Positions 1-64,000 of a stretch of DNA of 64,000 nucleotides are shown piece by piece. The notes beneath the pieces were generated by a model, which had not been told where the DNA came from, did not search any database, and worked only from the letters and a program-made list of their open reading frames with translations. The position numbers were made by a program, and so were the translations under genes. Position 1 is the stretch's first letter; each line of letters opens with the position of its first letter. The stretch comes from an uncultured Spirochaetota bacterium. Its GTDB lineage: Bacteria; Spirochaetota; Brevinematia; Brevinematales; JAOACQ01. The stretch covers positions 320,001-384,000 of the forward strand of contig CAWIGG010000002.1 of assembly GCA_963835575.1 (NCBI GenBank), read 5' to 3'.

Positions 1-543
1 TTTCATGCCGATAAAGCCTTCAATTACCGGAACGTCTTCGGGTTCTGTCTGCTGCTCATTCAGCTTATCCGGTTTATCAATTTTTGCTTCTCTGGAATCG
101 ACAGGATTAATGATATAGTCTTTTGTTTTTTTAAGACCGGCGTCAGAGATATTTCCTTTAAGAAGAAAAAGGGTCGCATATTTCACAAGCGGTTTTTCGC
201 CCTGAGCGAGGATCTGCAATGCCTGTGCCGCGGAATCCGCCCTCTGATCGTACTGGCCGGGAAGGTATTCCCAGGCGAAAAAGCGTGAGTTTTTATCTTT
301 TATTCCCAGGAAAGGAAGGGTTTCATCATAGATAAAATCCAGCGGCGGTTCGGCAAAAATCGTACTGCGTGCTTTAAGATATGTTTCTTCTAAAATGCCT
401 TCAATGTCATAGCGGTGGAAAATTCGTAGATTTTTTATCCCCGGAATACGGAGTATGGACTCTAGGTCATGCAGGGTGCTTTTTGCCTCATTATCATATT
501 CCGGCCGCTTTTCAGTATAGATCCTGTAAACACGATTGCCCAT
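1..543 (-). CDS. purL: Phosphoribosylformylglycinamidine synthase (large clostridial-type PurL), 5' part; runs off the window edge
   Basis: Manual translation MGNRVYRIYTEKRPEYDNEA...FAWEYLPGQYDQRADSAAQ...YIINPVDSREA matches the N-terminus of single-chain FGAM synthases; GAGGGG RBS-like motif upstream. Confidence 0.85.
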   Translation of the reverse strand, partial: MGNRVYRIYTEKRPEYDNEAKSTLHDLESILRIPGIKNLRIFHRYDIEGILEETYLKARSTIFAEPPLDFIYDETLPFLGIKDKNSRFFAWEYLPGQYDQRADSAAQALQILAQGEKPLVKYATLFLLKGNISDAGLKKTKDYIINPVDSREAKIDKPDKLNEQQTEPEDVPVIEGFIGMK

Positions 544-584
544 AGAATTATTCTTTCCCCTCAATTTATTGAAATATAATTATA

Positions 585-2160
585 CCTAAATTCCCAAAGT
601 AAAAGTACCAAATGGGGCCCCAATCTGTTATAATATATTGCGATACAAAACAACAGAAGGAGCACCCAAATGGTGAAAAATATCAAAGTTGGTTTTACGG
701 CGCAGGATTTGAGCAGCGTGAGCGGGATTTATCCCGTGCTGGTATTTTTGAAAAAGATTGGGTTCAATCAGTTGCTCAAAAAATTTATTCCAGCGCGGGA
801 ATATTGTAACCAGAAATTCTCGTTCGAGCAAATTATTACGGGAATCGTGTGCGCGCTGATGGCAGGGTATAACCGGATCAAGAAGGTCGAGAATTTTACT
901 GAAGATCCATTGTTCCGGGCAGCTCTGGGCTTGAAAGGGCCGATCAGTGATTCTACGATCATCAAGCGGATTGAAAACGTTGGTATGAAAGAATCTTACG
1001 CGATGAATGAGTTGAACGGAAAGCTTTCCCGCAAAGTCCACGCGAAGTTCCGGGTAAAAACGAAAATCGTGGACTGCGATTCGACCGTCAAGACGGTTTA
1101 CGGAAGCCAGGAAGGAGCGGCGGCAGGCTACAATCCGCATAAAAAGGGAGCGAAGAGCTATCATCCGCTTCTGGCATTCCTGAACAGCACAAGGGAATGT
1201 ATTCTCTCCTATTTCAGGCCGGGCGACGCTTACACAGCGAATAACGCGCCTGAATTTATCCGGCACATTTACGGAATACTCCATACCGGCTGGAAAAAAC
1301 TTGTGTTCCGGATGGACAGCGGATTTTTCGACGGAAGGATTTTCGATGTCATCGAAGAAATGAAAGGGGCTTTTTTTCTGGTCAAAGCCAAAATGAAAAA
1401 CCTCGCGGCGTTTCTGGAAAACAGGGGTTGGACAGCGGTTCCGGATCGAAGCGGCTGGGAACAGGCGGAATTTGAGTACCGGGCGCATGGATGGAAACAT
1501 GCGAGGCGGTTCATAGCTGTCAGAAAGCTGATCCGGATAGAAACGGAAGGGCTGGTATTCCCGAAAGCGGTTTATGACTATTTTTGCTATTGTACGAATA
1601 TGCGTTTGAAACCTTGGCAGGGCCATAAATTTTACGGTGACCGGGGTACGTGTGAAAACTGGATCGAAGCCGTGAAGCAGCAGATGTTCGCCGGGATGCT
1701 TCTGACGCAAGATTTCTGGGTGAATGATTTTCTGTGGAGCTGCAGCGTGCTGGCGTATAACGTTGGAATCTGGATGCGGTATCTGGTTGACCGGAAAAGT
1801 CACCGGGAAGAACCGGAAACATTCCGGGCGTGGTTTATTCGGGTTGCGGGGAAAATCGTGAGACAGGGCCATCAGGTAAAACTGGTGTTGAGCCGTTATT
1901 TTGCGGATAAGGACCGGTGGCGGAAATTTTACTGCCACTTATGTGAGCTGCAGATATAGCGAGTTCCCAACCGGATGATGTGAAGGCCGCCACAAGGGTG
2001 TGTTGCGCCCGGAGCAGCGGAATTTGTGGATTTACGAGTATTCAGGCATCGCCAAGGCTTGTAATTGCAGCAGCCGCGAGACTGGGATGATAAACCGATG
2101 CCAAGCAGTGCCGCGCAAGGCTGATTTCAAGCGGAAATCGCGGAACTCTGGGAATTTAGG
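585..2160 (+). mobile_element. IS1380-family insertion sequence (1576 bp)
   Basis: IRs CCTAAATTCCCAAAGT (585) and ACTCTGGGAATTTAGG (ends 2160), 15/16 match; 5-bp target duplication TTATA at 580-584 and 2161-2165. Confidence 0.92.
670..1959 (+). CDS. IS1380-family DDE transposase
   Basis: 429 aa; DCDSTVKTVYGSQEG, GYNP..KG..SYHPL, FRMDSGF and Y..RG.CENWI motifs. Confidence 0.93.
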   Translation: MVKNIKVGFTAQDLSSVSGIYPVLVFLKKIGFNQLLKKFIPAREYCNQKFSFEQIITGIVCALMAGYNRIKKVENFTEDPLFRAALGLKGPISDSTIIKRIENVGMKESYAMNELNGKLSRKVHAKFRVKTKIVDCDSTVKTVYGSQEGAAAGYNPHKKGAKSYHPLLAFLNSTRECILSYFRPGDAYTANNAPEFIRHIYGILHTGWKKLVFRMDSGFFDGRIFDVIEEMKGAFFLVKAKMKNLAAFLENRGWTAVPDRSGWEQAEFEYRAHGWKHARRFIAVRKLIRIETEGLVFPKAVYDYFCYCTNMRLKPWQGHKFYGDRGTCENWIEAVKQQMFAGMLLTQDFWVNDFLWSCSVLAYNVGIWMRYLVDRKSHREEPETFRAWFIRVAGKIVRQGHQVKLVLSRYFADKDRWRKFYCHLCELQI

Positions 2161-2242
2161 TTATACAATAATTTGAAAATTTACAAAAATAAAAACACTA
2201 TAGATATAAGAAGCATTTTCAAGAGAAGAGGGAATTTCTTTT

Positions 2243-2890
2243 TTATTGATTCTTGGAGATCTGATAAGCCAATTCATGGGCAAGAATTTTTGCGGAGTCT
2301 TCAAGGCCTTTTTTTACAAAAATTTTCGGATCAATTTTCTCGCCTTTTTTAAGTGTTCCCAGCGATGAAAACTCATTTTCAAACGGGATGCTGGTTTTTG
2401 CGGCGGCTAATATTTCCCCGGTTTCTATAGATATAAGCCGGGCATCAAGATTAATTTCAAAAGTTTCTTTTTCGGTTATTGCCATACCGGCCTCTTTTTT
2501 TTCGACGCGGTAAATAACTGAAGACAAATTTACGAAAACTATTGCGTCAACACCCGGCAGTTTGCCTATTTCCTTTGTTTTATCAGGATCTAAAAGACCT
2601 GTCATACCCAGCTTATGCTCATCAAGTATAGATTTTAAACGTTCTCTTTCCACTATTCTGAAACATTCTGTTGAGAACAATTCAGAAATAAAATTGCCTG
2701 TCAAACCGTCCATTAAGGGGTCATACGAAGCATTGCCGGATTGATTTTGGAAATCACCTGCCGCAATAAGAAGTCTTTTTGCGGCCGGAACGGGTTTTAC
2801 TGTTTTTAATTCCGGTCTTGCTGAACCGGAGCAGCTTGTCAATATCAGAGTTGATAATACCGCTATAATGACCAGATTTAACCGCATCAT
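2243..2890 (-). CDS. CsgG/HfaB-like lipoprotein
   Basis: Lipobox LTSC; FRIVERERL..IL.E and DARLI.IETGEIL motifs; start moved to the ATG after AAGGGGG. Confidence 0.7.
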   Translation of the reverse strand: MMRLNLVIIAVLSTLILTSCSGSARPELKTVKPVPAAKRLLIAAGDFQNQSGNASYDPLMDGLTGNFISELFSTECFRIVERERLKSILDEHKLGMTGLLDPDKTKEIGKLPGVDAIVFVNLSSVIYRVEKKEAGMAITEKETFEINLDARLISIETGEILAAAKTSIPFENEFSSLGTLKKGEKIDPKIFVKKGLEDSAKILAHELAYQISKNQ

Positions 2891-3017
2891 AGCATTCCCC
2901 CTTTGAATCAATTTGTTTACCTATTGTTTTTAATTATATTAGAAAGAATACATGAATTTTGCAGGAATTTGCAAAAAAATTCAATTTTCCCTAATATTTT
3001 AATGGAAGGTTCTAATA

Positions 3018-5648
3018 ATGAAAAGAAATTCCAGACCCACTATCGGCTTAATTGTCGGTTATCTTCTTGAAAGTTACGAGGAACAGATCTGGAGAAGCAT
3101 TGTCCAGACTGCCGCTAAAGAGGATGTAAATCTCATATGCTTTGACGGCGGCGCGCTGAATGATCCATTTTTGTATTATAAATATAAGAACTCTGTCTAT
3201 GATTTGATCAACCCGAAGCTTCTGGACGGCATCATCATTCTTTCATCATCGGTTGGCTGTTATGTTGCTGAGGAAGAGATTAAAAAATTCATTCAAGCAT
3301 TCAATTCAGTCCCTATAGTTTCCATCGGCAGAAATTTCAAAGGCTGTCCTTCAATTCTAATTGATAACGAAGCGGGTATCAGAGAAATGATGACGCATTT
3401 GATTGAAACACATCATTACAGGCGCATAGCTTTTATAAGAGGTCTGGAAAAGAATACCGACGCGGAGGCCCGCTTAAAAGCTTATAAGGAATCTCTGGCC
3501 AAATATTCCCTGGAAATTGACCAGGATCTGATAATTCCCGGCGATTTTGACAGGCATTCAGGTACAACAGCTGTAAAAGTTATGCTTGATGAAAGAAAAA
3601 TCAAAGCTGACGCCGTTCTTGCCGCAAATGATTATATGGCGATTTATGCCATGAGAGAACTGCAGAGACGCGGTATCAGAGTGCCTGAAGACATAGCGGT
3701 TGCCGGTTTTGATAATATCCGCGATGATATTGGAGTGTCTCCAGCAATTACATCCATAGCCCAGCCGCTTGAAAATATAGGGCAAAAAGCCATGGAATAT
3801 ATTATATCTCTTATTCATAAGAAAGAAGTGCCGGAATCAACCTGCCTTCCCACGAGGCTTGTCGTTCGGCATTCCTGCGGCTGTTTAACGGCGCTGACCC
3901 CGCAATTATATCATGTCATGTTAAAACCGCGGGAATTGGATATAAAAGATTCCGGAAAAATATATTCTTCGAATCTGATGATAGATCAGATACTCAATGA
4001 ATATTTTCCTGATATTGCGGAAAAAACAGGGAATGAAAAATGGAGCCGGATCCTTTTTGAAGCGCTTGAAAATGGCGGGATAATACGCCAGGCCAATGAA
4101 TTCCTGAATATTCTGGCGCCTTTAATAATACAATCCAGTGAAAACGGCATAATGGCCACCTACTGGTTCAGGGTCATCAATCTTTTATTTGAAAAAAAAA
4201 TAGAAATCATAAACAAAGAAGAGGAACGCAATAAATTGAATGAAATCTGGAAAGCATCGCTTGAAATTATCGGCGTTATCGCTGAAGAGGTCCAGGTATC
4301 CCAGATCCAGAAAAATAAAGAACAGTTCATTGTGCTGAATCGGGTAAACCAGGGCCTGATCTTTTCATTTAATGAAATTCAGATCAAAAACAGTATTTCA
4401 GAAGAACTTCCGGGGCTTGATATAAATAGTTTTTCTGTTTTCTTTTATGAAAAAGACTCAATAAACCATCAATACTCCCGTCTCTTTTCCTCTTATGACA
4501 ACAGCGGCCGAATTATTATTGAGAATAAAGAAAAGCCATTTCTTTCAAAAAATCTTGTGCCCGGGTCTATCCGGAATGACAGGGGCCGGTTTTCATATCT
4601 GGTACTGCCCCTGCATTTCAAGGATGAGGAAATCGGCTATGCCCTTTGTGAAATAGGTATTGTGGACGGGGCTATTTATGAAAACCTGATATCGCAGATC
4701 GGCAGCGCCATTAAAGGCACAAGGCTTGTGGATGAAGTGCGCCATTACGCGGTGGATCTGGAAATACAGGTTGAACAGAGGACCAGACAGCTCAAAGAGG
4801 TCCAGGAACAGCTGATAGAAAGCGCTCATCAGGCCGGAATGGCGGAAATTGCCATCGGTGTGATGCATAATGTGGGAAATTTATTGAATTCAATCAGTGT
4901 TTCGTCTGAGGAGATCAATAAAATTATTAATAATTCCAAATTGGAAGGCTTTATCATGGCGAATGATTTACTCAAGATAAATAAGGAAAAAATCGGGGAC
5001 TATATTCAGAATGATCCGAAAGGGAAGATGCTGCCGGATTATTACCATAAAATCGGAGACAGCATGAAGACTGAACATGCGGATATAAAAAAAGAATTAA
5101 GCGAATTGTTGCAGAAGATCGAGCTGATAAAAGAAATCATCCAGACTCTGCAGGATTATTCATACAGCAGCAGGGTCTTAATGCAGGAAGAAAGCGACGC
5201 TGCGGCTCTTATTGATATTGCTCTCAAGATCCAGGAACCCAACATGATCAAAAACAGCGTTTATGTAGTAAAAAAATACCCGAGGAATGAAAAGATTATA
5301 ACACAGAAAACGAAGTTCATTCATATTCTTGTGAATGTGATAAAAAATGCCGTTGAAGCCATGAAAAAATCAACGGATGACCGCATCATAACTATCAACA
5401 TGCTCAGGGATGAAAAAAAGAATCTGGTTATAAAAATATCCGATACTGGCGAAGGAATTGAAAAAAGCAGTTTGACAAAAATATTTTCTTACGGTTTTAC
5501 GACCAAGAAAGAAGGACATGGCTTCGGACTTCACACCTGCGCCAATTATATGACCGAGCTCGGCGGCACAATTCAGGCCGAAAGCGGCGGGCCGGGCAAA
5601 GGCGCCGCATTTACAATGACTTTTCCCCCTTCACATAATAAACCCTGA
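3018..5648 (+). CDS. Cytoplasmic sensor histidine kinase with N-terminal LacI-type sugar-binding domain
   Basis: Periplasmic-binding-protein fold motifs (AANDYMA, VPEDIAVAGFDN) without HTH; HNVGN H-box; NAVEA, DTGEGI, FTTK and GHGFGL HATPase boxes. Confidence 0.88.
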   Translation: MKRNSRPTIGLIVGYLLESYEEQIWRSIVQTAAKEDVNLICFDGGALNDPFLYYKYKNSVYDLINPKLLDGIIILSSSVGCYVAEEEIKKFIQAFNSVPIVSIGRNFKGCPSILIDNEAGIREMMTHLIETHHYRRIAFIRGLEKNTDAEARLKAYKESLAKYSLEIDQDLIIPGDFDRHSGTTAVKVMLDERKIKADAVLAANDYMAIYAMRELQRRGIRVPEDIAVAGFDNIRDDIGVSPAITSIAQPLENIGQKAMEYIISLIHKKEVPESTCLPTRLVVRHSCGCLTALTPQLYHVMLKPRELDIKDSGKIYSSNLMIDQILNEYFPDIAEKTGNEKWSRILFEALENGGIIRQANEFLNILAPLIIQSSENGIMATYWFRVINLLFEKKIEIINKEEERNKLNEIWKASLEIIGVIAEEVQVSQIQKNKEQFIVLNRVNQGLIFSFNEIQIKNSISEELPGLDINSFSVFFYEKDSINHQYSRLFSSYDNSGRIIIENKEKPFLSKNLVPGSIRNDRGRFSYLVLPLHFKDEEIGYALCEIGIVDGAIYENLISQIGSAIKGTRLVDEVRHYAVDLEIQVEQRTRQLKEVQEQLIESAHQAGMAEIAIGVMHNVGNLLNSISVSSEEINKIINNSKLEGFIMANDLLKINKEKIGDYIQNDPKGKMLPDYYHKIGDSMKTEHADIKKELSELLQKIELIKEIIQTLQDYSYSSRVLMQEESDAAALIDIALKIQEPNMIKNSVYVVKKYPRNEKIITQKTKFIHILVNVIKNAVEAMKKSTDDRIITINMLRDEKKNLVIKISDTGEGIEKSSLTKIFSYGFTTKKEGHGFGLHTCANYMTELGGTIQAESGGPGKGAAFTMTFPPSHNKP

Positions 5649-5728
5649 TATATCTTAAGAGCGTAATTCAAACGCCGGCATAAAATATAACATATTTGTT
5701 AAATTTAATCAGTTAAACTTTTACTAAA

Positions 5729-5759
5729 AAAAAACGGGCGCCCCCGGCGCCCGTTTTTT
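5729..5759 (+). terminator. Rho-independent terminator (possibly bidirectional)
   Basis: AAAAAA-CGGGCGCC-ccc-GGCGCCCG-TTTTTT. Confidence 0.8.
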
Positions 5760-5886
5760 CATACTTTTTTTTGATTAATATGTTCCATGCTAGTACAATA
5801 CTACCGGATAAAAATGAATTTATCTGTTTTTTCAGGCAAAGGTACATGGTAGTGATTCCCGGAATAAAATTTATCAGGCGGTATTT

Positions 5887-6663
5887 ATGTTTTTAAAATA
5901 CGGCTTTTTCATATTATTCGCTTATTTTATTACTTGTTTTAATCCATCATTTGCTCTCACATCAGAGGATTTTTTGAATTCAGATATGGCCAAAAAAAGA
6001 AATAGCAGGGAAGGAAATCAGGAATTGATCCTTTTTCTCAGCAATGAGATCGCTCAGAATTCGAATTCCTATGATCTGTGCTGGGAATACGCGGCGCTCT
6101 GGTACAGCCAGGGCGACCTTTATGAAACAAAAAATGAAATAAAAAAGGAATGCTTCCGTCTCACAAAAGATTATGCCTTGAAAGCTGTGGCGCTCAATCC
6201 GTCCGGCCCGGACGGGCATTACTGGCTGGGTGTGGGATACGGCCTCTGGGCGGAGGCAAACGGCATACTGGACAGCCTTTTTTATGCCGACGATATTTTA
6301 AATGAAATGACAAAAGTGATTGAAATAGAAACGAATTATTTCCGCGGATCGGCCTGGGCTGTCCGCGCCAAGGTATATAATTTTGCTCCCGGATGGCCTC
6401 TTTCAATCGGCGATAAGGGAAAGTCATATCAGGACATTAAAACCGCGATCAGCATGGGAGGTGATTTCCGGTTTATTTTGGTGATTTATATAGAGATGCT
6501 GATGAATGACGGCAGATTAGAGGAAGCCGCGGCAGAGGCTGCAAAAGCGCTGGAGCTTCCCTATGACATGAGAATACCCCGCGAGGAAGACAAAAATATT
6601 GCTCTGACCAAGAAATACCTGGAAACAATCAAGAGATATATAAAGAACCGGGATACCCGCTGA
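5887..6663 (+). CDS. Secreted TPR-like protein
   Basis: Signal peptide; helical repeats with A.KAVALNP..PDGHYWLG. Confidence 0.6.
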   Translation: MFLKYGFFILFAYFITCFNPSFALTSEDFLNSDMAKKRNSREGNQELILFLSNEIAQNSNSYDLCWEYAALWYSQGDLYETKNEIKKECFRLTKDYALKAVALNPSGPDGHYWLGVGYGLWAEANGILDSLFYADDILNEMTKVIEIETNYFRGSAWAVRAKVYNFAPGWPLSIGDKGKSYQDIKTAISMGGDFRFILVIYIEMLMNDGRLEEAAAEAAKALELPYDMRIPREEDKNIALTKKYLETIKRYIKNRDTR

Positions 6664-6664
6664 A

Positions 6665-8017
6665 CTAATTTTCCCGAACAAGGTTATGTATCCATTTTTT
6701 TGAAAAGAACCTCGGGTAGCCGATTGAAAGTTTAAAAATTTCCTCCAGTCCCGCGAATAATACAACAAAAGTAACGGGCAGATGGAAGACAAATGCCGAA
6801 ATGAAAGCCGCGGGAATTCCGAAGACCCATGGCCCGATCGTATCCAGTATCATTCCCATTCTTGTGTCCCCGCCGGCGCGGAAAATACCCATAATAAGAA
6901 GGACATTGGATACTTTTGTCCAGAGCAGAATGCTGATAACTATGATCAGTCCCCTGGAATCTTCAAGGCCCGTATAAGGAAGATGATAAAAGGATAGGAC
7001 CGGCTCGCTGATCAAAACAAAAATAATGCCCATTATGACAGCTCCGCACATGCCTATTTTAATAAAACGCTTCCCATAATGATAGGCGGTTTCCTCATTA
7101 TTCGAGCCGATTCCATTGCCGATCATGATTCCGGCCGCATGAGCGATGCCGACAAAGAATATAAAGCCTATTCTTTCTATTGAAGAGACAATATTCACGG
7201 CCGCTATGGATTCCGTACTGATATGAGCATAGATAATCTGATAGACTGTAACGCCGGCGGCCCAGACAAAAGTTTGAATTAGAACAGGTATGCTGATCGA
7301 GAGGATATTTCTTAAAAATGCTCCGCTGAAAGAGAACATTTCTCTCAGGCTTGCGGCGGGCGCGTACTTTTTGATATATGTTATTGTCAGCACCGTTAAT
7401 AACTCTATGACTCTTGCTATAACTGTAGCTATGGCCGCTCCAGCCACACCGAGCGCGGGAAATCCGAATTTTCCAAAGATCAATACATAATTGAGAAGGA
7501 TATTAATGAGTACTCCTAACAGGCTTGCTATCATCGGCAGTTTGACCTGGCCGATGCTCCTGAGAATAAAGCAATAAGCGAATGTTATGCCGGTAAAGAG
7601 ATAACTGAACCCTGCGATTCTCAGATAGCGGCTTCCAATCAGTATGACTTGCGGATCATTAGAATAAATTGAAAGTATTTTTTCAGGCAGGAAAAGCGCA
7701 AGAAAAGTAAATCCTAAACTGATAATAATTGTTAAGCCCAGGCATATTCCAAGCACTTTACGGATGTTAATAATATCGCGCTTTCCCCAGTATTGAGCTG
7801 TAAATACGGCTGCTCCGTTGGCAATACCGCAAACCGACATAAAGAAGAGAAAGTAAATCTGATTAGAAAGGCCCAGCGCGGCTATTGAAGTTTCTCCCAG
7901 CTGGCCTATCATCAGAACATCTGCGAAATTGAGGGTTGACATCAAAAAATCCTGCACAATGATGGGTATTGACAATCCAATAAGGGTTTTGTAAAAAGCC
8001 CCGTTATAAGCCGGCAT
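6665..8017 (-). CDS. MATE family efflux transporter
   Basis: 450 aa, about 12 TM; DVLMIGQLG, AQYWG, LIFGKFGFPALGVAGAAIAT and RAGGDT motifs. Confidence 0.93.
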   Translation of the reverse strand: MPAYNGAFYKTLIGLSIPIIVQDFLMSTLNFADVLMIGQLGETSIAALGLSNQIYFLFFMSVCGIANGAAVFTAQYWGKRDIINIRKVLGICLGLTIIISLGFTFLALFLPEKILSIYSNDPQVILIGSRYLRIAGFSYLFTGITFAYCFILRSIGQVKLPMIASLLGVLINILLNYVLIFGKFGFPALGVAGAAIATVIARVIELLTVLTITYIKKYAPAASLREMFSFSGAFLRNILSISIPVLIQTFVWAAGVTVYQIIYAHISTESIAAVNIVSSIERIGFIFFVGIAHAAGIMIGNGIGSNNEETAYHYGKRFIKIGMCGAVIMGIIFVLISEPVLSFYHLPYTGLEDSRGLIIVISILLWTKVSNVLLIMGIFRAGGDTRMGMILDTIGPWVFGIPAAFISAFVFHLPVTFVVLFAGLEEIFKLSIGYPRFFSKKWIHNLVREN

Positions 8018-8265
8018 AAACCCCTCTTCCCCCGATTTTTAAATAATAGATGTAAAGCAGCCCTTTGTTATTGATATAATTACTTCAATATTTATAAAGC
8101 ATAATTATTATAAAATAATACAACTTTAAAGTTTATAGACTCTTAGTATGTATTTATCAGTACTATGAGTATGCTTTTTATCCTACTTGGGGAAGGATAA
8201 ACCATTTTTAATTTTTATCTGATTTATTAATAAATTTAAGAAAAAAGTATATTTATAATAAATAT

Positions 8266-8299
8266 AAAAAAGCCAGGTTAGCTGTTATACTAACCTGGC
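8266..8299 (-). terminator. Rho-independent terminator after the cellulase remnant
   Basis: GCCAGGTTA (8272-8280) / TAACCTGGC (8291-8299) stem with an A-run on + (T-run on -). Confidence 0.7.
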
Positions 8300-8331
8300 A
8301 ATAGAATTAATTTTAAAAAATTAATTAGCTT

Positions 8332-8593
8332 TTAATAGAGAGTGCAAGCCGTTCCATTCAAAGTGAACGATGTCGGCTTGGCATTTAATCCGCTGCAAAG
8401 CTGGCGGTTGACAATTTTCAGCTTTCCATAAGTTGAAACAGCTGATTTTGTAGGGTAGGTATCAATTAATACCTATGGGTGATACGGAATTCGCAGTCTG
8501 TTCCTGCTGCAATGAACAGGTGAATAATAACGCGAACAGACCGCTTAAAGCAACCATTTTGATAAGTAAAGATGTGAACTTACCTCTTTTCAT
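8332..8593 (-). pseudogene. Internally deleted, frameshifted lipoprotein cellulase remnant (GH5 N-terminus fused to CBM2 C-terminus)
   Basis: Frame A: MKRGKFTSLLIKMVALSGLFALLFTCSLQQEQ... (lipoprotein signal). After a 1-nt shift: DTYPTKSAVSTYGKLKIVNRQLCS|GLNAKPTSFTLNGTACTLY*. Confidence 0.6.
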
Positions 8594-8735
8594 GGAAACC
8601 TACTATAAATATTCAATTTTGATTTGCCTTTTTCAAGCGATTTATTATAGAGAGGTTTATAAGTGGAGTTTACAGACATGCGGTATGGATTTAGCCGTAC
8701 CAAAGGGGATATTTTTATCCTACCATGGGTGGGAA

Positions 8736-9890
8736 TTATCTGGCAATGTATATCTTCATTTGTTCAAGAAGAATCTTTTCTTGAAGATAAACTTTTTGAG
8801 CGCAAATTGAAGCCTTAGTGTACATTTCATTCCTTTTTTCTTTGTTTGCAAATGATTTAATATTAACAGAAATGCGCTGGCATTCCAGAGCGAGATCTTG
8901 CCAGGCTTTAATCGAACTGTCAAGAATAGAAATAATTTTTAATAATTGTTTGTCGCCTGTTTTTTGATAGGCGTTTACCAAAAAATTTTTAAAGAAAATC
9001 CTGAAAGCCCCGCCGTCAGTCTGGTTTTCCTTGATATTTGAATACATAAGAAAAAAGACAACCTGAAGATAGCCGTAAAAACGTACTTTTTTTTCGAATG
9101 AGAATATTTCGTTAGATAGACTTTCGAGGCCCTTTATCCCCTGAGTGTATGAAACACCCTTTAAATCCAGGGAATTGGGATTTTCCATATTCATTATTGA
9201 CTGACGGACAGTATCCTTTACGGCTTTATTCCAATCATAGCGGTAGGAGGGCTCCTTTTTTTGAACCCAGAAATACTCGCGGTTCGGCGCGTAGGCTTTC
9301 AGGGCGGAGCCGCGGGCGCTATTCAGATCAATAAGATTGATGGTTTGAAGACTTCTATACGAAGCATCAGAAACCCAGGCAGTCTGTTTTTCAGTGTCAA
9401 TTCCGAAAAGTGTTATATAGTGCCGTCCGTCTGAGGTAAAAAGCGGGCCGAGGTTGCCGCCGTAGCGGTATGTCAGGTATCGGACATCAACGCGTAAAAT
9501 AACCGGAATTCCCTGCCCAAGCAGTTTTTTTACTTCAGACCAGGATGTTTCCGCATCTTTTGGACTAACTTTATTCAATTGAATTTGAGCTCCATTACAG
9601 AATGTCTCTTTCATCAAAGGGCTGGAGCAGTCAAGGATGGGAAATTCACCATGCTGAAGGCTGTAGCCGATCCCTCCTCCGCCCATAATATTGGTTTCAT
9701 TAAAAGAATAACCAAGATAGTCCAGAGTATTTAAAAGAGCCGAACTTTCGCTGTTTATACACGGTATGATAGCGGTATTTTTTAATAAATAATTCTCGGC
9801 AATTATTTTCCCGTTTTCAATCTTCAACCATGGCTCTCCGCAGCCGAATAATGTTAATAATGTTAAGATGATGAAAATTGACCGCATCAT
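8736..9890 (-). CDS. BtrH N-terminal domain / DUF4872-like lipoprotein (papain-like fold)
   Basis: Lipobox LFGC; GIPVILRVDVRYLTY, GRHYITLFGID and TDGGAFR..F..FL motifs. Confidence 0.7.
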   Translation of the reverse strand: MMRSIFIILTLLTLFGCGEPWLKIENGKIIAENYLLKNTAIIPCINSESSALLNTLDYLGYSFNETNIMGGGGIGYSLQHGEFPILDCSSPLMKETFCNGAQIQLNKVSPKDAETSWSEVKKLLGQGIPVILRVDVRYLTYRYGGNLGPLFTSDGRHYITLFGIDTEKQTAWVSDASYRSLQTINLIDLNSARGSALKAYAPNREYFWVQKKEPSYRYDWNKAVKDTVRQSIMNMENPNSLDLKGVSYTQGIKGLESLSNEIFSFEKKVRFYGYLQVVFFLMYSNIKENQTDGGAFRIFFKNFLVNAYQKTGDKQLLKIISILDSSIKAWQDLALECQRISVNIKSFANKEKRNEMYTKASICAQKVYLQEKILLEQMKIYIAR

Positions 9891-9955
9891 AATAAATCCT
9901 CCGGTTAATAAGAGTTGATCCCAATATTGAGTATTTTAAATGAATCTGAATGTTT

Positions 9956-10609
9956 TCAGGAAATTTGAGCGCACCAGGCCGCCGCATTTCCGATGACCGT
10001 CTGAAAAACGGGATTTTCCGTCTGTTCTTTTCCATGGCCTAATGCTGTATAAAAGACCCTGCCCAGGCCGTAAGGCTTAACCCATGCGACTGGTCTTTCA
10101 AACCCCGCGTATTCACAGGCTATGAGTGTTTCAAACGGCGGATATGTTTCCAGTAAATAGAGCTCGTCAATCATTTCAAAATCATTTAAGCCTGATGTTA
10201 CTGGATGGGTCGGATTTTTGATTTTAAAGGTATAGATTTCTCCCATCGGAGGATGTGTTAAAAATTTTCCTCCCAGCATTCTGAGATAATCAGGATGTTC
10301 CAGAAAGCTGCAGGAGGCGCCATGAACCCCTATAAAACCCTTAGGCTTCCCGGTATCACCCCATGGATTACCGGTAACAGAGTCAATCAGCCCTTTAGCC
10401 TGCTCATTGGTCAGCGAGGCGTTTAAAGTACAGCACAGAATAATGTCGAAATCACGGATATTTTGAGGCAAAAGCATGTTTAAGTCTTCAGACAGCTCAA
10501 CTTCAAATCCTTTATTTGTAAGGAAATTATTGTAGATTGGCCCTAGAATTGAGAAGTTATGGTACCCTTCTTTATCACCGCCGATAATGAGTATTCTTAT
10601 ACGGTTCAT
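9956..10609 (-). CDS. ThuA (trehalose-utilisation-like) domain protein
   Basis: GFIGVHGA, GGKFLTHP, DELY, PVAWVKPYGLGRVFYTALGH. Confidence 0.88.
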   Translation of the reverse strand: MNRIRILIIGGDKEGYHNFSILGPIYNNFLTNKGFEVELSEDLNMLLPQNIRDFDIILCCTLNASLTNEQAKGLIDSVTGNPWGDTGKPKGFIGVHGASCSFLEHPDYLRMLGGKFLTHPPMGEIYTFKIKNPTHPVTSGLNDFEMIDELYLLETYPPFETLIACEYAGFERPVAWVKPYGLGRVFYTALGHGKEQTENPVFQTVIGNAAAWCAQIS

Positions 10610-10619
10610 TACTATACCT

Positions 10620-11339
10620 TTACCAGTTTAAAGGATTTCCCTTGTGATCTATGTATATAGGGTCATCCAGTTTCCATTGCTTTTGAATTTGGCTTATGAT
10701 ATCTTTTGCGGAATCCTCCGGGGATAATTTCGCATCTGCTCCGCCCATATTGGTTTTCATCCATCCCGGATCAATGGCCAGCACTTTTATTGAGAATTCC
10801 TTCAATCTATTCTGAAGGATTTTTGACTGCATATTGAGCGCCGTTTTGGACATGCAATATCCGAATTCGTCCTTCCGGAAAGAATCGGCGATGCTTCCAG
10901 CTTCTGAAGAAATATTGATAATTAACTTTTTATTCCCTTTTTTTAGAAAATGAAGGAAGTTCTTGATAATTAATAAAGGCCCATAGGTATTGACTGCTAT
11001 ATTTTTATTGATGATATTTAAGTCAATGTTAGCAAGATCGGGAACCGGCTGCCATTCATGCGCTGAAGGCTCAGGATGAATACCAGCGTTATTTATTATA
11101 ATATCTATTCTATCAAATTTATTTTTGAAAGCCCGGAAAGCATTTAAAATGGACTTTTCATTGGAAACATCGGCTATAAACTGAAATGCCCTGCCATAAT
11201 ATTTCTTTATTAAATCATTAAATTCAGTACTTTTTGATTTATTTAAGGCAATGACTGTTTCGCCTTTTTCCAAGTAGAAGCGGGCAAGCCAGAATCCAAG
11301 CCCTCTGCTGGCGCCGGTAATCAATATAACATCAGGCAT
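10620..11339 (-). CDS. SDR family oxidoreductase (CsgA/C-factor-like)
   Basis: TGASRGLG, NNAG, YCMSK and DPGWMKTNMGG. Confidence 0.92.
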   Translation of the reverse strand: MPDVILITGASRGLGFWLARFYLEKGETVIALNKSKSTEFNDLIKKYYGRAFQFIADVSNEKSILNAFRAFKNKFDRIDIIINNAGIHPEPSAHEWQPVPDLANIDLNIINKNIAVNTYGPLLIIKNFLHFLKKGNKKLIINISSEAGSIADSFRKDEFGYCMSKTALNMQSKILQNRLKEFSIKVLAIDPGWMKTNMGGADAKLSPEDSAKDIISQIQKQWKLDDPIYIDHKGNPLNW

Positions 11340-11433
11340 TACAAGCCCCCTGCTTAAATTAATTTGACTTTAATTCTATGATTGTTTGAAAATGATGTCA
11401 AATTAAAGCGGCAATCGAAAGTTTAGAACATTA

Positions 11434-13119
11434 TCAATATTCAAAAGCTGTCCATTCACCCGGATTTAACTGCAACGGATATTTCCGGATTCCATCAATT
11501 TCATAACCTTTTAAAGGCGTATCATTTATAATATTTTTTATCGTTCCGCTGCTTCCCGGTAATACAATCTGTATTTCTGCAGGGTGATTCAATTCAGAGT
11601 ATATAACCACGGTATTATTATCATATTGGAACAGACAGACGCCCGGTTCGGTTTCCAGCCAGACCGAATCATGATTTAATTCTTTCCTTATAACATTCCA
11701 TATTTCTTTAGGAATAAGATAGAGATCGGAATAATGGTCCGGCATATTCCATATCAGTAATTCACCATCTCCAAAAATTTGTTTTAAAAGCAATGCGCCT
11801 GTATTTTCGCCGCTGCCTCCTGCTATGACCGGCCAGATATCATTTGTCGCCCATTCAATAAATGGAAAAAGAATCGGCTGACTGCCGGTACAGTATTTCA
11901 TATATGAACAATGATGAGTGTATGCTTCAAACCGGTTCACTGAAATTTTACGGTCGTCGATCCAGAGAGAAGCCAATTTTTTTCTCTCTAAAGGATGAAT
12001 GGTTTTCCAGAACCCTGATGTTAGAATAACCCGGGAACCATTGGACAGGCTTTTTAAAATATTTTCTATAATCAGGGGATCATCCGCAGCCGATTGTGTG
12101 AGCAAAATATTCCTGGCTTCCGCCGGATATTCCGGATAAGGCTCCAGGGGAATGGAACACATTCCCAGATAATTATGCAGATAATCCTCGCCTCTGGAAT
12201 GAAATGGTTTATAGCATGCTAAACCGTTTGGATTTCCAAGTCTGCCGAGCAGAGGGTCAATTTTTTCAAGTATATGGCCGATGATTGGGACGTATACTGT
12301 GTCTTTGATCAGGTGATAACAAAAAAGCGTTATTTCTTTTGCTTTTGCTAGAAGAGTAAAAACACCCTGCGCACTGTATTGATTCGGATTATAACAGTCA
12401 AAAGTATCAAACCAGCCGCCGTTATTTTTTCCTTTGCCGGTATTATCAAGATAGCGCATCAGAAAATAGCTGAGATAACGGGGAAGATTCTGAAATGTCA
12501 TAGCCGCATCGCGCGTTTCCGTCCCTGTATAGACGGCATCGAAAATACCCGGTTCATCTTTTAAATTATAACCGGTAAATTGATAATGCTCATACCAGTT
12601 CGGGAATTTTATGACCATGGACACTTTTGGATTCTCTTCTTTTGCGGCTTTTATGACAATGTTTCTGGAAACATCAGCCAGAAGCCTTGTCCGGAACTCA
12701 TCCCAGGAAAGATCGCCTTTTGCTTTAACGCAGGAGGGGCAGCGGCAGTCTGTAAAATAGAAATCATCCAGAATGACTTCATCGAAGTGCCTGGCGGTTA
12801 ATTTTACAACTTTTTCAAGTTTTTCAAGATCTTTTTTAGAAGTGTAACAGAATAAATTCCAGCGCTTCTTTCCCGCGCTGCCTGAAGTTGTAATTCCTCC
12901 GGATACTGTAATATTGCGGCTTAAAAAGAATTTTTTTAATTTATTAAGATTGTCTTCTTTAACATATATATCTGAGCGGAATGCTTCAAGATAAACTTTA
13001 TTAACCTGCAGATGTTTTTCAAAAAACTCCCATCCCCCGGCAATATCATCGCTTTCCGCAAGATGATTTACATCGCCTACAGTAAGGTACACAGCTAATT
13101 TAAAATTCCGGTAAGCCAC
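11434..13119 (-). CDS. Uncharacterised glycoside-hydrolase-like protein
   Basis: GTG start after AAGGAGG; TIM-barrel-like N-terminus with LDDFYFTDCRCPSC and YTGTETRD; lies directly downstream of the sugar ABC genes. Confidence 0.5.
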   Translation of the reverse strand: MAYRNFKLAVYLTVGDVNHLAESDDIAGGWEFFEKHLQVNKVYLEAFRSDIYVKEDNLNKLKKFFLSRNITVSGGITTSGSAGKKRWNLFCYTSKKDLEKLEKVVKLTARHFDEVILDDFYFTDCRCPSCVKAKGDLSWDEFRTRLLADVSRNIVIKAAKEENPKVSMVIKFPNWYEHYQFTGYNLKDEPGIFDAVYTGTETRDAAMTFQNLPRYLSYFLMRYLDNTGKGKNNGGWFDTFDCYNPNQYSAQGVFTLLAKAKEITLFCYHLIKDTVYVPIIGHILEKIDPLLGRLGNPNGLACYKPFHSRGEDYLHNYLGMCSIPLEPYPEYPAEARNILLTQSAADDPLIIENILKSLSNGSRVILTSGFWKTIHPLERKKLASLWIDDRKISVNRFEAYTHHCSYMKYCTGSQPILFPFIEWATNDIWPVIAGGSGENTGALLLKQIFGDGELLIWNMPDHYSDLYLIPKEIWNVIRKELNHDSVWLETEPGVCLFQYDNNTVVIYSELNHPAEIQIVLPGSSGTIKNIINDTPLKGYEIDGIRKYPLQLNPGEWTAFEY

Positions 13120-13359
13120 AAACCCTCCTTAAAATCGTTTAAATAAAAAATTAAATAAGATGATAATGAAAGAGGAATGAAAAATCAAAAAATAAAAAAA
13201 TTAGAGCAATATTATTCCTCTTTGATGGTAACAAAGACCGATTGATCTTAATTATAAACGGCAGTTTATTTATTGAAAATATTATTAATAAAATTAATTG
13301 AAATTAAAAGCCGGCAACGATTTACAATACGCTATAGAAATACTTTTTCAATAAAGGAA

Positions 13360-14379
13360 TTATTTCTTAACTCCGCCTGAAAGCCCTTCGATAAAAAACC
13401 TCTGGAAAAGCAGGAAGAAAATAATCGGGATCAGCGAGAAAAGAAAACCGGTCGCCATGATTGCGTCATAGGGTTTATTATAATTAACGCTGTCCATAAG
13501 CTTTAAGGTTACCGGAATGGTGAATAAATTTTCATCCCGAAGCAGAATCATCGGGAACATAAAGTCATTCCAGATGGCCTGGAATTGAAAGATGGAAAGA
13601 GCGGCCAGGGCCGGCATGGAAAGAGGCAGAATAATATTCCACCAGATCTTAATATGACTCGCCCCGTCAATACGCGCGGATTCAATAAGGGAATAGGGAA
13701 GTTTTATATAAAATTGCCTCAGTAGGAATACTCCGTAGGCGGAAATACCGGCGGGTAAAATAAGACACAGTAAATTATTGGATAAGTGAAGCAGATTCAT
13801 CAGTTTATAATAAGCGGGTATCATGGTGGTGCCGGGAAGCATCATGGTTGCCATGGCAAAAAGGAACCAGAAACCCTTCATGGGAAACTTCAGGTAGGCA
13901 AAAGCATACGCGCATAGAGATGTGATCAGCAGTGTAAATAAAACCCCTCCGACGGTGACAATAAACGACATTAATAAAGAAGTACCTATATGCCATGTGG
14001 TAAAAGCCTTGATATAGTTATCAAATGAATAGCTCTTGAAAGAAGGAAACGTCAGATGCGTATTCTCTTTTACAAATTGGTCCACCGCTTCTTTAGGCGG
14101 TTCGGCATCATTGTGGCTAAGCTTATATTTATCAGTGAAGTCTACCTTATCTTTTTCAGAAGGAGCGGCGACAAACTGGAGGAATTTCGGCGGCAGATTA
14201 AACATTTCAATCATGGGACGGAACGATCCGTCCATCATCCATACAAGAGGGTAGAGAAATAACAGCGCCACCAGCGTCAGAAAGATCATCCCGACTATCG
14301 ACCAGGGTGTAACGTGAGCGCGCTTTCTTGCTCCCAATTTTAATAATTTTTTATCAACTTTCGTACTGGTACCATTCAT
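13360..14379 (-). CDS. Carbohydrate ABC transporter permease (MalG-like)
   Basis: EAA loop ESARIDGAS; WNDFMFP. Confidence 0.93.
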   Translation of the reverse strand: MNGTSTKVDKKLLKLGARKRAHVTPWSIVGMIFLTLVALLFLYPLVWMMDGSFRPMIEMFNLPPKFLQFVAAPSEKDKVDFTDKYKLSHNDAEPPKEAVDQFVKENTHLTFPSFKSYSFDNYIKAFTTWHIGTSLLMSFIVTVGGVLFTLLITSLCAYAFAYLKFPMKGFWFLFAMATMMLPGTTMIPAYYKLMNLLHLSNNLLCLILPAGISAYGVFLLRQFYIKLPYSLIESARIDGASHIKIWWNIILPLSMPALAALSIFQFQAIWNDFMFPMILLRDENLFTIPVTLKLMDSVNYNKPYDAIMATGFLFSLIPIIFFLLFQRFFIEGLSGGVKK

Positions 14380-14415
14380 TAGGATCCTCCAAATTTATCA
14401 GTGATTAAATAAAAG

Positions 14416-15372
14416 CTATTCTTCGTCGTGGCTTGAACCAAGCCCAATAGCTCTTATCTGAAACAGGCTGAACATGAAAATGATGATAAACGTCATCCAT
14501 CCGGCCGATGAAGCATAGCCCAATCTCAACTGCTGTGAAAATGCTCGGTCATAAATAAAAGCCACCATCGTTCTGAAACCGCCCGGACCATATGTACCGG
14601 CCTGGAAAATCATGAACAGATAGTTAAACATCAATAATCCGCCGACTACCGATGTCACCATAACAAATGCAAAAGCCGGGCGCATCAGAGGCAGGGTAAT
14701 CCTTGTGACAATCTGTACGGGAGTCGCGCCGTCAATTCTTGCGGCCTCATATAAGTTCGGATCGATTGTCTGGAGCTGGGAAACGAAATAAACCATATGA
14801 AAGCCTGTCCACTGCCAGAAAGAGACGAGGACAAGAAGAGGGATTGTATATGAAGAATCTGCAAGCCAGTCTATCCGTCCCTGAATGCCGACCATAGCTA
14901 AAAACCAATTGATGATGCCCTGATCCGGGTTAAAAAGCTGGCGAAAAATCCAGGCGGCGATAATGGTATTGACAAGGACCGGCACAAAAAACGCGGCCCT
15001 TAAAACGCTCTGAAATTTTTTAAACGGGAGGCTGTTGAGAATAAACGCGAGTATGAACGCGACAGGGACCTGGGTAACTAAACAGCCGATCTCGTAGTAA
15101 AATGTGTTTCTGACAGCCTTCCAGAATTCAATATCCTGAATAAGATCCGTATAATTTTTTAATCCGATGTAGACGCCGGGATTGATACCCTGGGCATCCG
15201 TCATTGACATATAAAAACCCGAAATAAAGACATATATCTGAAATATGAACACTCCGAGCAGAAAGGGCAGCATAAAGGAATAACCGCTGACATTTTCCTG
15301 GAACTTGCCGGAATGATAAAACCTTTCTTTAAAAATTGTTTTCTTTTTAGTTATTGCAGCAGCTTTGGGCAT
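14416..15372 (-). CDS. Carbohydrate ABC transporter permease (MalF-like)
   Basis: LYEAARIDGA, ITLPLMRP, GYASS. Confidence 0.93.
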   Translation of the reverse strand: MPKAAAITKKKTIFKERFYHSGKFQENVSGYSFMLPFLLGVFIFQIYVFISGFYMSMTDAQGINPGVYIGLKNYTDLIQDIEFWKAVRNTFYYEIGCLVTQVPVAFILAFILNSLPFKKFQSVLRAAFFVPVLVNTIIAAWIFRQLFNPDQGIINWFLAMVGIQGRIDWLADSSYTIPLLVLVSFWQWTGFHMVYFVSQLQTIDPNLYEAARIDGATPVQIVTRITLPLMRPAFAFVMVTSVVGGLLMFNYLFMIFQAGTYGPGGFRTMVAFIYDRAFSQQLRLGYASSAGWMTFIIIFMFSLFQIRAIGLGSSHDEE

Positions 15373-15395
15373 CGAATTCTCCTTATTTAATATCT

Positions 15396-15429
15396 AAAAA
15401 GTGGAAGGCGGTATTAGCGCCTTCCACTT
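15396..15429 (-). terminator. Stem-loop between the solute-binding and permease genes (attenuating or stabilising hairpin)
   Basis: AAGTGGAAGGCG-gtattag-CGCCTTCCACTT, followed by a T-run on the - strand. Confidence 0.7.
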
Positions 15430-15455
15430 CTTTAATAAAAATTTCTTTTTTCGGC

Positions 15456-16721
15456 TTATTTAACGAGCTTTAAAGCCATATCCTGCATTTTCTTGCAGCC
15501 GTCTTCAACAGAAATTTTTCCAGTGATGATATCGGGCCAAACAACATCGATAACATTCTTATTTACATCCCAGAAAATATCGCCGTTATTAACGGAAGGC
15601 ATAACTTTTGCCATGGAAATCTGGAGCTGACCAAGCTTTTCGCCGCCGAAGCGTGCATCAGCCTGAGCGAAGGTAGGATCAGTCCAAACAGCTGACAAAG
15701 GAGGAATCATGCCGGTAACCGGCCAGCGAACTTTAAGAATAGCATCTTTGTCATACTGCATATATTCCATAACGGATTCAATGAAAGCAGGATCAGCGGT
15801 TCCTTTCGGAATACCAAGGAATGAGCCGCCCCATGAACAGGTTAGCGGACCGCCTGCTTTGTAAGCAGGAAGAGCGCGAGCTTTCATTTTGAACACTTTG
15901 GAAGCGTCGTTAGCCTGGGAAACCCACCAGTCAGGTGAAGGATAAGAGCAGAGAGTACCTGCCTTTAATAAAGCGGCGAAGTTACCCCAATCCCACATTG
16001 TGAATACGCCTGAATCGTACCAGCCTTTGAATTTCTTGACGAAAGCAACGAATTCTTTTGAATCGAGAGTCGGTTTGCCGTTCTTATCAAGAATGTTGGC
16101 GCCGGTCTGCTGCCAGATCATGAACATGGTGTTTTCGAGACCGCCGTTATCAAAAGGAAGAGCGTAGTGAACGGGTTTGCCGTCTTTCTGTTCTTTTGCA
16201 AGCTTTTTAGCTCCGGCAAAGAATTCATCCCAAGTTTTGATTTTGGCCATATTAACACCGGCTTTTGACCAAAGAGTGTCATTATAGATCAAAACTACAG
16301 GGTGTGTGTCATGAGGAAGACCATAAAGATTTCCTCCCATTGTTTCCCAATCAACACGGCTCTTTACCACCTGCTTGATAACCTCTGTCTTCTTTGTGAA
16401 AGGATCAAGAGGGATAACAAGAGATTTTGCAGGATCTGCACTTAGAATGCGGGGATTTTCCCACATCCATTCGATAATGTCCGGAACGCCTTTACCGTCA
16501 AGCATAGCGGCCTGGAGCTTCTGAACGAAAGCGTCCTGAGCTACAAGCTGGACATTCAATGTGATACCGAATTTCTTTTCGATATCAGCCTGTCTGTTTG
16601 TCCATTCGTCTCTGTTATTAGCAGCAAAAGTCCACATGGTTACTGCTCTAGGAGCAGCGAATAAACCCTGGACACATGCAACGAGTAGAACTACTACTAA
16701 AAGGGCTGAAAACTTACGCAT
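15456..16721 (-). CDS. Sugar ABC transporter solute-binding protein
   Basis: Signal peptide; YGLPHDTHPVVLIYN and WGGSFLGIP motifs; adjacent to two permeases. Confidence 0.92.
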   Translation of the reverse strand: MRKFSALLVVVLLVACVQGLFAAPRAVTMWTFAANNRDEWTNRQADIEKKFGITLNVQLVAQDAFVQKLQAAMLDGKGVPDIIEWMWENPRILSADPAKSLVIPLDPFTKKTEVIKQVVKSRVDWETMGGNLYGLPHDTHPVVLIYNDTLWSKAGVNMAKIKTWDEFFAGAKKLAKEQKDGKPVHYALPFDNGGLENTMFMIWQQTGANILDKNGKPTLDSKEFVAFVKKFKGWYDSGVFTMWDWGNFAALLKAGTLCSYPSPDWWVSQANDASKVFKMKARALPAYKAGGPLTCSWGGSFLGIPKGTADPAFIESVMEYMQYDKDAILKVRWPVTGMIPPLSAVWTDPTFAQADARFGGEKLGQLQISMAKVMPSVNNGDIFWDVNKNVIDVVWPDIITGKISVEDGCKKMQDMALKLVK

Positions 16722-17079
16722 ATCATCCTCCTATAAAAATTTTTTACCTTTATTTATTATCAGAAAAATAATAAGCTTATTGTTTATAATAAAACAAACT
16801 GAAGAATAACCAAAATCCTAACAACTTAACAATACTTGTATTTACTATTCAATTATAATAAAAGATTCGAATTGCTCAAAGCGAATTGTATTATAATTAT
16901 ATTTTTTGTTTCTGTCAATATCATCCGCATTAAAATATTTAAAAAAATTCCTAATTTAACTTGAAAATTGATATTAATAAGAGAGATATAGGTAAACCTG
17001 TGTCTTAATGATTATTTTGAAAAAACAGGGTATTTCTGCTATAATTTTATAATTAAATGAGTTTGAAAGGTGCCGGCTT

Positions 17080-18669
17080 ATGAATTCTTTATATTTCATT
17101 TCATATATTTTATCATTTTTTACCCACAGCTATTTTGGCGTTCTCATTTTAATTATGATTATTTATCTTATCGCGGACAGAATTTTTCTCGGATTCATCA
17201 CGGATGGAATAATAAAGATAATTTTACAATCTAAAAGGATAAAGATACTGAAAAAAGAACTCGTACTCAATCCGGATAATTATGCCGATCTGATGGAATT
17301 AGGAACTATATATTATCAAAAAAAGAATTATAAAGCTGCTTTAGAAAATCTGTTAAAGGCAAAACGTAAAATTGATGATTCTGCGGAACTTTATCTGTAC
17401 ATAGGGATTTCTTATATTGAATTGAAGCAATTAGATGATGGGTATAAATACTTAATGAAAGCCGTTGGATTGAATAAGAAGGCAGGATATGGTCTTCCTT
17501 ATCTCTATCTTATAAAGTATGAATTAAGCAGCGGTATTATAAAAGAGGAGAAATTAAAGAAACTTGAAGAAGAAATGGCGAATTTTTCAAATACAGAAAA
17601 TTCATATCGCCTGGGGGTATTATTTAGAAGCAAGGGTTATAAAGGAAAAGCGAAAGAAATGTTTAAAAACGCCCTGTCAGAGTATTCATTCTGCCAGAGA
17701 AAATTGAAAAGACTTCACCGGAAATGGGCGTTTCTGGCAGGGATAACTAAATCGCCTGTCTTATCTGCTTTAATTGCCGGAGGAATTACGGCCGTACTGG
17801 CTGTTTTAATAACCTTTTTTATCCAGGCAAACGAAAAAAAGCCTATTGATTTTAATAATTTTAATCCTGATACTTTAGTAAACATCTCTTTAAGCATTAA
17901 CGCTGTTGATGATATACTGAACGCCTATAATACTTATATTGCCGTTACTCGTGATAGGAATCTTTTTTCTGAGGCTACCATTGCAGAAGCCGCTGCTGAA
18001 ATTTCAGGCTTCGGCGCGTATAAATCAAAAGAGGAATTATTAAAAAATCTACCGGAATTAAATAATCAGTTAAAACTCGGCAATATTTTCATTCAAAAAG
18101 GTAAAATGTTAAAACAGGAATTCATGAAACCGGAAATTTTGATAGAGCCGGATCGGGGCAGAATTGTGATCCTGAGCGGCGGATTTTATCTTCGGGATTT
18201 TATCAGGAACGGATTTACCGAATACCTTCAGGGAATCAATCATGCCCGTATTAGATTCGTTTTACGTTTTGAGCAGGGTGATTACAGCAGGGCGCCTGAT
18301 TTAAAAAAGAGAGGTTTTTCCTTTTCAGGCAGGATATCAGATGGAAGGCTTATTATAGAGAAAATAGGGGGAGATTTATCTCCCCGGAGTCAATTAGACC
18401 TCATTCTGAAAGGCGCAGAAGCCATTAATCAATTTACGGCGATTAAAAGTTTTCCATTTAGTTATACCTTTAAATCTGAAAGTGAAGAAAAATATTTTAT
18501 TCTTTTATATTCTGCGGTAACGCCCTATACAGTAACCGGTTCCGGAGAGAAAGATATTATATTGGAAGAAAGTATGAACAGAATTATCATTAATAATCCT
18601 GATCGCATGGATATTCTAGGGAGATTAATCGCGTATCTGCGCTATGGAATGGATTTTAGATTTAATTAA
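17080..18669 (+). CDS. Membrane-anchored TPR protein with an unknown C-terminal domain
   Basis: N-terminal TM helices, TPR motifs, internal TM segment. Confidence 0.65.
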   Translation: MNSLYFISYILSFFTHSYFGVLILIMIIYLIADRIFLGFITDGIIKIILQSKRIKILKKELVLNPDNYADLMELGTIYYQKKNYKAALENLLKAKRKIDDSAELYLYIGISYIELKQLDDGYKYLMKAVGLNKKAGYGLPYLYLIKYELSSGIIKEEKLKKLEEEMANFSNTENSYRLGVLFRSKGYKGKAKEMFKNALSEYSFCQRKLKRLHRKWAFLAGITKSPVLSALIAGGITAVLAVLITFFIQANEKKPIDFNNFNPDTLVNISLSINAVDDILNAYNTYIAVTRDRNLFSEATIAEAAAEISGFGAYKSKEELLKNLPELNNQLKLGNIFIQKGKMLKQEFMKPEILIEPDRGRIVILSGGFYLRDFIRNGFTEYLQGINHARIRFVLRFEQGDYSRAPDLKKRGFSFSGRISDGRLIIEKIGGDLSPRSQLDLILKGAEAINQFTAIKSFPFSYTFKSESEEKYFILLYSAVTPYTVTGSGEKDIILEESMNRIIINNPDRMDILGRLIAYLRYGMDFRFN

Positions 18670-18690
18670 AAAAAATGTTTCGTTTTTCTC

Positions 18691-18719
18691 TTGACATTAT
18701 TTTAAATATTTATTATTCT
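18691..18719 (+). promoter_or_regulatory. Sigma70-type promoter of the ArsR-gsh operon
   Basis: TTGACA-17 bp-TATTCT. Confidence 0.55.
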
Positions 18720-18725
18720 ATAATT

Positions 18726-19013
18726 ATGGAACAATCGAATCTACCTAAAATTTTCAAGGCTTTATCGAATGAGCAGCGTTTGAAAATATTTTTAATGCTG
18801 TATAAGCTTGGAAAAACTGACACATGCTGTGTACCTGTGGAAAAAGGCTTTACCAAGGCATGTTGTCAGATTCATGTTTCCCGGTCAACGATCTCGCATC
18901 ATTTTAAAGAACTGGAAAACGCCGGGTTGATCATCTGTGAAAGAATGGGGCAGTCCATTTCCTGCAAAGTGAATGAAGAGGCTCTTGAGCTGATCAAGGA
19001 TTTTCTGATTTGA
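18726..19013 (+). CDS. ArsR/SmtB family transcriptional regulator
   Basis: FKALSNEQRLKI and SRSTISHHFKELENAGLI; two Cys-Cys pairs. Confidence 0.9.
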   Translation: MEQSNLPKIFKALSNEQRLKIFLMLYKLGKTDTCCVPVEKGFTKACCQIHVSRSTISHHFKELENAGLIICERMGQSISCKVNEEALELIKDFLI

Positions 19014-19087
19014 TTTTTTTTGCTATAAGAGTTCGATAGTTAGGAAATAGTGCAATAGTGCAACTGTCAAATTGGTATGGAGGATTT

Positions 19088-20617
19088 ATGGCACAATGGG
19101 ATTTTGATGAAATGATGAATTTCTTTAATAAAAAAAATAACCACCTGTTTTTAATTGAAGGGAAGTGGGGATTGGAAAAAGAATCGCTCAGGGTCAATCC
19201 TGATGGGAGCTTGGCATTAACACCGCATCCTGAAGAATTCGGAAATAAAATTAAAAACCCTTTTTATACAACCGATTTCTCGGAAAGCCAGCTGGAGATT
19301 ATAACACCGCCGGCACATTCAATTGAAAAAACATACCGTCTTTTAAATAGGTTACATATTAAGGCAGAGAATTATATTAAAAATGAGCTTCTCTGGCCGT
19401 ACAGCATGCCGGGCCGGCTGCCGGAAGAAAATGAAATCCCGATCTCTAAATTCGATGATACTGAAACCGGCAGGAAAAATGGGATTTACAGGCATGGTTT
19501 GTCAATCCGCTATGGAAAGAAGATGCAGATGATATCAGGCATTCATTATAATTTTTCTTTTAAAAACAAGTTCTTTGACATTTTATATAAGAATTTTTCA
19601 AACCATATTGATAAAAATGATTTTATTCATAACTCATATTTTTCCCTCGCGAGGAATTATATGAGATACCGCTGGCTTTTGATCTATCTTTTCGGGGCAT
19701 CGCCGGCTGTTGATAAAAGTTTTGCTGAAAATAGCGATGAGTATAAAAAGATGAGCGAATATGGAGAATTCGCGACATCGATCCGGATGAGCCCGCTGGG
19801 ATATTCATCTAGAAATAAAAAAGTATTAGATATATCTTTTGACAGTCTGGACGGTTACATTGACGGATTGGAAAAAATGTTGAAAACAGAGGATCAGGAA
19901 TACAAAAAGCTCGGAATATTTCAAAACGGAAGGCAGGTCCAGCTGAATCCGAATGTTCTTCAGAAGGAAAGCGAGTTTTATTCGCCCATCCGGTTCAAAG
20001 CCAAAGCCGGAAAAGAAAGATCCCATCTGGAAGCTCTGAAGTCGGATGGGATCAGTTATATTGAAATCCGGTCAATTGACCTCGATCCATTCTGCAATCC
20101 CGGGATAAGCCTGGAACAGCTGTATTTTTTGCATGTATTCTTACTTTACTGCCTGTTTGAAAACAGCGGCTTGATTACTGAAGATGAGATGGAAAAAATC
20201 CGGGAAAACGACAGGCTTGTTTCATTATCTGGAAGAAAGTCATGCTTGATGCTGGACGGGCTTGATCATCAAAAGATACATCTGACTGAATGGGCGGGAG
20301 AGCTTTTAAACAAAATAAAGATCATTGCGGGAATACTGGACAGGAATTATGATGACTGCAGGTATCAGAAAAGCGTATTATCTCAGGAAATGAAACTGAA
20401 GGATCAAAATCTTCTTCCATCCGTGATGATCTTGAATGAACTTAATTTAAAAAATGAAACAATTATTGATTTCGGCCTGAGAAAGGCTCAAGGATATAAA
20501 GGAGAAAACAATGGAATATCTGTCAGAAAATTACAGCGGTATGGAATTATCGACCCGGATCCTTATCGGGGAAGCGCTGAAAAGAGGTGTTGCCGTGGAT
20601 GTGCTGGATTTGCATAA
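19088..20617 (+). CDS. gshA: Glutamate--cysteine ligase
   Basis: GLEKESLRV, TTDFSESQLEIIT, MQMISGIHYNFS, ESEFYSPIR, YIEIRSIDLDPF; GGAGGA RBS. Confidence 0.92.
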   Translation: MAQWDFDEMMNFFNKKNNHLFLIEGKWGLEKESLRVNPDGSLALTPHPEEFGNKIKNPFYTTDFSESQLEIITPPAHSIEKTYRLLNRLHIKAENYIKNELLWPYSMPGRLPEENEIPISKFDDTETGRKNGIYRHGLSIRYGKKMQMISGIHYNFSFKNKFFDILYKNFSNHIDKNDFIHNSYFSLARNYMRYRWLLIYLFGASPAVDKSFAENSDEYKKMSEYGEFATSIRMSPLGYSSRNKKVLDISFDSLDGYIDGLEKMLKTEDQEYKKLGIFQNGRQVQLNPNVLQKESEFYSPIRFKAKAGKERSHLEALKSDGISYIEIRSIDLDPFCNPGISLEQLYFLHVFLLYCLFENSGLITEDEMEKIRENDRLVSLSGRKSCLMLDGLDHQKIHLTEWAGELLNKIKIIAGILDRNYDDCRYQKSVLSQEMKLKDQNLLPSVMILNELNLKNETIIDFGLRKAQGYKGENNGISVRKLQRYGIIDPDPYRGSAEKRCCRGCAGFA

Positions 20618-21533
20618 TAATTTCATCCGGCTGAAAAAAGGGGCTAAAACCGAATATGTCAAACAGGCTTCGAGAACGTCGGCCGACACATATATCGCGC
20701 CGCTTATCATGGAAAATAAGTTTGTGACAAAAAGGATCCTGGAAGAGAGCGGCATCAGGGTGCCGGGGGGAAAATTATATCAGAACATGGATGACGCGGC
20801 AAAAGATTTTGAATACTACAGGCAAAAAGATATAGTCATCAAACCGAATAATACCAACTTCGGCATCGGGATCAGCATTTTAAAGAACGGCTACAGCAAT
20901 GAGAATTATAATGAAGCCCTCCGTCATGCTTTTAAACATGACAGCTCGGTCATTGTGGAAGAATATATTCATGGCCTGGAATACAGGTTCCTGATCATTA
21001 ATGATGAAGTGGCCGGGATTCTGCACCGCGTGCCGGCCAATGTGACAGGCGACGGAATTCATTCAATACAGGAGCTTGTGAAAATAAAAAACAGCGGCTC
21101 GCTGAGAGGAGAGGGATATAAAAAACCGCTTGAAAAGATCAGACTGGAGGAAATGGAGCTGGAATTTTTAAAAAATCAGGGTAAAGACATTAATTCTATT
21201 CCCGGGATGGATGAGAAAGTGTTTTTAAGAAAGAATTCAAATATCAGCACGGGGGGCGACAGTATTGACTTTACCGATGCTGTCAGGGAAGAATACAAAG
21301 AAATAGCCGTCAGGGCGGTAAAAGCGGCCGGCGCGAAAATCTGCGGGGCTGATATTATTATCGAAGATATAAATGCGAAACCGGCCTGTAATAATTATGC
21401 GGTCATCGAACTCAATTTCAATCCCGCCTTGCATATCCACAGTTTTCCGTATAAAGGCATCAACAGGCGGCCGGAAAAAAAAGTTCTGGACCTGCTGGGA
21501 TTCAGGGAGGATTATCATGCTGGAGATAAATAA
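20511..21533 (+). CDS. ATP-grasp glutathione synthetase, homologous to the C-terminal half of bifunctional GshF/GshAB
   Basis: MELSTRILI.EA..RG, VIKPNNTNFGIGI, RVPANVTGDG, NSNISTGGDSIDFTD, IELNFNP; own RBS AAAGGAG. Confidence 0.88.
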   Translation: MEYLSENYSGMELSTRILIGEALKRGVAVDVLDLHNNFIRLKKGAKTEYVKQASRTSADTYIAPLIMENKFVTKRILEESGIRVPGGKLYQNMDDAAKDFEYYRQKDIVIKPNNTNFGIGISILKNGYSNENYNEALRHAFKHDSSVIVEEYIHGLEYRFLIINDEVAGILHRVPANVTGDGIHSIQELVKIKNSGSLRGEGYKKPLEKIRLEEMELEFLKNQGKDINSIPGMDEKVFLRKNSNISTGGDSIDFTDAVREEYKEIAVRAVKAAGAKICGADIIIEDINAKPACNNYAVIELNFNPALHIHSFPYKGINRRPEKKVLDLLGFREDYHAGDK

Positions 21534-22416
21534 TATAACAAAAATTTTTAAAAACAATACAAAAGCCCTGGACGATGTTTCTTTCCGGATTAATAAGGGC
21601 GAGTTTACGGCTCTTTTGGGCCAGAATGGGGCTGGAAAAAGTACCCTGATCAACATCCTTGCCGGTAATGTGAAAAAGAATTCAGGCAGAATAACAGTCT
21701 GGGATTATGACCTGGACAGAGATGAGCTGATGACAAAAAGGATATTGGGGATCGTGCCCCAGGAGATCAGCTTTGACAATTTTTTTACAGTACAGGAAGT
21801 CCTGGAAAACCAGTCCGGGTATTTCGGGATAAAAAATAATAAAAGGACCATTGACGGGCTGCTGGAAATTCTTTCGCTTGGGGATAAAAGAAATGTCAAT
21901 ACAAAGGAATTATCCGGCGGAATGAAAAGAAGGCTTTTGATCGCGAAAGCGCTGGTGCATAATCCTGAAATACTGATCCTGGATGAGCCCACCGCCGGCG
22001 TGGACATCGAGCTCCGCCTCTCAATGCATGAGTTCCTGATGGAATTGAACCGGACCGGCATAACGGTCATACTGACGACGCATTATCTGGAGGAGGCGGA
22101 AAAGCTCTGCGGCAGGATCATTATTATTAATCAGGGCAGGATCGTCATGGATGCGCCGAAAGAAAGGATCATGAATAATAAGGACGATGTATTTATTGAA
22201 TTCAATTATGACGGCGATCTGAAAATAGATAATTTTGATTTTCTGAGCGATTTTTTTCCGTCAATAGGCCGGAACAACAGGCTCCGGCTGTCCGCGCAGC
22301 CGGGAGACATTCCTGATTTGTTCAAAAAAATGGAAGATAACCGCATCCGGTATAAAAATATCCGGTTTGAGAATAAAAAGCTGGAAGACGTGTTTTTGAA
22401 AGCCGTCAATCATTAG
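21517..22416 (+). CDS. ABC-2 type exporter ATP-binding protein (YadG-like)
   Basis: GQNGAGKST, LSGGMKRR, ILDEPTAGVD, TTHYLEEAE; RBS GGAGG before the ATG at 21517. Confidence 0.92.
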   Translation: MLEINNITKIFKNNTKALDDVSFRINKGEFTALLGQNGAGKSTLINILAGNVKKNSGRITVWDYDLDRDELMTKRILGIVPQEISFDNFFTVQEVLENQSGYFGIKNNKRTIDGLLEILSLGDKRNVNTKELSGGMKRRLLIAKALVHNPEILILDEPTAGVDIELRLSMHEFLMELNRTGITVILTTHYLEEAEKLCGRIIIINQGRIVMDAPKERIMNNKDDVFIEFNYDGDLKIDNFDFLSDFFPSIGRNNRLRLSAQPGDIPDLFKKMEDNRIRYKNIRFENKKLEDVFLKAVNH

Positions 22417-22425
22417 GAGAAAATT

Positions 22426-23205
22426 ATGTTTACTTTGTTTTATAACAGGATAGGATTTTTGACATTGTTCAAACGGGAGATCAGCCGCTTCATGAAGGTT
22501 TATATTCAGACTCTTGTCGCTCCGCTGTTGTCAAACCTTCTTTTTCTGGGTATTTTCGGCGGTATTTTCAGGACCGGAGGGAGTAGTATGAACGCTGATG
22601 GATATCTTGCCTTTTTAGTGCCGGGTTTGTGCGGTATGGGGGCAATTTTCGCCGCCTTTCAAAATCCGGCTTTTTCATTGATCACGCAGAAGTTTACGAA
22701 TACGATTCAGGATTTGAACAGCTATCCCATGACAGCTTTTGAAAAAGTACTGGCTTTTGTTCTGGGCGGCACATTCAGGGGCGTTTTGATCGCTTTGATG
22801 ACATATATCGCGGCTTTGTTTTTTGTCAGGCAGGCGGTCCAGAATCCTGTTTTGTTCATTATAATGATCATTGTCATATCCTTCATATTTTCAAACCTCG
22901 GCGTAGTCTCCGGACTTTTGATCAATAATTTCGACAGGCTGAATTTTATTCTTTCCATCATTCTGACGCCCCTGGTGTATTTCGGAGGAGTGTTTTTTGA
23001 AATATCAAAACTGCCGGTATTATTTTCGAATATCGCGCAGATCAATCCTGTTTACGCCCTGATAAGCCTCTGCCGCTATTCCTATACAGGCGTTTATACG
23101 GGAAATAATATTTTGATATGTATTGTTATTACCATTTCCATAACGCTAATATCATTTTTTTGGGCATATAACTTATTAAAAAAAGGTTCGGGAATAAAAG
23201 AATAA
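22426..23205 (+). CDS. ABC-2 type exporter permease (YadH-like)
   Basis: REISRFMK..QTL.AP, FLVPGL, TPL.YFGGVFF and NPV motifs; 6 TM. Confidence 0.88.
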   Translation: MFTLFYNRIGFLTLFKREISRFMKVYIQTLVAPLLSNLLFLGIFGGIFRTGGSSMNADGYLAFLVPGLCGMGAIFAAFQNPAFSLITQKFTNTIQDLNSYPMTAFEKVLAFVLGGTFRGVLIALMTYIAALFFVRQAVQNPVLFIIMIIVISFIFSNLGVVSGLLINNFDRLNFILSIILTPLVYFGGVFFEISKLPVLFSNIAQINPVYALISLCRYSYTGVYTGNNILICIVITISITLISFFWAYNLLKKGSGIKE

Positions 23206-23223
23206 AATAGGAGGAGTTTTATT

Positions 23224-23865
23224 ATGAAATATATTGGAGCAAACTGCTGTGCCGGTTATATGATCGGCGGGATTCCTTTAGTAAAGGAAAAAAACCTGTA
23301 CATTGAGAATCTGAAATTCGGATTCAGGCAATTAGGCTTTCTGTTTTATGACATCGCCGGCGCTTATAAGAAAGACCCCGCTTTACGGGGAAAATTGTTG
23401 AGCTTTCTGGAGCTTCTGACATACGCCGGCGTCTGGTCCATCTTTTTGCACAGGATAGCGCATTTATTATTCGCGCTGAAGATCCCCTTTATTCCGAGGT
23501 TGATTTCCCAGATCGCCCGCTTTTTGACGGGAATAGAAATCCATCCGGGCGCCAAAATAGGAAAGGGTTTTTTTATCGATCATGGCAACGGGGTCGTGAT
23601 CGGCGAAACCGCTGAAATCGGCGATGATGTCCTTTTGTATCATCAGGTCACGCTGGGGAGCAAAGGCGGACTTTCCGCAGGTAAACGGCACCCGACGGTC
23701 GGCAGTCATGCGACGATAGGGGCCGGAGCGAAAATATTAGGCGCTATTACAATCGGCGAAAACTCGGTCATCGGCGCGGGGTCAATTGTGACAAAGGACA
23801 TTCCTGATAATTTCGTCGCCGTTGGGAATCCAGCGAAGCTCATTAATGAAAGGACGGCGGCGTAA
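23224..23865 (+). CDS. cysE: Serine O-acetyltransferase
   Basis: [33 protein letters not shown] and KRHPT. Confidence 0.9.
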
Positions 23866-23867
23866 TT

Positions 23868-24503
23868 TTAAAAAGTCTTTGCCAGTACCACCGCTTTCTG
23901 GAGCGCTCTGGCCTTGATGTTTTCCGCTTCAGCAGGCATCAGGGCCATTCCTTCAATGAAAATGGTTTCAAAGTCTTTAATACCGAGGAATGAGAGCAGG
24001 GCCTTGAGGTAATTATTCCCGAACTCGAAGTATTTTGAGTCCCCTTCGGAATAAAGCCCGCCGCTGGCCTGGATATGGAGAGCTTTTTTATTCTTGAGCA
24101 TGCCGATCGGGCCGTTTTCGGTATAAGCGAATGTTTTTCCGGCGATGCTGATCGTATCAATATAAGCTTTCATGATCGGAGGAATGCTGAAATTCCACAG
24201 CGGTGTCACAAATATGTATTTATCGGCATTGATGAACTGGTCGGTCAGTTTACTAATGTTTTCTATTTTAGCCTGTTCAACGGCTGTCAGTCTGCCGAAA
24301 GCCGTTCCGGTTTGAAGCTTGTCCCATCCGCTGATCACATCCGCGTCGACAAAGGGGATATCTGATTTGTAAAGATCAATTTCAATGACCTGGTCATCCG
24401 GGTGGATCCCTTTATAAGTATTCAGAAATTCCCTTCCGATGCTTAAGCCGTAGGATTTTTCCTCATGCTTGGGATTTGCCGTTATATACAAAACCTTATT
24501 CAT
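23868..24503 (-). CDS. azoR: FMN-dependent NADH-azoreductase
   Basis: [41 protein letters not shown]. Confidence 0.92.
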
Positions 24504-24516
24504 GTCTTCCTCCTTT

Positions 24517-26191
24517 TTGCCTGTCGGTTATTTCATTTTCGGAGTCAAACCAGCCCCTTACAATAAGCGGGCAAATAAAAATTTTGTCAGCTTAGCTGAT
24601 TTTAATAATAAATTTCGAATAATCGATACTCAGACTATACAAAATCCTCTCTATTTTCTCAAATATTGGGCATATTTCATAAAATTATGCGCAAGGGATA
24701 CCCAGCATAGCTCCAAATTCACTTTCCGTTGACCTCTGTAAACTGTCTGAACATAACCCTTCTGTGTTTTGATGTTTGAAAATACGTGTTCTTTACCTAT
24801 CCTGCGGTTGTATATCTTTTGCCCTTCTTCGCTGTAAAGTTTTGTTAAATAAGCATCAATCTTAGACCGATTATTCAATTCAAACTCACTGAAAATTACT
24901 GTCTTTTGCTGTGTTTTCGGTTTGATGTTTTTATAACACTCACTGAAAAATGGACATCTTTCACAGCCCTTCCGTGAATACAAAAATGTATATCTTTGGT
25001 TATTTCGATCTAAATACCCATTTTCCTTACGGCCGCCCCGGCATCCCAGGATATATTCGTCATCAATCTTTTCCAGTTTAAAGTCTCTTCGCTTCTGTGA
25101 TTTATCACTGAAATCCCGCTCTTTCGTATCCACATAAAGGTCTTTTCCTTCCTCCACCATCCGGATTGTCTCTTCCATGTCCTGAAAACCCGAATCAAAA
25201 AGGTATTTGCTAGCCTTATCAACTTTTAATTCCGCTTTTTTCTGTTCCACCCTCTTTACCATTTCTTCCGTATGCTGTTTTTCCGGTGTTGTGATTGCTT
25301 CAAAATCTATAATCACATCATTATTACTGACCATCATCGCCGAATTATATCCCTGTATAAACACACTATGCGGATTTCCAGACATCAGCTTGCTTTCGGG
25401 ATCAGTCAGGTTGGTGAATTCTTCGTCTGTCTTTTCCCCTCTCTCTACCTGTTTTTTGTATTCATCGATTTGGTTCAAAACACTATCGTAAATCTTTTTC
25501 CGCCTTGATACCCGCTTCTTCTCCGCTTCGTAATAAGGCTGCTCCAGCTTGCCTTCCCGGTAAGATTCTTCCAGTTCCAGGTCTTGTTTCACAATCTTTT
25601 CCGCCATCTTCTGGTAAGTGTCCATCAGCTTCCGGGTATGTTTCTTTCCCACATTCTTATTCTTACTCGCGTAGGCCTTGATCTTTGTGCCGTCACCCAC
25701 TACCATGTCCCAATCTATAGACCCCATTTCGTTGAGTATATATAAAAGCTGGCTGAACAACTCCTCGATCTTTTCCTGAAAAAGTACCTTGAACTCGCAA
25801 ATTACCGAATGGTCAATTTTCAGCCGGTTTGAAACATACATAAACCCAATGTGTTTTTTCAGCAAATCTTCTATCTTTCGGCTGATACGATTTCCCGTAA
25901 TGTAACCGTAGAGTACCGCACAGATCACATCCCGAGGATTTTTAATCTCTCTGCCTCTATGGTCGTTCTTATAGTAAGCCGCGAAATCCTCCAGTTTAAT
26001 ACGGTTTTTGATGAATTCTTTTAGTATAAATTCTCTGGAATTCTCATCAAACTGCTCGCCTATATTGATCGCGAGGAACTCACCCTGCTCCAGGCTGTTC
26101 TTTTCAAATCTTGCCATCTTTTTCTCCCGTTTTATTTTAACGGGAACCCTGCCGTATGTCCATGAAGCATGTTATAAAAACCGACAGGCAA
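24517..26191 (-). mobile_element. IS1182-family insertion sequence, copy 1 (1675 bp)
   Basis: IR TTGCCTGTCGGTT at both ends; 4-bp duplication CTTT (24513-16 and 26192-95); same element as 53467-55141. Confidence 0.93.
24651..26117 (-). CDS. IS1182-family transposase
   Basis: SRKIE, DH..I..F, DGTKIKAYAS, TDPES, GYN, DSGF and EHVFSNIK motifs. Confidence 0.9.
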   Translation of the reverse strand: MARFEKNSLEQGEFLAINIGEQFDENSREFILKEFIKNRIKLEDFAAYYKNDHRGREIKNPRDVICAVLYGYITGNRISRKIEDLLKKHIGFMYVSNRLKIDHSVICEFKVLFQEKIEELFSQLLYILNEMGSIDWDMVVGDGTKIKAYASKNKNVGKKHTRKLMDTYQKMAEKIVKQDLELEESYREGKLEQPYYEAEKKRVSRRKKIYDSVLNQIDEYKKQVERGEKTDEEFTNLTDPESKLMSGNPHSVFIQGYNSAMMVSNNDVIIDFEAITTPEKQHTEEMVKRVEQKKAELKVDKASKYLFDSGFQDMEETIRMVEEGKDLYVDTKERDFSDKSQKRRDFKLEKIDDEYILGCRGGRKENGYLDRNNQRYTFLYSRKGCERCPFFSECYKNIKPKTQQKTVIFSEFELNNRSKIDAYLTKLYSEEGQKIYNRRIGKEHVFSNIKTQKGYVQTVYRGQRKVNLELCWVSLAHNFMKYAQYLRK

Positions 26192-26572
26192 CTTTGTTAA
26201 AAGAAATAATTTTCTAATTATCCTATTGGTAAAATAATAAAACTATCTGTTAAAGTCAAAGAGATAAAGAATCATAATAGAATTATAATTGCTCAGACGC
26301 GGAATACTCTGCCGGATGTTTTCTGTATTGCATCTTGATATCTAACGGGATTTTTTGAAGAATTTCCTTTACAGACTTGAGAGTAGAAGTAATTATGTCT
26401 AACATTATAAGTTGTTTTATAATTGCTTTCGGCAGTGAACTTCCATCCTGCGGACGGGATCCATGACTTTCATAATCTTCACCTTTTTGTTCTAATTATA
26501 AATTAATTAAAATAGGATAAGATAGGCAACGGCAGGCTGAAAAAATCAAGATGTGATCATGATTTTTGAAAA

Positions 26573-27189
26573 TTAACCGATCGGCTGTCGGATAACGTTT
26601 TCATTTTTTCGGCCTGTCCCTTACGGGGATCGCTTAAATATATTTCGTGGTGCTTGTCCCGGCGCCGATAGCCCTGATCTTTGATGAACTGATGGAGCTT
26701 CTGAATGGCCGGCGCCGCGGCTTCATAAGGACCGATATGCATGATCTGTGCGGAAAGCCCTTCCTTGAAAACTTCCCATCACGCCTCGCCGGGAAGTTTA
26801 GGGGCTTCGCCGCCTTTCTTCCTTCGGATTTCCTCAATCGCTTTTTTATAATGCTCATTCTCAACCCACCCGGGCTGGCGGATCATCAGGGTCCATTTCC
26901 ATTGGTCCTTTGTTTCCATACTGAACTGCGTCATATCGTCCATCCACCAGAGTCCTTCAAGCGGAGGGACAACATACTCGCGGGCCTTTTCCCCCTTCAG
27001 CATGAATTTTATCGTATATGAAATGTTGTAGAGCGCCTGTATGACTTCCGGGAAGAGCGGGCTTTTATTCGGATCGCCGTAGCCGTCGGCCATAATAAAT
27101 TCCATTACCGGGACATCGACAATGGCCGCTTCTTTTGCCGAAGGAAAATAAAACTCCCTCATTTCCTTTTTATAATCCAGTTTATCCAT
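26573..27189 (-). pseudogene. GyrI-like small-molecule-binding protein, disrupted
   Basis: YVVPPLEGLWW...WKWTLMIRQP, then in-frame TGA (26779-81), then WEVFKEGLSAQIMHIGPY...HHEIYLSDPRK, then a 1-nt frameshift before IRQPIG*. Confidence 0.85.
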
Positions 27190-27303
27190 GAATGACCTCC
27201 TCTGAAAATGGCCCGCTATTTTAAAAAATCCCGAATGATCACTGCGAATTCCTTTGGTTTCCCTATAACTGAATCAAGCCGCAGAATGGATCCGGCAGGT
27301 TCT

Positions 27304-27514
27304 CCACAAGTGACACGGAAAATTACTGAATTATTTTTATTAATAAAGACCTTTGCACAGTAAACTTAAGATAATTCGCTGCCTGATAAAACTTAAGGCA
27401 ATAAATTGCCGCTTTAAACCGGACTTTTGCACGGTTTCTATTTAATTATCCGTTAATGGTTTGCGGAAACCGTGCAAAAGTCTTTAATATTTATTATCTG
27501 TGAAATTCTGTGGC
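27304..27514. repeat. Gene-less GxxExxY-type periodic inverted-repeat element, interrupted by a MITE
   Basis: CCACAAGTGACACGGAAAATTACTGAA ... TATCTGTGAAATTCTGTGGC; the reverse complement of the right arm matches the arm at 57248 at 19/20. Confidence 0.65.
27346..27484. mobile_element. MITE with IS5-like ends
   Basis: AAGACCTTTGCACAGT ... ACCGTGCAAAAGTCTT, flanked by TAATA on both sides; extra internal end copy GACTTTTGCACGGTTTC. Confidence 0.6.
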
Positions 27515-27758
27515 CGAATATCCAATCTATTTTTAAGCTTTTTTTAAAAAGCTAGAAGCGATCCTTTTTAATAATGAGTTATTATAGGAAGAATCAGAGA
27601 AGAAGGCTTTGCTTTTCTTGCTATTAAATCTGCCGTTATTATTTTTAAGATAATATCAAAAAATAAAAAATGAATAGAAGAAACAATGAATGAATTTAAT
27701 ATAAAATTAAAAAGGAATTTTCAATATTGCATTTCCGATTTTTCTAATTAAATCGGCA

Positions 27759-30059
27759 TTAAATTTCCCGGCTGTTTTTCTTCTTTTTTTCCTGATAGAG
27801 CTCCGCATCGGCCCTGGAGATCAAATCGGGAAGGGTAGAGCTTGCGTCCTGCCATGAATAAAGAGACTTGCCGATGCTGAGGGATAATTTGAAGGGATTG
27901 CCTGAGTTTTTATTATATTCCTTGAGTTCCTGCCTGAGCCTCTTTTGTAAATTGTTGACCGTATCCTCGTTTATATTCATTATCAGAGCTACAAACTCAT
28001 CCCCGCCCAGCCGCGCGATTGTGTCCATTTTACGGAACGTTTTCTTTAAGATGTCCGAGGAGGCTCTCAAGGCTTCGTCTCCCGTCTCATGACCGTATGT
28101 GTCATTGATTTTCTTCAGTCCGTCCAGATCGATGAAAAAGAGGGCCCCATCCTCCCTCATCTGTCTGGCAAGAGTCAGATTTTTAATTCCGAATTTCAAA
28201 AAACCGCGCCGGTTGTACAGACCCGTCAATTCATCCGTTTCCGACAGGCTGGCAAGTTCCTGGTTTGTTTCCTCCAGTTCGGATAATACCCGGCGGAGCT
28301 TTTCCTCGGCTTTCTGCCTTTCTTCAAGCAGTAAAACGCTTCTGTATGTGCTGCTGATCTCCAGCGATAAAAAGTCATAGATATTGCCGTTCTTTATTTC
28401 CAGATCGAAAATCATATACCCATACTGGTATTCCAGGAAATACATCGGCAGGACCAAAAAGGAATGCCTTCTATTCTGGTCAATCAGGTTTTCGGGAATG
28501 AAGTCCTTATTCGGCTGGATAAAACCTTCCGGGTTGACTATTTTAAGGCCTTTTATAGCGTCAAATGCCAGGATCAGTTTAACCTTTTCGGGCATCAGCC
28601 ACTCCATATCCCTTGTCTGCTTATACACCCTGCCGTAAGTGAAAATATAACAGTTCTTCAGATCCATCAAACCTATATTGTTGATGATATTATTAAGCAG
28701 TCCGTCTATGGAAAGGGAGGATATTATTTCCTGGATCACGATCCGTATTATGAGTTCCTGGCGTTCCAATTTAATTCGCTGAGAGATATTGAAGCTGTGC
28801 AGGAGTTCCTGTACGAGCTCATACGATTTCTTAATGATTTCCAGGGTTTTTTTCCAGTTTGGATCTTTCTGCCCGGCGATATATTGGTGAAGAACACCGA
28901 GTATCTCTTTCCATAGTTCAATATTTATGCCTTCCTTCATCTGTGATGAAAGCGACTTGGTCAACTTCCGTAAAATGGTGTTAACAGGATAGCCGGGCTC
29001 GGGAAGCTGTTTTTTATTGCCTTTTGCTTCAACGGTTAAAATGTTCTGGATATACTCGTCAATGGCCGCCGCTTTGGGAGACATATAGTCAGCCGATTCA
29101 AGAATGTGGTTAATTTCATTTTTCAATTCGGCTGTTGTTTTTAACTCAAAATTATTTATGGTCTTTCCGACCCCCGACATTTCTACATTATAGCCAAGGC
29201 ATCCGCATGAAGAGCGCGGCAATAGAATTGTCGGCAGAACTGTCTTTTCCGGAATATTTTTTCCCTCAATAAGGTCTACCGCCGTCTGAAGGGCCGTCCG
29301 TCCCTGGTAGTACAGAGGCTGCTTGATTGTTGAAAGTGAAGGAATGGTGTTTTCACAGTCCTGAATATTATCAAAGCCCAGTACTGCTACATCTTCAGGT
29401 ACTTCCAGACCGCGGCGTATCAGCTCATTCATAGCGCCGATGGCCATATTGTCATTGGACGCGAACAGCGCGTCGAAAACCGCTTTCCTCCTTTCTATGA
29501 GCTCGACAATAGCCTCTCTGCCGGATTCTTCGATGAAATTACCGGTAACAACCAGCTTGGGATCAATCGGGATATTCAAAGCTTTCATTTCCCTGATATA
29601 TGCGTTGTATCGCTCAACGGCCTCTTCATTATTTTCAGGGCCCTTGATAAAAGCGATCTTTTTCCGCTTGTGTTGAAGAACTAGATGTCTGACTCCCTCT
29701 TTTATGCCGCTTTGATTATCAACGAGAATGCTGGGAATTCCCGGAATAGCTATGGAAATGCTGACTAGGGGTATGGGATGCAGTTTCTGGATATAGGCGT
29801 TGAACTGTTCTTTTGAAATAAAATTGCAGATCGTGCCCGTTGCGAGGATCAGGGCGTCCAGATAGTGGGGATTGATTAAATCCAGAATCGCGTTGCATTG
29901 ATACCCGAACCCATAGGGGGTATTGAACGATTCGCCCCTGTAAATGACAACGTTTACGTCCAGCTCTTCCGCCCGGTCGACAATTCCGCGCCAGATCGGC
30001 TTAGGGTATTCCTCAACAAGGTTGGTTATTTGAAAGCCGATCGTTTGTCTCTTTTTCAT
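27759..30059 (-). CDS. Diguanylate cyclase with N-terminal LacI-type sugar-binding domain
   Basis: ASNDNMAIG, VPEDVAVLGFDN; DELTGLYNRRG, RKMD I-site, GGDEF. Confidence 0.92.
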   Translation of the reverse strand: MKKRQTIGFQITNLVEEYPKPIWRGIVDRAEELDVNVVIYRGESFNTPYGFGYQCNAILDLINPHYLDALILATGTICNFISKEQFNAYIQKLHPIPLVSISIAIPGIPSILVDNQSGIKEGVRHLVLQHKRKKIAFIKGPENNEEAVERYNAYIREMKALNIPIDPKLVVTGNFIEESGREAIVELIERRKAVFDALFASNDNMAIGAMNELIRRGLEVPEDVAVLGFDNIQDCENTIPSLSTIKQPLYYQGRTALQTAVDLIEGKNIPEKTVLPTILLPRSSCGCLGYNVEMSGVGKTINNFELKTTAELKNEINHILESADYMSPKAAAIDEYIQNILTVEAKGNKKQLPEPGYPVNTILRKLTKSLSSQMKEGINIELWKEILGVLHQYIAGQKDPNWKKTLEIIKKSYELVQELLHSFNISQRIKLERQELIIRIVIQEIISSLSIDGLLNNIINNIGLMDLKNCYIFTYGRVYKQTRDMEWLMPEKVKLILAFDAIKGLKIVNPEGFIQPNKDFIPENLIDQNRRHSFLVLPMYFLEYQYGYMIFDLEIKNGNIYDFLSLEISSTYRSVLLLEERQKAEEKLRRVLSELEETNQELASLSETDELTGLYNRRGFLKFGIKNLTLARQMREDGALFFIDLDGLKKINDTYGHETGDEALRASSDILKKTFRKMDTIARLGGDEFVALIMNINEDTVNNLQKRLRQELKEYNKNSGNPFKLSLSIGKSLYSWQDASSTLPDLISRADAELYQEKKKKNSREI

Positions 30060-30163
30060 TTTTTTATATTTTCTCCGCAGGAAATTAAATAGAATATTAA
30101 AAAATTTCCAGAGCCCCATCAGGTTATTTTATATCCAGGTCCTGAAAATTGCAATGGGAAATG

Positions 30164-30814
30164 TTAAAAAAATCGTTTAAGCTCCACCGGCTTGTGAATG
30201 AGCGCCTTTGCTCCGCTTTCCAGAAGTTCATCTCTGTCCCTGAAGCCCCAGAGGGCGCCGGCGGCGAACATTCCGGCCGCGTTTGCCGTCAGCATGTCCG
30301 TATTGGTATCGCCCAGATAGATAAACTCGTCCGGAGGTATGCCGAAAGCCCGCGATATTTCAAGGGCCGCTGAAGGGTCCGGCTTTTTGGGGCCGCCTGG
30401 CTTTAAACCCCTTACAATGTCAAAGCGCCATTTTGACAGGAGTTTTTCAACAACAATTCTTGTAAAATCATCTGGCTTGTTTGAGAGAACAGCTTTTTTT
30501 ATACCTTTTTTTGTCAGCGCGTCCAGGAGTTCCGGAATGCCGGGATAGGGTTTTGTCTTAACCGCCCAGCGCTTATCATACTCGCCTCGCATGAGCGAGA
30601 CTCCGCGTGTGATATTTTCTTTGCTTCTTAAATTTTCCGGCAGCGCCCGGCTGACAAGGATGTCCACGCCGTCGCCGACAAGGATTTTGTATTTTTCAAC
30701 CGGGTGGGATGGAAGGCCCATTATTTTCAGGGCTTCATTCATAGAACCGGCCAGGTCTTCAAGTGTATTGAGAAGGGTCCCGTCGAGATCGAAAAGCACG
30801 GCTTTGTAATTCAT
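30164..30814 (-). CDS. HAD-family phosphatase (phosphoglycolate phosphatase-like)
   Basis: FDLDGTL, LSNK, KPDP, GDTNTD. Confidence 0.9.
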   Translation of the reverse strand: MNYKAVLFDLDGTLLNTLEDLAGSMNEALKIMGLPSHPVEKYKILVGDGVDILVSRALPENLRSKENITRGVSLMRGEYDKRWAVKTKPYPGIPELLDALTKKGIKKAVLSNKPDDFTRIVVEKLLSKWRFDIVRGLKPGGPKKPDPSAALEISRAFGIPPDEFIYLGDTNTDMLTANAAGMFAAGALWGFRDRDELLESGAKALIHKPVELKRFF

Positions 30815-30991
30815 AAAATAACCTCTTCTATTATTTTATACAGTAATTTTCCATAACACAAAAAATAATTTATAATAATTCAGTTTAATATTAAATAATA
30901 AAAATATATTGTATTGAAGCTGGATAATATAATTGGAAAATCAGAGTTTAAAATAGTCAAATCAGGAAATTTATTTGACAGGGGATTTTTT

Positions 30992-31630
30992 ATGAAGCTT
31001 TCAACGCTCCAGCGCCTGGGCGGGTTCGCCATTATTATCGGGGCCGCTCTTTTTACGGCATGGTCGGTCTTATGGCCGGTATTGCTTCCGGTCCAGGAAC
31101 GGACGAGGGATTTTTCATTGATGGTATTAAGCCCGAACTGGATCTGGATCAACGCGCTGGCATTGCCCGGCGTTATTTTAATGGTTTTCGGTTTTACTGC
31201 GGTGTATTCGCGCTTTTACCAGAATTCAGGAATTCTCGGTTTCCTCGGCTTTGTATTTATCGCTTTAGCCTATATTCTTCAGGCCGCGCAGTTGACATGG
31301 GAAATATTCATGTATCCCGTTATTGCGGGCTATGCGCCTTCAATACCGCTCTTAAGCAATAATATTATGAAACTGCATCCGTTATTTTCCATGTTTCGTT
31401 TAATGTTTCAGCTGACGATATTCCTGGGTGTCATCCTGTTCAGCGCCGCTTTGCTTAGGTCCAGGGAATTCCCGAAAAGCGCCGGGATTCTCATCCTGTG
31501 CGGCGCGGTTATTTACGCCGTCGGCCCTATGCTCTGGGTTTATCTGGGGTTGATAGGCGTATTTATTTTATCAGCAGGATGTTTTATTCTGGGTCTGAAA
31601 CTGGCCGGAATAAAATCGATGCCGGCTTAA
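30992..31630 (+). CDS. Hypothetical membrane protein
   Basis: About 6 hydrophobic segments; ATG after AGGGGA. Confidence 0.7.
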   Translation: MKLSTLQRLGGFAIIIGAALFTAWSVLWPVLLPVQERTRDFSLMVLSPNWIWINALALPGVILMVFGFTAVYSRFYQNSGILGFLGFVFIALAYILQAAQLTWEIFMYPVIAGYAPSIPLLSNNIMKLHPLFSMFRLMFQLTIFLGVILFSAALLRSREFPKSAGILILCGAVIYAVGPMLWVYLGLIGVFILSAGCFILGLKLAGIKSMPA

Positions 31631-31669
31631 TCAGATTACAACCCGATGAAGTTAAACAAAGGAGAGTTT

Positions 31670-32857
31670 ATGCCTGACTTTATTAAAAAAACCGATGAAT
31701 ATCTGATCCCCTTTTACAGCCGGACGCCGCTGGTTGTTGTCAGAGGGAAAGACCACTGGATTTTTGACCATACCGGAAAGAAATACCTCGACTTTACATC
31801 CGGCATCAGCGTGACAAGCTTCGGGCATGCCAATAAAAAAATCAACGCTGCGGTAAAAAAACAGATGAACAGAATATCGCATATTTCAAATTTGTATATT
31901 ATTCCTCCCCAGGCGGAACTGGCTGAAAAAATCAGCGGAAAAGCCTTTCCGGGAAAAGCATTTTTCTGCAACAGCGGCGCCGAGGCGAATGAGTCCGCTT
32001 TAAAGATGGCCAGGATTTACGGAAATAAAAAGAAGGCAGGCAAAAATAAGGTCCTGTCTGTCAAAGGTTCTTTTCATGGAAGGACAATCGCGACAATCAC
32101 ATTGACAGGCCAGGAGAAATACAGGAAGGGCTTTGAGCCCCTTCTTCAGCAGATTGATTTTACCGGGCTGAACAATGTCCGGGAACTGGAAGAAAAAATG
32201 GACGGGAATACTTGCGCGATTTTTTTGGAAGCGGTCCAGGGCGAAGGCGGCATATATCCTCTGACAGCGGAATTTGTTGAAAAAATAAAAGAGCTTTCAA
32301 AAAAGCATGACGCGCTTGTCATTTTTGACGAAGTTCAAGCCGGGATGGGCCGGACGGGAAAATACTTCGGCTATCAGAATTTTGATATTGAGCCGGATAT
32401 GATCACCATGGCCAAGGCGCTGGGGAACGGTTTTCCCATCGGGGCGGTCCTGGTCAGGAATAAGATTTCTGGTGAAATGGCGTCCGGGATGCATGCATCC
32501 ACATTCGGCGGTAATTTTCTGGCATGCGCGGCGGGACTTGCTGTTATGGAAGAGCTCAATCAGGATTTGTTAAACCGCATTCAGGAGCTTTCGCGTTATT
32601 TCAAGGAAAAACTGGAAGAGCTGAAAGCAGACTTTCCTAAGATCATAAAAGAGAACCGCGTTTTCGGACTGATGATCGGAGTTGATATAAACCAGGACTA
32701 CGCGGTCAAGGATATCTTGCAGAAGTTTTTGGAATCGGGAATCCTTACTTTAAGGGCCGGCGAGAATGTGCTGAGGCTTATGCCGCCTTATACGATCCGG
32801 AAAGCGGAGATTGATTACTTCTGCCGTAAATTTTATGAAATATTAAAGGGTCTTTAG
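31670..32857 (+). CDS. argD: Acetylornithine aminotransferase
   Basis: YLDFTSGI.V..FGH, NSGAEANE, SFHGRT, DEVQAGMGRTG, AKALGNGFPIGA, HASTFGGN. Confidence 0.92.
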   Translation: MPDFIKKTDEYLIPFYSRTPLVVVRGKDHWIFDHTGKKYLDFTSGISVTSFGHANKKINAAVKKQMNRISHISNLYIIPPQAELAEKISGKAFPGKAFFCNSGAEANESALKMARIYGNKKKAGKNKVLSVKGSFHGRTIATITLTGQEKYRKGFEPLLQQIDFTGLNNVRELEEKMDGNTCAIFLEAVQGEGGIYPLTAEFVEKIKELSKKHDALVIFDEVQAGMGRTGKYFGYQNFDIEPDMITMAKALGNGFPIGAVLVRNKISGEMASGMHASTFGGNFLACAAGLAVMEELNQDLLNRIQELSRYFKEKLEELKADFPKIIKENRVFGLMIGVDINQDYAVKDILQKFLESGILTLRAGENVLRLMPPYTIRKAEIDYFCRKFYEILKGL

Positions 32858-32892
32858 AATAATAAAGGCTAGTCGTTAAAAAGGGGTTTTAT

Positions 32893-33699
32893 ATGAAAAT
32901 AGGGATAATCGGCTGCGGAAATATGGGCAGCGCTTTGATCGCGGGAATATTAAGGGAAAAATTGTATGAAGTATATGTCTATGATATTGATGAGGTGAAA
33001 ATAAAGCAGGCTTTGAGCCGATGGAATATAAAAAAAGCCGCCGGCCTCCGGGATATTGCCGACAAATGCGGGATTATCATCCTGGCCGTCAAGCCGCAGG
33101 ATGTGGAACCTGTGTTAAAGGAAATAAAAACAAAATTTGACGCAGGCGGCAGGATACTTATTTCCATAGCCGCCGGAATAAAAACAAATCTTATCAGAAA
33201 ATATCTGAAAAAAGCGCTGATAGCGAGGGTTATGCCCAATACGCCGGCGCTTGTGGGCGAAGGAGTTTCGGGTATTTATTTTGACGGGAAATTCGACGAA
33301 AGCAAGCAGAACCTGGTTCTGAATATTTTTTATACAATCGGCATTGCGGAAGTGGTCAAAAAGGAAGAACAGCTGGACGCGGTTACAGGCCTTTCGGGCT
33401 CAGGACCGGCATATGTTTTCGCTTTTATCAACGCGCTGGCTGACGCCGGCGTAATGGAAGGCCTTCCGAGGGATGTCGCCAAGCGTCTGGCCGTTTATAC
33501 GGTCGGCGGCTCCGCGGTGCTGGCGGCGGAATCCCTTGAAGCCGGGATCCATTTTGAGGAATTGAAGGACAGGGTGACATCGCCCGGCGGAACAACCGCC
33601 GAGGGGCTTCTGGCGCTGGAAGAAGGTGCGTTCCGCGCGTCTGTGCTGAAGGCTGTCAGAGCGGCGGCAAAACGATCGAAGGAATTAGGAGAAAAATAA
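32893..33699 (+). CDS. proC: Pyrroline-5-carboxylate reductase
   Basis: GCGNMG, AVKPQ, RVMPNTP, SGSGPAY, VTSPGGTT. Confidence 0.96.
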   Translation: MKIGIIGCGNMGSALIAGILREKLYEVYVYDIDEVKIKQALSRWNIKKAAGLRDIADKCGIIILAVKPQDVEPVLKEIKTKFDAGGRILISIAAGIKTNLIRKYLKKALIARVMPNTPALVGEGVSGIYFDGKFDESKQNLVLNIFYTIGIAEVVKKEEQLDAVTGLSGSGPAYVFAFINALADAGVMEGLPRDVAKRLAVYTVGGSAVLAAESLEAGIHFEELKDRVTSPGGTTAEGLLALEEGAFRASVLKAVRAAAKRSKELGEK

Positions 33700-33971
33700 T
33701 GCTGCATACCATATTACAGACCATATATATTCTACTGCAGGTGTACTGGTATATCTATCTTGCTTATATTTTACTGAGTTATTTTAATCTCAGCGAGGAT
33801 AATATACTGGTCAGGATCGTGAAAGGAATGTGCGAACCGCTCTACCGGTTTTTTATGCGCATCCTTCCGCCTATTCATATAGGAATGATCGATCTTTCCC
33901 CGCTTTATGTCTTTGCCTTTCTTCAGATACTTCAGATCATCCTTCAGAGGCTGATACAGATGTACCCATGA
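33699..33971 (+). CDS. yggT: YggT family membrane protein
   Basis: EP.Y...R.LPP...G.IDLSP; conserved position after proC. Confidence 0.88.
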   Translation: MLHTILQTIYILLQVYWYIYLAYILLSYFNLSEDNILVRIVKGMCEPLYRFFMRILPPIHIGMIDLSPLYVFAFLQILQIILQRLIQMYP

Positions 33972-34005
33972 CCGGCATGGATGTATTTTTATTCAGGATT
34001 GTTGA

Positions 34006-34290
34006 ATGATCACTCAAAAAGACGGCTATATACTCTTTGACATCAGGATTGTTCCGCGGAGCTCAATAAACAAACTCGAGAAGAACGGGGAAAACCTCCG
34101 TTTAAAGATCACATCGGCCCCTGTGGAAGGCGAAGCCAATAAGGCGCTCATCTTGTTTTTATCCCGGTTTCTATCTCTACCGCAAAAAAGCATTTCAATT
34201 GAGAGAGGGCTGTCATCCCGGAATAAGCTCATAAGGGCGGACGGCATTACAAAAGAACAGTTTATTTCAATCACTATGATAGAAAAATAA
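34006..34290 (+). CDS. yggU: DUF167 / YggU family protein
   Basis: VPRSS, APVEGEAN.ALI.FL, G.SSRNK. Confidence 0.88.
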   Translation: MITQKDGYILFDIRIVPRSSINKLEKNGENLRLKITSAPVEGEANKALILFLSRFLSLPQKSISIERGLSSRNKLIRADGITKEQFISITMIEK

Positions 34291-34359
34291 TACATTTATA
34301 AATAAATAAAATTGACAAAATGCCGAGAATAAGAACAGCAGTATTTTCGGAGAATTTTA

Positions 34360-35136
34360 ATGAAAATAGAAAAGGGGAAAAACATCGAATTAAGCGATTT
34401 TGAGATAATCGCGCTTAAAATTTTATCCCGTCTGGCTTTTAATGATAATATTGACGAGGAAGTGATAGAGCTTTTGCGTGAAATGCAGATGGAGCATTAT
34501 ACACTGCTTAAAAAATACGAAGTCCTGGGAGAAAGGGTCAATGTCGATAATAAAACTTCGTTATTGAAATATAATGAAAGTTTACTGGTGAATATTGTCA
34601 AGGCCATATCCAGGTACTGGCACACGAGCAAAGAATCAAATCTGCTTCCCATCTCCTATCTCAGGATCGACCTGGATGATTTCAGTAAAGTGAATAACAG
34701 CTACGGCCATGCGGTCGGAGATAAGGTGCTTGTGGCTGTCGCCAGGGCAATGAAAAAGGTTTCACGCCCGACGGATTACCTCTTCCGTTTCGGCGGGGAG
34801 GAATTTGATATCGTTCTGCCTGTAACAAATATTGATGGGGCTTCAAATTATGCCGCTAAACTGATCATGGGCATAAGAAAAATCCGGATCCCTCTCAGCT
34901 CGAGAAAAACAGTTAAAATAACGGCCAGCATCGGTATTTCAACGTTTGAATTTAGTTTTACCAAACAATCACCGCTTTTCTCGAGAGAAATTATGAAACA
35001 ATATCACACGGTCCAGAAACATGCCGACTGGGCCTGCTACGATGCCAAATTAAAAGGCAAAGACCAGTACTGTGTTTATCAGGAAGGCATCAATTACGAA
35101 AAGATCATGAAAACCTACAGCAAAAACCACCACTAA
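34360..35136 (+). CDS. GGDEF domain protein
   Basis: DLDDFSKVNNSYGHAVGD, RPTD I-site, RFGGEEF. Confidence 0.9.
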   Translation: MKIEKGKNIELSDFEIIALKILSRLAFNDNIDEEVIELLREMQMEHYTLLKKYEVLGERVNVDNKTSLLKYNESLLVNIVKAISRYWHTSKESNLLPISYLRIDLDDFSKVNNSYGHAVGDKVLVAVARAMKKVSRPTDYLFRFGGEEFDIVLPVTNIDGASNYAAKLIMGIRKIRIPLSSRKTVKITASIGISTFEFSFTKQSPLFSREIMKQYHTVQKHADWACYDAKLKGKDQYCVYQEGINYEKIMKTYSKNHH

Positions 35137-35170
35137 GCGCAGATATAAAACTTGTGGTGTGGTTCGACAG

Positions 35171-35269
35171 CAGACTGTGTGAAAACTATTTTTCGCTACG
35201 TATTTATTGAAGTTACGGAACGAAAAATATAGAATTACGATGCAAAACACCGACTTTTCACACAGTCTG
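35171..35269. mobile_element. 99-bp MITE inserted into a REP-like hairpin
   Basis: Perfect 15-bp IR CAGACTGTGTGAAAA / TTTTCACACAGTCTG with CAG duplicated on both sides. Confidence 0.75.
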
Positions 35270-35321
35270 CAGGCTCACCAACCAAGTTTATCGGACCAAC
35301 CAACAAAAAAAATTAAGGAGT

Positions 35322-35352
35322 CAGTACCAAAAACTATTAGTTTTTGGTACTG
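35322..35352. terminator. Hairpin between convergent genes
   Basis: CAGTACCAAAAACTA-t-TAGTTTTTGGTACTG. Confidence 0.6.
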
Positions 35353-35377
35353 CTTTATTATTTTCAAAGTATAAGAT

Positions 35378-36646
35378 TTAATCCTCACTCATCCTTTTTG
35401 TAAACAAAAGAAAGAGCGCCGGAATTGCGGAAAGCATCGAAAGCAGTAATCCCGCGGAGATGATTAATTGGAGAGGCGTTTTGTCAGCCGCTATGATTAT
35501 TTCAAAACCCTGAATTTTAACCGCGGAAAAATAAGATGTGAAAACATACCGCATTAATGCAAATCCGGCCAGGCTTCCCGCCGATCCGATAAGAGCGTAT
35601 TTAATTAAAAGGGTCAGGGTGATGAAAAGACGCGAGGCGCCCAGTATCCTGAGTATCCGGTAGTATTCCAGCCTCTGGAACGCAGCGATCATGACGGAAA
35701 AAGAGACGCAGAGCACAGCGAGAAGAAGAATGATATTCATCATTAATCCCAATGCCATGTTGACATTGGTTTTTAATGAAAGCATTTCTTCCGAGAGGGT
35801 TTTATTGATCTCGGTAATATAACCCATTTTCCGTATCTGTTTTTCAACGGAAAGAAGCGAAGGGTGGTCGGCGACCTGTATATAGGCGGACATAAACTCC
35901 CTGTCGGAATCATGGCCCTTGTATTTTTTATTATAATACTGGACCGCCTTCATGGGTATGACAAGGCAGATGCTTTTTATTTTATCGGTAAAGCCGAGCA
36001 CGAGCGAATTCTCGGTCGCGAAACCCTCCACCGCTTTTATGGAAGACCTGCCGAAGAGAATCTGGAGCGGCCTTCCGACCGCCATATCCTGAGTGATCCT
36101 GGGCAGGCCGTTCGGCTCCGCCATACTGTTATTATACGCTTCGAGAAAAATTTGCGGGATCAGAACAGGCAGGACGCGGCCCGGCTTCCAGTTCTTCCAT
36201 GTTAATTTGTCCTGAGCGCTTTTAAATTCTCCTGATAGGAAATCCGAAGGCGCGCCGATGCAGATCAGGTCCGTCCTGTAGTTCAGACCGAAAATGGAAA
36301 TGACTGCCTGCATCGGGATCTGCGACGCAATGAGCGGGTAGGCCGTCTTGACGCCTTTAAAGGCCCTGATTTTTCTGAGAGATTCCTCGTTTAATGTTGA
36401 AGAAGCCGGATTCCTGAGCGTGAAGTTAAAAAGCCCGAGGCGCGGCGCCGGACGGGGGCTGACTTTTATCATATCGGGCGGGATGGACGCCTCAAATTTT
36501 TTCAGGATGGAGTTTTCAATGCTCCGCTCGATGGTAAGAAAAGAACTGATGGAAAAAGCGGCGGCGGTTATTGCCGTAAAGACAATAAGTGTGATAAAAA
36601 GGCCGCTCAGGATTTCCCTCAGCATGAGGTAGAGCTTCTGCATCAT
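35378..36646 (-). CDS. FtsX/MacB-like ABC permease
   Basis: One N-terminal TM, large extracytoplasmic domain, EY..ILRILGAS, 3 C-terminal TM. Confidence 0.75.
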   Translation of the reverse strand: MMQKLYLMLREILSGLFITLIVFTAITAAAFSISSFLTIERSIENSILKKFEASIPPDMIKVSPRPAPRLGLFNFTLRNPASSTLNEESLRKIRAFKGVKTAYPLIASQIPMQAVISIFGLNYRTDLICIGAPSDFLSGEFKSAQDKLTWKNWKPGRVLPVLIPQIFLEAYNNSMAEPNGLPRITQDMAVGRPLQILFGRSSIKAVEGFATENSLVLGFTDKIKSICLVIPMKAVQYYNKKYKGHDSDREFMSAYIQVADHPSLLSVEKQIRKMGYITEINKTLSEEMLSLKTNVNMALGLMMNIILLLAVLCVSFSVMIAAFQRLEYYRILRILGASRLFITLTLLIKYALIGSAGSLAGFALMRYVFTSYFSAVKIQGFEIIIAADKTPLQLIISAGLLLSMLSAIPALFLLFTKRMSED

Positions 36647-37311
36647 TTTTTTGCCTCTAATTTTCCCGCTTTCAGCGTGTAGATTTTTTTCGAATGTTTG
36701 AACATATATTCATTATGAGTAACTATCAGCACGGCTTTTCCTTCTTTAGCCAGACGGATCAGGAGCTGATTTATTTCGCCGGCTGTTTTATTATCCAAGT
36801 TCGCCGTCGGTTCGTCAGCGAGTATCAGGTCCGGACCATTCACCAGCGCCCTGGCCAGCGCCGTACGCTGTTTCTGGCCGCCGGAAAGGAGGGCCGCCTT
36901 CATGTTTTTAAATTCCCAGATCTGCAGTTTCTTCATCAGTTCTTCCGCTTCTACGCGTGTCCGGTGTCCGGCGTTTCCCCTGATGCGGGCTGGAAGAAGC
37001 ACATTGGACCAGACTGTTTCCTGGGGAAGCAGCCGGAATGTCTGAAAAACAAAACCGATCTTTCTGTTGCGGAGGCGCGAGGGCAGAATATCCAGGAAAT
37101 AATTCATTTTTTTATTGTTAAAAAAGACAGAACCGCCCGACGGCCTTGTAATGCCGGCAATGACATTGAGAAGGGTTGTTTTGCCGGAGCCTGATTTCCC
37201 GGTTATTGAGATAATCTCGCCCGGGTTTATCTCGAGGGATATTTTATCCAGGATTATTTTTCTCATCCCGGCAATTTTATAATGCTTGGATACTTTCTCT
37301 AATTTGAGCAT
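36643..37311 (-). CDS. ABC transporter ATP-binding protein (LolD/MacB-like)
   Basis: GKSGSGKTT, LSGGQKQR, ADEPTANLD, VTH. Confidence 0.93.
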   Translation of the reverse strand: MLKLEKVSKHYKIAGMRKIILDKISLEINPGEIISITGKSGSGKTTLLNVIAGITRPSGGSVFFNNKKMNYFLDILPSRLRNRKIGFVFQTFRLLPQETVWSNVLLPARIRGNAGHRTRVEAEELMKKLQIWEFKNMKAALLSGGQKQRTALARALVNGPDLILADEPTANLDNKTAGEINQLLIRLAKEGKAVLIVTHNEYMFKHSKKIYTLKAGKLEAKK

Positions 37312-37328
37312 CTGTTTATCCCCGCCTT

Positions 37329-38036
37329 TCATAATGCGCTTGTCACAATCTTTGAAATATTTTCCGGCAGATCTTTCTTTTTCTCCTCTGACAGAGCCGT
37401 CACATTGATCACAGGATGGATTGTCAGAAGAACACGGCCGGGATGAACTTTCTTTTTTTCCTCATAGATTTTGTAAGAGTCTTTTATTGATATAGGCAGT
37501 ATGGGCGTGCCGGACAGAGTGGCAAGCTTGAAGCTGCCGCCTTTAAAACGTCCCATCTGCGCGCTTCTGCTTCTTGTGCCTTCCGGGAATATTATCAGCG
37601 AATTGCCCTGCTTGAGGCTCTGTATTCCGTCTTCTATTGTCTGGTAGGAATCGCGCAAACTTTTCCGGTTAATGAAAATGCAGTGAAGGCGCTTCATCCA
37701 CCCGTTCAATATGGGTATCTTCGAAAGTTCTTTTTTCGCGATAAAGCCGGCTAATTTAGGAACATAGCCCTGTATTATCAAAATATCAAAGTAGCTCTGA
37801 TGATTGCCGACAATGACAACAGGACCTTGCGGAACATTTTCCAGGCCCCTGACTTCAATTCTGGAAAGAGTTCCGAAAATTGCTGTTTTTGCCCAGAAAG
37901 AAACATAATTCTGAAGAAAAGCTTTCCATGCTTTCGTGTTTCCGAAAAGCCGGATGATATAAAACGGGGTTAATAATATAAATGATAGTAAAAAAGTAAG
38001 AGCGATATATACATAGTAAAATAACGTAAACAGCAA
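37329..38036 (-). CDS. plsC: 1-acyl-sn-glycerol-3-phosphate acyltransferase
   Basis: NHQSYFD, FIAKKEL, FPEGTRS. Confidence 0.9.
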   Translation of the reverse strand: MLFTLFYYVYIALTFLLSFILLTPFYIIRLFGNTKAWKAFLQNYVSFWAKTAIFGTLSRIEVRGLENVPQGPVVIVGNHQSYFDILIIQGYVPKLAGFIAKKELSKIPILNGWMKRLHCIFINRKSLRDSYQTIEDGIQSLKQGNSLIIFPEGTRSRSAQMGRFKGGSFKLATLSGTPILPISIKDSYKIYEEKKKVHPGRVLLTIHPVINVTALSEEKKKDLPENISKIVTSAL

Positions 38037-38052
38037 TCACGGCCTCCGCAAT

Positions 38053-38835
38053 CTATTTCTCGATTTTTTCAAGTTCTTTCTGCTTATCTTTGGCCAGGTC
38101 TGTTTTATAAAAATCGCTTTCTTCAGGCAGCACAAGATATGATTTTGATGTATAATCCAGAAGGACATTGCCGCCTGTCAATACGCAGTCGAGCAGATGG
38201 CCCCCCGCCTTATGGTCCGCGGATAAAAAATGTAAATGAAAGCCGGTCATATTTATGCCTTTTAAATAATCCGGGAGCCAGTATCCGATGATTGTGCCTT
38301 TCATATTATTCAATTCAAATACAGGCTGGTTTTTTACCACCTCAGCTAGACGAGGGTAGGGCTTATTCTGTCTCGGGACGCTCCGTACTTTTATGTATTT
38401 AAAATTCCCCTCGACTTTGACGGCATACATGATATTTTTAGTAGGCAGAAGGCTTTCAATAAACTCCTGCAGTTTTTTTAAATCCATTTCCTGCGCGATG
38501 GGAGCTTTTTTATCGATATCAAAAAAAGTGACCGCGGCGAAAGGGCTTTTAATGGAACCGGCGGGCTGATAGACATGTCCGTCGGACTTTACCTGATAGA
38601 ACCGGCCGTCAAGATAGAGCATTTCGCCGTCAAGCCCCTCGAACGTGCCGATCCCGAAATCGCCGTAATTCGTGAGTTCGTCCAGAGTGATAACGCCGTC
38701 ATAAACGCCTTCCTGAAGCGCGCTCAGGGTGGAAATTTGAAAGAGCGTATCCCGGTCAAAGGAATAAGACGCGGCGGATAAAATAAAAAATATAACCAGT
38801 AATAAAAATATTCTTAATAAAAAACCATTTTTCAT
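38053..38835 (-). CDS. budA: Alpha-acetolactate decarboxylase with N-terminal signal-like segment
   Basis: QISTLSAL..G.YDG, GDFGIGTF..LDGEM, GFHLHF, GGHLLD. Confidence 0.92.
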   Translation of the reverse strand: MKNGFLLRIFLLLVIFFILSAASYSFDRDTLFQISTLSALQEGVYDGVITLDELTNYGDFGIGTFEGLDGEMLYLDGRFYQVKSDGHVYQPAGSIKSPFAAVTFFDIDKKAPIAQEMDLKKLQEFIESLLPTKNIMYAVKVEGNFKYIKVRSVPRQNKPYPRLAEVVKNQPVFELNNMKGTIIGYWLPDYLKGINMTGFHLHFLSADHKAGGHLLDCVLTGGNVLLDYTSKSYLVLPEESDFYKTDLAKDKQKELEKIEK

Positions 38836-39009
38836 AACCTGTACCTTCTTACAAAAATAATTTCCTTCTGCCTGTTCTACCTGTCGTTTAAACCCGGACT
38901 TCCGGCTGTTGTCTAATGAATGTTGATAGCCGGCTGTTTTTATCCTACTTTCCGGCAGTAAATTTTGCAAATTTTAGCGGGGTTGTTTCTCAAACCGGAT
39001 TAATCCCTT

Positions 39010-40167
39010 TTAAGCCCTCTTTTCTTTCAAGTCCTTTGAAAACAATATCCGGAAACAGAGAAGCGCGAGCAGAATATTGACAATGAAACAGAAAGTAAAG
39101 CTTCCCCGCAGTGTAAAACGGTCGGCTATTGCCGCGATGATCATCGGGAAGGCCAGAGACCCGGCCCCGCCGCCTGCCGTCACATAGCCTATGGCCGCGG
39201 GGCTTTTGAAAACACGGCCGGCCAGGACAACAACAAGCGGATATACTCCTGAAAATCCCAAACCGATCAAAAAGACAAAAAAAGCTGATAAAGCCATATT
39301 CGGGGAAAGAATAAGGGCCAGAAATCCGATGCAGGACGCAACGGTCAGGATAAAAACAAGCCGCTCCGGGCGGGAGCTTTTATAAAAAAGAAAGATGGAA
39401 AACCTTCCGGCGAGAATGCCGGCCCAGAATAACGATATGATGAATGACGCTTTTTCAATCGGGGCTTTGTATGTGCTTACAAAATACTCGGAAGCCCAGT
39501 TTGATACGCTGAGCTCTATTCCCACATAAAGGAAAAGCACAATAAAAAAAACAACCAGGATGAGTTTAAATAAATTCGCCTGTTTTCCCGGCGATTTTTC
39601 AGAGCTTTCCTCTCTGTCGCTGAAATGAAAAAATGAAAAAACCGCGGCCATAATGGTCAGCAGTACAGTGAAGACCGGGAAAAGACCTTTCCAGTCCAGC
39701 CCGATTGCGCCGAGATTGGCGAACCCGATGGGCGCCAGTATGGCGCCGACACAGAAGAAGGCATGGAGAAGATTGACAAGCCGGCTGTCATCTTTTTGTC
39801 CGCCCAGACGGAACACCTCAAAATTTACGATAACCTCGGAGCCTCCCTGCCCGAATCCTATGATAAAAGAGAGGATATAATTGAAAAGGAGGCCGGGAAC
39901 TTTTGCGAAAAAGAAATAAGCGGCTGCCGAAATGAGAAGGGTTATTATGATCGTTTTTTTCATCCCCAGGGATTTAATGATCAAACCGCTCACGAATGAG
40001 AAGGTTAGAAATCCTATTGAGGCTGACAAAAGCAGACCGCCGGCCATTGTGTAATTCCAGTTGAAAGAACGGATGATTTCAGGCAGCGCGGCCCCGAAAA
40101 CCGTCAGCGTCATTCCATACAGAAGGAAATTAATAAAGAGAGCGGATAAAAACGGCTTTTTATTCAT
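39010..40167 (-). CDS. MFS transporter (fucose/glucose permease-like)
   Basis: About 12 TM; NLLHAFFCVGAILAP, FLYVGIE...SNW. Confidence 0.85.
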   Translation of the reverse strand: MNKKPFLSALFINFLLYGMTLTVFGAALPEIIRSFNWNYTMAGGLLLSASIGFLTFSFVSGLIIKSLGMKKTIIITLLISAAAYFFFAKVPGLLFNYILSFIIGFGQGGSEVIVNFEVFRLGGQKDDSRLVNLLHAFFCVGAILAPIGFANLGAIGLDWKGLFPVFTVLLTIMAAVFSFFHFSDREESSEKSPGKQANLFKLILVVFFIVLFLYVGIELSVSNWASEYFVSTYKAPIEKASFIISLFWAGILAGRFSIFLFYKSSRPERLVFILTVASCIGFLALILSPNMALSAFFVFLIGLGFSGVYPLVVVLAGRVFKSPAAIGYVTAGGGAGSLAFPMIIAAIADRFTLRGSFTFCFIVNILLALLCFRILFSKDLKEKRA

Positions 40168-40325
40168 CAATACTCCCGAACATGAAATAAAACAGATTGT
40201 TATTATAAAGAAGTGAGAATAAATAAGCAAAATAAGGTTTTTAATCAAACGTGCCCTTGACCCGGTCGATGCAGTGAGCCCAAACCACAAAGTCTCAAAA
40301 AGCACTAAATGAATGGGTTTGCTTT

Positions 40326-40592
40326 CCCGCGAATCACGCGAATTATACGAATCGGGAAATTATTCACAACAAAGATTCACTAACTATGGATTTTTAAGTT
40401 TATTTAGTTGCTTTTTAATCTTATAATAGCTATCTATTAAAATATGGACTGTATTTAAAATATTGAAGACTGAAGATCTAAAAACACCCAAATAATTCCC
40501 CAACAATTCTTTGTGGTTCTTGGTGTCCTTTGTGTCCTTGGTGGTGAATATATTGCTTTTCATTATTTGCATCTATTAGCGTTATTAGCGGG
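40326..40592. repeat. Nested pair of 9-10-bp-periodic inverted-repeat elements
   Basis: Outer CCCGCGAATCACGCGAATTATACGAAT / ATTTGCATCTATTAGCGTTATTAGCGGG; inner TATTCACAACAAAGATTCAC / CTTTGTGGTTCTTGGTGTCCTTTGTGTCCTTGGTGGTGAATA (40361-40550). Confidence 0.7.
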
Positions 40593-40698
40593 CTTTTATT
40601 TAATTCTTTTCCGTATGCATTAGCGGATTATCCGGCTGCGCAATTCACACCAAATAAAAATATATATTTTTATTGATTGAATAGTACTATACAACTCT

Positions 40699-41763
40699 TT
40701 AATCCGGATGAATTTTGTCAAAATATTTAAGGACAAGGGGCGCTCTGGACAGTACTTCTGCGTTTTTCATCGGTTCATAATAGAATATAACCGAATGATT
40801 GCTTATGACGGTGATGCTGTACTTAATATTCAGTCTTTTTACAAGATAATAATCCGCCATATATTCGGCAAAGTCCTCAACAAGGCTTTGAGCGCCGTAA
40901 AGGCTGGCAAAGGGTTTATTAGAAAAGTCCGAATAAACTTTCAGGGATTCGGATATATTGATCAGCGGCCCTTTTTTAAAGCCGTAAAACGAGATATTGT
41001 CCCTTAAATAAAAATCATCATTAGTATACGGTTTATTGAACTTCAGCCAGACAGAAGCGGTGAATTTGTTTGTAATGTAGTTACTTTCCCGTATTTCCAA
41101 TGATACTTTTAGCTTTGGAAGGTAAAGCATTTCGGCTTTTATGTGATACAGGGCATATGTGGTATCGTCCATAAAGGGGGATATCCGGACGGCATAGTCC
41201 AGAACATGGGCCGTTTCATGGAGGAGAAGCTTTAAAAAAGCGCTTTGTTTTGTGCCATAATCGACCTGAACACTGATATCGGCATTAGTCTTAATAAAGC
41301 ATGTGTTCTCGATTGTTGTTGCCCAGGCGCTCATATCATGCCTGAGAAGCTCCGTATTGAAAAACATGATGCAGTAAAGCCGGCCGTTATCATAGACCCA
41401 ATCTGTCATGCCGGAGGATTTGAATTTATTGATAAAATAAATCCCGAGCACCCGTTTCTGTAAAAATTCCCTGAATGAGTCCGGCAAAAGCTTAACCGCA
41501 TCATTGATGATTTTCATCTCGTTTGTTGAAGGCAGATAAGGTTCACAGACTGTATTATCGCCCCTGTTCAGATCGTTCAGGACAAAATCCGGGGGCAATT
41601 GGACCCTTGAAAGGATGGATGACCCGGCGTCAAATTGATAATTGGAATACTGCTTTGCTCTGTCCTGAAGGATTAATTTAAGGTACTCTTCCGGCTTACT
41701 TTCCGAGCAGGATAATGCAATAATAAAAAATAGTAATAAAAATATCGTGTTGTTTCTTATCAT
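40699..41763 (-). CDS. Lipoprotein with HEXXH zinc-metallopeptidase-like motif
   Basis: Lipobox LSC; LLHETAHVLD; SLYGA...EDFAE. Confidence 0.6.
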   Translation of the reverse strand: MIRNNTIFLLLFFIIALSCSESKPEEYLKLILQDRAKQYSNYQFDAGSSILSRVQLPPDFVLNDLNRGDNTVCEPYLPSTNEMKIINDAVKLLPDSFREFLQKRVLGIYFINKFKSSGMTDWVYDNGRLYCIMFFNTELLRHDMSAWATTIENTCFIKTNADISVQVDYGTKQSAFLKLLLHETAHVLDYAVRISPFMDDTTYALYHIKAEMLYLPKLKVSLEIRESNYITNKFTASVWLKFNKPYTNDDFYLRDNISFYGFKKGPLINISESLKVYSDFSNKPFASLYGAQSLVEDFAEYMADYYLVKRLNIKYSITVISNHSVIFYYEPMKNAEVLSRAPLVLKYFDKIHPD

Positions 41764-41809
41764 AATCTTTACCCCGGCTGTTATTTTATCCTCCGCCGGC
41801 TATATGGTT

Positions 41810-42532
41810 TTAATCATCCCTGTAATTTTTAATTTTCTTTGTTTTATTATATCCGGCGTATTTCAAAACGGCCTTAAACAGGCTGGCCGATTGAGAGACC
41901 TGTTCATAAGCCTCCTCTTCAGTCATATCCCTGTTTTCCTTCTGGAGCCTGTAAGCCAGTTCCTTTGATTTATTCGCGATGAGCGCGATATTCCGGATCA
42001 GGTCGTCTTCATTTTGAATGGCGATGGGGACTATTTTTATTTTTGATGTATTCGTCTTTAATTCATTCTCAAGAAGGCCGTCGTTTAATAAATGATGCGC
42101 TTTATTGAAAGGATTGTATTCCATGTTATGAAGGGGCATGGAAAGGTCGCCGATATAATGCCCGGCGTAGGAGAGGTGATACAATCCGAATTTATTCTGC
42201 GCCTGGGCCTTTTGATAATTACGGACGGCGGCGACAATGGCCCCGTACAAATGACCGCGTTTTTCGCCGGCCGAGCCGTTGTTATACATCGGGATCTGCT
42301 CTTTTATCAATTCCGGAGTGACCGTTTCAGTTTCCAGAAGGTCGCAGTAATGATTGAAGCCTTCCCTGCTGTACGCCTTGAGTTTCGCGATATCCGGCGC
42401 GGCCAGGCTGTAGGACTCCTCAAACTGCGCCGCCGTTCCTATGGCGATATGCGTGTAATCAAGCCAGCCCGACGCCCTGCCCGCGAGAATAAGGCAAGTA
42501 AAAATGAGTAATCCGTAAACAGCCTTTTTCAT
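41810..42532 (-). CDS. Secreted S1/P1 nuclease or zinc-dependent phospholipase C-like protein
   Basis: Mature N-terminal W....H; APD; HYIGDLSMPLH; HH. Confidence 0.65.
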   Translation of the reverse strand: MKKAVYGLLIFTCLILAGRASGWLDYTHIAIGTAAQFEESYSLAAPDIAKLKAYSREGFNHYCDLLETETVTPELIKEQIPMYNNGSAGEKRGHLYGAIVAAVRNYQKAQAQNKFGLYHLSYAGHYIGDLSMPLHNMEYNPFNKAHHLLNDGLLENELKTNTSKIKIVPIAIQNEDDLIRNIALIANKSKELAYRLQKENRDMTEEEAYEQVSQSASLFKAVLKYAGYNKTKKIKNYRDD

Positions 42533-42543
42533 TTTCCCCTCCT

Positions 42544-43089
42544 CTATGATTTCTTAATAAAAGTGATGATGGAACTGACCGCTTCCTTTTTTGTCCAGTC
42601 CTGCGGCGAATAAAAGCCGTCTAAAAATTCTTTCACTTCCTTATCCCTGGTAAACCACCATCTCAGAAGACTAATAAACCGCGGGAACTGCATTATGAAT
42701 TTATCGAGGGTATCCAGTGTTTTGTAATCAAAAGCGCCCTGCATGGGGAAATAGGCCATGTTTTTCTGCATATCTGCGGGCAGGCTCGCCTCAAAAACCT
42801 TCTGCTGGACGGGATCGTCCGAAGGCGCCCCCGACGCGGTAAAGACCGCAAGCCTCCTGCCGGCGATGTATTTCCAGTTCTTTTTGATAAAACCGATATT
42901 GCTGATCCTGCCCATCCGGACCGAAGTACCGAATACGATGGTATCATACTGCTCGAAAAAAGATTTATGGAATACCGAAATATCGAAAAGGTCCGCGCCC
43001 GCGCCTTTGGCGATCCAGTCGGCGTAGCGTTTCGCGCTTCCGTATTTTGATTTATAAAGCACGACCGCCCTGACGGTTTTTTTAGCCAT
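42544..43089 (-). CDS. Flavodoxin-domain protein (HemG-like)
   Basis: YKSKYGSAKRYA.WIA; YDTIVFG. Confidence 0.85.
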   Translation of the reverse strand: MAKKTVRAVVLYKSKYGSAKRYADWIAKGAGADLFDISVFHKSFFEQYDTIVFGTSVRMGRISNIGFIKKNWKYIAGRRLAVFTASGAPSDDPVQQKVFEASLPADMQKNMAYFPMQGAFDYKTLDTLDKFIMQFPRFISLLRWWFTRDKEVKEFLDGFYSPQDWTKKEAVSSIITFIKKS

Positions 43090-43236
43090 TGCTATTCTCC
43101 TTCTTTAAAATATTCTTATTTTATTAAACGCCTGATTATTTTGCAAAAAATATAGCCGAAGCAGGGAATTAATTTCTTCTATGAATGATGATATTGAACG
43201 GCAGCTCAAAATGGAAGATAAATCAAATGGTCATTC

Positions 43237-43818
43237 TTATTTAACGTAGCCTTTCTCAATACATTCCTCTATGAGCCCTTTCGCGAATTCCCAGAGCTTT
43301 CCGGATCCTTCGCCGATGCGGCTGTTTACTTTAAGGACCTGCTCCGCGCTGACGCTGTTGTTCCTCCAGGCATGGGCCTGTGTATGGTAATTCTGCATCA
43401 CCGGCTCAAGGCGGTCCAGGGCGAAAGCGAATTTCGCCTCGGGCGTCTTTTTCTCCTCGAATTCCTCCCAGAGGTTTTTCAACTCCATGCCCTGGTCTCC
43501 GGGCAGAAGCCCGAAGATGCGTGCGGCGGCTTTTGATTCCTTTTCTTTATAATCTGTTTTATCCTTTGTGTAAACCAGCGTATCGCCGGCGTCTATTTCC
43601 ACGATGTCATGGACAAGGACCATTTTTATGACCTTCGGGACGTCGATTTTTTCGTTAGCGTATTCGGCCAGAAGAATAGCCATCACCGCCAGGTGCCATG
43701 AATGCTCCGAATCGTTTTCATACCGCGAGCCGTCGAAGAGCTTCGTTTTGCGGAAAATAGCCTTGATCTTATCGATCTCGATGATAAAACCGATCTGTCT
43801 TTTAAGCCTTTCGTCCAT
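43237..43818 (-). CDS. HD domain hydrolase (HD_3 / YfbR-like)
   Basis: ENDSEHSWH, VHDIVEIDAGD, DRLEP. Confidence 0.92.
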   Translation of the reverse strand: MDERLKRQIGFIIEIDKIKAIFRKTKLFDGSRYENDSEHSWHLAVMAILLAEYANEKIDVPKVIKMVLVHDIVEIDAGDTLVYTKDKTDYKEKESKAAARIFGLLPGDQGMELKNLWEEFEEKKTPEAKFAFALDRLEPVMQNYHTQAHAWRNNSVSAEQVLKVNSRIGEGSGKLWEFAKGLIEECIEKGYVK

Positions 43819-43821
43819 ATT

Positions 43822-44544
43822 TCAAACCCCTGTTTTTTTTGCCATGAACAGCACCTTATAGGAATTATTACCCGGTGTTATAAACTGGAATATTCTGAAT
43901 AGATCAACCGTCTTCAGGACAGTGAATTTATCCTTCATCAATTCCATTATCTCATAAATATAAAAACCTTTCTGCAGATGCTCTTCCTTCACGTTATCGC
44001 CGAAGTCGAAAACCGTTTCCGCGGTCCTTGTTTCCGGATCATAATGCATGTTCTCGGAGAACCGGACGCCGTCAACATTTCTTTGAACGGTGCCGCTGTG
44101 CAGTTTGTCATATAAATGATGCGTGTTGATATCGAAAAGAAAAAACCCGCCCGGTTTGAGAAGACCGTGAATATTTTCAAAAACCATTTTCAGGCGCTCA
44201 TTATCCATGATATAATTGAGCGAGTCGAACGCGCTGATGACCAGATCGAACTTTTTTTTTAAGCGCAGATCGACCATATCCGACAGGGTAAATTTAATCT
44301 CCGGATTATTCCGCCGGGCGATGGCGAGCATTTGAGGCGAGATATCAGAGCCCATGACCTTATAATCTTTTTTCAGCCTTTTGATCAGCTCGCCCGTTCC
44401 GCATGAGATGTCCAGAATCGTTTTTGGGACAAAGGAATATTTTTTCCGGAGCAGACGGATGTATTTCAAATACCTCAGGCTGAACGAGCCCCATCCTCTG
44501 GAATAGACCTCGGAAAATATTTCATAAGGTTTCAACGGTTTCAT
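43822..44544 (-). CDS. Class I SAM-dependent methyltransferase
   Basis: ILDISCGTG, DISPQML, DSLNY, LKPGG. Confidence 0.9.
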   Translation of the reverse strand: MKPLKPYEIFSEVYSRGWGSFSLRYLKYIRLLRKKYSFVPKTILDISCGTGELIKRLKKDYKVMGSDISPQMLAIARRNNPEIKFTLSDMVDLRLKKKFDLVISAFDSLNYIMDNERLKMVFENIHGLLKPGGFFLFDINTHHLYDKLHSGTVQRNVDGVRFSENMHYDPETRTAETVFDFGDNVKEEHLQKGFYIYEIMELMKDKFTVLKTVDLFRIFQFITPGNNSYKVLFMAKKTGV

Positions 44545-44841
44545 AGGATGCTTCTTTAAATAAAATATTTGGATTATATAACTGAAAATCAATATAAAAT
44601 GTATTTTAATAAATCGATTCTATTAAATCAAGTAAAGTTGAAAGATGTACTTCATGTTAAAACTATTTATACCTGAAAAAGAATTGATAAAGTGAAAGTA
44701 AAAAATCCAAATATGCCCAATATAGACATAATAGAGGTAATGATTAAACCGCTTGAAAAGAAAAAAAGAAGATAAAAAACGAGAACTGCAATAATTAACA
44801 GGAATAGAACCAGTGAAATCCTGTCAATCAGCCTCATAATT

Positions 44842-45015
44842 TTAGCGGGTTTTTAAACCAGGCTTCATTTTTCTCATTATTTCGTTTTTCATTTTATCTA
44901 TATCATCATGAAGCTCTTTCCTGATTGAACGCATGAGAATGAACTGTATCCCGAATATACTGCTGACAATTCCCAAAATGGCAAAAAACAAACCTATTAC
45001 TTGAATTATGTTCAT
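44842..45015 (-). CDS. Small 57-aa single-TM protein (absent from the ORF track)
   Basis: MNIIQVIGLFFAILGIVSSIFGIQFILMRSIRKELHDDIDKMKNEIMRKMKPGLKTR*, with AGAGG RBS. Confidence 0.55.
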   Translation of the reverse strand: MNIIQVIGLFFAILGIVSSIFGIQFILMRSIRKELHDDIDKMKNEIMRKMKPGLKTR

Positions 45016-45037
45016 AAAAACCTCTTATATATAATAA

Positions 45038-46321
45038 GGGCGGTTTGAAAAACCCACGTATCATATACAAATAGTATATAAAAACATATAATCATAGTCA
45101 AAGAAAACAGAGGTAAGGCTATGACAAAAATTAAGCGGAAAGACCGTAACTTGTTTGAATATCAGGAGCGGATGGAAAAGCTAAGCGGCGTAAAAACACC
45201 GCTGGATAAGCTTAACAGGGTTGTAGACTTTGAGATGTTCCGGCCGCTGTTAACAGAGATTTTGGCGCCGAAAGAGCAGAAGGCGCCGGGCGGAGCGCCA
45301 CATTATGACTATGTTTTCATGTTCAAGATACTGATATTCCAGAGGTATTACAATCTTTCCGATGAGCAAGCGGAATTTCAGATCAATGACAGGTTATCCG
45401 TTCAGCGATATCTTGGGATAACACTTTCGGACAAAGTTCCGGACTACAGTAAAATCTGGGAATTCAAGGAAAAACTGATGAAAGCGAAAGCAATAGAGAA
45501 ACTTTTTAAAATATTCGATGAGAATCTTGAGAATAAAGGTGTGATAGGGAAAGCGGGCGTTATGGTAGACGCAAGTTTTGTGGATGTTCCCCGGCAGAGG
45601 AACAGCCGCGAAGAAAACAAGAAAATAAAAGAAGGCGAGGTTCCGGAAGATTGGAAAGATAATACGCATAAGCTTTCCCATAAAGACACGGATGCGCGCT
45701 GGATGACCAAGAATAAAGAGAGGCATTACGGATACAAAAACCATACAAAGGTTGATGTGAAGTCAAAACTTATTCGTTCTTATGTCACGACAGATGCGAG
45801 CGTTCACGATTCACAGGTAGTTGAACCTCTATTGAATGAGAAAGACAAAGGGAAGCCGTTTTACGCGGACAGCGCATATGTTGGCCCAACGGTAGCAGGA
45901 ATATTAGAAAAATTTGAGATGAAAAACCGGATTCACGAAAAAGGATACAGAAATAAGCCATTGACGGAGAAGCAGAAAGAAAAAAATAGAAGAAAGAGCC
46001 GCATCCGAGTTCGTGTTGAGCATGTTTTTGGTTTTGTTGAAAATAGTATGAACGGCAGTACAATACGATCGATAGGAAAAGAAAGGGCAGAGAGCCAAAT
46101 CGGGCTGATGAATCTGGTTTATAATTTAGCACGGTATGTTGTGGTAAAAGGTCGAATTGCGTCTTGTGCGGCTTAAAATACAGAAGATATGGATAATATT
46201 GCCCGTGTTTGGCTGAATTTTGGTAATAGAAACAGTTTTTAACCTGTTGGCAGAAATATTTTGAAAATATTTTCTATTATCAGGGAAGTGTTGATAAATT
46301 AGGCGGTTTTTAAAACCGCCC
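45038..46321 (+). mobile_element. IS5-family insertion sequence (1284 bp)
   Basis: IR GGGCGGTTTGAAAAACC / GGTTTTTAAAACCGCCC (16/17); 4-bp duplication ATAA. Confidence 0.92.
45121..46176 (+). CDS. IS5-family transposase
   Basis: LSDEQAE.QI.DRLS, VPD, VDASFV, DTDARW, YGYKNH, ADSAY, RVRVEHVFG. Confidence 0.95.
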   Translation: MTKIKRKDRNLFEYQERMEKLSGVKTPLDKLNRVVDFEMFRPLLTEILAPKEQKAPGGAPHYDYVFMFKILIFQRYYNLSDEQAEFQINDRLSVQRYLGITLSDKVPDYSKIWEFKEKLMKAKAIEKLFKIFDENLENKGVIGKAGVMVDASFVDVPRQRNSREENKKIKEGEVPEDWKDNTHKLSHKDTDARWMTKNKERHYGYKNHTKVDVKSKLIRSYVTTDASVHDSQVVEPLLNEKDKGKPFYADSAYVGPTVAGILEKFEMKNRIHEKGYRNKPLTEKQKEKNRRKSRIRVRVEHVFGFVENSMNGSTIRSIGKERAESQIGLMNLVYNLARYVVVKGRIASCAA

Positions 46322-46470
46322 ATAATATATTAATTTTAAATTGTAAATTTCTAATCAAAAATATCATTCCGGAAGTTTATTATAAAATAAAATAATTATA
46401 TATAAAACTACATTTTCAGCGAATCGCGGTGAAGCCTCATGAAATGTCTCCATTTAATAAGAAAGCTTTC

Positions 46471-46505
46471 GTCTCAGGCGATAATAGCCATTGTCGACTG
46501 TGGAC
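46471..46505. repeat. REP-like palindrome (RAYT-associated family)
   Basis: GTCTCAGGCGATAATAGCCATTGTCGACTGTGGAC, preceded by AAAGCTTTC as in the copy at 53231. Confidence 0.65.
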
Positions 46506-46901
46506 TTACCTCTTCACCCAGGACCCGTTTTTCCTGACAAAAGTATGGGAATCCGATGTATCGGTGGAGCGGAAGACCACAAGTTTTTTCGTGAAGGCGT
46601 ATGTGATGGTGATCGATTTGATCTTATTGATCCTTCTATAATTATCGATGATGAAGTGAAGGATTTCGTCTGTTTTCCCTTCTTTCTCATTCTTTTTCAG
46701 ATTTCTCATTTTCGAGTTGAGAAAGGTGACGGAAATACTGCTGTTATTGACGGCGGTGTTGATGTTTTCCCCGGAGTATCTCTGATGGAGCCTGTTTTTC
46801 AGCTCCATTAAATCATTATAAGGAGTGGAAGGCTTCTGCTGGCCGCATCCCATGGCGATCAGTGAAAATAAAACCATGACAAGAACGGTTCTACCCGGCA
46901 T
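46506..46901 (-). CDS. Hypothetical lipoprotein
   Basis: GAGGAGGA RBS; lipobox AMGC. Confidence 0.7.
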   Translation of the reverse strand: MPGRTVLVMVLFSLIAMGCGQQKPSTPYNDLMELKNRLHQRYSGENINTAVNNSSISVTFLNSKMRNLKKNEKEGKTDEILHFIIDNYRRINKIKSITITYAFTKKLVVFRSTDTSDSHTFVRKNGSWVKR

Positions 46902-47184
46902 AAAATCCTCCTCTTTGAGGTCAGACGGACAGCTTTTTATCGGCATATTTATCGCACAACTTCTTTTCTCTTCATTAAATATAAAGGAATGAGCGGAGTT
47001 TGTCAAAACGAAGACAGGCTGCTGCGGCCATTTTGTAAAGACGAACCTCTCTTTTGGAAGTATAGTCCCAATCCCGCGATGACAATCCGCTTTTATTGAT
47101 AGAACTGAAAGAATATGTATATAATAAAATAAAGAAGCTCTTTAAACTTTTATCCCTGAATAAATTTAATCCGGATATATTAAA

Positions 47185-48254
47185 ATGAAGAAAATCGTTA
47201 TTGCAATTTTTTAGTGATTTTTATATACGGCATCACTTTTTCCAATCAAAACCCGGAGTTAATGGAATATTTCGCGTATTATGCGTCCTGTACAAAATGC
47301 CGGAAGACGATTGACGACATTAAAAAATGGTCGAACGGGCATGATAAAAAAATAACCATAAAGGTTTATGATCTGATCATTGAAGACAACTGGAAAAAAC
47401 TCGATGGATTGAATAAGAAATACGCTATTTTTTCTCAATATCCCGAACTGCCGGTTCTCATCTATCATGAAAAATTTTACGCGGGTTATGAGCAAATCCA
47501 GGCGCTTTTGTCGGACAATGGCGCGCAGGGGAAAAAATTTGATAATTTAAGCCTGGGCATTATTATTTCCGCCGGACTATTGGACGGAATAAACCCGTGC
47601 GTCTTTACCGTCATCATATTATTGATTTCCTATTTATTTATCAATCTTAAAAGCAGGAAACTCGTATTCATTTCCGGTGTTTTTTATAGCATTTCGGTTT
47701 TTGTCACTTATTTTTTGATCGGTCTGGGCATTTTCGGCGCCGTGAGGATGTTGAACTTCTTTCCCCTGGTATCGAAAATATTTAAATATGCCCTTTCGGC
47801 AATTCTCTTTATTCTGGTGGTTTTGAGCTTGATTGATTTTCTCTCTTTATCAAAGCGGAAAGACGGCAATGGGAAACTGTTCCTGAAACTTCCCGGTTTT
47901 CTTCAGAAAAAAATCAGGGAGTCGATCAGGTTCGAGATGAGGGATTACAGGATCATTCTCAGCTCGATAGCTCTCGGCTTTCTGGTTTCCTTTTTTGAGC
48001 TTTTGTGCACCGGCCAGATTTATTTCCCGGTGATCGGGTATATGTCCGAGATGAAGGATAAAGCCGCAGGTCTTTTTTATCTGTTCATATATAATCTGGC
48101 CTTTATCCTGCCGCTGGCGGTTATTTTCGTTCTTGTGTTTTTCGGCGTTTCCTCGAAAAAGATAGGGGATTTCCTGGGGAATAAGACTGGATTAATAAAA
48201 CTGGTTTTCTTTTTTTTATTCCTGGCGTTCGGGTTTCTTAATCTGTTTATTTGA
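47185..48254 (+). CDS. Thioredoxin-like CxxC plus CcdA/DsbD-like membrane protein; the signal peptide is frameshifted in a T6 run
   Basis: CTKC; AGLLDGINPCVF and ELLCTGQIY; upstream ATG at 47185 is in frame if T6 (47207-12) were T7. Confidence 0.75.
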
Positions 48255-48263
48255 AAGAAAAGC

Positions 48264-49649
48264 CTATTTTGATTCCACCGTGCCGGTCACCGGGAAAAGC
48301 GTCCTTTCCAATCCTTTGATATCGCTTTTTATGACGAAATATTTTTCGACCTTCCCGTTATCGTCTGAGGAATCATAGGAAAGTTTTATCAGGGCTTTTT
48401 TCTCATTTTCTATCACTACCTTATCGGGCTTCGCGTCCAGGCAGTCGCAGGTTTTTATCACGGTTATGTCCGCGGGATAGCCGCAGTGGTTTTCAAGCGT
48501 GATCGTGTACTCGGCGGTTTTTCCCTTTTTGACCGTTCCGAAGTTCCATGCCTTATCGGAAAAGGAAAGAAGGTCCGTATTTTCTTTGACTTCGGCGCCG
48601 GTGATCTGTTTTTTAATATTATCATACAGGGGCGCCGGGTGCAGGCTGATGGCGTTGTCTATCATCTCTAAAGCTTTCTTTTTGTTGTTTTTTTTCTTGT
48701 AAGCCCTGGACAGCTCAAAATACAATTCCGCCTTCTGGTCGTCCGGCGCTTTAAGCGACAGGCCTTTCAAAGCGGCCGTGACGGCTTTATTGAGTTCAAT
48801 ATTGTATATATAGGACTGCTGGATGATGGTGATATAGGAGCTGATGTTATCGGGAGTCAGTCCCAGGATCTTCCAGTAGATATCGAGGGCTTTGCCGTAA
48901 TTTCCCATATTGATGTAACAGCCGGCGATGAAATAGTATTTGGTTATTTTGTCCTTGAAAGCGGGAATTTTGATTAATTCCTCCGCAGAGGAAACAGCCT
49001 CCGGATAATCCTTCAGGAAGAAATATGTGTCCTCAAGTGTCAGGAGAATGGATTCCCTGTGAGCGGCGTAGAACTGCGGGTCCACCGCCTCGATACGGCC
49101 TTTATATTTTTCGGCGTCTTCCATAAACCTTCTTCCGGCGCTGAGTACCAAAAGCCTGTATAAAATTTCCGGACTGCCGGGCGAGGCCTTGAGCTTTTCA
49201 AGGTTTTCATCGACGGCGGTTTTGTCGCTTTCAATTTTCTTCATGATCTCAAGAAAATTCGTCGTTTCGGCGCGGCCGACGAAACGACCGATCTCGGAGG
49301 CGCCGGAGTTTAAAAAGAGAAAGGTCGGGAAGGACGCGATGTCGTATTTTGCCATGATCTTTTTTGATTCGGGATCGGTCTCATCGGCCCTGTAAGACGC
49401 AAAGGTGGAATTGATGTAATCCCTTATCTCCGGCATCGGCAGGACGTGTTCGTTCATATAATTACACTGCCCGCACCATTTTGCGTAAACATAGACAAGG
49501 ATGTCCCTGTTTTTCATTTTGGCCTGTTCGATGGTTTTGTCGAAACCGCTTTCATCCCATTTAATCATGGTTTGATCGGCCGCTCTCGAGCAGGAATAGC
49601 CGGAAAGCAGAAGGCTTAAAAATAATAGGACCATGGTGTTTTTTATCAA
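48264..49649 (-). CDS. Lipoprotein with thioredoxin (WCGQC), TPR and DUF1573 domains
   Basis: YAKWCGQC, FPTFLFL; TPR repeats; FGTVKKG...KTCDCL. Confidence 0.75.
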   Translation of the reverse strand: MIKNTMVLLFLSLLLSGYSCSRAADQTMIKWDESGFDKTIEQAKMKNRDILVYVYAKWCGQCNYMNEHVLPMPEIRDYINSTFASYRADETDPESKKIMAKYDIASFPTFLFLNSGASEIGRFVGRAETTNFLEIMKKIESDKTAVDENLEKLKASPGSPEILYRLLVLSAGRRFMEDAEKYKGRIEAVDPQFYAAHRESILLTLEDTYFFLKDYPEAVSSAEELIKIPAFKDKITKYYFIAGCYINMGNYGKALDIYWKILGLTPDNISSYITIIQQSYIYNIELNKAVTAALKGLSLKAPDDQKAELYFELSRAYKKKNNKKKALEMIDNAISLHPAPLYDNIKKQITGAEVKENTDLLSFSDKAWNFGTVKKGKTAEYTITLENHCGYPADITVIKTCDCLDAKPDKVVIENEKKALIKLSYDSSDDNGKVEKYFVIKSDIKGLERTLFPVTGTVESK

Positions 49650-49766
49650 CGTATTCTCTCCATAATTTTTATAATTTATTGAGATGACCGATTTTTTATA
49701 GAAATTCCATGTTTAAATAAAAACCGTCTTTTTTGTCCCGGAAATGTATCGGGCTTTATCTCAGGC

Positions 49767-50774
49767 TTACTGGCAGAGCGGGAACTGGACCCCGATGCTG
49801 GCCCCCGCCCCGTTATTATCCGAAGCCGGTATCGTACCGTTGACTGAGCGGCCTTCGATATCTGTTAAAGTGCATATTGTATTGCCGGGAATGGTTACGC
49901 CGAAATCCCAAAAACCGTTGGATAGGGTGCCTGTATGGGTAGTTCCATTAACAACTACTGATGCTGATGCTATGGGGAGTACGGCGTTTTCGAAATAAAG
50001 CTGGCCGGAATAGGTGCCGTTGAAATGGCAGATGATATTGCCTGTTGCGGGGCAGAGGACCGATTTCCATGTGACCCCTGATTTGATATCATCGCCGCTG
50101 TTCGTGCCTACAAGAGCCGCGAATGCCGCGACGCTCAGATTAAGATGTCCGGTCAGAGCAATGGAGTAATTATCAACAACTGTCGCGATGATGGATTTGC
50201 CGCCGTAGGTAATCTGGACGCATAAACCGCAATTAGCGCCCTGACCGAAATTCGGTATTGCCGCGAAATAATTGGGGTTTACGGCATTCAAAACCGAATC
50301 AACATTCCCGTTGGAGCTCCCGACGCTGATATTCGTCAATTCCGTGCCGTAATATGCGCAGGCGGTTTTATAATAAGTTGTTCCTCCGATAACCGTTGTA
50401 GGCGTACCCATTCCGAAATAATAATAAGTCAATTCGCCGTTAGAAGAGCTTGGGCCGCCTGGATATGTACATGTGCTGGCACTGGAGCCGGATGAACTGC
50501 TGCTTGAACTGCTGGAGCTTGAGATACTGCTATTGGCGCTGCTGAGACTGCCGGAGCTGGAGATGCTGCTGACGGCGCCGCTTGAACTGCTGGAAGCGGG
50601 CAGACTGCTTATTGAGCTGCTTGAACTACCTGAACTGGGGATACTGCTGACAGCGCTCACGCTATGATTATTATTGCCGTTATTATTACCGCCGAGATTA
50701 ATTGTAACGGCGCATTTCAAAAAGCAGATAACCAAAATTGCTGAAAAAAGAATAATCAATACATTGCTTTTCAT
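49767..50774 (-). CDS. Expansin-like lipoprotein A (Ser-rich linker, DPBB domain, CBM63-like domain)
   Basis: YFAAI, CGLCVQITYG.KSIIATVVD, HLNLS..AF..L, VTWKSVLCP..GNI. Confidence 0.75.
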   Translation of the reverse strand: MKSNVLIILFSAILVICFLKCAVTINLGGNNNGNNNHSVSAVSSIPSSGSSSSSISSLPASSSSSGAVSSISSSGSLSSANSSISSSSSSSSSSSGSSASTCTYPGGPSSSNGELTYYYFGMGTPTTVIGGTTYYKTACAYYGTELTNISVGSSNGNVDSVLNAVNPNYFAAIPNFGQGANCGLCVQITYGGKSIIATVVDNYSIALTGHLNLSVAAFAALVGTNSGDDIKSGVTWKSVLCPATGNIICHFNGTYSGQLYFENAVLPIASASVVVNGTTHTGTLSNGFWDFGVTIPGNTICTLTDIEGRSVNGTIPASDNNGAGASIGVQFPLCQ

Positions 50775-51221
50775 AATGACCTCTTTTTAACTCTCCGCTG
50801 CTGTTATAATTATTATTGCCCGCCTTTTTTACAATTTTTTTATCTATAAAAGTATCACTGTAAGATGCTTTTGTCAAATAATAGAAAAACCAAAAAACAC
50901 TTCATATATAATAGTGTTTATAATCCGGAATTTTGTAATTATTTATAAAAATATTCTTTTCACTTGTCATTGATAAGATAATAATGGAAGGATTTCTGCC
51001 GTTTGCCCATTATTATGCCCTTCGGGCTACATGCGCACAATCTCTCACTGCATCGCTCGGGGACCGCAGGGGAGATGCTGGTATTGCTTATATTTTGCAT
51101 AGAATAAGGATTTTAAACCTTCGATTTTTTTATCCAAATCTGAAAAAAGGCGGCGATAATCAATATTGTGCTATTTGAAAATATCAAATTTTATGTATCA
51201 ATATGGTTTTCGATGTTAAAA

Positions 51222-52331
51222 TTACAGACAGCCGGGGAACTGAACGCCCGAATTGGCCCCAGTCCCGTTATCCGTACTGCCAATGGTAAAACTGACCGAG
51301 TTGCCCTGTATGTCCGTTAAAACGCATGTTTTTCCTGCGGCGGCGCTGCCGGCGTCCCAATAAGCGTATTGGCTGCGCGTGCACACATAACCGTTTATTG
51401 TCACGGACTGGACCGGGGAGATTGTGTTTTCGAAATAAAGCTGGCCGGAATAGCCGTTGTTGAAATGAAAAATAATATTGCCCGTCACAGGGCAGGGCAC
51501 AAATTTCCAGGTTGTTCCCGTAACATCCTCGGATGAATAGCCGAGGGCCGCATAGGCAGAAGCGCTTAAATCAATATGTCCGGCGGTGGAGCATGTAACA
51601 CATTCATCAACAATGGTTGCGGTTATTGTGCTGCTTCCATGAGTGATTTCGACGCATTCTCCGCCATGATTGATCCAGCCGGACATGGCAGCTGAAATAG
51701 CGGCGAAATAATTGGTATAGGCTATATAATTTATGGTATCGACCGGGTAGGACGGCGTATTTGAACATAAGGTTACTTTATTAGTCGTTTCGGTTCCGCA
51801 ATAACCGAAGAATGTCTTATAGCTCGGACAGCCGCTGCCCGTGGCCGTCCCCTGCCCGAAATAATAGGCTGTAAATTCTCCTGTGCCCGCGGCCGGCGAC
51901 CCCGGAAAGGAGCATGCTGTAGCGGTACTGCTGGAACTTGGAACACTGCTGCTAAAGCTGATGCTGCTCATCGAACTGCTGGTAATTAGGCTGCTGGCCC
52001 CGCTGCTGACACTGCCGGAGCTGAGAATACTGCTGACAGCGCTGCTGCTAATGCTGACACTGGCTGTAGAACTGCTGATAATGAGACTGCTGCTGTTTCC
52101 AGAACTGCTGATACTGCCGGCACTCCCGATAGAACTGCTGCCGGTACTGATTATACTGCTGTTAAGGCTGCTGCTGACGCCGGTTGAACTGCCTGCGCTA
52201 TTGCTGACAACACTGCTGTTATGATTGTCATTGTTGTTATTATTATTGCCATTCCCGGGCGTATAAGAACAATACGAAAAAAAGACCGCTAAAATAATAA
52301 AAAACAGAGAAAAACATGCCGTTCTTTTCAT
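51222..52331 (-). CDS. Expansin-like lipoprotein B (Ser-rich linker, DPBB domain, CBM63-like domain)
   Basis: YFAAIS, GECVEIT...TITATIVDECVTC..GHIDLS..AY.ALG, TWKFVPCPVTGNI. Confidence 0.8.
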   Translation of the reverse strand: MKRTACFSLFFIILAVFFSYCSYTPGNGNNNNNNDNHNSSVVSNSAGSSTGVSSSLNSSIISTGSSSIGSAGSISSSGNSSSLIISSSTASVSISSSAVSSILSSGSVSSGASSLITSSSMSSISFSSSVPSSSSTATACSFPGSPAAGTGEFTAYYFGQGTATGSGCPSYKTFFGYCGTETTNKVTLCSNTPSYPVDTINYIAYTNYFAAISAAMSGWINHGGECVEITHGSSTITATIVDECVTCSTAGHIDLSASAYAALGYSSEDVTGTTWKFVPCPVTGNIIFHFNNGYSGQLYFENTISPVQSVTINGYVCTRSQYAYWDAGSAAAGKTCVLTDIQGNSVSFTIGSTDNGTGANSGVQFPGCL

Positions 52332-52653
52332 AAATACCGCCTTTTTTATTATAATTTTAGAAAATTTTTATTCATAAAAATATCACTTCAGGATACTTTT
52401 GTCAAGTAATCGGGAATAAGCAGTATCAAAAACTGATTATAGAAAATAGAATGACTTATATGGTCTCAAAGCCGGCCATTTTTCTCAATTTGCGTTCCGG
52501 CTGACAGTTTATGCCGGTTTTTTAGACATAATGTTTTTCTGGTTCTGCGATACGGTATTTAAAAAAATGAAAGGCGGGGATTTAACTCATGAAAATGCTT
52601 AAAAATATTGATAATAAAAGATTGATGATTTAGAATAGATATTGTGGAATTTT

Positions 52654-52890
52654 ATGAAAACAACCAGATATTTTGATGAACAGGTTTTGAGAAAACGTCC
52701 GTATATCAGGCTTGAATGGTGTGAGGAAGCAGTCCGGCAGGCGTATTATAAAAAAAAACAGGCAGATGGGCGTATCCGATTCTGGATATATATTCCTGAC
52801 CTGGGAAAATATTTGAGAGTGATTACTCTGGAAGACGGCGAGACAATACATAACGCCTTTCCGGATAGGGATTTTAACCCGGAGGTTTAA
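52654..52890 (+). CDS. Putative type II toxin (small basic DUF4258/RelE-like protein)
   Basis: Q.DGRIRFW..I....KYLRVITLEDGETIHNAFPDR; directly upstream of the DUF2283 gene. Confidence 0.65.
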   Translation: MKTTRYFDEQVLRKRPYIRLEWCEEAVRQAYYKKKQADGRIRFWIYIPDLGKYLRVITLEDGETIHNAFPDRDFNPEV

Positions 52891-53112
52891 ATGAAGTTTT
52901 ATTATTATCAGGATACGGATTCTTTATATATCGATCTATCTGAAAAAACAAGCGTGGATTCCCGGGAGGTCACTCCTGATGTAATCCTTGATTTTGACGC
53001 GGATAATGAGCTTGTGGGAATCGATGTCCAGCATGCCAGCCGCGTCGCAGATCTGGCGCATCTTGAAACAAAGAATATTCCTTTTGTGGAGACCCTTCAT
53101 TCTATCGGATAG
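52891..53112 (+). CDS. DUF2283 family protein (putative antitoxin)
   Basis: Y..DTDSLYI.L......S.EV...V.LDFD....LVGID; GGAGG RBS. Confidence 0.85.
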   Translation: MKFYYYQDTDSLYIDLSEKTSVDSREVTPDVILDFDADNELVGIDVQHASRVADLAHLETKNIPFVETLHSIG

Positions 53113-53241
53113 CGGTTCATTATTGATCTCACAGGCCATCGGTCGTAATGCAATGGCTTCTATCAAAGGCGGCGAGAGGCGCGCTTCATTCGAAACGCCG
53201 CCTTTTGGCATGGCGCTTTATTTGGTGACAAAAGCTTTCGT

Positions 53242-53271
53242 CAAAGGCGACAATGGCCATTGTCGCCTTTG
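53242..53271. repeat. REP-like perfect 30-bp palindrome
   Basis: CAAAGGCGACAATGG|CCATTGTCGCCTTTG. Confidence 0.8.
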
Positions 53272-53466
53272 AACAGGACGCGCCGCATTCGAACCGCGGT
53301 CTTTAAAAGAAAGCCTTTATCAATCCCGGAAGCCGGCGGGTATGAATCATTCCTTCCATTCTTTGTCAATAAAAAGAAATTTGTCTTCTTCAAGCTCATG
53401 TTCAATAGCCTGTTTTTGAATATAAACTATATGATTGAACATATCCTTTTCGCTTTTAATCAAATG

Positions 53467-55141
53467 TTGCCTGTCGGTTTTTATAACATGCTTCATGGAC
53501 ATACGGCAGGGTTCCCGTTAAAATAAAACGGGAGAAAAAGATGGCAAGATTTGAAAAGAACAGCCTGGAGCAGGGTGAGTTCCTCGCGATCAATATAGGC
53601 GAGCAGTTTGATGAGAATTCCAGAGAATTTATACTAAAAGAATTCATCAAAAACCGTATTAAACTGGAGGATTTCGCGGCTTACTATAAGAACGACCATA
53701 GAGGCAGAGAGATTAAAAATCCTCGGGATGTGATCTGTGCGGTACTCTACGGTTACATTACGGGAAATCGTATCAGCCGAAAGATAGAAGATTTGCTGAA
53801 AAAACACATTGGGTTTATGTATGTTTCAAACCGGCTGAAAATTGACCATTCGGTAATTTGCGAGTTCAAGGTACTTTTTCAGGAAAAGATCGAGGAGTTG
53901 TTCAGCCAGCTTTTATATATACTCAACGAAATGGGGTCTATAGATTGGGACATGGTAGTGGGTGACGGCACAAAGATCAAGGCCTACGCGAGTAAGAATA
54001 AGAATGTGGGAAAGAAACATACCCGGAAGCTGATGGACACTTACCAGAAGATGGCGGAAAAGATTGTGAAACAAGACCTGGAACTGGAAGAATCTTACCG
54101 GGAAGGCAAGCTGGAGCAGCCTTATTACGAAGCGGAGAAGAAGCGGGTATCAAGGCGGAAAAAGATTTACGATAGTGTTTTGAACCAAATCGATGAATAC
54201 AAAAAACAGGTAGAGAGAGGGGAAAAGACAGACGAAGAATTCACCAACCTGACTGATCCCGAAAGCAAGCTGATGTCTGGAAATCCGCATAGTGTGTTTA
54301 TACAGGGATATAATTCGGCGATGATGGTCAGTAATAATGATGTGATTATAGATTTTGAAGCAATCACAACACCGGAAAAACAGCATACGGAAGAAATGGT
54401 AAAGAGGGTGGAACAGAAAAAAGCGGAATTAAAAGTTGATAAGGCTAGCAAATACCTTTTTGATTCGGGTTTTCAGGACATGGAAGAGACAATCCGGATG
54501 GTGGAGGAAGGAAAAGACCTTTATGTGGATACGAAAGAGCGGGATTTCAGTGATAAATCACAGAAGCGAAGAGACTTTAAACTGGAAAAGATTGATGACG
54601 AATATATCCTGGGATGCCGGGGCGGCCGTAAGGAAAATGGGTATTTAGATCGAAATAACCAAAGATATACATTTTTGTATTCACGGAAGGGCTGTGAAAG
54701 ATGTCCATTTTTCAGTGAGTGTTATAAAAACATCAAACCGAAAACACAGCAAAAGACAGTAATTTTCAGTGAGTTTGAATTGAATAATCGGTCTAAGATT
54801 GATGCTTATTTAACAAAACTTTACAGCGAAGAAGGGCAAAAGATATACAACCGCAGGATAGGTAAAGAACACGTATTTTCAAACATCAAAACACAGAAGG
54901 GTTATGTTCAGACAGTTTACAGAGGTCAACGGAAAGTGAATTTGGAGCTATGCTGGGTATCCCTTGCGCATAATTTTATGAAATATGCCCAATATTTGAG
55001 AAAATAGAGAGGATTTTGTATAGTCTGAGTATCGATTATTCGAAATTTATTATTAAAATCAGCTAAGCTGACAAAATTTTTATTTGCCCGCTTATTGTAA
55101 GGGGCTGGTTTGACTCCGAAAATGAAATAACCGACAGGCAA
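53467..55141 (+). mobile_element. IS1182-family insertion sequence, copy 2 (1675 bp)
   Basis: IR TTGCCTGTCGGTT; 4-bp duplication AATG (53463-66 and 55142-45). Confidence 0.93.
53541..55007 (+). CDS. IS1182-family transposase (protein identical to 24651-26117)
   Basis: Same 488-aa translation in the ORF track. Confidence 0.9.
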   Translation: MARFEKNSLEQGEFLAINIGEQFDENSREFILKEFIKNRIKLEDFAAYYKNDHRGREIKNPRDVICAVLYGYITGNRISRKIEDLLKKHIGFMYVSNRLKIDHSVICEFKVLFQEKIEELFSQLLYILNEMGSIDWDMVVGDGTKIKAYASKNKNVGKKHTRKLMDTYQKMAEKIVKQDLELEESYREGKLEQPYYEAEKKRVSRRKKIYDSVLNQIDEYKKQVERGEKTDEEFTNLTDPESKLMSGNPHSVFIQGYNSAMMVSNNDVIIDFEAITTPEKQHTEEMVKRVEQKKAELKVDKASKYLFDSGFQDMEETIRMVEEGKDLYVDTKERDFSDKSQKRRDFKLEKIDDEYILGCRGGRKENGYLDRNNQRYTFLYSRKGCERCPFFSECYKNIKPKTQQKTVIFSEFELNNRSKIDAYLTKLYSEEGQKIYNRRIGKEHVFSNIKTQKGYVQTVYRGQRKVNLELCWVSLAHNFMKYAQYLRK

Positions 55142-55252
55142 AATGGTAATGAAAAGATTTCTGCCATTTAAAGATGGGGTAAGGGTGATTTTCACCATAT
55201 TTTGCAATGAATTGGGATTTAAAGCTTTCGGTTTTTAAGGCAATTTGTTCAT

Positions 55253-55284
55253 AAAGGCGATAATGGCCATTGTCACCTTTGGAC
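55253..55284. repeat. REP-like palindrome (RAYT-associated family)
   Basis: AAAGGCGATAATGGCCATTGTCACCTTTGGAC. Confidence 0.75.
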
Positions 55285-55297
55285 ATGGGCGGCGCCG

Positions 55298-57208
55298 TTA
55301 AAAGTTCGTAAAATTCCCGGGCGTGTTATGGTTCATTTTGCCGGTGTCGAAATAATTGTTGGAACTGCCGGTATTGGTAGCCACACCATAATTGGTGTTA
55401 TATGAGATGGTTCCGAGAATCGTATTAAAGCTTGATTGGGCAAAATCAAACCCGCCGCCATTGCCGCTTGCCGTATTACCGGACACCGTATTGCTAATCG
55501 TGTTATAGCTTGAAGAATCGAGATAGAGCCCTCCGCCCCAGGCTGCCGTATTACCGGACACCGCGCCGCTTACCGTGTTGTAGCTTGAAGAGTAGAGATA
55601 GAGCCCTCCGCCGGAGCTGTTAGTTGCCGTATTACCGGACACCGTGCCGCTTATCGTGTTAGAGCTTGAAGAGTAGAGATAGAGCCCTCCGCCGGTGCTG
55701 TTAGTTGCCGTATTACCGGACACCGTGCCGCTCACCGTGTTGCCGCTTGAAGCGGTGAAATAGAGCCCGCCGGCACTGTTTGCCGTATTGCCGGACACCG
55801 TGCCGCTCACCGTGTTGCCGCCTGAAGCGGTGAAATAGAACCCGCCAGCGAAATTGAGGGCTTCATTATTATTAATTACTGCGTTAATGCTATTATTGGA
55901 GCAGACGGTCATATAAACCCCGCCGCCTGAGTTCGCAGTATTACCGGAGATCACCGCGCTGGAGGAAATGATATTGTCCGAGCTGTATTCGATATAAATC
56001 CCGCCGCCGTTTGTTGCGGCTGAATTATTACCGACGCTGCCGTTGATGATATTGCCGGAAGAGAAGCCGGATATATAAATTCCACCGCCGCTGTCTCCGG
56101 CATCGTTCCAGGCCACTGTGGAATTTATAACATTATTGTGTGAGGAATTAATCCAAATTCCGCCGCCAGTAGTCCCGGCGGTGTTCCAGGTTACAGAGGC
56201 GTTTACTGTTATAGAAGAAGCTGCTCCGGAAATTACTATTCCGCCGCCGTAGCCTGAACTGCGGTTGGAAACAATAGTGCCATTGATGATACTATAGCGG
56301 GCGCCGGAACTATTAATATTAATTCCAGAGCCATCACCGTTAGTATTGTTATTATTTCTGATTAAGGCATTAATGTTATTTGATATACCGTTAAAATTTA
56401 CGCCAGTAGTGTTACTTTCTATTATCAGATTGGATAAACTGATAAGCATTGTACCGCTTCCTGTAAATATTCCATTGCTGCCGTTTTTAATAGTAAAATT
56501 ATTTATATTCATATTAGTAACACCATTTATATGAATTACATCATTAGCAGAAGGGTTTTCATCTAATATACTTTTTCCGTTATTATTTTGGAAACCACTG
56601 CTCCAACCGCCGGAAATAGAAATATTGTTGTAAATTACTGGACCATTTTGTAATAAAACTCCTGCTCCGTTGGTATTTAATCCGCCGTTTACCACGGGGG
56701 AATAAGTGCCTTCCCCTACATAGACATAGCGGGTGCCGGTTAAATTTGTCAGGACATCCGCCCCCTTCTGAATGGACCGGAAGGCGTTGGTCGGGTGATT
56801 GCCCGCGTTCCCATCACTCCCGTTCGTCGCCACATAGGCCGGCACGTTGTATGTAAAGCTTTTTGTCTCTGCATCCTTCCCATCCGTTCCCTTGAGTATC
56901 AGCTTTACTGAATGCGGCCCGCAGGGCAGGCTTGTGAGCGGTATAGTCCAGTCCGGATATTTAAAGTTCACCGTATAGTTCGAGCCGTCGATCGAAGCGG
57001 TTAGATCACTGGTCTTAAGATATGATTTTATTGTGCCGGAAATGCTTCCCGTGCCCGGGCCGATCACATCGCCGTCCGCGCCGGTGAACTGTGCGCCGGA
57101 ATTCCCAACGCCGATTTTATCCGCAAAGTCCGGGTTGTAAAACAGCCCGCACGAAGCGGCGAAAAGCCCGGCTGTTATTATCGCGATGATAATTTTTGAC
57201 GGTTTCAT
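55298..57208 (-). CDS. Lipoprotein with right-handed parallel beta-helix repeats
   Basis: GGAGG RBS; lipobox AASC; YVA.NG.D.N.G.....AF.SIQ; many N.A...GGG(I/L)Y repeats. Confidence 0.8.
   Translation of the reverse strand: MKPSKIIIAIITAGLFAASCGLFYNPDFADKIGVGNSGAQFTGADGDVIGPGTGSISGTIKSYLKTSDLTASIDGSNYTVNFKYPDWTIPLTSLPCGPHSVKLILKGTDGKDAETKSFTYNVPAYVATNGSDGNAGNHPTNAFRSIQKGADVLTNLTGTRYVYVGEGTYSPVVNGGLNTNGAGVLLQNGPVIYNNISISGGWSSGFQNNNGKSILDENPSANDVIHINGVTNMNINNFTIKNGSNGIFTGSGTMLISLSNLIIESNTTGVNFNGISNNINALIRNNNNTNGDGSGININSSGARYSIINGTIVSNRSSGYGGGIVISGAASSITVNASVTWNTAGTTGGGIWINSSHNNVINSTVAWNDAGDSGGGIYISGFSSGNIINGSVGNNSAATNGGGIYIEYSSDNIISSSAVISGNTANSGGGVYMTVCSNNSINAVINNNEALNFAGGFYFTASGGNTVSGTVSGNTANSAGGLYFTASSGNTVSGTVSGNTATNSTGGGLYLYSSSSNTISGTVSGNTATNSSGGGLYLYSSSYNTVSGAVSGNTAAWGGGLYLDSSSYNTISNTVSGNTASGNGGGFDFAQSSFNTILGTISYNTNYGVATNTGSSNNYFDTGKMNHNTPGNFTNF
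55470..55860 (-). repeat. Intragenic tandem repeats of about 69-75 bp
   Basis: Recurrent GCCGTATTACCGGACACCG...CTTGAAG...TAGAGCCC encoding SG(T/A)VSGNTA..GGLY. Confidence 0.8.
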
Positions 57209-57246
57209 AATTCCTCCAGAGATACTACTTAATAAAGAATTATACC

Positions 57247-57768
57247 AGCCACAGAATTTCACAGAAAATCACAGATTTAAACGTATGTCCATAAAACAAT
57301 TCTTATGATTGGCAGTTCAGTGTATTTCTGTGTGATTCTGCGGCTAACCCGATTTTCCAATAGAAATTTCCAGAATTAAAATATTAGCCTTTTAAATTCA
57401 CACTTCATTCTTCCGAAATTTAATAATAATCCAATTCTTACACCTGTAGCTTTTAAATAGTTTAACAATTGAGCTTCGTGGATTTTATTATAATATTCTT
57501 CGGTCTTAATTTCTATGATAACTTTTTTTTCAATAAATAGATCGGCAAAATAATCGCCGACAATTTTATTCTTGTATTTCACTCTTATTGGATATTCTTC
57601 CTCTGTTTGAATATTCTTCAGTTTTAATTCATAAATCAGGCTTTTTTTATATATTTTCTCTAAAAATCCATATCCCAATATTTTATATACTTCAAAAGCG
57701 GTTCCAATGATTTTTTCTGTCAACTCTGGATATAAAAATTCCGTGCTTTTCTGTGTCATTCTGTGGCT
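57247..57768 (-). mobile_element. Putative GxxExxY nuclease-carrying element bounded by 10-bp-periodic inverted arms
   Basis: Left arm AGCCACAGAATTTCACAGAAAATCACAGA; internal arm 57316-57345; right arm TTCCGTGCTTTTCTGTGTCATTCTGTGGCT; both ends recur at 62999-63127. Confidence 0.6.
57376..57759 (-). CDS. GxxExxY protein (PD-(D/E)XK nuclease superfamily)
   Basis: 127 aa; LGYGFLEKIY, ADLFIE.KVIIEIK, AQLLNYLKAT, GLLLNFG. Confidence 0.93.
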   Translation of the reverse strand: MTQKSTEFLYPELTEKIIGTAFEVYKILGYGFLEKIYKKSLIYELKLKNIQTEEEYPIRVKYKNKIVGDYFADLFIEKKVIIEIKTEEYYNKIHEAQLLNYLKATGVRIGLLLNFGRMKCEFKRLIF

Positions 57769-57794
57769 CCAAAAAAATCAAATAAAGCGGACGA

Positions 57795-59210
57795 TTAAAA
57801 CTTCACACCCAGCGACGGGGAGACAAAAATCGATCCCGCCATGAAATCCCAGTTGACTCCCAGCTTGAACGTCAGCCACTTCCATTCAAAAGAGCCGAAA
57901 ACGCCCGCGGCGTAGCTGAAGGGCGTGACGGTTGTCCTGTTGACATAATCGGGGTTGATCTGGTCGAAGACATCGGAGGGCAGGTACTGGAAGTAGAGGA
58001 GCGAAACCCCGGCCCCAACCCTGATATCGGCGGTCATATCGCCGTAAAAGTAATAGCCGGCGTCCACATAAGGAGAAATATTATAAATGCTTTTGTTAAA
58101 AGCGGGCGAGCTCATAAAGGAAAGGCCGCAGCCCAGCTCGACCCAGATGTAGCGCTCCGGGAAGTACAATCCGGCCAGGCCGAAAAAGCTGCTGCCCAGG
58201 ATATAGGTTTTAATATGGAAAGGGCCGCCCCATTTTTCCTCGGGCGTTACGTGGATCGTCGCGCCGTCGCTGACGTTGAACGTCTGATCAAAAACGGTGT
58301 TTTTATCCTGATCGATCACCTTGATGGTGTGGTCCTTCAGGGCGTTCATATCCTCAAAAAGCCTGCCCTCGCTCGAAATCTCGCCGTCGACAAAAAGCAC
58401 ATAGCTCTTGCCGCGCGCCTTGTATTTCAGAGCGTCGACGATCACCGAGCCGGTGGCGAAGTATTTGACGGAGATGTTCTGGTTGACGCCCAGCGTCTGG
58501 GTCGAGTTATAGACCTGCCTGTTGTCCCTTTCCCTGACAAGGCTGATGGTATAAGTCTGGTTTCCCAGCACCCGAAGGCTTTTTTTAAAGCTGGAGTTTG
58601 TGATCGTCTCGATCAGTTTATTGTTAATGAAAATATCATATTTTTCTATCCCTGTTTTGACGTCAAAATCTATCCTGGCAAGCGAAAAGTCGATCTTGAG
58701 GACGCCTTCTATCACGTTTTTCAGGATTGAGTCTATCGTATCGAAAATCTCCATGTCCGTGGTCGTTTCATAAGATTTAGTGAAGACATTAGCGTTCTTT
58801 TCTTTGGACCATACCCCGATGCGCAGGATGATGGTTTCGGGGCTTTTCTGCTTGATGTCATAATCGCCGTAAAGGATATAGTCCGCGTCATAGACCACCT
58901 TGGGGGCCAGTTCGGGCTTGACGCGCTCCCATTTGGCCAGGACGGGTGAAAGCCAGAAAAGGTCGTTCAGCTTTTTATCGTCAGGTACGTCCAGCGACGA
59001 AAGGATCCGCATAAAGTTGTAAAGCGACCTGAAAATGACGATCTGAAAGGAATCGGCTTTTTTGCTGTAAATGTTCTCTATCGGCAGGATATAGAATTTG
59101 GCCGCCTGAGAAACGGAAGCCAGACTGTTGTTTGTCAGGGCCTGGTTTGTCTCGGAAAACAAAAACCCCGCGCTTAAAATAAGTATCAAAACAATGCCAT
59201 AAAGCTTCAT
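57795..59210 (-). CDS. Hypothetical exported / outer-membrane protein
   Basis: Signal peptide; amphipathic beta-strand C-terminus ending in F. Confidence 0.65.
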   Translation of the reverse strand: MKLYGIVLILILSAGFLFSETNQALTNNSLASVSQAAKFYILPIENIYSKKADSFQIVIFRSLYNFMRILSSLDVPDDKKLNDLFWLSPVLAKWERVKPELAPKVVYDADYILYGDYDIKQKSPETIILRIGVWSKEKNANVFTKSYETTTDMEIFDTIDSILKNVIEGVLKIDFSLARIDFDVKTGIEKYDIFINNKLIETITNSSFKKSLRVLGNQTYTISLVRERDNRQVYNSTQTLGVNQNISVKYFATGSVIVDALKYKARGKSYVLFVDGEISSEGRLFEDMNALKDHTIKVIDQDKNTVFDQTFNVSDGATIHVTPEEKWGGPFHIKTYILGSSFFGLAGLYFPERYIWVELGCGLSFMSSPAFNKSIYNISPYVDAGYYFYGDMTADIRVGAGVSLLYFQYLPSDVFDQINPDYVNRTTVTPFSYAAGVFGSFEWKWLTFKLGVNWDFMAGSIFVSPSLGVKF

Positions 59211-59343
59211 AACGCCCCCATCTTTATATAATACCGTTAAAATATATTATAAAGCGAAATTTCAATAAAAAATATTTTTTGATTAGATATTATTAACCCT
59301 TAATATTCCAAATTAAAGCAGACTGTATGAAAAGTGAAAAAAC

Positions 59344-59445
59344 GCTCCCTGAGTGTGTTCTCCTTGCTTTTACGCTTGTATCGAAGGGAGCTTTTGTTAA
59401 AGTTCCCTTCGATACAATTTGCCTTCGGCAAATCACTCAGGGAAC
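59344..59445. repeat. Inverted pair of REP-like hairpins
   Basis: GCTCCCTGAGTG...GTATCGAAGGGAGC and GTTCCCTTCGATAC...CACTCAGGGAAC. Confidence 0.65.
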
Positions 59446-59637
59446 GATCTTTTCATACATTCTGCTTTACAGGAATATTGATATAAATGAATCAAATAAC
59501 TTGAAAGTATATAAAATGAGTTGCGAACATTTTCCATATTAGACAATTTTACTCCCTTGCTTTAAAATAGAACCGTTTAATAAATGGAGGAGGAAGGTCC
59601 GGAAAAACGGCCCTCCTCAGCGCCCGGGAGGTTCGTA

Positions 59638-60504
59638 ATGATAATCAAAGAAACGGTTTTCGAAGGCTTTAAGAACTGCTTTGAGCTGACAGCCGGCGGT
59701 TTGAAAATGGTCGTTATGGCGGGCTTCGGGCCGAGGGTCCTTTATTTCGGGTCGGAAAGAACCGGCAATATCCTCTACGTGGAAAAAGACCCGATGCGCA
59801 AGACAAAAGGCTTCAGGCATTACGGCGGCCACCGTTTCTGGCTCGGGCCTGAAACCAAGCACACATCAAAGGCCGATAACCGGCCCTGCACCGTGGAAGA
59901 AAAAGACGGGACTTTAAAAGTCACGGCGTTAGACGCCGAATTTCATCTGGAAAAAAGCCTTCTGATAAAAGAAAAGAACGGGCGCTTTCGGGTGGAGCAT
60001 ATCCTCTTGAACAAAGGAAAGCTGTTATATGTCGCGTCGCTGTGGGGCCTGACATGCGTCCCGCCGGTGAAAAACAGCGTCATATTCTTTCCCTGGTCGA
60101 CGCTCGGGAACTGGAAGATGAACAAGATCATCTACTGGCAGAGATGGAGCCGGCAGAAGACGAATGTCAACAGCCGGCAGTATGTCCAGACTCCGGACCT
60201 CTTCCTTGTCAGGCCGACGGGAAAAGTGGGGAAAATAGGCAGCGCGGGATATGAAGGCTTTGTCGGCGTTACTCAGAATAATTACACATTCATCAAGAAG
60301 TTCGATTATGTTCCTTCGGCGCAATACCCCGACGACAACTGCGCCGTGGAAGTCTATACGAGCCGGTGGTTTTACGAACTGGAGACATTGAGCCCGCTCT
60401 ATACCGTGATTCCGGGCAGGCCTGTTTCGCACACGGAGGAATGGGTCCTGGCCGAAAAGGCGGTCAATCCCGAAAACGGCGATGAAGTAAGAAGTCTTTT
60501 GTAG
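59638..60504 (+). CDS. Conserved hypothetical protein (DUF4380 / galactose-mutarotase-like fold)
   Basis: GPRVL, YGGHRFWLGPE, YPD..C.VE.Y, ELETLSPL, HTEEW. Confidence 0.65.
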   Translation: MIIKETVFEGFKNCFELTAGGLKMVVMAGFGPRVLYFGSERTGNILYVEKDPMRKTKGFRHYGGHRFWLGPETKHTSKADNRPCTVEEKDGTLKVTALDAEFHLEKSLLIKEKNGRFRVEHILLNKGKLLYVASLWGLTCVPPVKNSVIFFPWSTLGNWKMNKIIYWQRWSRQKTNVNSRQYVQTPDLFLVRPTGKVGKIGSAGYEGFVGVTQNNYTFIKKFDYVPSAQYPDDNCAVEVYTSRWFYELETLSPLYTVIPGRPVSHTEEWVLAEKAVNPENGDEVRSLL

Positions 60505-60536
60505 GATACTATCGTTTTTTGCAGAAAACTGAGTAA

Positions 60537-60628
60537 TCCGCTAATTCACGCGAATAAAACGCGAATAAAATTTAATAATTTGTATAAAACAGACTCTATA
60601 TTAGCGTGAATTTGCGCGGCTTAGCGGA
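60537..60628. repeat. Gene-less periodic inverted-repeat element (CCGC(G/T)AAT type)
   Basis: TCCGCTAATTCACGCGAATAAAACGCGAATA ... TATTAGCGTGAATTTGCGCGGCTTAGCGGA. Confidence 0.7.
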
Positions 60629-60669
60629 AGACCTAAAAAATTTAAATAAAATTAATTGAGGGGATAATA

Positions 60670-62940
60670 ATGGAAATCAACGAAGCTTTTGTGTCGGAGC
60701 TGAAAGTCAGCCTGCCTGAAATTATGAAAAAGATCACAGGGGAACTCGGGATTAAACAGTACCAGACCGAAGCGGCCGTGTCCTTAATAAAGGAAGGGAA
60801 CACGATCCCTTTCATTTCCCGCTACCGCAAGGAAGCGACCGGCTCGCTGGACAAAGTGCAGGTGCGGGAGATTTCCCACCGCCTGACATACCTTGAGAAC
60901 CTGGAGGAAAGAAGACTTGAGGTCATCCGGGGGATTTTTCAGCAGGGCAAACTGACGGAGGAGCTTTATCAGAATATAGCCAAGTGCGAAACATTAACAG
61001 AACTCGAGGAGCTGTACGCCCCGTATAAAAAGAAGAAAAAGACGCGCGCGATGATCGCAATGGAAAAAGGCCTGGAAGAGCTGGCGGACCTGATGGCATC
61101 CGTCGCGGACATAGAAAAGGAAGCGCTCCGTTTTGTGGACGCGGAGAAAGGAGTGAATACCGCTGAGGAAGCCCTTCAGGGCGCGATGGACATCCTCGCT
61201 GAGCGGATGGCTCAGGACATGGACAACCGCAAGGCCCTGTGGGATTTTATGACTTCCTCGGGCGAGATTACAATAACCGGCAAAAAGGACGCCGAAAAGA
61301 GCGTTTATAAAATGTATTACGAATACCGCGAGCCCCTCAAGGAAATAAAGCCGCACCGCATTCTCGCGATCAACCGCGGAGAGCGGGAGGACGAGCTGGA
61401 TGTAAAAATAGATTTTGATGAGGAAAAAGCGAAGGAGATCATGATCTCCCGCTATAAAATAGCGAACCCCTATCATCAGTCGGCGGTTGAGGACGGTTTG
61501 AAGAGACTGCTCCAGCCTTCCGTATTGAGGAAAGTCCGCGGGACGCAGAGCGAGGCCGCCGATAAGCACGGCATCAATATCTTCGCTGAAAACCTCAAGG
61601 GGCTCTTGATGCAGAAGCCGATCAAAAGGACGCGCGTGCTGGGGATCGATCCCGGAATAAGGACGGGGACAAAGGCCGCCGCGCTGGACGAAAACGGGAA
61701 ATACCTCGGCTATTTTTTATTTTTTCAGGATAAAAAGGAAGCTTCGAAAAAGGCTATCGCTGAAGCCGTGAAAAAATACAATGTTGAGCTTATCGCCGTA
61801 GGGAACGGAACGGGTTCCCATGAGGTGCAGGAAGTCGTCGCCGAGGCGATCACGGAATTCGATTTGCCCGTGGAATACACAGTCGTCTCGGAAGACGGGG
61901 CTTCCGTCTATTCCGCGTCGGAGATCGCCGGGGAGGAATTCCCGGACCTTGACCTGACCATCCGGGGAGCGATTTCCATCGCGAGGAGACTTCAGGACCC
62001 GCTGGCCGAATTTGTCAAGATCGACCCGAAGTCCATCGGCGTCGGGCTTTACCAGCATGATGTGGACCAGAAGGCGCTGTCGCAGACCCTGGACGAAGTG
62101 GTCGAGTCCGTTGTGAACAATGTCGGCGTGAATATCAACACAGCGTCTTACGCGCTGCTCCGCTACGTTTCAGGCATCACCGCCTCGCTTTCCAGGAACA
62201 TTGTCGAATTCAGGGATAAAACCGGCATCATCCGCTCGCGCGATGAGCTGAGGAAAATTTCCGGCTTCGGTGATAAAACATTCGAGCAGGCGGCCGGTTT
62301 TCTGAAAGTGCCGGAAAGCAGGGAAGCCCTGGATAATACATGGGTGCATCCCGAGAATTACGCCGCCGCGAGGGAAATTCTTCAGGACATAAAAGAGAAC
62401 CGGGAAATAACCAAAGAGAAAAAAACCGCCCTGATGGAGAAGTACGGCATCGGCGAGACAACGGTCCTGGATATCATCGGCGAGCTCAAAAAGCCGAACA
62501 GGGACCCGCGCGAGGATTATCCCGCGCCCATCCTTCAGAAAGGCGTCGTGCATTTTGAGGACCTTAAGGCCGGTATGTCTGTTAAGGGCAAGGTGAAGAA
62601 CGTTGTGGATTTCGGCGCTTTTGTCGACATCGGCATAAAGGAAACGGCGCTCCTGCACATCTCGCAGTTCAGCGATAATTATGTCAGGAACCCGCTGGAG
62701 ATCCTTAAGGTCGGCGATGTCAGGGAATTCAAGATTATTGAGATAGACGCCATGCGCAAGCGTATTTCACTCTCGTTAAAAAAGGACCCTTTCGCTTCGC
62801 CGGCGCCGGTAAAACATGCGGAAAAGGTTGAGAGAAAACCGGAGCCTGAAAAGAAACCGGCCCCGCGTGTTCCGGTCCAGAAAACGCCGCCGGCCGGAAC
62901 GATAGGGAGTTTCCTCAAGCGGCCGCTTGATTTTAAATAA
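60670..62940 (+). CDS. tex: Tex family RNA-binding transcriptional accessory protein
   Basis: TIPFISRYRKEATGSLD, GIDPGIRTG, GASVYSAS, RRLQDPLAE.VKIDPKSIGVG.YQHD; C-terminal S1 domain. Confidence 0.95.
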   Translation: MEINEAFVSELKVSLPEIMKKITGELGIKQYQTEAAVSLIKEGNTIPFISRYRKEATGSLDKVQVREISHRLTYLENLEERRLEVIRGIFQQGKLTEELYQNIAKCETLTELEELYAPYKKKKKTRAMIAMEKGLEELADLMASVADIEKEALRFVDAEKGVNTAEEALQGAMDILAERMAQDMDNRKALWDFMTSSGEITITGKKDAEKSVYKMYYEYREPLKEIKPHRILAINRGEREDELDVKIDFDEEKAKEIMISRYKIANPYHQSAVEDGLKRLLQPSVLRKVRGTQSEAADKHGINIFAENLKGLLMQKPIKRTRVLGIDPGIRTGTKAAALDENGKYLGYFLFFQDKKEASKKAIAEAVKKYNVELIAVGNGTGSHEVQEVVAEAITEFDLPVEYTVVSEDGASVYSASEIAGEEFPDLDLTIRGAISIARRLQDPLAEFVKIDPKSIGVGLYQHDVDQKALSQTLDEVVESVVNNVGVNINTASYALLRYVSGITASLSRNIVEFRDKTGIIRSRDELRKISGFGDKTFEQAAGFLKVPESREALDNTWVHPENYAAAREILQDIKENREITKEKKTALMEKYGIGETTVLDIIGELKKPNRDPREDYPAPILQKGVVHFEDLKAGMSVKGKVKNVVDFGAFVDIGIKETALLHISQFSDNYVRNPLEILKVGDVREFKIIEIDAMRKRISLSLKKDPFASPAPVKHAEKVERKPEPEKKPAPRVPVQKTPPAGTIGSFLKRPLDFK

Positions 62941-62963
62941 AATTTAGTTTACGAAAAATAGAA

Positions 62964-63161
62964 TTTTCACAGGAAGACATGAGGCGCCAACGGGGGTAAG
63001 CCACAGAATTTCACAGAAACACACTGAAATAAAAAAATTTAATAAGAATTATTCGTAATAAATAGTTCTAATATTTTTAAATAAATTAAAAAAAACAATT
63101 CCGTGCTTTTCTGTGTCATTCTGTGGCCGGAATCTGTCCTTTCGTTCCTTCCTGTGGAAAA
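62964..63161. repeat. Empty GxxExxY-type element (62999-63127) nested in a second inverted-repeat element
   Basis: Inner ends identical to 57247-57267 (21 bp) and 57737-57767 (31 bp); outer TTTTCACAGGAAG / CTTCCTGTGGAAAA. Confidence 0.8.
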
Positions 63162-63239
63162 TAAAAGAATATTTACAACTTTCATTTCTTGACTGATTTC
63201 CGCTTTCTGTTTAATCTATCAGAGTCGGAGTAAAGTCTT

Positions 63240-64000
63240 ATGGTTTATGATTTAATCATAGTCGGCGCCGGTCCAGCGGGGATTTTCGCGGCGATGGAGC
63301 TGACAAAAAACAGCCCGGAAATGAAAGTCCTGATCCTGGAAAAGGGGCGCTCCATCGAAAAACGCGTCTGCCCGAAAAGAAAAACAGATGTCTGCGCGGA
63401 GTGCGATCCCTGCAGCATCACGGCCGGATTTTCCGGAAGCGGCGCCTACAGCGACGGAAAGCTTTCGCTTTCGCCCGATGTGGGCGGCGAGATCCCTCAA
63501 ATCATCGGTAATGATAAAACAAAAGAAATGATTAATTATGTCGATTCGATCTATCTTTCATTCGGCGCCGATAAAAAGGTATACGGGCTGGATAAGGCCG
63601 ACGTGATCGAAAGGCTCCGCACAAAGGCGATTAAAAGTAACCTCAAGCTCATCGAATGTCCCATCCGCCATCTGGGGACTGAGGAAAGCTACTCGATTTA
63701 TAAAAAGTTACAGAAAAAGCTCCTCGAACAGGGGATTGAGCTTTCGTTTGAGAACCCTGTAAAGGACCTGATTGTCCGGAAGGGCGTTGTGAAGGGAGTA
63801 ATGGCGGACAAAGAATACGAGGGGAAAAATGTTCTGCTTGCTGCCGGAAGGGAAGGGTCTGACTGGCTTTCGGGGATCGGTAAAAAATACCGTCTTAATA
63901 TGGAAACCGGTCCTGTAGATATCGGCGTGCGGATCGAGGTCAGGAACGAAGTCATGAAAGAGATAAACGAGTCTCTCTACGAAGGCAAGCTGGTATACTA
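63240..64000 (+). CDS. FAD-dependent oxidoreductase, 5' part; runs off the window edge
   Basis: MVYDLIIVGAGPAGIFAA...CDPCSITAGFSGSGAYSDGKL...IRHLGT...GREG...VDIGVRIE. Confidence 0.88.
   Translation, partial: MVYDLIIVGAGPAGIFAAMELTKNSPEMKVLILEKGRSIEKRVCPKRKTDVCAECDPCSITAGFSGSGAYSDGKLSLSPDVGGEIPQIIGNDKTKEMINYVDSIYLSFGADKKVYGLDKADVIERLRTKAIKSNLKLIECPIRHLGTEESYSIYKKLQKKLLEQGIELSFENPVKDLIVRKGVVKGVMADKEYEGKNVLLAAGREGSDWLSGIGKKYRLNMETGPVDIGVRIEVRNEVMKEINESLYEGKLVY

Follow-up and report, generated by a model that had tools for sequence, protein, structure and literature searches.

A gene for a GxxExxY protein lies between inverted repeat arms in the window, the 64,000-nt stretch of DNA analyzed here, which is part of a 4.39-Mb, 94%-complete assembly of 7 contigs. 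The features are listed in Table 1. The gene was assigned to its family by PF13366 (E value of 1.7e-39, 135 bits against a cut-off of 22) and by TIGR04256 (E value of 2.6e-39, 134 bits against a curated cut-off of 35), and its GC content is 26.6%, compared with 48–49% in the neighboring genes. An earlier note on this DNA had described an AT-rich gene for a 127-aa protein between inverted three-unit arms, a perfect terminal 11-bp inverted repeat between the two outer arms, a third, internal arm, and a protein whose first residues (MTQKSTE) are encoded by the arm, with a GGAG that overlaps the arm terminus; each of these was found as described, the GGAG being 7 nt upstream of the ATG. The arm-encoded N-terminus was also present in about 14 homologues at 69–71% identity. 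PF13366 was the sole Pfam match of the element's gene, in agreement with the earlier statement that no DDE transposase or HUH gene is attached.

Table 1. Coordinates of the GxxExxY element and of related repeats in the window.
Feature	Position	Strand	Remarks
GxxExxY (PF13366/TIGR04256) gene	57376..57759	-	127 aa; putative catalytic E34, D73, E83, K85, Q97-x3-Y101; T14 is the candidate specificity residue
Gene-upstream arm, family A	57739..57768	-	three units, 10-bp period, A at arm position 11; provides ATG and first codons
GGAG ribosome-binding site (putative, from spacing)	57764..57770 (approximate)	-	overlaps outer arm end
Internal third arm	57316..57345	-	direction and subtype as upstream arm
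Gene-downstream arm	57247..57276	+	T at arm position 11
Whole inserted interval	57209..57794		from stop of 471-aa gene to ATG of beta-helix gene
Gene-less family-A pair	62999..63127		downstream of tex; AT-rich unique interior
Split family-A pair	27277..27514		left arm interrupted by 24-nt insert (27288–27311); another palindrome in interior
Gene-less pair of sister family C (CGCTAA/CGCGAA units)	60533..60632		upstream of tex
Single arm of sister family D	40510..40549	-	

The order at the locus is arm, gene, arm, spacer and inverted arm, and the internal and left arms form a gene-less pair of 99 bp by themselves. From this layout the locus may be either a gene cassette in which a second arm is nested, or a gene and arm joined to a pre-existing 99-bp pair. 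The flanking genes are 586 nt apart here, an interval that takes in about 27 and 38 nt beyond the arms, and 9 nt apart in the congeners G001 and G002; in both, the downstream gene has the same N-terminal motif, and the downstream match was confirmed by tblastn in G002 only. In G004 and at a second locus of G001 the upstream homologue was found close to other genes, and no match was obtained in G003. As judged from these junctions, the element was shown to be an insertion in this lineage.

The arms belong to a repeat family (family A) that is dispersed through the genome. A profile with a GC and three C-R-C-N-G-A-A units as conserved positions, a 10-bp period and variable linkers gave 78 matches genome-wide and 0 in two local shuffles. 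A generic three-unit pattern gave 394 matches, against 49 on the reversed sequence, among the matches listed. Short units and a genome assembled from a metagenome could speak for chance repeats or an assembly artefact, but both counts, together with the same design in several phyla, refute this and leave it a negligible probability. The strict family-A pattern was matched 58 times in this genome and not at all in 60 relatives, four congeners among them. Two of 69 arms were located inside open reading frames of at least 150 aa, although such frames cover 81% of the genome. Family-A copies are mostly gene-less inward pairs, and 23 of the 24 inward pairs of less than 400 bp span 79–142 bp. A bias of orientation relative to transcription was unseen among 10 co-directional family-A pairs (counted by eye). 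The matches of a promoter scan were set aside as AT-rich noise.

Both ends of the focal element recur in the pair downstream of tex, identical over exactly 21 and 31 bp as first reported, and the 31-bp identity is the longest run among 2346 pairs of the 69 arms. The description of this pair as a copy of the element holds for the arms; its interior does not come from the gene cassette, and it is one of 23 short pairs. The degenerate copy placed earlier at 27304–27514 was recognized as a copy and its start moved to 27277, the left arm being split by the insert. By fuzzy search the 24-nt REP-like insert was detected at 11 places in the genome; four are inside family-A arms, at the same place directly after the first unit, and at others of these places it lies within other arm types. 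A separate palindromic element with GACTTTTGCAC ends, at approximately 27345–27487, was also observed inside the degenerate pair.

The interiors of family-A pairs are 80% AT, compared with 68% in ordinary spacers. They are no more alike than shuffled sequences (similarity of 14.6 against 14.3 ± 0.3), which is unlike recent copy-paste, and BLAST gave no match of interiors as pieces captured from their own genome. The absence of a target duplication, already noted for the focal element, was borne out, the best direct repeat being 2.57 nt in 21 pairs and 2.50 nt in shuffled flanks, and no outward extension of the inverted repeat was found in family-A pairs. An arm with T at position 11 (T11) was joined to a non-T11 arm in 17 of 21 family-A pairs (10.4 expected, p = 0.003), and the two arms within one element were no more alike than arms from different elements; left and right arms therefore spread together as pairs. 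By the same comparisons, the arms are kept for their sequence, not for perfect pairing. Local homogenization of arms was not detected, near pairs scoring 23.5 and far pairs 23.1 of 29 (p = 0.21).

Rule-based sorting of 390 arms assigned 129 to family C, 61 to family A, 59 to family D and 47 to family B, with 94 in five minor families or unsorted. Adjacent inward pairs were of the same family in 72 of 81 cases. The genome holds nine PF13366 matches, all beside arms, of four kinds, and each of the four large families has a matching GxxExxY gene; for the five minor families no matching gene was found in the 94%-complete assembly. At the junction occupied by the family-C pair of the window, no such arms were found in G001, G002 or G004. 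The left and right arms of family-C pairs were observed to be strongly different.

Arms outside the short pairs form 20 long inward same-family pairs and one outward pair (3 expected). The long inward pairs enclose GxxExxY genes, IS256- and IS110-family transposases, an SDH-type protease and orphan genes, and a decayed GxxExxY gene was found within family-B arms. At one locus (L333, G000:C4:995640-997600, G000 being the genome of the window) several arm families enclose an AT-rich DUF2971 gene, nested in one another as mirror images; this gene matches the PADLOC candidate defence model PDC-S31. Inserts within family-A pairs were noted at two further loci (L335 and L334; G000:C2:1975463-1976994 and C6:281345-283051), namely an IS256-family transposase and a second insert of 1.7 kb. 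The one PF05635 gene in the genome, which encodes a four-helix bundle (G000:C6:2000-2600), is bordered by a long array built from another heptamer pair, a design that parallels the combination of gene and repeats in the GxxExxY elements. The excess of long inward pairs, several of them with unrelated genes inside, the four-helix-bundle gene with its own different arms, and other cargo at a site in genus g37 (in G404) would all be consistent with the arms being hairpin cassettes of a general kind that host processes spread, with GxxExxY as the commonest passenger and the arm type tracking the protein tree by linkage. This explanation is held to be unlikely, on evidence from other genomes given below.

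Filled and empty alleles, as anticipated earlier for a mobile element, were found at three places: the focal junction, the gyrB–rpmB junction and a site in genus g37. G001, G003 and G005 lack the gene-less pair that lies between gyrB and rpmB, and G002 has a different repeat at this junction (L342), with heptamer-repeat arms and a REP-like insert. A family-A pair in G000 and other arms in G002 mark this junction, by their sequences, as a hot spot used independently. Synteny was not conserved at the glyA junction, and the junction downstream of tex has different neighbors in the congeners. Among the 24 genomes of g37, one junction measures 240 bp in five and contains a GxxExxY cassette in nine; G404 has arms around another gene, and the other nine are more distant or have other DNA. 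The filled site holds four protein lineages, 53–77% identical between lineages and one of them inverted, within flanks that are about 80–92% identical. Genomes with a filled site and genomes with an empty one are dispersed over the host tree, the branch support being mostly weak. In the empty form, two overlapping stop codons meet at the junction, which includes a single unit-like word and could represent a target or a scar of loss; the five identical empty junctions may be losses and not pre-insertion sites. A direct repeat of about 12 bp at some g37 alleles is ambiguous as a target duplication.

GxxExxY genes of other genomes were collected in two sets. The first set comprised 262 genes from 287 loci, 232 with full flanks, and was enriched for relatives of the query; the fresh set comprised 127 genes from four sampled phyla and five centre genomes, of which 120 entered the arm count. 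Inward three-unit arms flanked the gene on both sides in 100 of the 232 cases and in 4 in the reversed control, so that the arms are found with GxxExxY genes elsewhere, as had been proposed. In the fresh set the corresponding counts were 38 of 120 and 4, and at least one arm was present in 82, against 14 in the control. The arm sequence was also found to co-vary with the protein phylogeny, a relation that the earlier note had proposed to look for (99 subtype changes against 181 when shuffled), and the nearest relatives of the focal protein, other phyla included, have the same arm subtype. Other periodic words are present in many clades that were scored as having none (41 of 68, on inspection by eye); that clades lacking the C-R-C-N-R-A unit have such words instead argues against GxxExxY as a mere passenger of the arms. 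The 'helical-turn' periodicity suggested for the arms is not a general rule, the period ranging from 8 to 11 bp by clade. PF13366 matches occurred in 112/401, 36/101, 48/101, 27/101 and 59/101 sampled genomes of five phyla (27–58%). In viral contigs, no relatives were found with the single protein as query and one with an alignment. One GxxExxY clade (L104, L281, L021, L319 and L294) was seen to have, in contrast to the three-unit arms, a longer inverted repeat on its flanks that is non-periodic and begins with CACGGATT, and other clades use CAGGAT or GGAGAT words, some of them outward-pointing.

All alignment columns were scanned against the fifth base of the unit, and column 14 was first picked from that scan. 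Thr14 was present in 139 of 160 genes with G-type arms and in none of 30 with A-type arms (72 of the 262 genes were without a classifiable arm); Ser at this residue occurs with both bases. The prediction was made beforehand for the fresh loci, in which Thr14 was found in 46 of 61 G-type and 0 of 27 A-type genes (8 mixed, 31 unclassified). In a joint tree of 274 genes, built with residues up to 16 excluded, base 5 of the unit changes 31 times; Thr14 is present in 0 of 35 A-type clades and in the nearest G-type neighbor of 22 of these 35. Well-supported branches gave only 7 independent pairs, 5.3 as predicted and 0 against, with a median p of 0.06. The codon of residue 14 is outside the arm and both states occur within this one genome, so neither overlap nor host bias explains the coupling. 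Linkage does not predict a residue that excludes a base across 31 changes in a tree made without that residue, which further weakens the passenger explanation. The coupling favors direct recognition of the arms as the simplest reading, and gives specific support to the earlier proposal that the protein recognizes, and presumably binds, its arms. As a separate observation, the GPGLLE form of the family motif accompanies a G after the unit and the GxGFLE form a T or A, largely at clade level.

The abundance of arms is linked to the gene, again as had been proposed. Of 401 genomes of the window's phylum, those with at least 40 excess arms were called arm-rich, and a PF13366 match was found in 34 of the 37 arm-rich genomes against 78 of the 364 others, close kin among them being not independent; the 34 became 31 when 13 weak matches were dropped. 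The trend was also seen within the genera g37 and g69, and in g37 the arms numbered 26–230 in the 8 genomes in which the gene was found and 0–58 in 12 others (p = 0.0006). G025, G252 and G338 are arm-rich genomes without a PF13366 match (G252 and G338 were searched save about 5 kb each). In G239 the excess arms number about 380; they belong to several families and form inward pairs (L376–L389), and no intact GxxExxY gene was found in the assembly of this genome, which has 220 contigs.

The protein may recognize the arms while their movement depends on something else (a Y1/RAYT transposase, a tyrosine recombinase or host recombination); GxxExxY would then have another role at these sites, for example in resolving hairpins, in addiction or in marking self DNA. 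So divided, the roles would explain the link between residue and base without strand transfer by GxxExxY and would suit G239, the long residence at one g37 site, the many tyrosine recombinases in the genome, and a Y1-transposase-like gene that adjoins nested arms on one side. No such gene, however, is consistently flanked by arms (neither of two Y1 matches had inward arm pairs within 600 bp), amplification in this genome concerns the families that have a resident gene, and arm number in g37 is higher where the gene was found. A separate mover is the main rival reading, at odds of roughly one in a handful.

In ORF-bearing 23S rRNA intervening sequences, which lie in rRNA and are removed by RNase III, and with four-helix-bundle genes, a small gene occupies the loop of a long, imperfectly paired hairpin. 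The GxxExxY element resembles them in this respect; it differs in its position between protein genes, in its protein and word, and in having no RNA-pairing covariation. An element of this kind could act as RNA, with the arms forming extended imperfect stems that undergo processing or stabilization within operon mRNA, and the protein acting on RNA. Arm pairs do fold into long stems, the orientation of family C agrees with that of transcription in 18 of 23 co-directional cases and opposes it in 5 (p = 0.01), and in one of six tallies the co-directional pairs of the genome had more G-U than A-C (52 against 31, p = 0.03). In 159 gene-carrying elements, however, G-U was not in excess (164 against 141, p = 0.21). 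Within families A, B and C, random arms resemble each other more than do the two arms of one element, 32 of 85 pairs are located between divergent and convergent genes, and Rfam gave no credible match in the window and none at gathering score in 20 loci. Action as RNA is accordingly rated below even the passenger explanation. The Rfam leads Flavo-1 and Acido-Lenti-1 were discarded on their alignments (PMC2864571).

The AlphaFold model of the protein has a pLDDT of 89.7. Its best Foldseek match was the Cas4 protein SSO0001 (E value of 1.7e-5), followed by lambda-type exonucleases; a wide fold search gave no Z score of at least 8, with I-Bth0305I and XisH at 5.2–5.4. A sequence search of the PDB gave nothing under an E value of 1, and PADLOC gave no match for the protein. 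In the 262 genes, D73 is conserved in 262, E83 in 259, K85 in 260 and Q97 in 260. The model thus predicts the fold of a hydrolytic RecB/Cas4-like nuclease. PD-(D/E)xK enzymes are hydrolases, so the joining step needs another factor; we know of no strand-transfer chemistry in a RecB/Cas4-like fold. Motifs II, III and QhXXY of Cas4 and RecB-family nucleases (PMC4176176, in the part available) are matched by D73, E83-x-K85 and Q97-x3-Y101, an assignment made by sequence pattern and fold and not by residue-level superposition, and the likeness to SSO0001 and Pcal_0546 extends to the fold. Unlike Cas4, the protein has 127 aa and a single cysteine (C120), so no four-Cys Fe-S cluster, and neither cas genes nor a CRISPR array adjoin it.

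The reading that we prefer, with a probability of about 0.6, is an element like RAYT/REPIN that uses a different enzyme, its movement being what we infer from an insertion, a paired spread of arms, family-specific genes, an invariant active site and a residue–base coupling, as demonstrated by comparison of sequences. The focal locus would be a gene-bearing member of a widespread group of small selfish elements, designed as two inverted arms of three C-R-C-N-R-A units each around an interchangeable interior. Several copies of the protein would bind the three units of an arm cooperatively, with the N-terminal helix (T14) reading base 5 of the unit. The arms would be brought together as duplex, cruciform or hairpin and then cut by the RecB/Cas4-type active site, and host repair or recombination, not the nuclease, would join the arm-bounded piece. 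AT-rich intergenic DNA or the loop of an older element would be the targets, with loops preferred. Only the arms would be needed, so that interiors could decay, be replaced or acquire other genes, and gene-less pairs would be served in trans. The term 'autonomous' used for the element in the earlier note is not supported as it stands: strand-transfer chemistry is not known for this fold, interiors are unrelated, other genes are enclosed by arms as well, and G239 has arms with no intact gene found. No intermediate was seen, the one sequencing run with a weak match covering just the IS1182-like element and scraps of the window. The fuller claim, which we hold to be slightly better than an even chance, is that GxxExxY genes drive a large undescribed mobile class with a minimal RecB/Cas4-type nuclease, a residue-to-base code (position 14 among others), arm pairs spread in trans, nesting and cargo capture.

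REPINs are inverted doublets in extragenic space, each family beside its own enzyme gene (PMC3116915; PMC3733652), and each of their units is a short palindrome tagged with GTAG or CGTC (PMC3733652), as described in the available parts of these papers. To that extent the GxxExxY elements share with them inverted extragenic doublets, several families per genome each with its own enzyme gene, lineage-specific expansion, heterodimeric left and right partners and a proposed mobilization in trans. They differ in that the enzyme is a PD-(D/E)xK nuclease and not an HUH Y1 tyrosine transposase, in that the arms are a direct array of a 7-base unit without palindrome or GTAG/CGTC tag, and in that the gene itself is present in several copies, orientations and sites. 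The parallel drawn earlier with RAYT/REPIN therefore stands for the workings (inverted extragenic doublets and a cognate gene), not for the enzyme or the repeat structure. The other parallel, with IS/MITE pairs, is not supported as drawn: terminal inverted repeats and gene-carrying and gene-less forms are common to both, but there is no DDE enzyme, no target duplication was found, and the interiors are not homologous, so that copies lack whole-length homology. Small nucleases linked to mobile DNA, with joining left to other factors, are also found among PD-(D/E)xK homing endonucleases and the helpers TnsA and XisH. Unlike these, the GxxExxY gene has no intron, intein or partner transposase, and its putative target is the element's own repeated arm. 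Unlike integron cassettes, the arm profile has no attC RYYYAAC/GTTRRRY cores (by eye), and no match to the IntI integrase model TIGR02249 above cut-off was found in the genome.

PF13366 is listed as 'Unknown' in the accessible portion of PMC3424549, and the mention of GxxExxY in the available text of 10.1101/2021.01.26.428298 concerns CRISPR reverse transcriptases. No description of such an element was found in the accessible text of a bioRxiv preprint (10.64898/2026.10.21.760802), nor one of GxxExxY arm elements in the literature searched, a body that for the most part excludes subscription journals. The element is real and of an apparently undescribed class, with new evidence for recognition of the arms by the nuclease. 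With a cognate DNA site and a residue that is a candidate for specificity, the function of the PF13366 family becomes testable. If GxxExxY drives the movement, this would be mobile DNA run by a hydrolytic nuclease without DDE, HUH or recombinase chemistry. It would also account for the intergenic repeats that go unannotated by the hundred in each genome (about 390 arms here) and for hot spots where foreign genes collect, and would provide a 127-aa nuclease whose target varies naturally.

Two other regions of the window were noted. Two tandem Ser-rich secreted proteins, which resemble expansins, are encoded at 49767–52331; the one that was scanned had no Pfam match. An IS1182-like transposase, below the NCBIfam cut-off, is located at 53541–55007. 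Contigs of an independent run are identical to this region and stop at 53465 and 55141, so that these positions are probably the ends of the IS1182-like element.
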